Assembly (NCBI GenBank): GCA_016839585.1
Contig: JAEOTZ010000090.1
Coordinates: forward strand, 1 to 34,350
DNA: 34,350 bases
Reading direction: 5' to 3'
Origin: Promethearchaeota archaeon
Lineage (GTDB): Archaea > Asgardarchaeota > Lokiarchaeia > Sigyniarchaeales > SOKP01
Shown: one piece after another, positions 1 to 34,350 of the stretch
How positions within the stretch are numbered: position 1 is the stretch's first letter
Layout: every line of letters starts with the position of its first letter
The notes under the pieces: generated by a model
What the model was told of the DNA's origin: nothing
The model's input: the letters and a program-made list of their open reading frames with translations, nothing else
The model's database searches: none
Translations under genes and position numbers: made by a program

Positions 1-1
1 C

Positions 2-445
2 AGCAGTTGATCCAGCAGTTTCAATTTTAACTGTAAATGTTTTAAACATTCTGTCAAAAACGCCATTTACTATGTTAATATTTTGAATTCGACTATAAGG
101 AATAGTTGCTCTCACTTGTGTAAAAACACCATGATTAATAACTATGTGATCTTCGGATATTTTGTAAGAGAATTTATGTACATAAGCAGTGTAATACCAA
201 ATTTGTATTACCATTATTAATATAAATGGAATTATAAATACAAATAAAATTACTAATAATATAACAAGATTTGTGAAATTTTCAGGATTAATTCCATCAT
301 CAGTAACTGCAACCCAAGAAATGAATGTTGCTAACGTTGTAACTGCACTAAGTATCAAAAGAAAGAGTATTCCCCCCTTTAATACCTCTTTATTTCTATA
401 ACTGCTCGAAATCGTCCCTTCGTATGAAAAATTTTCTTTATTCAT
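2..445 (-). CDS. Membrane protein with bacterial PH (bPH_2/YdbS-like) domain; runs off the left edge of the window
   Basis: Manual translation from ATG at 445: MNKENFSYEG..., two hydrophobic segments, then YKISEDHIVINHGVFTQVRATIPYSRIQNINIVNGVFDRMFKTFTVKIETAG, typical of bPH_2. A GGAGGA SD lies at 451-456 (minus). Not in the ORF track. Confidence 0.85.
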   Translation of the reverse strand, partial: MNKENFSYEGTISSSYRNKEVLKGGILFLLILSAVTTLATFISWVAVTDDGINPENFTNLVILLVILFVFIIPFILIMVIQIWYYTAYVHKFSYKISEDHIVINHGVFTQVRATIPYSRIQNINIVNGVFDRMFKTFTVKIETAGSTA

Positions 446-484
446 TTTTTTCCTCCTTTTTTTAAAAAATTTTAATTCATTCTA

Positions 485-565
485 TGTTAAATAAACTTAA
501 CATAAATATTTAAATGTTTTGATCTTTGAAAAATCTGAATTTAAAAGCGTTAATAAAACTTAACA
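485..565. promoter_or_regulatory. Pair of palindromic operator-like sites (T/C)GTTAA-N6-TTAACA
   Basis: TGTTAA-ATAAAC-TTAACA at 485-502 and CGTTAA-TAAAAC-TTAACA at 548-565, 63 bp apart, upstream of the minus-strand bPH_2 gene. Confidence 0.55.
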
Positions 566-638
566 TTTGATCTTTTTGAAAATTTTTTTTTATTTAACTA
601 AAATTAATCCAAATTTGTTTTATTGATCTAAAACCCTC

Positions 639-745
639 CTTATAGAGAGAATAAGAAGAAGAGTTGCAAAAAGCAATTTAAATGTTCGCTAAATTTTTTC
701 CCTTCGATAAAAACGACTCTTCTCAAATATTCTCTCGCTTATAAG
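639..745 (+). ncRNA. Putative structured RNA or long interrupted hairpin, family unknown
   Basis: Nested pairings: CTTATA(639-644)/TATAAG(740-745), GAGAGAATA(645-653)/TATTCTCTC(728-736), AGAAGAGTTG(657-666)/CGACTCTTCT(714-723, one U-G pair on the + strand). Confidence 0.4.
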
Positions 746-868
746 AGTTACTTAGTGAATGAGTATCTATATTTATTTTTTATAAAATCAAAATTAATAA
801 AAAATGGACTAATCAAAAAATATATACAAATATTAATAATAATCTCTATAAACTTTTAAAAAATTGAG

Positions 869-1444
869 TTGAGAATAGTGTCAGAGGGAAAATATAAACA
901 TCGTTATTATTATAAAGAAAAATACGAAGCGGCTATAGGGACATTTGCTGTAGCTATAGTATTTCTCTTTGTTGCGATCCTTTCTTTAGTTTTTATGGCA
1001 TTTAAAATTGATTTCATTGGACTTAGAAGTTGGGGATACTGGTTGTTTATTCCAGCATTTTTTATCTTTATTGGTGGCTTTAACCAACTTTATACTAACT
1101 ATAAATATAAACAGGTAGTTAAAAATGCTTTAATCCAAAGAAATTTTCAAGGAACTCATAAACTTGAACACATTGCACTAGAGATAGGAATGAGACCAAA
1201 AGATATGCTTAGAGTTTTATTAGATTTACGAAATCGTGGTGTAGTCCAATACAGTTTTAGTCCTGATACGGGAGAAATAATTTTAGGAAAGGGAATATCA
1301 TATACCCAATCAGAAGAATATACTCCCCCAGAAAAAAAATTAGAAGCTCCTATACAAACAGAAGGTAAGAACTACTGTGTTTATTGTGGTCATAAGTTAG
1401 AAACAAGAGCAAATTTTTGCCCAAATTGTGGTTCAAACCTATAA
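869..1444 (+). CDS. Membrane protein with 2 TM segments, a winged-helix-like domain and a C-terminal zinc ribbon
   Basis: Two hydrophobic helices; KLEHIALEIGMRPKDMLRVLLDLRNRGVVQYSF resembles a wHTH; C-terminal CVYCG...FCPNCG. The start could instead be GTG at 878. Confidence 0.75.
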   Translation: MRIVSEGKYKHRYYYKEKYEAAIGTFAVAIVFLFVAILSLVFMAFKIDFIGLRSWGYWLFIPAFFIFIGGFNQLYTNYKYKQVVKNALIQRNFQGTHKLEHIALEIGMRPKDMLRVLLDLRNRGVVQYSFSPDTGEIILGKGISYTQSEEYTPPEKKLEAPIQTEGKNYCVYCGHKLETRANFCPNCGSNL

Positions 1445-1543
1445 ATTTTTTTTTAATTATTCACTACGGAACTTAGTCCTATTGAATTTTATTATCATAT
1501 TTAAAAAGAGAAAAAAAAATTAAACTCTAAATTCTCATTGAAA

Positions 1544-2959
1544 TTAACTAGCTGAAAGTTTTAATTTTTTCTCTGAATGCATTTTCTTCGCATCTGCAGT
1601 TAATTGGTCATATTTTTCTTTATTGATCGGGAAATAACTCATAGCTATAATTCCAATTATTAGAAAAATTATTGGAAAAATTACCATGAGACTTCGTAAT
1701 CCAAACTCTACAGCATATTCTGCTGAGCTAAGATCGAAGATATTCCAGTCTGAGCCGATAAATACCAATCCTATTGATAAGAAGACTACCACATTAGAGA
1801 ATTTGACTACAAAACCATTTATTCCATAGAAATTCCCTTCTCTTCTAATTCCTGTATTTAATTCATCCTCATCTATAATTGCAGCAATCGTTATATCTCT
1901 AACAATTAGTACTCCTGCTAGTCCAATTCCTAATATGAAGAAAAAAATAAAACCTAATACTGCACCCGTAATGAACATGAGAGGTAGTAGGGTTATAATA
2001 AATATTATTAAAGATAAAATATAAGATCCTTTAGCACCAAGTTTATTTACAATTATTCTCCAGGGGAATACAAAGATAGCTGCTGATACAAAACCAACAC
2101 CAAGTATTAAAGATAGCGTACCGGCATCTGAAACGCCTAAACATACCGCTCCATAAATAGGCATGATCGTAGGTATCATATTGAACGCATACCATAGCCC
2201 AAAATTTCCAAAGACGTACAATTTGAAAGATTTATGTCCAAAAGTATATTTTAATGCTTGTTTAAATGTTGGAGCTTTTTCATAATCCTTCGAAAATTCA
2301 ACTCTTTCTTTTAATCCAAATTTAATAAATATAAAAGCTCCAATTGCACAGATAATTGATATAGCAATTGCAGCAAATATATACTGCATATAAGTATCAC
2401 GAATAGGAATATCTTCACTTGTGAAGCTCTCAATAATGAATCCTGGTAATAGGAAAGCAATCAATAATGAAAGAACTTGAAAAAACTGAATTGAATTATT
2501 TGCCTTAGCTCTTTGATCTAAATCTCGAAACATCTCTGGAAACAAACTCGTTTGATTTAATGAATACATTGTATAAAATAACTCCCAAATGATAATTATA
2601 ATTAAGAAGTAAGCAAAGGCTAATGGTTTAGGTTCTAAAGGTGCAGTAAATAAAAGAACATTTATAACAACTAGAGGTATGATACCTATAATGATGAATG
2701 GTTTTCTACGACCCATTTTAAGATGTGATCGATCAGAAATCGCTCCCAGCATCGGGTCATTAATAGCGTTCCAGATTGCCCATATTATGAAACCAAGAGC
2801 TATCCATAATGCGGGTAAGTCTATTATGGAAAAATAAAATGTGAAAATTAAGAAAGTAAAGAACTGTAGAAAGATAACATCAGTAAAACCAGCAAAACTG
2901 TACAACACCGCTTTTTTTAAAGTATATTCTTCTTCAGTGCCTTTCTTTTCTTCCGTCAT
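1544..2959 (-). CDS. MFS transporter, glycoside-pentoside-hexuronide (MelB/MFS_2) family
   Basis: About 12 TM segments; WNAINDPMLGAISDR...GRRKPF and IIDEDELNTGIRREGNFYG motifs typical of GPH symporters. Confidence 0.9.
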   Translation of the reverse strand: MTEEKKGTEEEYTLKKAVLYSFAGFTDVIFLQFFTFLIFTFYFSIIDLPALWIALGFIIWAIWNAINDPMLGAISDRSHLKMGRRKPFIIIGIIPLVVINVLLFTAPLEPKPLAFAYFLIIIIIWELFYTMYSLNQTSLFPEMFRDLDQRAKANNSIQFFQVLSLLIAFLLPGFIIESFTSEDIPIRDTYMQYIFAAIAISIICAIGAFIFIKFGLKERVEFSKDYEKAPTFKQALKYTFGHKSFKLYVFGNFGLWYAFNMIPTIMPIYGAVCLGVSDAGTLSLILGVGFVSAAIFVFPWRIIVNKLGAKGSYILSLIIFIITLLPLMFITGAVLGFIFFFILGIGLAGVLIVRDITIAAIIDEDELNTGIRREGNFYGINGFVVKFSNVVVFLSIGLVFIGSDWNIFDLSSAEYAVEFGLRSLMVIFPIIFLIIGIIAMSYFPINKEKYDQLTADAKKMHSEKKLKLSAS

Positions 2960-3351
2960 TTTAAATCCTTTTTTGTATTTTTTTTAAAATTACCGAATAT
3001 ATTTTAAAATTAATAATAAATTGTTTGTGATATTTATAAATAAATATTTTTTTCCTTATTCCCAATAAAATGATTATCTGAAGTTTTTTGTGCAATTTTT
3101 CCTTAAATGTGGAATAACTAATATTTCTAATAAATCCGCAGAGGCTTTTTTTTTAAATAGTTAGTAAATCTTACTAAAATCAAATTGAAATTTCCGCGGG
3201 TTGATACATAATTTCTAAAGGATTTGCTAGCAAAGAATTATCTAACCAAATCTTCGGAAATAACATAAGCTCTGAAGAATTAGATAGTTTAGATCAACCA
3301 AAATTTCAAAATCCTACTTTTAACCTAATCTCAGAACTGGTCTCGGAGTTA

Positions 3352-3684
3352 TTGAAGCAAAAGGATTCGAATGACAATTTTTATGCCATTTCGGATTTAA
3401 TTATCTCATCTTTGAATGCATACGAAAACAGATATCCAATAGAAGTCAATCATAATTTTAATGATACTATTCCCTCTAAGAATTACTCCCAAGAGAGTAA
3501 TATTTTAGAATGTAAACCTCATTATGCAAAAGATGAATATCTTATTATTTCAAATGATATTCATTCTATCTTATCTAATTGCTCTAATTTAACGAATAAT
3601 CAAAAATTAGAGTTTTGTAATAGTCAGAGATACTTTATGAAATTATTTTTAAAAGATATGCTGATGAAAATTAATGCAAAATAG
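3352..3684 (+). CDS. Hypothetical protein, start uncertain
   Basis: 110-aa ORF from a TTG; the frame is open further upstream to a TGA at 3202-3204; no recognisable motif. Confidence 0.4.
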   Translation: MKQKDSNDNFYAISDLIISSLNAYENRYPIEVNHNFNDTIPSKNYSQESNILECKPHYAKDEYLIISNDIHSILSNCSNLTNNQKLEFCNSQRYFMKLFLKDMLMKINAK

Positions 3685-3746
3685 CACAAGATGTAAATAA
3701 AATAAAAATTAATAAAAAAAAGGAAAAGAATTAGGAAAAAATTCAT

Positions 3747-4448
3747 TTAAGTTTTTAGACCTAAATAGAGCCATATGGCATAAGTCATCATGACAACTCT
3801 TATGAATCCAATACCCACACCTAATGGAAGTATTGAATCCAAAGCTCCTGTTAAGACAAAGATAATAAATGCAATAGCTAAGAATAGAAATTTTCTTCTT
3901 AAGTCACCCGTTGCTTGTTTAGCCTTTATTAAAAAGCCAATTCCTAAGAATACTAAAGTAGAAATTAAAAAAACAGCAACTAATAAAAATGTTGGATGCG
4001 TTCTGACAAAACTGGCATCTATTAAATCTTTACCAGGTTTATCAAGCGTAAATTCGAATGAATGATTTGTATGAAACCAAAGGAACATCTCAAAAATAAC
4101 ACCTAAAAAAAGGTAAATATATACTAGTATCCATTTTCCTTTAGGCCATATGAGTTCGCCCCCCAAAAACATTGAGACAAGTAAAGCTGGAGCAACCCAC
4201 GTATAACTTAAAATCGAATAAACCTGAATTGGATCTATATTTTTTCCTGTAGTAAGCACAGAAATGAAATCAGTGAAAGGTCCTAACCATAAAAGACCCG
4301 TAAAGACCATAGTAAGAGCAGCAACACCAAGGAGCTTAGCCTTTAATTTTATCGCTTTATATAAAGAAAACAGTCCGAATAGAGTTGCTGACAGAACAAT
4401 ACCAGCCGCAGTTATCCCATCCAACATTCCTTCTGGAGAAATAGCCAT
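3747..4448 (-). CDS. Multi-pass (about 7 TM) membrane protein of unknown function
   Basis: 233 aa with about 7 hydrophobic helices; resembles stand-alone 7TM sensor-like proteins frequent in Lokiarchaeia. Confidence 0.75.
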   Translation of the reverse strand: MAISPEGMLDGITAAGIVLSATLFGLFSLYKAIKLKAKLLGVAALTMVFTGLLWLGPFTDFISVLTTGKNIDPIQVYSILSYTWVAPALLVSMFLGGELIWPKGKWILVYIYLFLGVIFEMFLWFHTNHSFEFTLDKPGKDLIDASFVRTHPTFLLVAVFLISTLVFLGIGFLIKAKQATGDLRRKFLFLAIAFIIFVLTGALDSILPLGVGIGFIRVVMMTYAIWLYLGLKT

Positions 4449-4533
4449 TTTTAAATTGACACCATTTTTTATAAATTAATTAATTATTGATAGAAGTATT
4501 ATTTATATTTTTTGGCAAGTATGGAAAAAATAC

Positions 4534-5127
4534 TTAAAGTCTTAAGTAAAAATAGGTTGAAACTTCTTTATTTCCCTTCTTATGTTTAAGTTCATATTCA
4601 TGCTTTAAATATGAACTCAAACCCTCTAAAGGATATTTATGGGATATAACAACTGCACCCCTTTTTGCTGTAGAAAACACATGTTTTAAGTATTTCTGCA
4701 TTGTAGGGAAGGTATATATATAGATAAAATCAAATTTTTTTAGGTTTTTTTGATAAAAATCTCCTAATTCTAATTTAATGTTTTTTAATGTGCTTCTTTT
4801 ATGATTATGTTTTACTTGTAATGTCTTAATCCTTCTTTTCGTTTCATCTATTAAATTTGGATTGATTTCAATTCCAAAAGATTCTATATTATAATTTAAG
4901 GCAGAATATATAATGACAGTGCCATTACCAGCTCCTAAATCAATCAATTTTTGATTAGAGTTTCTTTTTAAGCTAAATCTATCCCTAAGGGTATGAAATA
5001 TTTCTTCTAATAGATCTGGTGGAGTCTCTAAGAAGGGCAATTCCAATTGAGAGGTAATATATGAAGAATCTTTCTTAGGCATAGTGGATGCACTAAATTT
5101 TTTTATACTTTTACCAATATCATTCAT
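4534..5127 (-). CDS. Class I SAM-dependent methyltransferase, aKMT/FAM173/DOT1-like (probable protein lysine methyltransferase)
   Basis: LPFLETP pre-motif, motif I LIDLGAGNG, post-I GIEIN, GDFYQKNL..FDFIYIY and VVISHKYPL match the FAM173/aKMT layout. Confidence 0.75.
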   Translation of the reverse strand: MNDIGKSIKKFSASTMPKKDSSYITSQLELPFLETPPDLLEEIFHTLRDRFSLKRNSNQKLIDLGAGNGTVIIYSALNYNIESFGIEINPNLIDETKRRIKTLQVKHNHKRSTLKNIKLELGDFYQKNLKKFDFIYIYTFPTMQKYLKHVFSTAKRGAVVISHKYPLEGLSSYLKHEYELKHKKGNKEVSTYFYLRL

Positions 5128-5335
5128 TGATTATTAAACACTCTTAAAATTAAAATTTAAGTACAATATTGATATATTTTGAAAGAAATGAATTATAACA
5201 ACTGAGATTTTTTAATTTCCTATTTTTCAAACTTTTAACCGTTACAAATGTTATTAGTATGAAATATTTAAAATAGACAGGTAGATACTTATCAAATATT
5301 TAAACACTGATTTTTAATATTTAGGAATTTTAGTA

Positions 5336-6331
5336 ATGGCTAATATTTTAGTTACTGGCGGTACTGGATTTATAGGTGTACATTTAGTTAAGCGATTGAA
5401 TAGTTTAGGGCATAATTTAAAACTTTTAATAAGAGAAAACAGCAATACAGAACCTTTTCAAGATCTTAAAAATATCGAATATATCATCGGTGATGTAAGA
5501 GATATTGAGAGCTTATATAATGCAGTAAATAGTACAGATTTAATTTATCATCTGGCAGCATATACCAGGATGTGGGCAAAAGATAAAAAGGTATTTGAGG
5601 ATGTCAACATTAGAGGAGCTGAAAATATCGCTAAATTAGCGTTAGAAAAAAATATTAGGCTCATTTATGTTAGTTCTTTTATTGCTATTGGAGCAACGCC
5701 AACTGAACCTGTTGATGAGACTTTTGAAAGTGAAGAAGGATTATTTCTAGATTATGCGAAAACTAAATTTCAAGCTAAGCAAATTATCAAGGAATACATT
5801 AAAAAGGGTCTCAATATAAACATATTTTATCCTGGTATTATTTATGGTCCTGGAGATTTCAATATTTTTGGACAAACGATACATGATATAGCAGCAAGAA
5901 AATTCTTAGGATGTCCTGGAAAAGGAGAAAATATTGGAAGTTTTGTATATGTAAATGATGTAATTGATGGATTAATAAGTGTTATTGATCGAAACAACAT
6001 AAAAGGCGAAGAATTCATTCTTGGGGGGGTTAATATAAAATTCAGAGATTGGATTGACTTAATTGCAGAATTAGCTGGAAATAAGAAAAAACCCCGACAT
6101 TTTCCAATGAGTTTAGCAAAAACTTATGCATGGGCATGTGAAGTGAGAACAAAATTAACCAAAAAGATGCCATATATCAATAGACCAACGGTTAAAATGA
6201 TCAATCATAACTGGGCATACTCCTCTAAAAAAGCTATTGAAAAATTAGGATATGAAATCACACCTATTAGAGAAGGTTTGATGAAAACTGTTGAGTGGTA
6301 TAAGAATTTTATTAATAATAATAAAAAATAG
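5336..6331 (+). CDS. NAD-dependent epimerase/dehydratase (extended SDR; 3-beta-HSD/HpnA/DFR-like)
   Basis: ILVTGGTGFIG Rossmann motif, IYHLAA, YVSS, catalytic YAKTK (YxxxK), YGPGD, FVYVNDV. Confidence 0.9.
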   Translation: MANILVTGGTGFIGVHLVKRLNSLGHNLKLLIRENSNTEPFQDLKNIEYIIGDVRDIESLYNAVNSTDLIYHLAAYTRMWAKDKKVFEDVNIRGAENIAKLALEKNIRLIYVSSFIAIGATPTEPVDETFESEEGLFLDYAKTKFQAKQIIKEYIKKGLNINIFYPGIIYGPGDFNIFGQTIHDIAARKFLGCPGKGENIGSFVYVNDVIDGLISVIDRNNIKGEEFILGGVNIKFRDWIDLIAELAGNKKKPRHFPMSLAKTYAWACEVRTKLTKKMPYINRPTVKMINHNWAYSSKKAIEKLGYEITPIREGLMKTVEWYKNFINNNKK

Positions 6332-6342
6332 GAATACGTAAA

Positions 6343-6813
6343 ATGACAGAAGAAGAATTAACAAGTCAAATTATAGATAAAAAAGCATATAAGACAGAAA
6401 TAGCAAGAAATTACACCAAATTTCTTTCAAAATATCCTGAGATTTTCTCGGATTTAATAAACGGTTCAAATTTTGATTTTGCGCTTTATGATTCAATTGA
6501 AACATATGATAAAGAATCTCCAGTTGATATTTTTAATGTGTATAGAAATGGAAATGGAATTGAAATAAAACCAGGAAGAGCAGTTGATTCAGATTTGGAA
6601 CTCGCACTCTCGTTGGATGCCGTTAAAAAATTAATCCAAACAAAAACGAAAGTAGATTATGCCCAACTTTTGGGATTATTTTATGATAATCCAGATGAAG
6701 AAAAAGGCTGGATTGATTTTGTATTGCATAAAAGAACACAAACTTTAATTAATATGGGCTATGGAAAATTTGCCCAGACTGCTGGTATCCTCAAAGATGA
6801 TGACGATATTTAG
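6343..6813 (+). CDS. Hypothetical protein, possible SCP2-like lipid-binding fold
   Basis: Co-oriented with an 11-bp gap; NGIEIKPGRAVDSDLELALSLDAVKKLI resembles the SCP2 strand-helix segment. Confidence 0.55.
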   Translation: MTEEELTSQIIDKKAYKTEIARNYTKFLSKYPEIFSDLINGSNFDFALYDSIETYDKESPVDIFNVYRNGNGIEIKPGRAVDSDLELALSLDAVKKLIQTKTKVDYAQLLGLFYDNPDEEKGWIDFVLHKRTQTLINMGYGKFAQTAGILKDDDDI

Positions 6814-6880
6814 AGTATTTAAAATTTTTTTTAAATAAATATTAGAAATAACTTTAAAATATATAAGGGTAATTAAATAT

Positions 6881-8374
6881 ATGGCAAAAGTTCAAGAATT
6901 GGAAATAAAAAATAAATACACTGGTGAACTTATAGGAACTATTCCTGCTGACACACCAGAAACAGTTAATGAAAAAATTAAGAAAGTACATAAAAATCAA
7001 CATTTATTAAAAGAAATGGATTTTTTTGAACGAGCTCAACTTCTTTCTAAATTTGCTACTAAATTGCGTTTTAAAAAATCCCAATTGAAGGATTTGGTAG
7101 TTGCTGAAGGTGGATTGCCAATCAAATATTCTGAATGGGAATTGAATATTGTAATGAATGGTTTCAAATTTTGTGATTGGTATTATCAATTCCTAGAAGA
7201 AAAACCTTTAACTAGCATTGAAGGAGAACAACTAGTTAGAATAAGATATATTCCTCATGGTTTGGCAGCATGTATCTCTCCTCGTAATACTCCTATAAGT
7301 CTACCTCTTTATCAATTGGGTGCGAATTATTTAGTTGGTAATGGAGCCATCGTTAAACCGTCTACAGCCTGTCCATTAACTATGTTAGAAGCTTATTCAA
7401 TAATGGAAGAAATGGATTTACCTGCTCTTGGAGCCTTAGATTTAGTTATAGCTCCTGGAGAATGGGCAGTAGATGAATTTCTTAAATCTCCACTGGTCAA
7501 GACTTTGATGACCATTACAGCCTCTCACACCGCAAAGGATATCTTGGTACGTTATGGTAGATTCCTGAAAAAAACTGTTGATAAATCAATGGGATTTCCT
7601 ATGTATACTCAGCCATTTAAACACTTTTTTTTCGAATGTGCTGGAAATGACGCAGGAATAGTCATGGATGACGTAAATTTAGAGCAAGTGGCTAAATGGA
7701 ATGTCACGGCTAGTTATACTAATTCTGGACAACAATGCTTCTCGATGAAGCGAATTATAGTCCATAAAGATATATACGACCAATATATAGAATGTCTTGT
7801 GAAAGAAATGGAAAACTTAAAGTACGGAGATCCTACTGATCCGGATACGGATATCGGTCCATTGGGAAGTAGGAGAATCCTGATGATGATGGAGGTGATG
7901 GTAGCTGATGCAAAGAAGTTTGGTGCTAAAATCTTCACGGGGGCTGAAAAGATCGACACCGGTGAAGATTATGGGTTATTTTACAAGCCTACTTTAGTAG
8001 AAATAAAACCCGAATTATGTGAGGATCTAACTAAAGCTCCATTCTTATGGAAAGAAGAGGCTTTTGGACCAGTTCGTTCTATTACTAAAGCTAACGATAT
8101 GAAAGATGCAATAAGGTTAGCAAATGCAAGTAATTATGGTATGAGGGCAGTTATTTATACATCTAACCTGAATAACATTGAGATTTTTAAGAACGAATTA
8201 GAAGCTGCGAATATTTATATAAATGCTAGACCCATGCTTGTTGATATTACGGTTTCACTTGGTGGAATTAAAGATTCTGCTTATCCAGCAGGTTGTAAAT
8301 ATTATCCCCAGGAGTTGGTTTATGGGAAATATATTTATGATGGTACTCCGTTGAATTTAGAGAAAATAAAATAA
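6881..8374 (+). CDS. Aldehyde dehydrogenase family protein with divergent motifs
   Basis: IVKPS, FECAGNDA (general-base Glu), NSGQQC (catalytic Cys), EEAFGPV, ANASNYGM, GGIKDS. Confidence 0.9.
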   Translation: MAKVQELEIKNKYTGELIGTIPADTPETVNEKIKKVHKNQHLLKEMDFFERAQLLSKFATKLRFKKSQLKDLVVAEGGLPIKYSEWELNIVMNGFKFCDWYYQFLEEKPLTSIEGEQLVRIRYIPHGLAACISPRNTPISLPLYQLGANYLVGNGAIVKPSTACPLTMLEAYSIMEEMDLPALGALDLVIAPGEWAVDEFLKSPLVKTLMTITASHTAKDILVRYGRFLKKTVDKSMGFPMYTQPFKHFFFECAGNDAGIVMDDVNLEQVAKWNVTASYTNSGQQCFSMKRIIVHKDIYDQYIECLVKEMENLKYGDPTDPDTDIGPLGSRRILMMMEVMVADAKKFGAKIFTGAEKIDTGEDYGLFYKPTLVEIKPELCEDLTKAPFLWKEEAFGPVRSITKANDMKDAIRLANASNYGMRAVIYTSNLNNIEIFKNELEAANIYINARPMLVDITVSLGGIKDSAYPAGCKYYPQELVYGKYIYDGTPLNLEKIK

Positions 8375-8386
8375 TTAGATTGCGCG

Positions 8387-8794
8387 ATGGATGCAGAAGG
8401 ATTATATAAGAAATTAAAAGCTTATTTTCCAAATAATTTGGATTTAATGAGACATTTACATGTAAACGCTTGTTGGGAATATTATATTACTGAAAATTCT
8501 ACTGATGACAAAGTTTTCAAGATTCATTACTTTTTGTATAAAAAAAAAGATAATAATTTAGAAATAACAAGAAATAAACTGGATATCAAACCGGATTTAA
8601 TTTTATATTTCACCGAAAAGGCAATTTTAGATTTAATTAAAGGGAATCCGAGTGCAGATGAATATTATTCTCGCTATCGTGAAGTAATGAATAATCCTAA
8701 ACCTGGGATTGAGGTTGATAATAAAGTAAATAAACCTCGGTTGAAGCTTTGGCAAATGGGATATAGAAAGTGGCAATCTGATTTTAAATTTTAA
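8387..8794 (+). CDS. Hypothetical protein, possible SCP2-like lipid-binding fold
   Basis: 12-bp gap after the ALDH; LEITRNKLDIKPDLILYFTEKAILDLIKGNPSADEYY; shares an MGYxKF/W C-terminal segment with 6343-6813. Confidence 0.55.
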   Translation: MDAEGLYKKLKAYFPNNLDLMRHLHVNACWEYYITENSTDDKVFKIHYFLYKKKDNNLEITRNKLDIKPDLILYFTEKAILDLIKGNPSADEYYSRYREVMNNPKPGIEVDNKVNKPRLKLWQMGYRKWQSDFKF

Positions 8795-8945
8795 ATAAGT
8801 TTAATAAGCGAATTAAGATAATCTTCTGGTTTCTCATAATAAATTTAATATTTTCCAGCAATATTCCCACTATTCTTTTACCAAATATTAAATCGTTTAT
8901 ATTAAATACTATCAAATTTTAATTTAATAAGACAAATGAAAATCA

Positions 8946-10373
8946 ATGGTAAAAATGAATAAAGAAGATATATGCTTCTTGCCTGCTTTTGAAATGGGAG
9001 AGAGAATAAGAACTCAAGAACTTACTTCTCAAGAAATTACAGAAGTTATTATCGAAAGAATTGAGAAAATTAATCCAGTTATAAATGCATACTGTACTCC
9101 TACTTTCGAATTAGCAAGAGAAATGGCAAAAAAGGCTGATAAAGCTGTAAAGGATGGTGGAAAGTTAGGATTATTACATGGAATTCCAACTTCAATAAAA
9201 GACTTAATGTTTACTAAAGGAATAAGGACCACATTCGGATCATTAATGTATGAAAACTTTATACCGGAAGAAGATGATATTGCAGTAGAAAGGTTAAAAA
9301 ATGCTGGTTGCGTAATTTTAGGAAAAACAAATACTCCTGAATTAGGCTATGCTGGATCTACTCATAATCGCGTTTTTGGAGAGAGTAAAAATCCTTGGAA
9401 ATTAGATAGAACTCCTGGAGGTTCAACTGGAGGAGGTGGTGCTGCCGTAGCTTGCGGTTTAGGTCCACTTGCATTAGGAAATGATGGGGGTGGTTCAATA
9501 AGACATCCTGCTTCACTTTGTGGAGTTTATGGTATAAAACCTAACCTTGGAAGAGTGCCAGTGTATCCAAATATATGTTTTCACGGAACTGGGTATGTTT
9601 CTTATGGGCCACTTACTAATTACGTTAAGGATGCTGCTTTAATGCTAGATGCAATGAAGGGTCCTCACGATGCTGATAGATTTAGCTTACCAGCAGAAAA
9701 AATTAATTATATAGAACATGTTGATAAGAAGCCTGATAAACTAAAAATTGGATATTCATTAGATTTAGGTTATGCTAAAGTTATTGATACTGAAGTAGAG
9801 AAAAGTGTAATAGATTCAGTAGAAAAATTTGAAAAATATGGATGGACTGTTGAAAAAATAAAAATGAAAATGCGGAAACCGGAGATGTCTTTTTATACCC
9901 TTTATATATCAGATTATTATTATGATCTTAAGCCAAAATTTAAAGAGTGGCGAGATAAATTAGATCCTGAACTAGTAAAAATGGCAGAGGCTAGTATTGG
10001 TTATTCTGCAAATGAAGTGATGAGAGCATTGGATCAACGTGAAAAGATTTATAGAGCAATTTATGAAATTTTTAAAACCTATGATATTTTAGTAACACCA
10101 ACAACCGCAATTCCTGCATTTAAATTAGGATTAATGTTCCCACCACAAATAAATGGAAGGAATGTTTCACCTACTGGATGGATGCCTTTCAGTTTTCCGT
10201 TTAATTTAACAGGACATCCAGCAGCATCTATACCTTGCGGTTGGTCGAATGAGGATTTACCTATTGGCATGCAAATTGTTGGAAACAGGTTCAATGAAAT
10301 GCTAGTACTTCAAGTTTCAAAAGCTTTCGAAGAAATACAACCATGGCAAGATAAACGACCAAAATTTGATTAA
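8946..10373 (+). CDS. Amidase signature family protein (GatA/FAAH-like)
   Basis: GIPTSIKD (catalytic Lys), GKTNTPE, TPGGSTGG, GNDGGGSIRHPAS (nucleophile Ser), LPIGMQIVG. Confidence 0.92.
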   Translation: MVKMNKEDICFLPAFEMGERIRTQELTSQEITEVIIERIEKINPVINAYCTPTFELAREMAKKADKAVKDGGKLGLLHGIPTSIKDLMFTKGIRTTFGSLMYENFIPEEDDIAVERLKNAGCVILGKTNTPELGYAGSTHNRVFGESKNPWKLDRTPGGSTGGGGAAVACGLGPLALGNDGGGSIRHPASLCGVYGIKPNLGRVPVYPNICFHGTGYVSYGPLTNYVKDAALMLDAMKGPHDADRFSLPAEKINYIEHVDKKPDKLKIGYSLDLGYAKVIDTEVEKSVIDSVEKFEKYGWTVEKIKMKMRKPEMSFYTLYISDYYYDLKPKFKEWRDKLDPELVKMAEASIGYSANEVMRALDQREKIYRAIYEIFKTYDILVTPTTAIPAFKLGLMFPPQINGRNVSPTGWMPFSFPFNLTGHPAASIPCGWSNEDLPIGMQIVGNRFNEMLVLQVSKAFEEIQPWQDKRPKFD

Positions 10374-10409
10374 TTATTAAATTTTTATTTTTTTATATAA
10401 TTTTAGAAA

Positions 10410-11498
10410 CTAAAATGATTTCATATTAGAAGTCGTAATATATGAGGAATCTCCGATTGTAATACTTTTTTTAATCAGATCTTCCAAAAAACAATAGTCT
10501 CCTATAATACTCTCTGAAGTGATAATTTTCTTCAAATTTGCGCCATCACCTATAACAGATTCAGAGATAATACACTTTTCTAGGATTACATCATCTCCAA
10601 TGGACACATTTGGGCCAATCACAGAATCTAAGATCTTTGAGTTTTTCCCAATATACACAGGAGATACAATTTTAGAATCAACAATATTACCTGATTGGTA
10701 CATTTTTTCATAAGAAGGGTCTTCTAATTTGATTTCTGCAAGTAAATGTCTATTACCTTCAATTAAGCTTTCAGGTCTTCCAAAATCTAAAATTTCTTCC
10801 TTCATCTCATTAATTTTTAGTTTAAAGCCCTCATCTATGAGTTTTTGAATGACAGGAGTCAAATGATGTTCCTGTCCATTTTCTAATTTAATTTTACTTT
10901 GCTCCTCCAATAATTCAAATATACGGGGAGTTATACTCATTCCAAATAAATAGGCTCCAGAGACAGCATAGTTAGTTTTAGGCTCTTTAGGCTTCTCAAT
11001 AATATTAGTGATATAACTTTCATCATTTAGTTCGATTACTCCATAGAATTGAGGATTTTTAACTTGCTTTACATTCATTACACCATCGCAAATATCCTGA
11101 TGGAACTTCAAGAGAATTGGTGAATAATCTTCTAAAGGGAGTCTATCACTTAGTAAAATGAAACAATCATCATTTTCAGCTAAATTTTTAGCTAATAATA
11201 TGGCATCACCAAGCCCACTGAAAAAGGGAGTATCAGCTTCATAACCAATTGGTTTCTGCACGATAAATTGTAAATTAAAATAATTCGAATAATTTTCAGT
11301 TAAATATTCAGATATTTGCCTTTTCTTATAACCTACTATAAAACAAAGATTAGTATTTTTCGGAAAAGTTTTTTTTAGCTTTATTAGAATATGGTCGATT
11401 AACCTCTTTCCTGCTATCTTTATAAATGCTTTAGGCTTCGAATATGTGAAGGGCAATAATCTCTTTCCTATACCCGCTAGGGGAGCTATAACCCACAT
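10410..11498 (-). CDS. Sugar-phosphate nucleotidyltransferase (glucose-1-phosphate thymidylyltransferase-like) with C-terminal left-handed beta-helix
   Basis: LAGIGKRLLPFTYSKPK, GLGDAI, YGV...IIEKP, DFGRPE and C-terminal hexapeptide repeats (IGKNSKI, IGPNVSIG). Confidence 0.9.
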   Translation of the reverse strand: MWVIAPLAGIGKRLLPFTYSKPKAFIKIAGKRLIDHILIKLKKTFPKNTNLCFIVGYKKRQISEYLTENYSNYFNLQFIVQKPIGYEADTPFFSGLGDAILLAKNLAENDDCFILLSDRLPLEDYSPILLKFHQDICDGVMNVKQVKNPQFYGVIELNDESYITNIIEKPKEPKTNYAVSGAYLFGMSITPRIFELLEEQSKIKLENGQEHHLTPVIQKLIDEGFKLKINEMKEEILDFGRPESLIEGNRHLLAEIKLEDPSYEKMYQSGNIVDSKIVSPVYIGKNSKILDSVIGPNVSIGDDVILEKCIISESVIGDGANLKKIITSESIIGDYCFLEDLIKKSITIGDSSYITTSNMKSF

Positions 11499-11587
11499 TT
11501 GCTAATTCAATAGATATCTAATTTTTGCTATACAAAATATAAATATCTATGAAATAAAAAGTATTTTGAATTATTTCCTGATTGTTT

Positions 11588-12118
11588 TCATATTTCTAAA
11601 ATTCTTCTAAGGATTTCATAATATTCAGTTTCTTTCAGCTTTTCATTTACAGTTTCTTTTAGTTTTCTTAAGATATAATAATCAGAACTAATTTTTTTAG
11701 AATTGTATAATTTCTTATTTATAGCAACTCTGGTTTTTTCGTCTAAAAATTTAGGAGGGATTTTCTTATATTTATCGATCAATTGCTTTCTATCACTTAT
11801 TAGAGATAATCTTGATTCTTGTTCGACTTTAAATTCAACTTTTTTATACAAATTTTTTACCCAGGTTTCAATTTTATCCAAATCTCCTTTTAGATAATTC
11901 CTTTGATTTAACCAATCCTTAAATTCAAGAATATTATTTAAAAAGTCTTCTTTTCTTGTAGTTAGATCAGCATTTAGCTTCTCCTTTTCAGTTAAATCCC
12001 TAATTTTTCTTTTCTTTAATTCTTGAACTTTTTCTTGAGGAAGTGCTTTAAATAATTTTTCCCTTCTGAGTTCTTCTTCTTTTGAATCTTTATCAGAAAG
12101 CCATTTATCGATTGACAT
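11588..12118 (-). CDS. Hypothetical charged alpha-helical protein
   Basis: 176-aa ATG-initiated ORF, K/E-rich, fills the space between recognisable genes. Confidence 0.7.
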   Translation of the reverse strand: MSIDKWLSDKDSKEEELRREKLFKALPQEKVQELKKRKIRDLTEKEKLNADLTTRKEDFLNNILEFKDWLNQRNYLKGDLDKIETWVKNLYKKVEFKVEQESRLSLISDRKQLIDKYKKIPPKFLDEKTRVAINKKLYNSKKISSDYYILRKLKETVNEKLKETEYYEILRRILEI

Positions 12119-12255
12119 ATTACTTCAATAAAATAGTAAGTTCTTTCGATAAAAATTTATTATTTATTAATAAATTAATATAGACTGTTAAAAATTCCAA
12201 TAATTCATATTTAAAGATAAATTAAAATTCGATTTACATTATTATAATTTATATT

Positions 12256-13026
12256 ATGAAGGTTAAAGGAGTAATTTTTGATTTTGGCTTTACATTATTT
12301 TATTTTGATGAACCTTCTATTGAGAAATATTTTGAATGTTTTAAGACAGGGTTAATAAGTTCTATTGACTTATTAAAAAAACATAATATATTGAAAGAAA
12401 AAATAGCAATTGAAGATTTTATCAAAATTTTTAAAAGAAAAAGAGCTTCCTCTTTTAAAAAAAGTATCAAAACAAAATCAGAAATTCCAACATCTTTAAT
12501 TTTTCAAAATGCATTAAAAATAATGGTAGAAAAAAATACAATAAACGATTTGGATGAATTGAATGATCAATTCTATGTGAAATTAGCAAACATATACCAT
12601 TCTTGTGAAGAAGATGAATGGATTCCTTTCGAAAACACAAAAGATACATTAGAGAAATTAGCCTTAAAAAATTTAAAAATCGCATTAATCTCTAATCATC
12701 CAAATCATAAAACAATTGAAAACATATTAATTAAACATGATTTATTTCGATTTTTTGATGTAATTGTTACCTCTGCTAAATTTGGAAAAAGAAAACCCGA
12801 TCCTAATATTTTTTTTCATACACTTAAAAAAATGGGTTTAGAAAGTCATGCAAATTCTATTATAATGTGTGGAGATGAATATGCTGATATTATAGGGGCT
12901 TATAGAGCAAATTTAAAAGCTATTTTATTAGATAGGAAATTTAAATTCCCTTTTGAAAAGGATATTGACGTCCCTAATTATATAAAAGTGAAGGATGTAT
13001 CAGAGATCTTAAACTTCATTGATTAA
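12256..13026 (+). CDS. HAD-superfamily hydrolase (subfamily IA)
   Basis: Motif I VIFDFGFTL, motif II LISN, motif III RKPDPNIF, motif IV CGDEYADIIGA. Confidence 0.9.
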   Translation: MKVKGVIFDFGFTLFYFDEPSIEKYFECFKTGLISSIDLLKKHNILKEKIAIEDFIKIFKRKRASSFKKSIKTKSEIPTSLIFQNALKIMVEKNTINDLDELNDQFYVKLANIYHSCEEDEWIPFENTKDTLEKLALKNLKIALISNHPNHKTIENILIKHDLFRFFDVIVTSAKFGKRKPDPNIFFHTLKKMGLESHANSIIMCGDEYADIIGAYRANLKAILLDRKFKFPFEKDIDVPNYIKVKDVSEILNFID

Positions 13027-13079
13027 AACAAAAAGCAAATATATTTGAAGAGTTAAATAAAAAATTAAAAAGTTTACTC

Positions 13080-14849
13080 TCAATCAAATAAATTCTTTAT
13101 TATCTCTTTAATTTGAGAATCGTGATATGGTATGTCAACATTATATAATTTTTTTATGTTTCTTCTTATTTTTGTTGGAGAATGTCTGTCAATCTTATGA
13201 TCGATTATATAAATTATAAAATAAGTAGAGGTTTTAAAAAAATTCAGAATTAAATTTTTTGTATGAGTATATTCTAATAAATAGCTTATTCTATCTAAAT
13301 TTGAAACTTTAACAAAATAACGTAGATGATCAATAATTTTATTCATACTTATATCAATACAATTCTCTAATAAAACATTAAAGATGAAATAGCAGACAAT
13401 TTTCTTAACATTTAAAGGTATCCTTATCCCTCCTACAACTCTATCATCGATTTTTATAGCAGAATTAAGGCTTATCCAATTTTCATAGTTTTTACCTCGA
13501 TCTTGAATTAACTTTTGGATATATTTGGATATAGTTTCTTTCTTCATCGGAGATTCACCTTTCTTTATTAAATATTCTCTGACTCCATTAAGAGTTCCTA
13601 AACTTTCAAATAAAGTCTTTAAGTATATTGCACGTCCCTTCTTATAATCCCTACGAGGTCTTTCATACCTAAGAACATCCTTAATATCCATTCCGATTTC
13701 GGCGAGTCTTTCTTGAATTAATGATTTTTTAATTGTCCATTTAAAAGGTTTTATACTCTTAAAAATAAAATTATAAACATTATTTTTCGCTTCAGTATTC
13801 GTAGAATAACCAGTATAATCAGAACCATTTTTGGTTTTACCAATATAAGTACTAATTTTCGAGAAACTGATATCTAAACATTTACATAAATTCTTAAAAT
13901 CAAGAACAAGAGGTTTCGAAGCATTGGTAAATTTAATCCCTATAGCTAAATAATTCTTCTTCTTATTCCAATTTAAATAAATAGAGCCATCTGTATCAAC
14001 AAGTCCTCTTATGCAAGCTACAGTAAGATGTTTATATATGGTTTCCCATTCATTTCGATTATTTTTAATCCAATTTAAATCTCTTTTAATCCAATAAGGA
14101 ATATCTACTTGATTTAAAACTTTATTTCCTGGTTTTATTCCCAAATTAATTAAAAAACGAATTATCTCTTTTTTATAAATTCTAATTAATGTAGTATTAT
14201 CCTCATCTCTTTCTCTAATTGTAGGTTCTATATCAAAAAATGATTTTATTAGGTCTTTAACATAATATACATAATCAGGTTCAGTAGAATTAAAAGAAAT
14301 TTCGCAGAGATAATTTCTCTTTTTTTCATCAAAAGAGATATGACCGTCACCTAAAATTATTCCAATCAACTCAGTTAAAAGGAGAACTTTCTTCCAACTT
14401 AATCCTGTCAAATGATTATTAATTTTGGTACTATTAACATTTTGAATTTTAGAATTTCTAAAGTTTTCCATTAATGTTTTAGTATTATCTAGCGGGCTTT
14501 TCGTCCTTACTTCTTTTTTATAATAACCAATTTCTTTTATCAATTGATACCTTTTTATTATTTTTATCATATAAGTTTCTAAATTATTATTTCCACCTAT
14601 TTCTATGGGTTTATATTTTCCATTTCTTATTATATCTTCACTCTCTTCTGAATTAATATTAATTTTCTTAATTATTAGTTCGCTTATTAAGAAAAGTATT
14701 GAAATTAGAGAAAATATGTAAATTAGGAATTTATTTACTAAATCTACTTTAGTATAAATAAATATAGTTAAAGCCCCGAAGAAAAGTATTAGAAATGCGA
14801 TTCCTTTTCTTAAATTACCATTAATTTTTATCATATTTATTATTTTCAA
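13080..14849 (-). CDS. Free-standing two-motif LAGLIDADG (DOD-type) endonuclease-like protein with N-terminal TM segments and a long C-terminal extension
   Basis: ELIGIILGDGHI and CIRGLVDTDGSI about 120 aa apart, PGNK, IPYWI, IKFTNASKPLV; two hydrophobic helices in the first 60 aa; no intein splicing blocks. An ATG start at 14834 is possible. Confidence 0.85.
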   Translation of the reverse strand: MKIINMIKINGNLRKGIAFLILFFGALTIFIYTKVDLVNKFLIYIFSLISILFLISELIIKKININSEESEDIIRNGKYKPIEIGGNNNLETYMIKIIKRYQLIKEIGYYKKEVRTKSPLDNTKTLMENFRNSKIQNVNSTKINNHLTGLSWKKVLLLTELIGIILGDGHISFDEKKRNYLCEISFNSTEPDYVYYVKDLIKSFFDIEPTIRERDEDNTTLIRIYKKEIIRFLINLGIKPGNKVLNQVDIPYWIKRDLNWIKNNRNEWETIYKHLTVACIRGLVDTDGSIYLNWNKKKNYLAIGIKFTNASKPLVLDFKNLCKCLDISFSKISTYIGKTKNGSDYTGYSTNTEAKNNVYNFIFKSIKPFKWTIKKSLIQERLAEIGMDIKDVLRYERPRRDYKKGRAIYLKTLFESLGTLNGVREYLIKKGESPMKKETISKYIQKLIQDRGKNYENWISLNSAIKIDDRVVGGIRIPLNVKKIVCYFIFNVLLENCIDISMNKIIDHLRYFVKVSNLDRISYLLEYTHTKNLILNFFKTSTYFIIYIIDHKIDRHSPTKIRRNIKKLYNVDIPYHDSQIKEIIKNLFD

Positions 14850-14976
14850 ATTAGTTATGAGTATTAATAACTATTTAAAAAAGATCTATTTAAATAAAAA
14901 AAATAAAAACCAAATTGAAATTAAAAAATACATCTTTGATTGATTTATATAAATATTAAGAAACAATGAGAAAATA

Positions 14977-15100
14977 TAGCCCAGAGGGGATTTGTTCCAT
15001 CTAAAAGTATTTTTTTAGAAGATTGAACCCCTGATCACTGGCTTTTTGCCAATAAATCAAGTCCGCAAGCCAGCGTCCTATCCAACTAGACCACTGGGCT
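14977..15100 (-). tRNA. tRNA-Arg(GCG) with two introns: 37/38 (15044-15062, 19 nt) and 58/59 (14992-15022, 31 nt)
   Basis: Reverse complement folds with acceptor AGCCCAG/CTGGGCT-A, anticodon stem CTGGC/GCCAG with loop TT-GCG-G^A, and T arm AGGGG-TTCAA^AT-CCCCT. 74 nt after splicing; CCA not encoded. BHB central helices TTGC/GCAA and GTTC/GAAC. Confidence 0.93.
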
Positions 15101-15189
15101 ATTTGATATTTAATAATTTAACGTGAATAATAGTTAAAATATTTTGTTTCTCTATAATACTTACTTAATTATCCGTTAAAGTTAATACT

Positions 15190-15858
15190 ATGTTTCAAGA
15201 ATATGGCGTAATTTTTGATGTCGATGGTGTTTTAGTAGATACAGGACCTTTTCATTTTGAAAGTTGGGTTAAAATGGCTAATGAAATAGGAAAAAAGTTT
15301 ACAAAAAAATTCTTTGATTTAACATTTGGTCAACAAAGTGTTCCAATTACTCGAAAATTAGTAGGACCTAAAGTTGAACAACATCTTGTTGAAAAATGGG
15401 CAAGTTTAAAAGAACAATATTATCGAGAAATGGTAAAAGATAAATTAGAACCATTACCAGGAGTCTTAAATTTGATCAAAGATCTTAAAGATAAAAAATT
15501 TAAATTGGCAATTGGTTCAAGTGGTCCTCCTGAAAATGTTGAATTAGTGTTAGCAACCTTAAATTTAACCCAAAATTTCGACGTTATCATAACTGCTGCT
15601 GAGGTGGAAAAAAGCAAGCCTGAACCTGACGTTTTTTTAATTGCAGCTCAACAACTTAAATTAGATCCTAAAAATTGTATTGTAATCGAAGATGCACCAG
15701 TGGGTATTGAGGCAGCTAAACGCGCTAGCATGCCTGTAATTGCTTTAAGAACTACACACTGCAATGTTGATCTTCTTGATGCGAATTTGATAGTGAATGA
15801 TTTAAGATCTGTAAATATTGCTGATATTATTAGATTATTGAATATCAATTTAGAATAA
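15190..15858 (+). CDS. HAD-family phosphatase, beta-phosphoglucomutase-like
   Basis: IFDVDGVLVDT, GSS, KSKPEPDVF, IVIEDAPVGIEAAKRA. Confidence 0.9.
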   Translation: MFQEYGVIFDVDGVLVDTGPFHFESWVKMANEIGKKFTKKFFDLTFGQQSVPITRKLVGPKVEQHLVEKWASLKEQYYREMVKDKLEPLPGVLNLIKDLKDKKFKLAIGSSGPPENVELVLATLNLTQNFDVIITAAEVEKSKPEPDVFLIAAQQLKLDPKNCIVIEDAPVGIEAAKRASMPVIALRTTHCNVDLLDANLIVNDLRSVNIADIIRLLNINLE

Positions 15859-15859
15859 A

Positions 15860-16975
15860 TCATTCAATAAGTATAACATTTTTCTGACACTTTTCTTTTA
15901 TTACTAACTTCCCGATATTTACTACTCTTAATGCTAAATCAGAAATCTTCCATTTTTCATAACCCTTTACATAAGTAGAAAAAGTATCTTGTAGAGGATC
16001 TTTCCATTTTGAAGGAATTTTATCTACACCTAATTGAGCACCAAGAATCGCCCCAATATTTCCACAATTACAATCAGTATCGTATCCCATCATAGCAGAA
16101 ATGCAAATAGATTTACCCAGTGGATCTTTTCCATCTTCAGCACCATATAAAAGAGATAAAATTATAATCCCGATATTGGGTAGAACATGTACTTCTGATT
16201 CTTTTCCCTTTAATATACTTGATCTTTCTGTTTCTGAAGGTGGCTCTTTATCAACTAGTTCTTTTTTTATCTTTGCCCAATGTTCATTAATTAAAACATC
16301 TCTAGCTTTTCTAAAATCTTTTGGATTTTGCTCATATATTGTAATTGCTTCTTTTATAGTGTGGGTATAATGACTTTCTGTTTCATTGGGTAAAAAAGAT
16401 AGAGATTTGTCTATATTTTTCCGTATGTCTTTTTCAAAAAATGCATTAGAAATTAGTTCAGCAACATAGACCTCCCCTTCAATCCCAATACCAGAATGGG
16501 AAATTGTTCCATCCAATTCAGCATAATATTTGGCTATTTCTGGACATCCTGGCGTGATCTGACCCCAAAGATCCGCTCGCATTTGAGCTCCAATAAAATC
16601 ATAATAAGGGTTATTATAAATTCCAGATTGTGGGGGGAAAATCTTTGCCTTTAGATTATTTAATGCTACTTTTTCTGCAGTAAATACAGCTCGTTCAAAT
16701 TTTAAAAGATTTAACCACTCTAAAGCAATATCTTTTGCAGTAAGATCTAACCCATACTTTTCTAAAGCAATAAGAGCAATGATCTCATACATTTCATCGT
16801 CATTCACATAGTTTAAATTAATTTTCTTAGGGTAGTATGTGATTTCACCATATCTACGTTTAATATAATTAACATCTCTTAATTCTACTGGTGCACCCAC
16901 AAAATCTCCTGCAACACGTCCTATCCAAGATCCAAATACTTTATTATAGTACTCGTCCATCAAGATTTCTTTCAT
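15860..16975 (-). CDS. ADP-ribosylglycohydrolase family protein
   Basis: GDFVGAPVE, NDDEMY, GAQMRAD, TISH, GYDTDCNCGNIGAILGA metal-binding motifs. Confidence 0.9.
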   Translation of the reverse strand: MKEILMDEYYNKVFGSWIGRVAGDFVGAPVELRDVNYIKRRYGEITYYPKKINLNYVNDDEMYEIIALIALEKYGLDLTAKDIALEWLNLLKFERAVFTAEKVALNNLKAKIFPPQSGIYNNPYYDFIGAQMRADLWGQITPGCPEIAKYYAELDGTISHSGIGIEGEVYVAELISNAFFEKDIRKNIDKSLSFLPNETESHYTHTIKEAITIYEQNPKDFRKARDVLINEHWAKIKKELVDKEPPSETERSSILKGKESEVHVLPNIGIIILSLLYGAEDGKDPLGKSICISAMMGYDTDCNCGNIGAILGAQLGVDKIPSKWKDPLQDTFSTYVKGYEKWKISDLALRVVNIGKLVIKEKCQKNVILIE

Positions 16976-17075
16976 TATGTTTTAAAAAATTTTTTTTAAT
17001 AAATTAAATTTAGCATATCATTCATTATTTAAAATTTAAGAAATATCATAAGAAAAATAAGAAATTGATAATATA

Positions 17076-18359
17076 ATGAGTAGCACTTCTAAAGAAATAG
17101 AAAAATTCATTGGTATGTTTCCACCTGTTACATTTGCCAATGGAGATTGCCATATGATTGGTTCCTTTGGTAATGTAGGTATTGTAGAAACTGATGAAGG
17201 TTTAGTAGTTTTTGATATTACTACCAGACAATTTCGGAAGCGATTATTTAGAGCATTTAGAGCAATAACAAATAAGCAAATTAAATATTTGGTATTTAGT
17301 CATGGTCATTTTGATCATTGCTTTGGTTTCTCTCCATTTCTAGAGGAAATTAAAGAAAAAAATTGGGAACTACCTCAAATTATTGCTCATGAAAAATTAG
17401 TTGATCGCTTTAAAAGATATAAGGAATTAGATGAGTATCAAAATTGGATAAATTCAATGCAATTCGCCTCGATCTTTAAGAAGGAAAAAAGATTTACATC
17501 TACTCGTGAAATTCTTGAACCAACTATAATAATAAAAGGAAATGAAAATTACACATTTACATTTGGAAATTTAAAATTTGAAATATATCATGATATGGGA
17601 GAGACGGACGACTCAATATGGATGTTTGTCCCTGAGAAAAGTGTGCTTTTCACAGGAGATCTTATAATATCCAGTTTTCCTAATGTGGGGAATCCTTATA
17701 AGGTTCAGCGATATCCGAAACATTGGGCTGTAGCTATGGAAAAAATGATGGAAAAGAATGCGGAATATTTGGTTCCGGGTCATGGACCTTTAATAGAGGG
17801 AAAAGAGAGAATCAAAGACGTGTTATCTATAACAGCAGAGGTTATGCATTTTGTCCACGATGAAGTAGTGGAAAGGCTAAATGAAGGAAAATGGTTTGAA
17901 CAGATTTATCATGAAATGTTAGAAATCTACCCTGAGAAATTTAAAAAACATTACATTTTAAGACCTGTGTATGGTTCTTATCAATATGCTATCCATGCGG
18001 TATATAGGCTTTACCATGGTTGGTATAATACTGGAAATCCAACAGATTTATTTCCTGCAAAATCAACTGAAATAGCAAAAGAATTTCTAAAAATTAACTC
18101 TGAAAGACAATATCTTGAACGTGCAATGAAACTTTATGAAGAAGGGAAATTGCAATTAGCTTTACATATCCTTGATGTTATAATTAAAGGAAGCAATTCA
18201 GAAAACTCTGATAATCTTATAAATGTATATAAATTAAAGTTAAAAATTCTAAAAAAGAAAGCTCGTCAAGAAACTTCTTTCATTTCATTCAATATTTTTA
18301 ATAATGGAGCAAATGAAATTAAAGATATTCTTGAAAATTTAAGCAAGAGAAAGGTTTAA
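17076..18359 (+). CDS. Alkyl/aryl-sulfatase-like metallo-beta-lactamase with dimerisation domain
   Basis: SHGHFDH, GETDD, FTGD, PNVGNP..VQRYP..WA, LVPGHGP, YHGWY. Confidence 0.88.
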   Translation: MSSTSKEIEKFIGMFPPVTFANGDCHMIGSFGNVGIVETDEGLVVFDITTRQFRKRLFRAFRAITNKQIKYLVFSHGHFDHCFGFSPFLEEIKEKNWELPQIIAHEKLVDRFKRYKELDEYQNWINSMQFASIFKKEKRFTSTREILEPTIIIKGNENYTFTFGNLKFEIYHDMGETDDSIWMFVPEKSVLFTGDLIISSFPNVGNPYKVQRYPKHWAVAMEKMMEKNAEYLVPGHGPLIEGKERIKDVLSITAEVMHFVHDEVVERLNEGKWFEQIYHEMLEIYPEKFKKHYILRPVYGSYQYAIHAVYRLYHGWYNTGNPTDLFPAKSTEIAKEFLKINSERQYLERAMKLYEEGKLQLALHILDVIIKGSNSENSDNLINVYKLKLKILKKKARQETSFISFNIFNNGANEIKDILENLSKRKV

Positions 18360-18417
18360 ATAGTTAAATTGTAAAAGGTTAAATCGTACATGAAGTGAAA
18401 TATGATGATTCTTTATT

Positions 18418-20184
18418 ATGGATGAGGAAGAAATAAAAAAAATCCTTTGGATTGCAGGTTTGAAAAATGCACTTAAATTTAATGGGATTCCAAATAAAAG
18501 AGCTATAATGGGAAAACTTATGGCTCAAATGACTGAACTTAGATCCCACGTAAAAAAAGTTAATCCTATATTAGATGAGATCATAGCGAAAATTTCAAAC
18601 CTAAGTTTTGAGGAACAGAAAAGAAAATTATTGAAATTGGATCCCCATGCCTTAGATAAAGAAGAATCAAGGGAAGAAAGGAAAGAATTGCCAGATTTAC
18701 CTGAACTTGATAAATATTCTAAAGTTGTAATGCGCTTAGCACCATACCCGAGCGGAGCATTGCATATTGGAAATGCTAGAATGGTTGTTTTAAATGATGA
18801 ATATATAAAAAAATATAAGGGAGAACTTATCTTATTTTACGATGATACTATCGGGAGCCCTAAATCATTAAGAGATAGTCCTAAGGCAAAATATGTATTA
18901 CCAGAATCTTATGATTTAATAAAAGACGGACTTGAATGGCTAGGAGTTAAGATACATAAAATTTATTATAAAAGCGATAGGCTTGATGTTTTTTATGAAT
19001 ATTGCGAAAAATTAATTAAAGATAAGATGGCATATGTTTGTTTCTGTAATGCTGGTGAATTTAGAGAAAAATATAAAAAATTAAAAAAGAGTTGCCCCCA
19101 TAGAAATCAGTTAGTAGAACGAAACATGCAGGAATGGCAAAATATGTTGCATGGTAAGTACAGAGAAACTGAAGCAGTTGTAAGATTGAAAACTGGAATG
19201 GATCAAAAAGATCCTGCATTGAGAGATCAAGTAATCATGAGAATATCTGAAGCAGAACATCCTAAAGTAGGGACACAATACATTGTATGGCCAATGTTAG
19301 AGTTTAGTTGGTCCATCGATGACTACCTTATCGGTGCTACACACATTCTTAGAGGGATAGATTTAGTAAAAGAAGGTATTATTGAAGAGTTTATATGGGA
19401 CCATTTTGGTTGGAAAAAAGCCAAATTACTTTATTATGGCAGACTTAATTTCCCTGGTTTAAAATTAAGTAAAACTGAAGCACGAAATAACATTCAGAAA
19501 GGAATTTATCAAGGGTGGGAAGATCCAAGAACTTGGAGCTTGCAATCTTTAGAAAAACGTGGTATTAAACCGGAAGCATTGAGAGAAACTTTATTGGATC
19601 TTGGAATGTCTACAACAGGGATAACTTTTTCAGTAAATTGGTTATATGCTAAAAATAAAGATATGATTGATGAGATTTCAAATAGATATTTCTTTGTTGA
19701 GAATCCTATTTCAATTCTTATTGACGAAGTTCCTTTCTTAGAATATACCGCAGAACCTCTTCTTTTACCAACAAAGCCTGAAAAAGGTAAAAGAAAAATT
19801 AATATTATTTCCAAAAATAATAAATTAGAATTATATATTTCACAATCTGATGTAAGGGGCTTTAAAATTGGTGAAACAATACGTCTAAAAGATTTAATTA
19901 ATGTACATATTAATTCAATTGATTTAAATAATAGGATTATAAACGCGAAATATTATAGCACCCAATTAGATAGAGAACAGGGCTTTCCTATAATACAATG
20001 GGTTCCTAAAGAAGACAATATAAATGTTTCTATAACTAATCCTGATGGTTCTATATCTCATGGTTATGGAGAAATAAACCTCTTAAATATTCCTATGAAT
20101 AATCCAATCCAGCTCGAAAGATATGCTTTTGTAAATCCCATAAAAATGGAGAATGACACTTTATTTTGTTATTTTACTCATTAG
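18418..20184 (+). CDS. gltX: Glutamyl-tRNA synthetase, archaeal type
   Basis: MRLAPYPSGALHIGNAR (HIGH), THILRG, KLSKT (KMSKS), WEDPRTWSL, C-terminal IIQWVP and IQLERYAF. Confidence 0.96.
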   Translation: MDEEEIKKILWIAGLKNALKFNGIPNKRAIMGKLMAQMTELRSHVKKVNPILDEIIAKISNLSFEEQKRKLLKLDPHALDKEESREERKELPDLPELDKYSKVVMRLAPYPSGALHIGNARMVVLNDEYIKKYKGELILFYDDTIGSPKSLRDSPKAKYVLPESYDLIKDGLEWLGVKIHKIYYKSDRLDVFYEYCEKLIKDKMAYVCFCNAGEFREKYKKLKKSCPHRNQLVERNMQEWQNMLHGKYRETEAVVRLKTGMDQKDPALRDQVIMRISEAEHPKVGTQYIVWPMLEFSWSIDDYLIGATHILRGIDLVKEGIIEEFIWDHFGWKKAKLLYYGRLNFPGLKLSKTEARNNIQKGIYQGWEDPRTWSLQSLEKRGIKPEALRETLLDLGMSTTGITFSVNWLYAKNKDMIDEISNRYFFVENPISILIDEVPFLEYTAEPLLLPTKPEKGKRKINIISKNNKLELYISQSDVRGFKIGETIRLKDLINVHINSIDLNNRIINAKYYSTQLDREQGFPIIQWVPKEDNINVSITNPDGSISHGYGEINLLNIPMNNPIQLERYAFVNPIKMENDTLFCYFTH

Positions 20185-20268
20185 AGCTAAAAAATATTAA
20201 GTTACTTTTTAGTAATACTTCAAAATATCTTGATATGATAAATTCAATACAAATATTTTAATATTTAA

Positions 20269-22236
20269 TTGTCAAATGTATATTTTAAGAATAGTAACTC
20301 AATTTTAATTGTGATATTTAAAGTGTCATTTCTTCCATGTAAAAGGTGTGGAAATGGTCTGGCGGCTGTAAAAGGTTCTATTGTCCAGTGTTTTTATTGT
20401 AAAACAAGTAATTTATATATGGAATCAGTCTACGCACACAAGAATTATATAACTGAAATTTTGAATATCACATCAATTAAAAATAAGAGAAAAATTAATA
20501 CTAATGAAATAGAAAGAAGAAAATCGTTAATTGAGTCTTATTTTCAGAAGTTAAATCTTAGTTTTAATGAATATAGACATTTAATCATAACAAAATTAAA
20601 TGATATTGATGTTAATCCAGCAAAACTATTTAAATTGATACGTGCTGCTGGTAATTTAGAAATAATAATAGAAAATTACTTATTAATCTATATAAAAGAA
20701 GAAAACTCTAGAAGTAAATTTCAAAAAATAAGAGATCTTACATACATAATAAATAAATCATTATTGGGTTTGTATTATAGCTATTTAGCTAAAAAATCAA
20801 TAAGATTAAAAGACTGTCATAAGTACTATCAGCTTACTGAGAGAAGCTATCAGAATATTGTTGATTATTGCAAAATAACGCAATTTGAGGATCATAACTT
20901 TAATTTAGCTAAGGAGGAAAAATTATACTCTGTACTTGTTAATTTTATCATTATTTTAAGAAATGTTTTAACTGAAAATCCTCGATACTTCTCAGAAAAA
21001 CTTAAAGATCTCCTAAAAGAGTTAAATCATATTGAAGAAAAGAATATTCAGATATTTAATTTATATTCACAAATTGAACAAATATATCAATTAGAAAGAG
21101 ATACTTGTCTTGTATTAGAAAAGGTAAAAGTCATCGATCCAATTGTTTCGATTGAATCTTTTAAAGAGAATTTAATCTTTAATACAGAAAAAAATCTTAA
21201 TGAGCTACATGATTTTAAAAATTTAATTAATGATGTTTCAAAAAAATACCAGAAATATCAAAGGACGCTCTTAAAATTACATTCTGGGCAATTAATTGAT
21301 TATTTAGAATCATATCGTACTGAATTTATCGATTACAAAAATAAGAATATTCAAAAATTCGATGATTTATTAGATGATATGATAAGTAAAGCGTTTGAAG
21401 ATTATAACTTAGAAGCAATTGAGGTTTTAGATACACTAAGCGACTTTATACGGATTGACATTTATAACGATAAAATTATCCAGAGATTTGAAATTGAACG
21501 TGAAGATCTAATGAAATTAGATGAATTATTAAAGAATTTTATTGATAATCTGTTTAAAAAACCTCTTCTTAGAAACCTTGAATCTGGATATTATAAAAAA
21601 TTGATGTCATTTATTTCAGGTAAACATACAGAATTTGATAATTATATCTCGAAATACATCAACCGTTTATTAAACGATTTTGTAGATTTTAGAAGTAAGA
21701 ATATCCTTTCAATTGAAGAACAGAGAAATCAGTTTAGCTCAAAATTAAAGCCTAATCTTCAAAAACTTGTTGATATGAGCTTTAATTTAAATGAAGAATA
21801 TGTACCATATCCCCTTTTTATAGATATTGATATTCAAAATCATAGTTTTAAGGTAAATAATCCCGATATTATAACTCTTATAATTGAAAATCCTAATCTA
21901 ACTGATATAAAAAATATAAAGATATATTTCTTTATGCCTAACTCTTTTCAATCAAAATTAAAATTTTTAAGTTTAAATAAGTTAAAAGCAAATGAAAGGA
22001 GAAAATTAAAAATAAAAATTGTCCCTAAGGAAAAAGGAATTTTTCCTTTTATGGTAATGATTGAATATCAACATTCAAATAAGACTTTTTGGATGCCATC
22101 AATTAAACTTAAATTAAAAGTAGAAGAAATTATAAAAATTGAGAATCCTAAATTGCTAAGTAAAGATCTCTATCATGATTTTCTTAGGACAGATGAAGTT
22201 ATGCAATTATTAAGATTAATGAGAAGTTTATATTAA
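20269..22236 (+). CDS. Large hypothetical protein: N-terminal Zn ribbon, long helical body, C-terminal Ig-like (CARDB-like) domain
   Basis: CKRCG...CFYC; C-terminal ITLIIENPNLTDIKNIKIYF...LKANERRKLKIKIVPKEKGIFPFMVMIEY beta-sandwich pattern. Likely start is GTG 20323 after a GTGAT SD-like motif. Confidence 0.75.
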   Translation: MSNVYFKNSNSILIVIFKVSFLPCKRCGNGLAAVKGSIVQCFYCKTSNLYMESVYAHKNYITEILNITSIKNKRKINTNEIERRKSLIESYFQKLNLSFNEYRHLIITKLNDIDVNPAKLFKLIRAAGNLEIIIENYLLIYIKEENSRSKFQKIRDLTYIINKSLLGLYYSYLAKKSIRLKDCHKYYQLTERSYQNIVDYCKITQFEDHNFNLAKEEKLYSVLVNFIIILRNVLTENPRYFSEKLKDLLKELNHIEEKNIQIFNLYSQIEQIYQLERDTCLVLEKVKVIDPIVSIESFKENLIFNTEKNLNELHDFKNLINDVSKKYQKYQRTLLKLHSGQLIDYLESYRTEFIDYKNKNIQKFDDLLDDMISKAFEDYNLEAIEVLDTLSDFIRIDIYNDKIIQRFEIEREDLMKLDELLKNFIDNLFKKPLLRNLESGYYKKLMSFISGKHTEFDNYISKYINRLLNDFVDFRSKNILSIEEQRNQFSSKLKPNLQKLVDMSFNLNEEYVPYPLFIDIDIQNHSFKVNNPDIITLIIENPNLTDIKNIKIYFFMPNSFQSKLKFLSLNKLKANERRKLKIKIVPKEKGIFPFMVMIEYQHSNKTFWMPSIKLKLKVEEIIKIENPKLLSKDLYHDFLRTDEVMQLLRLMRSLY

Positions 22237-22327
22237 TTCTATTATTTTAAACTAACTTTTTAACTGAAATTTTTATAATTTGAAATATAAAATTTTTTGT
22301 AAATGAATTTATTCTTATAACTTAACA

Positions 22328-23455
22328 ATGAGTGATAAAGAAGAAAAAGAAGAAGATCTTATTAAGTCTCAAGATAATGTAGAGAGTATTGAAAGCAAAG
22401 ATTGGTTATATTGTCCAATATGTGGAAGTGAACTTCCAAAAATCAAAAATCTTAAATTTTGTATAAAGTGTCGGACAAATATTACATATATTAAAGAACA
22501 TAAAAAATTTCCACCTAGAAAGACTCCTAGTCAGCATATTAGAACCATATCGTATCCCCAATACTATCCTTCTAAAATTCATTATGGAATTGAAAAGATT
22601 TCTGATGAAAATATCACTAAAACAAAAGATTTGAAATTATGGGGGATAATGACTTCTCTTGGTTTACCAATAGGAGCATATATACTTATGAGTTTCTTAG
22701 CTGCAGGATTTCTTGCAATGATAGCGTTTTTTACTACTGATTTGGAAAGTTTAAATGATTTAATGTACAATCCATTCTTTATAATTTTTTCATCTTTTTT
22801 TGAACTGGTCTTTATTCTTGTACCTGTAATATATGTTGGAAAGTATCTCCAAACACCTTCTTTTGAAAATCGATTAATTTTGTTAGGATTTACTTCCCGA
22901 GGATATGAGAGAAAAGGAATTTATAAAGAAGTATTAATTGGCTTAGCTTTTGCAGCAATTGGAATAATAGTAGTAGTTGTATCTTCAATATTTATAGAAA
23001 TTATTTTAGAAATAATTTTTGGAGTTGATATTATACGTGATGCTAGTGGTACTACAACTGATGTCGAAATAATAGTCTCATCATTAGATATTTTCAGTTT
23101 AATTATCTTCGCCATCGTAATGATTTTAATCATAGGGACATCTGAGGAAATATTATTTAGGGGATTTATGCAAAAAGGACTAGTGCGGAATTTAGGAAAT
23201 ATTTGGGGCATTATAATTTCAGCATTAATATTTTCAATGTTTCATTTAATTGGATTTTTTTTTATTGTCTCAGAATCTCCATTAGCTTTTGTAGTTTCAT
23301 TTTTATTGTCATTTATTCCTTATTTCTCCATTTCCTTAATGATAGGATGGCTTTATTACTGGAGAAATGAAAATTTAATTGCAGTGGTTATAACTCATGG
23401 AGTATATGATGCTATAACAATAACTTTAGCGTTTATAGTTTATGGAATGGTTTAA
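22328..23455 (+). CDS. CPBP (CAAX type II/Abi) intramembrane metalloprotease with N-terminal double zinc ribbon
   Basis: SEEILFRG, FSMFH, THGVYD motifs; CPICG...FCIKC at the N-terminus. Confidence 0.92.
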   Translation: MSDKEEKEEDLIKSQDNVESIESKDWLYCPICGSELPKIKNLKFCIKCRTNITYIKEHKKFPPRKTPSQHIRTISYPQYYPSKIHYGIEKISDENITKTKDLKLWGIMTSLGLPIGAYILMSFLAAGFLAMIAFFTTDLESLNDLMYNPFFIIFSSFFELVFILVPVIYVGKYLQTPSFENRLILLGFTSRGYERKGIYKEVLIGLAFAAIGIIVVVVSSIFIEIILEIIFGVDIIRDASGTTTDVEIIVSSLDIFSLIIFAIVMILIIGTSEEILFRGFMQKGLVRNLGNIWGIIISALIFSMFHLIGFFFIVSESPLAFVVSFLLSFIPYFSISLMIGWLYYWRNENLIAVVITHGVYDAITITLAFIVYGMV

Positions 23456-23475
23456 AATTTTAACCAACTTGAAAG

Positions 23476-24336
23476 ATGAACATCTTAAGTAAATTCAAAT
23501 CAAAAGCAAAAGGAAAGACGGCTAAAATAGGAGTAGGCTTAGGAACCTCAAAGTTTCACATCAATAAAGTATTCAATGCTACGATTAAATTTCTTAATGA
23601 GAATAATTCAAAAATTTATTTTTATGGGATAAAAGACTCAATTGAGCTAATTAGAAATACAGAATTATATAATGAATACGAATCTAGGATTTCGTTAATC
23701 AAAACAAATGAACCAGAGAAAGAAATGATAGAGAGTCTTATAAGCAAAAAAATAAATGGAATTATTCGTGGTTCACTAGATTCCCACCAATTTCTTAGTA
23801 TGGTTAAAAAAAATTTATACATTAAAGAAGTAAATCGGTTAGCACTATTAGAGACATCCAATGGAATCCAATTTTTTTTTGGACCAGTAGGTATAGATGA
23901 GTGTAATACCTTTGAAAAGAAAATTAGTTATATAAGAAAAGCTATAAATGAGTTTACGAATTTAAAAATTGAACCAAAAATTAGCATTTTAAGTGGTGGG
24001 AGAAAAAACGATTATAGCAGAGATGAAAGTGTAGATAAAACAATTCATATTGCTAATGATGTAGTTAAATTTATACAAGAAGAATATCCAGATATAAAAA
24101 TTACTCATGATGAAATTTTAATAGAAAATGCTATTGAGAAGGGTTCAAATTTAATTATAGCACCAGATGGGATCTCTGGAAACTTAATCTATCGGACATT
24201 AGTTCACTTAGGTGGAGGAAATGCGTATGGAGCAATTTATATGGGATTAAATAATATTATAATAGATACTTCAAGAGTAGGAAACATTTCTGAAATTCAA
24301 GGGGCCTTACTTTTAGCGGTAGCATTATCAAAATAG
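23476..24336 (+). CDS. mtxX: MtxX/Mmp4 family protein (methanogenesis marker 4; phosphotransacetylase-like fold)
   Basis: IIRGSL, RLALLE, FFGPVGIDE, ILSGGR..DYSR...VDKTI, EILIENAI, APDGISGNLIYRTL, IIDTSR. Confidence 0.85.
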   Translation: MNILSKFKSKAKGKTAKIGVGLGTSKFHINKVFNATIKFLNENNSKIYFYGIKDSIELIRNTELYNEYESRISLIKTNEPEKEMIESLISKKINGIIRGSLDSHQFLSMVKKNLYIKEVNRLALLETSNGIQFFFGPVGIDECNTFEKKISYIRKAINEFTNLKIEPKISILSGGRKNDYSRDESVDKTIHIANDVVKFIQEEYPDIKITHDEILIENAIEKGSNLIIAPDGISGNLIYRTLVHLGGGNAYGAIYMGLNNIIIDTSRVGNISEIQGALLLAVALSK

Positions 24337-24350
24337 GCTTGTTTAATGTA

Positions 24351-26813
24351 TTATTTTTGAATTAAAACTTTTGAGAAAAACACTTTATCCTTATCTAATT
24401 TTATTGCTTCACCAATAATTTTGAATTGACTTTTTAATTTCACATCTCTTTGCGAAAGTAAGTCGGTCATAAGATCTAACTGTTTTGAACTATGGATTGA
24501 ATGGATGCTACCGACATAGACATCAATATTACCAGGTTCTACAATACATTCCATGTTTTCATTATAAAATCCCAGTTGCTTCATTGAAATAACAAATTTT
24601 ATTGATGCAATTTCTCCTGGTTCTAAAGTTATCCGTTTAAATCCAACTAATTCTTCAATAGGACGAGTAATAGTAGCCTCTCGATCATGAAAATACAACT
24701 GAATTATCTCATCACCACGAAGCTTACCAATATTTTTAACTTTCAAGGAAATTTCTACTTCTTCATTAATATCAACTTGAGGTTTATTGATCCTTAAATC
24801 ACTATATTCAAATTGGGTATAACTTAAACCATATCCAAAAGGAAATAGCGGTTCTGTATTCTCTTCAACATAGTTCCATGTTACTACTGATAAATTTCCA
24901 GTAGGTTTGTGATTATGAAAAACTGGGATCTGTCCTACATTACGAGGAATAGATATTGGTAATTTTCCTCCTGGATTATAATCACCAAATAACACATCTG
25001 CTACAGCATCAGCTCCTTGCTCACCAGGTAACCAAGCTTCTAAAATTGCAGGAATGTGTTCCTTTTCCCATGGAATTGATAATGGACGACCGTTGATTAA
25101 TACTAACACTATTGGAGTACCTGTAGCATAGATTTCCTGGACTAAATCTTCTTGCAAACCAGGTAATGTAAGCCTAGTACGATCACGAAACTCACCACTG
25201 GTACAATCCTTTATCATTCCTGATTTTCCTCCCATAACTAGAATCGCAACCTCAGCTTTTTTGGCAATTTCAATTGCTTCATTAAACCCTTTCTTATCAT
25301 ATTCAAGAATTTCACACCCTTTAGCATAGTATATTTTAGTACTTTTAGAAACCTTTTGTTTTATAGCTTCTAATATGCTTTTGATATTGTAAATACTGCG
25401 AGTAAATGCATCTTTATCATTGCTCTCTATTAAATCTCTATAAAGAGATACAGTTTCTTCATCAAGATCACCTAAAGTACTTACATCTGCAAAAGAAGCT
25501 TCAAATTGACTTATAAAAGTATAATCACCAAAAAGATTTCGTATACTATTTGCATTTGGGCCAATAATAGCAATAGATTTCATATTTTTCTTTAGAGGTA
25601 AGAGATTATTTTCATTGTTTAGTAAGATCATAGATTTAAGAGCTATTTTTTTAGCTAGAACCTTAGCTTCTGGATTTAAAAAAGTTTCCGCAATGATTTC
25701 GGGATTATCATCAATATATGGATTCTCGAATAACCCAAGTTCAAACTTCTTTTTCAAAACTCGAGCAACAGACCTATTCACTATCTTTTCATCTATTTCT
25801 CCATTTTTAACAGCTCTAATAAATCCCCTACCATATCCCGCGGTTCTGGGAAGCTCTACATCAAGACCTGCTTTTATTGCTAGAATTGCCGCTTCAGTTG
25901 AATCCTTAGCTATTCGGTGTATTAAACATGCAAGTTCAAGGGTAACATAATCTGAAACGACTATACCAGTAAAACCTAATTTATCCCTTAACAAATCTGT
26001 CAATAATTCATGTGATATACCACATGGAATTCCATCAATTTCATGATAAGCATTCATAATTGAACCGATATTAGATTCCACTATTGCTGCTTCAAATGGT
26101 TTTGCATATACTTCCAATAACTCTCTTTTAGGGATAAATGCTGGTCCCCAATTTCTCCCCCCCTGTGGTAACCCATGCCCCAAAAAATGTTTCCCTGTTG
26201 CAATAATTCCAGTCTTAAGTGAATCACCTTGTATCCCCTTTACATATGCAACCCCCATACGAGATACTAAATACGGGTCCTCTCCAAATGTTTCTTCCGT
26301 TCTACCCCATCTTGGATCACGAGCTATATCAAGAACGGGAGAAAGAGCTTGATGAGCACCAACAATACGCATCTGTTTACTAATTATTTTTGTCATAGCT
26401 TCAACAATCTCTGGATCCCATGTAGAAGCAACTCCAATGATTTGTGGAAAAACTGTTCCCTCTCTTGAAGTAAAGCCACATAAACATTCTTCATGAATTA
26501 TTGTTGGTATTCCTAACCGTGTTTTTTCCTTTAAAAATTTCTGTATGCCATTTGCAATTTTTACAGATTTTTTAGGGGGTAGATTCATAAGTCCTCCAAT
26601 TCGAGAAATTTGACCAATACCATGCTTAAATTTTGTTTCCATTTTTTCGATCGATAACTCTTGGGACTCTAATACAGCCTTTGGGTACTGAGAACCAAGT
26701 TGTGCCACCTTTTCTTCAATAGTCATCCTTGAGAGGAGATCCTCTACTCTTTTTTCAATTGGTTGAGAAGAATCTAAATAGAGTTTTCTATCATTTTTCT
26801 TATCTAAATTCAT
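24351..26813 (-). CDS. Glycoside hydrolase family 3 beta-glucosidase/beta-xylosidase (BglX-like) with FnIII-like domain
   Basis: RLGIP, ARDPRWGRTEETFGEDPYL, KHF, GIVVSDY (nucleophile Asp), SGEFRDR, PLFPFGYGLSYT. No signal peptide evident. Confidence 0.95.
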   Translation of the reverse strand: MNLDKKNDRKLYLDSSQPIEKRVEDLLSRMTIEEKVAQLGSQYPKAVLESQELSIEKMETKFKHGIGQISRIGGLMNLPPKKSVKIANGIQKFLKEKTRLGIPTIIHEECLCGFTSREGTVFPQIIGVASTWDPEIVEAMTKIISKQMRIVGAHQALSPVLDIARDPRWGRTEETFGEDPYLVSRMGVAYVKGIQGDSLKTGIIATGKHFLGHGLPQGGRNWGPAFIPKRELLEVYAKPFEAAIVESNIGSIMNAYHEIDGIPCGISHELLTDLLRDKLGFTGIVVSDYVTLELACLIHRIAKDSTEAAILAIKAGLDVELPRTAGYGRGFIRAVKNGEIDEKIVNRSVARVLKKKFELGLFENPYIDDNPEIIAETFLNPEAKVLAKKIALKSMILLNNENNLLPLKKNMKSIAIIGPNANSIRNLFGDYTFISQFEASFADVSTLGDLDEETVSLYRDLIESNDKDAFTRSIYNIKSILEAIKQKVSKSTKIYYAKGCEILEYDKKGFNEAIEIAKKAEVAILVMGGKSGMIKDCTSGEFRDRTRLTLPGLQEDLVQEIYATGTPIVLVLINGRPLSIPWEKEHIPAILEAWLPGEQGADAVADVLFGDYNPGGKLPISIPRNVGQIPVFHNHKPTGNLSVVTWNYVEENTEPLFPFGYGLSYTQFEYSDLRINKPQVDINEEVEISLKVKNIGKLRGDEIIQLYFHDREATITRPIEELVGFKRITLEPGEIASIKFVISMKQLGFYNENMECIVEPGNIDVYVGSIHSIHSSKQLDLMTDLLSQRDVKLKSQFKIIGEAIKLDKDKVFFSKVLIQK

Positions 26814-26908
26814 ATCGTTTCAACATTAATTTATAATTAATTCCCTAAATTCCATTAATATTAGTAAATATGACTTTACTTTAAAAATTAATAAATTGAA
26901 TTATTGAT

Positions 26909-26928
26909 CGTGAAATTTAGGTTTCACG
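26909..26928. promoter_or_regulatory. Palindrome CGTGAAA-N6-TTTCACG upstream of the GH3 gene (operator or terminator hairpin)
   Basis: Perfect 7-bp inverted repeat about 95 bp upstream of the GH3 start and 37 bp downstream of the previous gene's stop. Confidence 0.4.
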
Positions 26929-26965
26929 TACTTTCAAAAGAAAAAGAAAAAAAAATGTTTTAAAA

Positions 26966-27271
26966 CTAACTAAGGGCTCCTACAAAAGCCGCAAGGAGTA
27001 CAATTATTCCTCCAATTAGTATACCAAAAATTATTAAAAAAAGTCCAATTACCCCCAAAATAGCAGGAGTATAATGAATCGGTTTAAACCCTAAAAAAAT
27101 AGCTATTATAGCAATTATGAGAGCAATTACTCCACCTGCAATACCCAGCAGTCCCCATTTAAATACTCCAAAGCCAGCTAAATTTAAAATCGCTTCAATA
27201 ACTCCCACTATTCCCCCAATAATAGCTAAACCACGCATGGTTTTATCTGCTTCTTGAATTGCACTAAACAT
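26966..27271 (-). CDS. Small Gly-rich membrane protein (3-4 TM)
   Basis: 101 aa, almost entirely hydrophobic with several GG/GxxG motifs. Confidence 0.75.
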   Translation of the reverse strand: MFSAIQEADKTMRGLAIIGGIVGVIEAILNLAGFGVFKWGLLGIAGGVIALIIAIIAIFLGFKPIHYTPAILGVIGLFLIIFGILIGGIIVLLAAFVGALS

Positions 27272-27397
27272 ATGATCACAAAATGATTTAATTTTATTAA
27301 AAAATAGCTTTTACCTACTTAAAAATCTATACTAAATTTGACAATTCTTAAGAATATAATTTCTATTTTTTATTAATAATATAAAAAGCTAGTAAAA

Positions 27398-27530
27398 TGG
27401 GAGAGGGGGGATTTGTTCGGAATGCCCGAAACGGGAAATTCGTTGAACCCCCGACCACTCGGCTTCTGAAAACTCAGCAAATGCAGAGATTACCCCAGCC
27501 GAGTATCATACCAATCTAGACTACCCTCCC
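27398..27530 (-). tRNA. tRNA-Pro(GGG) with two introns: 37/38 (27464-27492, 29 nt) and 58/59 (27413-27442, 30 nt)
   Basis: Reverse complement gives acceptor GGGAGGG/CTCTCCC-A, anticodon stem CTCGG/CCGAG with loop CT-GGG-G^G, and T arm GGGGG-TTCAA^AT-CCCCC. 74 nt spliced; BHB helices CTGG/TCAG and GTTC/GAAC. Confidence 0.93.
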
Positions 27531-27688
27531 CGGGTAAGAAAGGGTTTTAAAAGTTATGATATGAATTGTAAATGCTCTTAATTAAAAAACATTTCTGAGA
27601 ATCTTTATATTTTAAACCAATAATTTTTATATTTCTTAGAGGGTTTTTTATCTTATATTTTTTCAAAATTTTTCACTTAATGATTTAA

Positions 27689-27985
27689 ATGCGTTCACGT
27701 AAACCGTTTATAATTTTTTGGCCTGCTTATTTCGATGCAAAAAAAAGCAGAGCCGAAGGAAGGCGTATTTCTAAAAAATTCGCAATTGAAAGAATGAGCA
27801 CCGAGTCTCTACTTAAAGCTGCAAAACGATTGGGATACAATGTTCAACTTGAGGAAGGTTATAACTATCCAAGAACATGGTGGGACGATCCAGGGAGAGT
27901 TTTAATAGATATTAAGGGAAAGAAAAAATCAAAAGTGATGCTAGAGATAGCAAAAGAAATTAGAAAAATGCAAACAAAAAATTAA
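27689..27985 (+). CDS. srp19: Signal recognition particle 19 kDa protein
   Basis: IFWPAYFDAKKSRAEGRRISK, YPRTWW..PGRVLI, KKSKVMLEIA. Confidence 0.95.
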   Translation: MRSRKPFIIFWPAYFDAKKSRAEGRRISKKFAIERMSTESLLKAAKRLGYNVQLEEGYNYPRTWWDDPGRVLIDIKGKKKSKVMLEIAKEIRKMQTKN

Positions 27986-27994
27986 ATTCTATAA

Positions 27995-28366
27995 ATGCAC
28001 GAATTTGCTTTTGCCTATAATATTTTTAAAGTAGCTGAAGCTACAGCATTGAAATATAATGCAAAAAAGATCTCGGAAGTTCTTCTTGAAATTGGAGAAT
28101 TGACTTTAATTGTTCCTGACCTTCTTCGACGATCATTTGAAATGGCTACTAAAGGTTCAATAGCAGAAGGAGCAATACTAAATATTAAAATAATTCCGGG
28201 AAAAGTTAAATGTCGAGAATGTAATAAAAATTCGGAAGTATCTTTAACAAGAGAGGCTCAGTTAACTGGACTTCAACTTTTTAGATGTAAATATTGTGGA
28301 AGTAATAATACTGAGATTATCGAAGGTAAAAAAGCAAACGTTAAAAACATTAAAATTCAAGAATAA
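27995..28366 (+). CDS. hypA: Hydrogenase maturation nickel metallochaperone HypA
   Basis: N-terminal MHE Ni-binding motif, EIGELT, CRECN...CKYCG, IIEGK. Confidence 0.93.
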   Translation: MHEFAFAYNIFKVAEATALKYNAKKISEVLLEIGELTLIVPDLLRRSFEMATKGSIAEGAILNIKIIPGKVKCRECNKNSEVSLTREAQLTGLQLFRCKYCGSNNTEIIEGKKANVKNIKIQE

Positions 28367-28374
28367 GTTAAATT

Positions 28375-28752
28375 TTAAACTAAAACTCCATTTAATTGCC
28401 CTGTCTGTCCCGGTCTACTAGTAATTTTTGCATTTCCTAATTCGGTTTCAACAACAGCTCCTTTGGTTAAGATATGCCTACGATTCAAGGCTTTTGAAGC
28501 ATCATTTCTCTCAAAGTCTAAAATTCTCACCCTAGATGTTTTATTTGTATTAGGGTCTGTTACATTTATATACTGAGAGGAGAATAGTTTTAATTTTGTA
28601 TTTCCACCCATAACCCGTTGTTTCTTTTTCTTCTCTTCACCTATTGTAGTATCAATTGTTGGGCGTTCAAGTTCTCTTTTCCTTTTTTTCTTAAAATGCT
28701 TGTATTTTTTTCCGGTAAATTTCCTTTTACTTCGAGCTTGGCTTCTTGCCAT
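28375..28752 (-). CDS. rps8e: Small ribosomal subunit protein eS8
   Basis: RSKRKFTG, RVMGGNTK, ILTKGAVVETELGNAKITSRPGQTGQLNGVL. Confidence 0.97.
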   Translation of the reverse strand: MARSQARSKRKFTGKKYKHFKKKRKRELERPTIDTTIGEEKKKKQRVMGGNTKLKLFSSQYINVTDPNTNKTSRVRILDFERNDASKALNRRHILTKGAVVETELGNAKITSRPGQTGQLNGVLV

Positions 28753-28948
28753 GAAAGATTAACCAGTCCAATTTACTAAAATTAGTCCAATTTATTATTA
28801 TTTTTGATAAGAAAGGATATCTTTAAAATTTTTTTAAAAATCTACATTAATTATGATTTATTAAAGTAAAATAAATATAGAAACAATTTTTATTTAAGTT
28901 AAACCACTTAATTTATTATTGATAATAATAGAATAATCTTACTTTAAA

Positions 28949-29590
28949 ATGACTGAAAACAATTTAAATCCCCACAATTTAGATCAAGAGTCGATAAATA
29001 AAGCATTGCAATCCGGGACTACTACAGTTGGTATTATTGTTAGTGATGGAGTTATTATGGGTACTGAATCTCAAGCAACTGCCGGTTTCACAGTAGCTAC
29101 TAAACAAGCAAAGAAATTATTTGAAATAAATAAATACACCGCAGCGACTATATCTGGTGGTGTTGCTGATTGCCAATATGTCATTAATCAACTTTATGCT
29201 TTATCCCGATTAAAAGAAGTTGAAGAAGAGAAAATCCCCGAACCAAAATATATAGCAAGCATTACAAGAAATATTCTCTTTTCAGGCAGATCATTTTTTG
29301 TCTCTATGATGATTGTAGGGGGATATTCTCTAAAAGAAAATGCTGGAAAACTTTATGGTATCGATCTCTTAGGTACTCTTTATGAAGAAGATAAATTTAT
29401 ATCATTTGGGTCTGGATCTCCATTTTCTCTAGGTGTTTTAGAAGCTGATTGGAAACCCAATATGACAAAAGAAGATGGTATAGAGCTTGTAAAAACAGCA
29501 ATCTCAAGTTCTAGAGAAAGGGATGCCGCATCTGGATTTAAAATTCAATTATGTAGTATAGATAAAGAAGGTTTTAAGCAACTTCAATAA
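28949..29590 (+). CDS. psmB: Proteasome beta subunit with propeptide
   Basis: G|TTTVGI autoprocessing site after a 24-aa propeptide, SGGVADCQ, GSGS, RDAASG. Confidence 0.93.
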   Translation: MTENNLNPHNLDQESINKALQSGTTTVGIIVSDGVIMGTESQATAGFTVATKQAKKLFEINKYTAATISGGVADCQYVINQLYALSRLKEVEEEKIPEPKYIASITRNILFSGRSFFVSMMIVGGYSLKENAGKLYGIDLLGTLYEEDKFISFGSGSPFSLGVLEADWKPNMTKEDGIELVKTAISSSRERDAASGFKIQLCSIDKEGFKQLQ

Positions 29591-29593
29591 TAC

Positions 29594-30091
29594 TTAAGTT
29601 TTTGAATTTTTAATTTTTACCTCTATTTGCATGAATTCATTATTAAAAAGAATATATCCATTTAATTTCATATTTCTTACATTCATTATTGCCCAGATTT
29701 GATTTTTAAATGCTTTATTACCGCAATTATCTAAAAATCTCATATTAGTAAAATCAGTTTCGCTGGGATATGTACCACCGGGATGAGAATGAAAAATACT
29801 AATTAAGCGTAAATTGTCTTTTTGAAAAGCTTCTTGAAATATTCGGTTCAATTCTTCGAGATTTTTCATGAGAAAAGCAACCGGACTTTTTTGATTGGAT
29901 TCTATACAACTAAACTTTTTTCCTCTAAAATGGTATTGATATTCGCCATTATGAACTATTTCTTTAACTTCTCCGAAAAGTAATCCACACGCTTCATTAG
30001 GACTAGCATTTTTTACACATACTATTAGTTGATTTAGAAGTAGCTGATTTAAAATCAGTTTAATATCTTTTTCAAATTTAATGATTCTCAA
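29594..30091 (-). CDS. JAMM/MPN+ (M67) metalloprotease
   Basis: PNEACGLL plus FHSHPGGTYPSETD form an intact E..HxH-x-S-xx-D JAMM motif; TTG start. Confidence 0.9.
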   Translation of the reverse strand: MRIIKFEKDIKLILNQLLLNQLIVCVKNASPNEACGLLFGEVKEIVHNGEYQYHFRGKKFSCIESNQKSPVAFLMKNLEELNRIFQEAFQKDNLRLISIFHSHPGGTYPSETDFTNMRFLDNCGNKAFKNQIWAIMNVRNMKLNGYILFNNEFMQIEVKIKNSKT

Positions 30092-30109
30092 ACCTTTTCA
30101 ATATGATTT

Positions 30110-30823
30110 TCAGATTAAGGTTAATGCTGCATTCAACGCTGCTAACCTTGCTTTTTTAGTATTATCACCTAATCCAATAATTATTACGTCATTTTTTTCA
30201 AGAGATATCTTTTCAATAGTATTTTTAATTTGTAAACTTTTAAAATAATTTTGAATTGTCTTATTTATTTCTGTCTTATTTTTATCATCATCTGATAAAG
30301 ATCCTAAAGGAAATACTAATCTATCTCCATTATAGATTAAACATGTAGCACCAATACCATCAACTTTAATTGCAGCATCTCTTTGTGTCACTCCATTGGT
30401 GATCCTATTGCCTTTATTTTTCACTTGACAAATATAGGGATTTGCTTTATTTGTTTCAATAATGATATCTTTTAATATTTCTAAATTGCCTTCTATTAGA
30501 AATGGAATATGAATTTTGATTTTATTTAAATAATCCAATCCCTTTTCTGTAAGAATATGACCTTTTCTTTTACTTTCAGATTCACTTTTAGCATCTCCAT
30601 TTGGAACCGTTATAAAACCACCTCTTTGTTTTAATTTTTTAATTAGAGATCTTGATGTCCCCGAGCCAATTAATAACTCTTTTTGTAATCGATATCTCCC
30701 AATTCCTTCTAAATTTTCTCCAAAAATGAATAAAGCTAGAATTATATGAACTTTCTCAAATGTTGGTTTTATTGTAGTACTTTCAAATAATTCGTTTAAT
30801 TCTTGAAACATTATTACATTCAA
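30110..30823 (-). CDS. Winged-helix protein with DUF4443-like C-terminal domain
   Basis: GIGRYRLQKELLIGSGTSRSLIKKL HTH, GHILTEKG wing, GVTQRDAAIKVDGIGATCL. Confidence 0.8.
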   Translation of the reverse strand: MNVIMFQELNELFESTTIKPTFEKVHIILALFIFGENLEGIGRYRLQKELLIGSGTSRSLIKKLKQRGGFITVPNGDAKSESESKRKGHILTEKGLDYLNKIKIHIPFLIEGNLEILKDIIIETNKANPYICQVKNKGNRITNGVTQRDAAIKVDGIGATCLIYNGDRLVFPLGSLSDDDKNKTEINKTIQNYFKSLQIKNTIEKISLEKNDVIIIGLGDNTKKARLAALNAALTLI

Positions 30824-30955
30824 GTATAATTAATTAATAAGTATAAAAAAAAATGATGTTTAAAAAAAATAAAATTTAAAATATAATTACATTAATTATC
30901 TAGTAAATTAAAAATCAGTTCAGAATTCCGCAATTACAAATTTGTATTATAAGAC

Positions 30956-31939
30956 ATGAATAATAAAGAGAAAGAAGCAAGCCCAGACCAAGTACAAGAT
31001 CTTGTTATTTTTAAAACTAAGATTGAATATAAAAGAGAGGAAAAAGACAAATATCTATTTGAAACAATTGACCAAGAAGATAAAATTAAATTAGAATATG
31101 ATTTTAGACCTTTTAGTGGTCATTATCTTTATGCAATTCTATTAAGTAACCAGAGTTTAGCCCCTATAACCGGCGTTAAGATTAAAATTAAATATCCTGA
31201 ATTTTTATCTCTTACTAGGTGTACACCTCCAACAATAAGCATTCCTCCTTCTGTTGAGCAAAGAGGTTCAAAACAACTAAATTTAGAATTTGGTGAATTT
31301 AATGAAAATAGTAGAAAACAAATTAATTTACACTTCAAAGCTTTATCACTAAAAAATGTAGGGGAGTTAAGAACAATTGTTACCTATGTCAATAATAAAG
31401 ATTTCGTAAGGGTTCTTAATTCAGAACCAGTAGAAATCAGAATTGATAAATTAAATATAACACCTAAGATAATACCAAGTTTTCAACTAAAAAAGATTCT
31501 ACAAATACCTGGTATTAAAAAAGCAATTAAAAGTTTCGGAGTAGGAATAAATATTGATTTAGATATATTTTTCAATATTATTGAACAAATCCTTAGAGCT
31601 CATAATTTTCAATTAATTGCTAAGGATCTCGATAACAAGATAATTTGGTATTTAGGAACTGATTTGGAGTCAGAAGAAGATATATTAATAATTGGTCAGA
31701 TAGTATCAAATAAAGTAGAAGTTATTGCGGCTTCTCAAAATCACCATATTATCATCTCAATTTTAACCCAAATTTCAAATGATTTTAAAGAACGTATTTT
31801 AAGAAGAGGAATTGTAAGTTCCATAGATCATATCTATGAACTAGAATGTAAATATTGCGGCGCTGTTCTGCCTTACTTTCCTAAAAAAGGAGAAAGTATA
31901 GAATGTGAAAAATGTAATTACGAACAAATAGTATGGTAA
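30956..31939 (+). CDS. Adaptin-appendage-like protein (Ig-like sandwich plus platform) with C-terminal zinc ribbon
   Basis: Beta-sandwich (ILLSNQSLAPITGVKIKIKYP...GEFNENSRKQINLHF), then alpha/beta platform pattern (QILRAHNFQLIAKD..IIWYLG..ILIIGQI..VEVIAAS..helix), then CKYCG...CEKC. Confidence 0.65.
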   Translation: MNNKEKEASPDQVQDLVIFKTKIEYKREEKDKYLFETIDQEDKIKLEYDFRPFSGHYLYAILLSNQSLAPITGVKIKIKYPEFLSLTRCTPPTISIPPSVEQRGSKQLNLEFGEFNENSRKQINLHFKALSLKNVGELRTIVTYVNNKDFVRVLNSEPVEIRIDKLNITPKIIPSFQLKKILQIPGIKKAIKSFGVGINIDLDIFFNIIEQILRAHNFQLIAKDLDNKIIWYLGTDLESEEDILIIGQIVSNKVEVIAASQNHHIIISILTQISNDFKERILRRGIVSSIDHIYELECKYCGAVLPYFPKKGESIECEKCNYEQIVW

Positions 31940-31998
31940 GTACAATATTACTAACTAGGATAAAAACTAACTATCCTTACAAAAAATAAAAAAAAAGA

Positions 31999-32733
31999 TT
32001 AGAATTTCTCTTCTAATTTCTTTTTATATATATAAATCAATGAAAGAATTGCAAATCCACTACTAATCAAAAAGAGATTTCCGAAAGATATAGTTGGACC
32101 AGAATCTGTCTTTAATACCAACCAATACTGAAAATTTTCAGGATCATCTTCTAAAAAAGCGATAACTACATTATCAGATATCCAATCTTTATTAAACATC
32201 CACATATATACCAAATCAGTTGAACTCCTATATCCAAAAAAAGTAAATATTCCATACTTAGTTAAAGCATCCTTAGGATTAAAGAAGGATCCGTAGAAAT
32301 CAAGCAAACCCAGAGCAAAACCATCAACATAATCGGGAGGGATGAAAAAACCGTGTTCAGTGATTAGAGTATAAATTGTTGTTATATTTGCCATTGAATT
32401 AAAATAAATAAACGTTTGATTATCTAAAAGAGTCGTTGTTAATTCAGTCTGACTATTATATTCTGTAATTGTAGCATTTAATTCAGTTGCATTCCCTCCT
32501 AACAACGATCTAATGGATGTTATTGTTATTTCATATTTAGATTTAACTGGCAGAAAACCAAGAATTTCATTAGATTCCTTAACAACCCATGTGTATGTTT
32601 TTCCTTCTTTAACTCCCCATTCAATATCAGGATCAGCAAGTTGCAAATCCCCTAAGGCAAAAGGGGTTAGTGTAAACGGGATTATTAAACTAAACATTAC
32701 CAATAGTATTAAAAATATTTTTTTTGCTTTCAT
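31999..32733 (-). CDS. Secreted, C-terminally anchored surface protein (Loki-CTERM-like)
   Basis: Signal peptide MKAKKIFLILL...; WGVKEGKTYTW; C-terminal ISFG + TM helix + KKK. Confidence 0.78.
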   Translation of the reverse strand: MKAKKIFLILLVMFSLIIPFTLTPFALGDLQLADPDIEWGVKEGKTYTWVVKESNEILGFLPVKSKYEITITSIRSLLGGNATELNATITEYNSQTELTTTLLDNQTFIYFNSMANITTIYTLITEHGFFIPPDYVDGFALGLLDFYGSFFNPKDALTKYGIFTFFGYRSSTDLVYMWMFNKDWISDNVVIAFLEDDPENFQYWLVLKTDSGPTISFGNLFLISSGFAILSLIYIYKKKLEEKF

Positions 32734-33388
32734 AATATTGGATTTAAAAATTTATTTTTATAATAATAATTTCCATACAAATATTTAATAATTTCTTTAA
32801 GTGTTAGCTTTTTACTTATTCTTTTTACCCTTTAATCAGAATTATTTTCTATTACAAAATTAGGGGGAAAAAGTTTACATAATGAATTTCTTTTAAAATC
32901 TTCCCTTAAATAATTCCTAATCAATTAAATCTTTCTCTAAATGAATCAAATTCCTAAAATTATCGGGAATTTTATTTCATTTGGTTAATCCTCGTAAGGT
33001 TTTTACAATAAACTAGATTTTTTTAACTTATATGAAACACAAAAATTCTTAATTTAGCATCTCAGAATTTGATCGAATTTTTTATTTCTTTGAAAAAAAT
33101 TATCCATTATTCTAATATGTAGATATTGAAGAATATATATGATATTAAAGTTCTAATTTTTAACAGAAATTATGTTTTCATAAAAAAATTCTAACTTTCA
33201 CGAGATTGATCACTTTTATTAATTTGAATTTTGTCGTTTAATTTTTTTCATTTTTTTCTTCATAAAATTAAGTATGAATCAAAATCTTTAAATATCTAAA
33301 AGATGTATAACTATATAACTAACTATTAAAAAATAACTAAAATTCATAAAATTTATTATATAATTAATTAAAAAGTGGAGGAATAAAA

Positions 33389-33604
33389 ATGAGTGAATAT
33401 ATTAGTTGGAGTCCTATTAGAAGATTAATGAAGCACAATGGGGCAGTTATCGTAGCTCGTGATGCTGTTGATGAATTAGTTGATTGGATGGGTCAAAGCG
33501 CTGAAAAAATTACAAAAGTAGCCTTAAACTTAACCAAACACTCCAAAAGAAAGAAAGTAACAAAGGACGACATTCTCTTAGCCATTAAATACTTTAAAGG
33601 TTAA
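33389..33604 (+). CDS. Archaeal histone (HMf-type histone fold)
   Basis: SPIRRLMKHNGA..VARDAV...HSKRKKVTKDDILLA histone-fold motif; GGAGGA SD at 33377-33382. Confidence 0.95.
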   Translation: MSEYISWSPIRRLMKHNGAVIVARDAVDELVDWMGQSAEKITKVALNLTKHSKRKKVTKDDILLAIKYFKG

Positions 33605-33793
33605 ATAATAGGGCTTTCTACAGCAAAAATAAGAAAAATATAAGTTAAATACTAACCAAATCACTTAATTTCTTTTTTTTCTTATTATTTTTTATAACCT
33701 TTATTCTCTAATCTCTTAAGAATTTTAATCTTAAGATTTAAAATAAGAAGTCATTAATATTGTAATGGATGCATTTCTTTTTCATATTTTTTG

Positions 33794-33842
33794 CCATAAC
33801 TGTGATTATAGTTATGCAATAATCATAACATCACAGTTATGG
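33794..33842. repeat. Long nested inverted repeat
   Basis: CCATAACTGTGAT(33794-33806)/ATCACAGTTATGG(33830-33842) perfect 13-bp arms with an inner GTTATG/CATAAC pair. Confidence 0.85.
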
Positions 33843-33930
33843 AATTTTTTTAAAAAATTAATTAGAATAATTATAATAAATCACTACTGTCTCTTATTTT
33901 AATTATATTAATTAAATTAATAAAAAATAT

Positions 33931-34350
33931 ATGAAATTAGGTTCTCAGGAGTATTATAACGGACTTTATTTGAAAAAGGATGAAGTTCTTTATCGACATT
34001 ATCAAAGCAATATAGTTAATCGTTGTAAAAATAAAAATTCCTTAGTTATATTGCCAACTGGGTTAGGAAAGACAATTATTGGCATTTTAATAATAGCAAA
34101 TGCCCTAATTAAATATTCCAAGTCAAAAATCGTTATACTTGCTCCAACACGACCTTTAGTTTCACAACATAAGTCATCCTGTCAAAAATTTCTAGACATA
34201 AATATCGAAAAAATTGTATTGCTTACCGGAAAAATACCTCCAGAGAAACGAACTTTATTATTTAACAATTCTAGAATAATTGTTTCTACTCCTCAAGTAA
34301 TTAAAAATGATTTAATAAGGGGAAGATATGATCTCACTCAAGTTTCACTA
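33931..34350 (+). CDS. hef: Hef/FANCM (ERCC4-like) SF2 helicase, N-terminal part; runs off the right edge
   Basis: Manual translation from ATG 33931: YRHYQ (Q motif), SLVILPTGLGKT (Walker A), LAPTRPLVSQH, LLTG, VSTPQVIKNDL. Not in the ORF track. Confidence 0.9.
   Translation, partial: MKLGSQEYYNGLYLKKDEVLYRHYQSNIVNRCKNKNSLVILPTGLGKTIIGILIIANALIKYSKSKIVILAPTRPLVSQHKSSCQKFLDINIEKIVLLTGKIPPEKRTLLFNNSRIIVSTPQVIKNDLIRGRYDLTQVSL

What the first reader, a model, noticed from the sequence alone, without database searches (positions are those of the whole stretch)
13080..14849. Free-standing LAGLIDADG endonuclease with an N-terminal membrane anchor and a ~200-aa C-terminal extension
Seen: one uninterrupted 589-aa ORF with two hydrophobic helices (IAFLILFFGALTIFIY; FLIYIFSLISILFLISELII), a linker, both LAGLIDADG motifs with acidic catalytic positions retained (GDG, DTDG), and a helical tail with HTH-like segments (LGTLNGVREYL...KETISKYI; SPTKIRRNIKKLY). 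There are no intein splicing blocks and no host gene around it. Known: DOD-type LAGLIDADG domains normally sit in inteins or introns, and domesticated ones (HO, WhiA) are soluble. Inference: a membrane-tethered site-specific nuclease or DNA binder, for example a defence effector against incoming DNA, a chromosome-membrane tether, or a domesticated regulator.
Basis: partly seen in the sequence, partly recalled or inferred. Interest (0 to 1): 0.8.

Follow-up and report, generated by a model that had tools for sequence, protein, structure and literature searches.

The report
Mobile tRNA-linked LAGLIDADG endonuclease gene
This is a selfish DNA-cutting-enzyme gene of an Asgard (Promethearchaeota) archaeon that travels between species in a 2-kb cassette with an intron-bearing arginine tRNA gene; its predicted membrane anchor is unusual, and the cassette shows one way tRNA introns can arrive.

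Summary
The ORF at 13080-14849 (minus strand, 589 aa) has two strongly hydrophobic N-terminal helices. It has a two-motif LAGLIDADG core with both acidic residues, and a conserved ~200-aa helical tail.

The defence, tether and regulator readings are not supported. The gene and the tRNA-Arg(GCG) gene just upstream form one cassette, 13024-15173. That tRNA carries two introns and is the only one of its kind in the genome.

- Three congeners with ~90% identical flanks have an empty site holding an intron-less tRNA-Arg.
- Another species carries the cassette at 99.5% identity, while flanks differ 5-9% (dS 0.009 vs 0.10-0.35).
- All copies at this locus form one clade.
- At least eight of about 16 free-standing relatives abut tRNA genes, some decayed, and a second locus (tRNA-Thr/CAT-tRNA) is also polymorphic.

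Best reading: a free-standing homing-type endonuclease that co-converts its linked tRNA allele. Cleavage and target are inferred.

The tail is family-wide, HTH-like, and matches no known family. The membrane hairpin occurs only in one sub-clade and is cut off by a stop codon in one relative. It is an accessory and unprecedented for this enzyme class.

This scan has noted tRNA-linked LAGLIDADG cassettes before on other genomes.

The parts
13024..15173 (-). Mobile cassette: the LAGLIDADG gene, a spacer with its promoter, the intron-bearing tRNA-Arg(GCG) allele and short flanks. It fills the gap between two convergent/divergent HAD-hydrolase genes.
   Evidence: There are only 10 mismatches to G063 (MAG Promethearchaeota 9R3_44) across 2150 bp. 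Mismatch density jumps to 5-9% immediately outside both ends. Empty sites occur in G032, G029 and G074.
13080..14849 (-). LAGLIDADG endonuclease ORF, 589 aa from TTG (584 aa from the ATG at 14834).
   Evidence: dN/dS is 0.26-0.48.
14745..14801 (-). Predicted transmembrane helix 1 (residues 17-35).
   Evidence: Hydropathy peak 2.18. Hydrophobic in P0002, P0003 and P0005.
14670..14726 (-). Predicted transmembrane helix 2 (residues 42-60).
   Evidence: Hydropathy peak 2.57.
14403..14669 (-). Poorly conserved linker (residues 61-149), low model confidence.
   Evidence: pLDDT is 36-69. dN/dS over residues 94-149 is 0.71.
13689..14402 (-). Single-chain two-motif LAGLIDADG core (residues 150-387). 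Motif 1 LGDG lies at 14343-14354 and motif 2 DTDG at 13986-13997.
   Evidence: Pfam match, invariant motif columns, and fold matches to 2dch, 1dq3 and 2vs8.
13083..13688 (-). Family-specific all-helical C-terminal domain (residues 388-589). Its first sub-domain looks like an HTH.
   Evidence: pLDDT 92.7. No Pfam, PDB-sequence or Foldseek match. VIA-align gives weak matches to LysR-type wHTH (Z about 6) and the WhiA HTH (Z 4.6) for residues 403-453. The domain was found only in LAGLIDADG proteins.
14872..14880 (-). TATA-like box about 23 nt upstream of the TTG.
   Evidence: Read directly from the sequence. This is an inference.
14977..15100 (-). tRNA-Arg(GCG), 'H' allele (acceptor stem AGCCCAG/CTGGGCT). 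A 19-nt intron sits at 37/38 (15044-15062) and a ~31-nt intron in the T-loop (14992-15022). It is the only tRNA-Arg(GCG) gene in the genome.

Best explanation
The ORF encodes a free-standing, single-chain LAGLIDADG homing-type endonuclease. With the intron-bearing tRNA-Arg(GCG) allele 127 nt upstream, it forms a ~2.15-kb selfish cassette.

Proposed working (inferred): the enzyme cuts genomes that carry the endonuclease-less arrangement, which is an intron-less 'R' tRNA-Arg allele lying 35 nt from the HAD gene. The cut falls in or next to that tRNA gene. The break is repaired from a cassette-bearing copy, which copies in the nuclease gene and its linked 'H' tRNA allele. That allele differs in the acceptor and T stems and carries introns, most consistently one in the T-loop, so it would be uncuttable. 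Because the tRNA is the sole gene for this isoacceptor, the target is conserved and the cassette is hard to lose.

The C-terminal helical, HTH-like domain most likely adds DNA contacts. The N-terminal hairpin would tether the enzyme to the cytoplasmic face of the membrane. It is an accessory of one sub-clade, perhaps limiting self-damage or placing the enzyme near entering DNA.

Shown: the ORF, domains and fold; intact catalytic motifs; purifying selection; presence/absence at one site; recent inter-species transfer of the whole cassette; locus-specific clades; family-wide tRNA adjacency; decaying copies.

Inferred: cleavage activity, the target, homing as the transfer mechanism, and membrane insertion.
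For: (1) Enzyme. Pfam LAGLIDADG_3 scores 9e-14. D168 and D287 are kept across the family. The high-confidence fold is closest to the archaeal intron-encoded I-Tsp061I, intein endonucleases and I-DmoI.

(2) Insertion polymorphism. G000, G063 and the metagenome contigs L015/L016 have the gene. G032, G029 and G074 have equally similar flanks (~80-94% aa) but show HAD1, 35 nt, an intron-less tRNA-Arg(GCG), then HAD2. G013, G009, G006, G022 and G003 also lack the endonuclease gene there, though their tRNA-Arg alleles carry introns at various positions.

(3) Recent transfer. Window 13024-15173 differs from G063 at 10 of 2150 positions, against 5-9% just outside. LAGLIDADG dS is 0.0087, against 0.10-0.35 for six flanking genes.

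(4) Insertion scar. In L017 an intact H tRNA, an HTH gene and the LAGLIDADG gene are followed by a 5'-truncated R tRNA that starts in the D-loop, next to HAD1.

(5) Locus fidelity. All copies at the Arg locus form one clade (100/100), and the tRNA-Thr/CAT-tRNA locus copies form another (100/99).

(6) Family habit. At least eight of about 16 independent free-standing loci lie within 5-300 nt of tRNA genes. None of about 11 intein-like hits does. At the second site, a 263-aa copy lies between tRNA-Thr and a CAT-anticodon tRNA in three genomes, while the two tRNAs are 14-80 nt apart in more than ten others.

(7) Life-cycle signs. There are split or stop-ridden copies (L078, L084/L090), a copy lacking motif 1 (G000:C20) and a TM-stop variant (L164). 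The distribution is patchy: 21 of 54 congeners have any hit, and none of 24 genomes outside the genus.

(8) Function is still selected: dN/dS is 0.26-0.48.
Against: No cleavage, target site or homing event has been observed.

The G000/G063 alignment is mosaic in general (bins range from 64% to 99%). Ordinary homologous recombination could therefore have moved the cassette without nuclease help.

Intron-based immunity is not consistent. L165 has a full-length gene beside an H tRNA that lacks the 37/38 intron. G024 has a short copy beside an intron-less tRNA. H-type tRNAs occur without the nuclease in G005 and G071. At the tRNA-Thr/CAT-tRNA locus, intron content does not track the nuclease.

A membrane anchor is hard to reconcile with a nuclease that must reach a chromosomal site.

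Half of the family loci showed no tRNA. Detection of multi-intron tRNAs was heuristic.
Confidence: 0.68

Rival explanations
1. Passive cargo of a variable islet next to tRNA-Arg. The gene, active or not, is moved by general homologous recombination between related populations. tRNA genes serve only as conserved recombination anchors, and the nuclease does not drive its own spread.
For: Identity along the G000/G063 alignment is mosaic. Other cargo occupies the same gap: a radical-SAM gene in G071, and a histidine kinase with a duplicated HAD1 end in G005. H-type tRNAs occur without the nuclease.
Against: Endonuclease lineages are locus-specific. Relatives abut different tRNA genes far more often than chance allows. 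The catalytic residues are kept under purifying selection. The low-divergence tract coincides exactly with the cassette.
Confidence: 0.14
2. A domesticated LAGLIDADG DNA-binding protein, WhiA-like, anchored in the membrane. It would act as a regulator or a chromosome-membrane tether.
For: The LAGLIDADG-plus-C-terminal-HTH arrangement recalls WhiA. VIA-align matches residues 403-453 to the WhiA HTH at Z 4.6, rmsd 2.0 A over 47 residues. The gene is single-copy and under purifying selection.
Against: Both catalytic acidic residues are kept family-wide. The gene is absent from most congeners, including three close relatives with an intact empty site. It was transferred recently. Relatives are decaying. 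The TM part is dispensable in relatives.
Confidence: 0.1
3. A membrane-tethered defence nuclease that cuts incoming foreign DNA.
For: The predicted cytoplasm-facing nuclease sits on a membrane hairpin. The distribution is patchy.
Against: There is no PADLOC or PHROGs match. There are no defence neighbours, only HAD hydrolases, an ADP-ribosylglycohydrolase, a metallo-beta-lactamase-fold protein and GluRS. LAGLIDADG enzymes recognise long specific sites, which suits homing rather than broad defence (established knowledge). The lineage is faithful to one tRNA locus.
Confidence: 0.04

Closest known systems
Archaeal single-chain LAGLIDADG homing endonucleases encoded in rRNA bulge-helix-bulge introns (I-Tsp061I, I-DmoI), and intein endonucleases (PI-PfuI)
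   Same: They share the two-motif single-chain core with catalytic acidic residues. They are the best structural matches: 2dch at E 4e-8, and 1dq3 and 2vs8.
   Different: This gene is not inside an intron or an intein; the ORF begins 127 nt after the tRNA's 3' end. It has a ~150-aa N-terminal extension with a predicted TM hairpin and a ~200-aa C-terminal domain that those enzymes lack. No sequence-level match to any solved structure was found.
Phage T4 SegB, a free-standing GIY-YIG homing endonuclease in the tRNA gene cluster (PMC2330249)
   Same: Both are free-standing nuclease genes embedded among tRNA genes. SegB's activity gives preferred inheritance of its own gene together with the neighbouring tRNA region. 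That matches the co-transfer of nuclease and tRNA allele seen here.
   Different: The catalytic family differs (GIY-YIG versus LAGLIDADG), and SegB is in a phage rather than a cellular archaeal chromosome. Activity is proven for SegB and only inferred here.
Collaborative or trans homing: free-standing F-CphI beside the intron-containing psbA of cyanophage S-PM2 (PMC6083498), and mobE/I-TevIII (PMC2790892)
   Same: In both, a nuclease gene outside the intron lies next to an intron-bearing gene. The intron-less allele is the presumed target and the intron-bearing allele is protected.
   Different: Those cases involve group I introns in phage protein genes. Here the introns are short archaeal splicing-endonuclease-type introns in a tRNA. 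Intron-based immunity is not consistently supported.
Integrase-mediated insertion into archaeal tRNA genes, and the Caldiarchaeum tRNA-Thr model of intron gain (PMC3293823)
   Same: Both give an intact tRNA at one end and a displaced partial tRNA copy at the other (L017). In both, an intron-bearing tRNA part is brought in by the element.
   Different: No integrase is present in the cassette; its only ORF is the LAGLIDADG gene.
WhiA (bacterial LAGLIDADG-derived transcription factor)
   Same: Both have a LAGLIDADG scaffold followed by a C-terminal HTH.
   Different: WhiA has lost the catalytic residues and is conserved vertically (established knowledge). Here the residues are kept and the gene is sporadic and mobile.

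Membership tests
LAGLIDADG homing endonuclease (single-chain, two-motif) | Two LAGLIDADG motifs, each ending in a conserved acidic residue | tested here: met
   LGDG (D168) and DTDG (D287) are invariant in 12 relatives and kept in at least 90% of 32 sequences. Pfam PF14528 scores 51.9 bits against a cutoff of 22.5.
LAGLIDADG homing endonuclease (single-chain, two-motif) | Tandem alpha-beta-beta-alpha-beta-beta-alpha fold forming a DNA-binding saddle | tested here: met
   The AlphaFold2 core has pLDDT about 90-96 with the expected order of helices and strands. Foldseek gives probability 1.00 to 2dch, 1dq3, 1p8k and 2vs8.
LAGLIDADG homing endonuclease (single-chain, two-motif) | Site-specific double-strand cleavage of a long target | not testable with these tools
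   This needs an in-vitro assay.
LAGLIDADG homing endonuclease (single-chain, two-motif) | Mobility: presence/absence at a fixed site, and horizontal spread | tested here: met
   Empty and filled sites occur among congeners. dS is 0.009 against 0.10-0.35 in the flanks. The tract boundaries are sharp. Clades are locus-specific. Homing as the mechanism was not tested.
Intein | Hint splicing blocks, and an in-frame host protein on both sides | tested here: not met
   There is no Hint-domain hit. The NCBIfam RtcB-intein match covers only the endonuclease part, at 21.7 bits against a cutoff of 1150. The ORF has its own start and stop between a tRNA and a convergent HAD gene.
Archaeal intron-encoded endonuclease (I-DmoI type) | ORF located inside a bulge-helix-bulge intron of an rRNA or tRNA gene | tested here: not met
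   The tRNA's two introns are 19 and ~31 nt long. The ORF lies outside the tRNA, downstream of its 3' end.
WhiA-type domesticated LAGLIDADG regulator | Loss of catalytic acidic residues, and vertical conservation | tested here: not met
   The acidic residues are kept. The distribution is sporadic, with recent transfer.
WhiA-type domesticated LAGLIDADG regulator | C-terminal HTH homologous to that of WhiA | tested here: inconclusive
   The VIA-align match to 8dy9_I is Z 4.6, rmsd 2.0 A over 47 residues. That is within the range of common helical arrangements.
Integrase-type tRNA-integrating element | Tyrosine or serine recombinase gene inside the element | tested here: not met
   The only ORF of 100 aa or more within 13024-15173 is the LAGLIDADG gene.
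Integral membrane (hairpin-anchored) protein | Two hydrophobic helices of about 19 or more residues, with flanking positive charges | tested here: met
   Hydropathy peaks are 2.18 and 2.57. K/R residues lie on the N-terminal side and after helix 2. The pattern is conserved in three diverged orthologs. No dedicated predictor or experiment was available.
Anti-phage defence system protein | Match to a known defence family, or a defence-island context | tested here: not met
   PADLOC gave 0 families. The neighbours are housekeeping genes.

The most novel reading that the evidence does not exclude
Free-standing LAGLIDADG cassettes may be a route by which intron-bearing tRNA alleles arrive and spread in Asgard archaea. 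In this reading the nuclease cuts intron-less or foreign tRNA alleles. The linked allele is spared because introns, here the T-loop intron found in all seven full-length nuclease-bearing loci and in the displaced remnant in L017, break the recognition site. D-loop and T-loop introns in nuclease-free genomes would then be resistance alleles from an arms race. The membrane hairpin would confine the nuclease to DNA entering at the membrane or through cell-cell contact.
Probability: 0.25. Interest if true: 0.85.

Novelty: new variant of a known kind. Interest (0 to 1): 0.66.

Why it matters
How the many introns in Asgard tRNA genes arrive is an openly unsolved question. [quoted passage not shown]

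This locus offers a concrete, datable case. Close relatives carry an intron-less tRNA-Arg. Two species share a near-identical cassette that delivers a two-intron allele together with an intact endonuclease gene. That makes whole-allele replacement driven by a linked nuclease directly testable, by cleavage assays on the empty-site allele and by population sequencing.

The protein itself widens what LAGLIDADG enzymes can look like. It has a conserved new helical DNA-binding-like domain and, in one clade, a predicted membrane anchor. I found no precedent for such an anchor in the searched literature.

Site-specific nucleases with long tRNA-gene targets could also be of use as tools.

Tried and rejected
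- ARAGORN and Rfam at gathering threshold find no tRNA in the window. Rfam at E up to 0.1 also misses the two-intron tRNA-Arg. I used exon BLAST and my own stem-matching scanner instead; the scanner gives about 0.9 false hits per 100 kb of shuffled sequence.
- phmmer and profile searches against PDB sequences gave nothing meaningful for the whole protein or the tail.
- Foldseek against PDB and the ESM Atlas shape search gave no convincing match for the C-terminal domain (best E 0.7; TM 0.36 or less). VIA-align wide gave only Z 6.5 or less.
- Pfam finds no domain in the N-terminal extensions of ten relatives.
- PADLOC and PHROGs gave no hits.
- The idea that the 37/38 intron is the immunity feature was rejected. 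L165 has the full gene with an H tRNA lacking that intron, and the displaced remnant in L017 has an uninterrupted anticodon arm.
- The genome contigs pattern scan with the C-domain alignment failed because no stretch was conserved enough. With the closer alignment it mostly returned generic LAGLIDADG domains of DPANN and CPR organisms.
- No complex-prediction job was run, because no binding claim is made.
Full report
**Observation**

An ATG five codons in (14834) is the start called for the 92%-identical ortholog P0002. A TATA-like TTTTAAATA lies about 23 nt upstream of the TTG.

Hydropathy (19-residue Kyte-Doolittle windows) peaks at 2.18 for residues 17-35 and 2.57 for residues 42-60. Lys/Arg lie before helix 1 and after helix 2, which fits an N-in/C-in hairpin with the rest of the protein in the cytoplasm.

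Pfam LAGLIDADG_3 matches at 9e-14. The motifs LGDG (D168) and DTDG (D287) are invariant in 12 full-length relatives.

AlphaFold2 with a 32-sequence alignment gives three regions:
- a confident LAGLIDADG core (pLDDT about 90-96);
- a low-confidence linker (residues 61-149);
- a very confident helical tail.

The best structural matches of the core are the archaeal intron-encoded I-Tsp061I, intein endonucleases and I-DmoI. There is no Hint/intein signal.

**The protein family**

Word-indexed and exhaustive searches find about 1000 LAGLIDADG relatives. Only about 30 are close, all from metagenomes or Promethearchaeota MAGs.

The core plus the ~200-aa tail is the conserved architecture. The tail folds on its own at pLDDT 92.7. 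It has no Pfam, PDB-sequence, Foldseek or Atlas counterpart.

VIA-align gives only weak similarities, all in the range of common helical arrangements:
- residues 403-453 to LysR-type winged HTH (Z about 6);
- residues 403-453 to the WhiA HTH (Z 4.6);
- the last ~60 residues to winged-helix/LOTUS folds.

A region-restricted search found the tail only in LAGLIDADG proteins.

The N-terminus is a variable slot:
- a TM hairpin in the window protein, P0002, P0003 and P0005;
- a Lys/Glu-rich extension in P0006 and P0008;
- a CxxC...CxxC segment in P0010;
- nothing in P0013 and P0016.

In L164 (P0004) the TM-coding stretch is present but ends in an in-frame TAA, and the called protein starts at the next Met. 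The hairpin is therefore real and maintained in some lineages, with dN/dS 0.30 over residues 1-93 on few changes. It is nonetheless dispensable.

**Genomic context: a cassette with a tRNA**

Directly upstream on the same strand (14977-15100) lies a tRNA that ARAGORN and Rfam miss. Removing a 19-nt intron at 37/38 and a ~31-nt T-loop intron yields a 74-nt sequence that ARAGORN calls tRNA-Arg(gcg). It is the only tRNA-Arg(GCG) in the 99%-complete genome. The other neighbours are housekeeping genes.

Using the conserved 176-aa neighbour as an anchor, I fetched the locus from 14 congeners.

- **Empty sites in close relatives.** G032, G029 and G074 have flanks 80-94% identical in protein. They show HAD1, 35 nt, an intron-less tRNA-Arg(GCG) with a different acceptor stem (the 'R' allele), then HAD2.
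- **Other sites without the gene.** G013, G009, G006, G022 and G003 also lack the endonuclease gene, and their R alleles carry assorted introns.
- **Filled sites.** G063 (MAG Promethearchaeota 9R3_44), contigs L015/L016, L014, L017, L164 and L165 carry a full-length gene. All have the 'H' tRNA allele (acceptor AGCCCAG, T-loop intron).
- **Short copy.** G024 carries a 241-aa core-only copy at the same spot.
- **Insertion scar.** In L017 the gene is followed by a 5'-truncated R tRNA that begins in the D-loop, next to HAD1.

**Recent transfer**

Against G063, window 13024-15173 has 10 mismatches in 2150 bp. Mismatch density is 5-9% immediately outside both boundaries, which fall at the end of HAD1 and just before the HAD2 promoter.

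Synonymous divergence of the endonuclease gene is 0.0087. For GluRS, the MBL-fold gene, both HAD genes, the 176-aa gene and the NTP-transferase gene it is 0.10-0.35. So the cassette, tRNA allele included, moved between two species recently.

dN/dS of 0.26-0.48 across close and distant pairs shows the protein is under selection.

**Family habit**

A maximum-likelihood tree of the cores places all Arg-locus copies in one clade (100/100). Copies at a second locus form another clade (100/99).

At that second locus, a 263-aa copy lies between tRNA-Thr(GGT) and a CAT-anticodon tRNA in G013, G061 and G068. The two tRNAs are only 14-80 nt apart in more than ten other genomes.

Across the genus, at least eight of about 16 independent free-standing loci lie within 5-300 nt of a tRNA gene. 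One lies between the 16S 3' end and a tRNA. About 11 intein-like hits showed none.

Several copies are decaying: split or stop-ridden in L078 and L084/L090, and missing motif 1 in G000:C20. Only 21 of 54 congeners have any hit, and none of 24 genomes from other genera of the order or class.

Site fidelity, sporadic distribution, horizontal spread and degeneration together are the classic signature of homing endonuclease genes. That last statement rests on established knowledge.

**Mechanism and its limits**

I infer that the enzyme cuts the nuclease-less allele in or beside the tRNA-Arg gene, and that repair co-converts the gene and its H tRNA allele.

What protects the H allele is unresolved. 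The 37/38 intron is not required (L165). The T-loop intron is present in all seven full-length loci and also in the displaced R remnant of L017, which is compatible with a T-arm target. This may simply reflect shared ancestry, and about one in five detectable tRNAs of this genome has a T-loop insert anyway. At the tRNA-Thr/CAT-tRNA locus, intron content does not track the nuclease.

General homologous recombination could also have moved the cassette, because the G000/G063 alignment is mosaic. No expression data could be obtained.

**Comparison with known systems**

- The closest structures are I-Tsp061I, I-DmoI and intein endonucleases. This gene is neither intronic nor inteinic.
- Functionally the nearest analogue is T4 SegB, a free-standing nuclease in a tRNA cluster that promotes inheritance of that region (PMC2330249). 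Collaborative homing by F-CphI is a second analogue (PMC6083498).
- The tRNA-remnant pattern recalls integrase-mediated insertion and the Caldiarchaeum model of intron gain (PMC3293823). No integrase is present here.
- WhiA shares the LAGLIDADG-plus-HTH layout but lacks the catalytic residues and is vertically conserved.
- I found no report of a naturally membrane-anchored LAGLIDADG enzyme in the searched library.
- The preprint on Asgard tRNA introns states that their route of arrival is open.

Earlier notes of this scan describe tRNA-linked free-standing LAGLIDADG cassettes in other archaeal genomes. Within the scan, then, the kind is not new. This case adds a dated inter-species transfer with clean empty sites, a new C-terminal domain and the TM hairpin.

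**Verdict**

This is a real, intact, mobile free-standing LAGLIDADG endonuclease gene linked to an intron-bearing tRNA allele. It is a new variant of a known kind. The defence, tether and regulator readings are unlikely.

Noticed in passing
window 27398-27530 (-): A second tRNA-like gene with a ~30-nt T-loop insert (acceptor GGGAGGG/CTCTCCC) was picked up by my stem-matching scanner. ARAGORN and Rfam at gathering threshold both miss it.
   Followed up: partly
G000:C20:17486-18407 (loci L002/L086): The same genome holds a second, degenerate LAGLIDADG ORF of 244 aa whose core match starts after motif 1. It lies about 10 nt from a ~190-nt multi-intron tRNA.
   Followed up: partly
window 15860-16975 (ADP-ribosylglycohydrolase gene): This gene is only 69% identical in protein, and 64-80% in DNA, between G000 and G063. 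Its neighbours on both sides are ~93% identical. It looks like a separate recombination or replacement tract.
   Followed up: no
L078 (G070:C411:1-1931): A fragmented family member (three pieces, with stops) lies between the 3' end of the 16S rRNA gene and a tRNA, that is, inside an rRNA operon spacer.
   Followed up: no
L164:2250-2450: In the close relative P0004, the TM-hairpin coding stretch is intact but ends in an in-frame TAA. That leaves a 46-codon membrane mini-ORF followed by a 505-aa soluble endonuclease ORF.
   Followed up: partly
L056 (G005:C26:15000-27000): Here the same inter-HAD gap is expanded to several kb. It holds both R and H tRNA-Arg copies, a duplicated 3' fragment of HAD1 and a histidine kinase. 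Beside it is a 989-aa NosD/beta-helix protein with a C-terminal TIR domain.
   Followed up: partly
L057:3431-4102 (G071): An H-type tRNA-Arg with a T-loop intron is accompanied by a 223-aa radical-SAM gene in place of the endonuclease.
   Followed up: no
L004 / L069 / L070 versus L148, L150, L156, L159, L161: There is a second insertion polymorphism. A 263-aa core-only LAGLIDADG gene lies antisense between tRNA-Thr(GGT) and a CAT-anticodon tRNA in three genomes, and its stop codon abuts the tRNA-Thr 3' end.
   Followed up: partly
L054, L058, L059, L060 (R alleles of tRNA-Arg): Four nuclease-free genomes carry different ~25-30-nt inserts in the D-loop or D-arm of tRNA-Arg(GCG). These sit at about the position where the displaced remnant in L017 is truncated.
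   Followed up: no

Follow-up and report, generated by a model that had tools for sequence, protein, structure and literature searches.

We find that a free-standing LAGLIDADG homing-endonuclease gene and the tRNA-Arg(GCG) gene just upstream of it probably constitute a mobile homing cassette in Loki-type (Promethearchaeota) archaea. The two genes lie in a 34,350-nucleotide stretch of DNA (the window), and their positions and those of the surrounding features are collected in the table. The nuclease gene has the same orientation as the tRNA gene and starts 127 nt (TTG codon) or 142 nt (ATG codon) past the discriminator base of the tRNA; the true start is probably the ATG at 14834, which gives 584 amino acids, as called in the 92% homologue P0001. 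A preliminary description of this DNA had placed the co-oriented endonuclease 127 bp past the 3' end of tRNA-Arg(GCG), put tRNA introns at positions 37/38 and 58/59, and reported neither an integrase nor a duplicated tRNA 3' end between 13027 and 13079; the coordinates (with the TTG start), ARAGORN analysis of the spliced sequence and inspection of the far-side spacer, where we found neither integrase nor tRNA repeat, bear out each of these statements.

Features of the tRNA-Arg locus in the window.
Feature	Position	Strand	Remarks
HAD_A, HAD hydrolase	12256-13026	+	conserved gene downstream of the tRNA and convergent with it
Tract of recent exchange with G168	13024-15173	.	10 differences in 2074 nt versus 376 in 7928 nt of flanks
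Far-side spacer, nuclease stop codon to HAD_A stop codon	13027-13079	.	no tRNA remnant
Free-standing LAGLIDADG homing-endonuclease ORF	13080-14849 from TTG (589 aa); 13080-14834 from ATG (584 aa)	-	Pfam
Spacer, tRNA-Arg to nuclease gene	14850-14976	-	AT-rich, TATA-like runs (direct reading)
tRNA-Arg(GCG) gene	14977-15100	-	124 nt; spliced product called by ARAGORN
tRNA-Arg(GCG) exons	15063-15100, 15023-15043, 14977-14991	-	
Intron 1 of tRNA-Arg	15044-15062	-	19 nt, position 37/38; canonical bulge-helix-bulge
Intron 2 of tRNA-Arg	14992-15022	-	31 nt, T-loop, position 58/59; hairpin-forming
HAD_B, HAD hydrolase	15190-15858	+	conserved upstream neighbour, divergent from the tRNA

This tRNA-Arg(GCG) gene is the sole copy found in the genome. 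Neither ARAGORN nor Rfam at its gathering score detected a tRNA in the raw window, and Rfam with a relaxed threshold gave a partial match of 19.3 bits; the two introns were therefore excised by hand from the minus strand, after which ARAGORN called a 74-nt tRNA-Arg(gcg) with a normal cloverleaf. The precursor folds at -45.8 kcal/mol (z = -4.05). Intron 1 has the boundary structure of an archaeal bulge-helix-bulge (BHB) tRNA intron, by inspection a 4-bp central helix (UUGC/GCAA) between two 3-nt bulges (GG|A and AA|A), and its 3' GGCAAAA is kept among alleles. The placement of intron 2 is ambiguous because of repeated A residues (58/59, 57/58 and 56/57 fit equally), and it folds into a hairpin whose internal loop is 3x3, which is a relaxed BHB form. 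The possibility that the nuclease gene itself sits inside a tRNA intron was rejected, since the upstream tRNA is complete; the ORF lies wholly beyond the tRNA 3' end, has no intein-splicing domain and is thus free-standing.

Comparison of related genomes shows that the nuclease gene has been inserted into a locus that is otherwise conserved and has the order HAD_B / tRNA-Arg / HAD_A / p176. It is present at only three (G000, G168 and G150) of 30 tRNA-Arg(GCG) loci in the family, and about 20 family genomes have the same synteny without it, the HAD_A stop codon there lying about 6-110 nt (mostly 6-40 nt) past the tRNA. Most genus-mates lack the gene at an otherwise identical locus. Further filled sites occur at L009, L010, L011, L137, L139 and L142, and related genomes thus carry both filled and empty alleles of the same site; the first ~22 nt of the spacer between tRNA and nuclease gene are homologous to the spacer of the empty sites. 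Between distant cassette-bearing loci the nucleases are 45-56% identical in amino acid sequence, which is like the divergence of the neighbouring genes, and long vertical persistence with repeated loss therefore accounts for part of the patchy distribution.

The cassette has moved recently. Over positions 13027-15100, which comprise the nuclease gene, the spacers and the tRNA, the window and G168 are 99.5% identical, as against 95.3% in the flanks (Fisher p = 1.2e-26), and the spacer between tRNA and nuclease gene holds 1 difference in its 127 nt. The edges of the tract are sharp, falling at the HAD_A stop codon on one side and 73 nt upstream of the tRNA on the other, and the alignment shows that nuclease and tRNA, with both introns, were exchanged between two species-level lineages. 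Phylogenetic trees show in addition that the two flanks of the nuclease gene differ in ancestry: HAD_A and p176 cluster with the window's own genus but HAD_B with genus g4 (support 95/96, 13 sequences), and for HAD_B monophyly of the window's genus is rejected by an AU test (p = 0.008). At a handful of positions, the exons and intron 2 of the window's tRNA are g4-like as well. The bounded tract and the discordant flanking trees together are the signature of recent transfer or of co-conversion of the flanking DNA. Co-conversion does not always include the tRNA, since at L137 the tRNA beside the nuclease gene is of the same type as that of a close relative without the nuclease (G345).

Related loci also retain pieces of the gene that was pushed aside. 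At the place equivalent to the far-side spacer, relatives hold remnants of tRNA-Arg; such leftovers, 5'-truncated or 3'-terminal pieces, are found beyond the nuclease gene at L010, L139, L137, L009 and G150, and their sequences show them to be displaced resident tRNA-Arg genes. Their 5' limits vary (positions about 10, about 18 and about 58). We considered whether the far-side sequences at L010, L139 and L137 might belong to a split or giant-intron tRNA and rejected the idea; those contigs contain no 5' acceptor strand GGCCTGG, and the sequences were therefore treated as truncated pseudogenes. The conservation of these three pseudogenes is odd.

Sequence derived from a tRNA on both sides of the insert, at a kind of gene that is a classic integration site, might also be read as the remnant of an integrase-mediated, tRNA-targeting integrative element that has lost its integrase and retains the nuclease as cargo. 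We judge this extremely unlikely. None of about 10 filled loci contains an integrase, the insert is only about 1.0-2.0 kb long, and identical att repeats from the tRNA 3' end are not present: the two tRNA copies are different alleles, and the far copy covers most of the tRNA and not its 3' core, with a 5' limit that varies. Integrase-mediated integration was accordingly rejected.

In the nuclease tree, clades are site-specific, with clade A at tRNA-Arg (support 100), clade B between tRNA-Thr and tRNA-Met (96) and clade C at tRNA-Phe (100), which shows that each lineage keeps to a single site next to a tRNA. At site B, the genes from genera g1 and g4 differ by only about 0.12 substitutions per site. 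Eight of 34 nuclease loci have an Rfam tRNA match and three more site-A loci hold a tRNA that Rfam missed, where fewer than one match would be expected (24 detectable tRNAs in 3.45 Mb); the enrichment of this family beside tRNA genes that the first reading of the window had led one to look for is thus real. Its expectation of many paralogues across the genome held only in part: there are one close paralogue (C20:17688-18419) and four further LAGLIDADG domains, which are embedded in large ORFs and include an intein (the copy on C27 has an intein-splicing domain, unlike the nuclease of the window). The second nuclease locus of G000, at tRNA-Phe, is not syntenic with its counterpart in G168, so the comparison of filled and empty sites is uninformative there.

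The protein has the motifs and the predicted fold of a LAGLIDADG homing endonuclease. It matches Pfam LAGLIDADG_3 (PF14528) at 9e-14 (51.9 bits; cut-off 22.5) and contains two LAGLIDADG helices, LIGIILGDG and IRGLVDTDG, both of which terminate in a catalytic acidic residue; across 11 homologues, D163/G164 and D282/G283 do not vary. An N-terminal hydrophobic helical hairpin precedes a two-motif core (aa 147-360) and a helical C-terminal domain (aa 364-584). In the AF2 model the core (pLDDT about 85-92) forms two beta-sheet saddles, the duplicated alpha-beta-beta-alpha-beta-beta-alpha fold, and Foldseek matches it to I-Tsp061I (E = 2e-8) and I-DmoI (TM-score 0.7, target-normalised) as well as to PI-PfuI and I-AniI. 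The C-terminal domain matches no Pfam family and, in Foldseek, no PDB entry at E <= 0.001; VIA-align finds LysR-type helix-turn-helix and winged-helix domains at a Z of only 5-6, a level within the noise for helical domains. The domain, with this weak resemblance, probably adds DNA contacts. The N-terminal hairpin is of membrane type, which is odd for a homing endonuclease.

The domain order, in which a helical, helix-turn-helix-like domain comes after the LAGLIDADG core, recalls WhiA, which is among the fold matches. WhiA is a conserved, vertically inherited transcription factor with a LAGLIDADG scaffold and a C-terminal helix-turn-helix, and it has lost the catalytic residues. The gene in the window might by analogy encode a domesticated DNA-binding protein, inherited vertically, adjacent to a tRNA by chance, often lost and now immobile; the purifying selection seen on the gene (dN/dS = 0.41 versus L011) and the parallel divergence of distant copies and their neighbours are in line with this. 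We regard it as very unlikely, since unlike WhiA the nuclease retains both catalytic Asp residues, which are invariant, and its gene behaves like a mobile insertion: the cassette, and it alone, shows a 10-fold shortfall of differences between two genomes, most genus-mates lack the gene, displaced tRNA remnants exist, and near-identical site-B copies occur across genera.

Under the homing-cassette reading, the predicted enzyme would make a double-strand break in or beside a tRNA-Arg locus that lacks the nuclease gene, and repair off a cassette-bearing genome would copy in the nuclease gene and, in most cases, the tRNA allele linked to it, with the conserved tRNA and HAD_A sequences serving as homology arms. 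The two BHB introns would be passengers of the tRNA allele, to be removed by the host's tRNA-splicing endonuclease. All six inspected members of the window's genus lack the 37/38 intron, and this intron probably reached the window's lineage together with the cassette.

Whether the introns are more than passengers is a separate question. The preliminary description had proposed that the endonuclease co-spreads with introns that protect its target. The part of this proposal that concerns a mobile insertion travelling with its tRNA agrees with the exchanged tract, the trees and the remnants; intron immunity, by which the nuclease would cut intron-less tRNA-Arg at the intron site and the BHB introns would protect from cutting and so spread with it in collaborative homing, fares poorly and seems to us quite improbable. 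The alleles were compared with a stem-based parser that allows G-U pairs and mis-set some T-stems, and were also read by eye. The 37/38 intron is present in four of six nuclease-linked lineages (G000/G168/L011, L010/L139, L009 and G150), compared with 3 of about 22 inspected loci that lack the nuclease, counts that might suggest protection but that are not phylogenetically independent. The intron-bearing, nuclease-less alleles G109 and G249 are the nearest relatives of the cassette-bearing loci, the site-A remnants that keep an anticodon arm are all intron-less at 37/38, and the recently exchanged tract includes both introns, all of which counts in favour of immunity. Presence of the nuclease does not, however, always follow intron state. 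At L137 an intact nuclease gene (507 aa) that belongs to the site-A clade adjoins a tRNA-Arg(GCG) without the 37/38 intron, and an intact 241-aa two-motif nuclease gene at L142 adjoins a tRNA-Arg with neither intron, so that endonuclease alleles are not always accompanied by a protecting intron; the 58/59 intron, for its part, is found in almost every family allele whether the nuclease is present or absent. In addition, the site-A remnants start at about 10-18 and not at 38 or 59, and a perfect intron-less anticodon arm persists in them beside the nuclease gene, where the immunity model predicts cutting.

Site B offers the best hint that cutting might occur at an intron site. In G138 a 27-29-nt intron-less tRNA-Met fragment stops 3-5 nt beyond the insertion site of the D-loop intron, and across the nuclease gene from it lies a complete tRNA-Met that carries this intron. 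Against this, the D-loop intron is present in many site-B alleles that lack the nuclease and is missing at L143 and L149, where the nuclease gene is present. The general claim that free-standing LAGLIDADG enzymes of Asgard (Loki-type) archaea cut intron-less tRNA genes near intron sites and replace them with intron-bearing alleles is in our estimation unlikely, and at the tRNA-Arg site it would have to allow some lineages a protective feature other than the 37/38 intron. If it were true, it would amount to archaeal collaborative homing and would provide a mechanism by which BHB tRNA introns spread and perhaps become fixed. What does hold is that the cassette moves an intron-bearing tRNA allele sideways and so gives an existing tRNA intron a way into a new lineage.

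Asgard tRNA genes are heavily interrupted, and this locus, at which the cassette overwrites the resident gene with a whole intron-bearing tRNA allele, suggests one concrete route for the horizontal arrival of an existing intron. It also means that tRNA alleles in Loki-type genomes can differ in history from the genes beside them. The nuclease family, which censuses of mobile elements that depend on hallmark genes may miss, is concentrated at tRNA genes in these archaea.

The best structural matches to the nuclease core, I-DmoI and I-Tsp061I, are LAGLIDADG endonucleases of archaeal rRNA BHB introns and are encoded inside the intron that they mobilise. Like them, the nuclease of the window is archaeal and linked to a stable-RNA gene with BHB introns; unlike them, it lies outside the tRNA gene, has additional domains at both termini and is about three times as long. 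Collaborative, or trans, homing has been described for F-CphI with the psbA group I intron of cyanophage S-PM2 (PMC6083498) and for T4 mobE with the I-TevIII-less nrdB intron (PMC2790892), and here too a free-standing endonuclease gene adjoins an intron-bearing gene, with intron and endonuclease co-converted in one tract. For F-CphI and mobE, cleavage of the intron-less allele has been demonstrated at the intron site or close to it, whereas cutting by the window's nuclease is predicted from sequence; two cassette-bearing loci are without the intron, unlike those systems, and the introns of the window are protein-spliced BHB introns of 19-31 nt rather than group I ribozymes. Phage T4 SegB is a free-standing GIY-YIG homing endonuclease encoded in a tRNA gene cluster (Brok-Volchanskaya 2008, cited in PMC2988022, Table 1), and thus also a free-standing endonuclease gene inserted between tRNA genes. 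It targets the tRNA region, and co-conversion leads to preferential inheritance of the neighbouring tRNA genes (PMC2988022). SegB differs from the LAGLIDADG gene in an archaeal chromosome in being a GIY-YIG enzyme that acts in a phage genome during co-infection; its homing involves no tRNA introns, and no displaced tRNA pseudogenes are described for it, both of which are present for the LAGLIDADG cassette.

As the preliminary description stated, the LAGLIDADG nuclease gene of the window is co-oriented with a double-intron tRNA-Arg, HAD-family hydrolase genes flank the two, and the locus lacks an integrase. Neither ARAGORN on the window as is nor Rfam at its gathering score found a tRNA here, and a relaxed Rfam search gave only a partial match (19.3 bits); once the 19 nt that follow position 37 and a further 31 nt within the T-loop are spliced out, ARAGORN recognises the remaining 74 nt as a tRNA-Arg(gcg) that has a regular cloverleaf. 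Intron 1 is a canonical bulge-helix-bulge, with a 4-bp helix (UUGC/GCAA) and its splice sites in the two flanking 3-nt bulges; intron 2 folds into a hairpin whose motif is of the relaxed form. In the whole genome, G000 (99% complete, 3.45 Mb), Rfam at E <= 1e-3 gives only 24 tRNAs and ARAGORN overlooks this tRNA-Arg, so standard tools clearly under-call tRNAs in it, in agreement with a preprint of 2026 that deals with tRNA introns in Asgard archaea.

The nuclease probably starts at ATG 14834, giving 584 aa. Both catalytic Asp residues (motifs GDG and DTDG) are kept in 11 homologues, and the AF2 model places the two-motif core at residues 147-360 (pLDDT ~85-92 there, 75.6 for the whole protein), with the archaeal homing endonucleases I-Tsp061I, I-DmoI and PI-PfuI as top structural matches. 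The conserved, all-helical C-terminal domain (residues 364-584) has a confident fold (pLDDT 92 if modelled alone), no Pfam family found and a weak resemblance to helix-turn-helix / winged-helix domains, and the N-terminus (~70 residues) is folded as a hydrophobic hairpin of helices that only the closest homologues share. Against a 92% homologue dN/dS is 0.41, and the protein has therefore been under past purifying selection.

Features of the nuclease and tRNA loci (sites A, B and C are tRNA-adjacent insertion sites of the nuclease family)
Feature	Location	Strand	Remarks
LAGLIDADG nuclease ORF	13080-14849	minus	Pfam LAGLIDADG_3 match; co-oriented with tRNA
tRNA-Arg(GCG) gene	14977-15100	minus	ARAGORN call after manual splicing
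Far-side tRNA-Arg remnant	L010 3202-3330; L139 3983-4110		positions ~18-74 kept
Far-side tRNA-Arg remnant	L137 4545-4650		positions ~10-74 kept
Far-side tRNA-Arg remnant	L009; G150		last 15-35 nt only
Site A clade	tRNA-Arg		support 100
Site B clade	between tRNA-Thr(GGU) and tRNA-Met(CAU)		support 96
Site C clade	tRNA-Phe		support 100; takes in the C20 paralogue of G000
G000 nuclease paralogue, 244 aa	within C20:17514-18419 (L003 / L073)		convergent with tRNA-Phe(GAA), 12 nt away

The order HAD_B / tRNA-Arg(GCG) / HAD_A / p176 (two hydrolase genes and the gene beyond HAD_A) is kept in several genera of the family, and at ~20 of 30 loci the HAD_A stop codon lies ~6-110 nt (mostly 6-40 nt) past the tRNA 3' end. 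This space is filled by a nuclease gene only in G000, G168 (Promethearchaeota MAG, isolate 9R3_44), genome G150, metagenome contigs L009, L010, L011/L012, L137 and L139, and genome contig L142; a search with the nuclease protein found a full-length gene in one of 21 genus-mates (G168). By gene order, the nuclease gene is an insertion in this locus. Three other loci, L065 (G040), L067 (G129) and L071 (G310), have widened tRNA-Arg to HAD_A gaps of about 790, 450 and 900 nt, with no similarity detected to nuclease or tRNA; these may be other inserts or wholly decayed cassettes. In one relative a DUF7347 / helix-turn-helix gene (L010 688-1323) separates the nuclease gene from the intron-bearing tRNA-Arg; the cassette can therefore take up cargo.

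Identity between G000 and G168 is ~95% round the locus, and across 13027-15100 (spacer, nuclease, spacer, tRNA) they differ at 10 of 2074 nt, compared with 376 of 7928 flanking nt (Fisher p = 1.2e-26). This tract of low divergence ends <=3 nt from the HAD_A stop codon and, on the other side, 73 nt upstream of the tRNA; selection on the tRNA cannot explain it, because non-coding spacers lie inside. Such a tract indicates that the nuclease gene moved recently together with the tRNA. In trees HAD_A and p176 group with the window's own genus, whereas HAD_B groups with genus g4 (support 95/96), and an AU test rejected monophyly of the window's genus for HAD_B (p = 0.008); the switch between the two flank histories falls at the nuclease gene. 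The window's tRNA-Arg likewise belongs to the g4 type (D-stem GGAC, variable loop TGATC, T-stem AGGGG/CCCCT, intron 2 start TCTTCT), while all six inspected genus-mates have the other type (GGGC, AT(A/G/C)TC, GGGGG/CCCCC), without the 37/38 intron. Identity to G168 falls from about 95% to only 64-80% at 9000-10750 and 15750-17000, and the gene at 15860-16975, adjoining HAD_B within one such patch, is 67% identical at the protein level; these patches near the cassette are mosaic allele replacement.

In relatives, leftovers of a second tRNA-Arg(GCG) lie beyond the nuclease gene, on its far side, though none was found in G000 or L011, and that of L009 matches the tRNA-Arg allele of sister genome G249. 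A functional tRNA copy therefore comes with the cassette, and the resident one decays. G345 has no nuclease gene but retains a bit of such a remnant, which suggests a past loss. The L010, L139 and L137 remnants have derived traits in common (acceptor 3' strand CCAGGCC, T-stem GAGGG, a variable-region insert), yet the adjoining nuclease genes are only ~50% identical; their conservation exceeds expectation for a dead pseudogene.

The preliminary description had the nuclease co-spreading with short introns that immunise the tRNA against its putative cutting. A weaker form of the first part holds: the intron-bearing tRNA allele moved with the nuclease gene in the tract shared by G000 and G168. As immunity might lead one to expect, the 37/38 intron is present in 4 of 6 cassette lineages, intron-bearing alleles without nuclease are those most closely related to filled loci, and all remnants that include the anticodon arm lack the intron. 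However, comparison of nuclease presence with intron state went against it: an intact 507-aa site-A-clade gene in L137 adjoins a tRNA that lacks the 37/38 intron, the 241-aa two-motif gene of L142, also intact, adjoins a wholly intron-less tRNA-Arg, and the 58/59 intron is in almost all alleles, with or without the gene. Moreover, the remnants begin within the D-arm instead of at an intron site, and an intron-less anticodon arm survives perfect beside a nuclease gene. Because of these points weighed together, immunity through these introns seems unlikely at this locus.

The expected association of nuclease paralogues with tRNAs was borne out: Rfam tRNAs occur in 8 of 34 nuclease loci (~3.4 kb each) versus only 24 detectable in the whole 3.45-Mb genome, and clades of the nuclease-core tree are site-specific. 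Positions next to tRNA-Thr(CGU) and within a 16S / tRNA-Ala spacer are one-off cases. In L038 (G216, contig C411) family nuclease fragments with an internal stop lie in the rRNA operon spacer, between the 16S rRNA 3' end and tRNA-Ala(UGC). The tRNA-Phe(GAA) beside the C20 paralogue is heavily interrupted (multi-intron), and a matching 5' acceptor strand, GCCAAGG, seemingly lies ~28 nt upstream of an older-looking one; the same pairing also occurs in G204.

At site B the nuclease gene is inserted between two tRNA genes in tandem, on the strand opposite to theirs, in at least four genomes of three genera (L116 / L146 of genome G138; also L103, L105, L114, L144), with an empty site in >20 relatives; the genes of two genera are only ~0.12 substitutions per site apart. 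In G138, 27-29 nt of an intron-less tRNA-Met survive; the piece stops 3-5 nt beyond the point where the D-loop intron inserts and is fused through microhomology to donor sequence (part of a donor tRNA-Thr 3' end), and the complete tRNA-Met of this genome, beyond the nuclease gene, carries the D-loop intron. This footprint, a single case, is a lead that keeps intron immunity alive at another site; the tRNA-Met remnant is just 14 nt in G192 and Loki_b32, and at other site-B loci the remnants are shorter or the D-loop intron is absent (L143, L149). In the filled loci L143 and L149, tRNA-Met instead carries another insert, of ~20 nt, in the region of the anticodon stem, and intron positions in tRNA-Met therefore vary among cassette lineages.

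In archaea, LAGLIDADG enzymes have been described from inteins and from introns of rRNA genes, and we found no literature report of free-standing members that form tRNA-replacement cassettes. On sequence comparison, homing endonuclease and tRNA-Arg appear to be a real mobile unit, a new variation on free-standing homing and a demonstrated way into a lineage for an intron-bearing tRNA allele; the 2026 preprint does not report a mobile-element route. It most resembles SegB of phage T4, a free-standing endonuclease whose gene lies in a tRNA cluster and which promotes inheritance of the tRNA region (PMC2988022), and the collaborative or trans homing of F-CphI and mobE (PMC6083498, PMC2790892).
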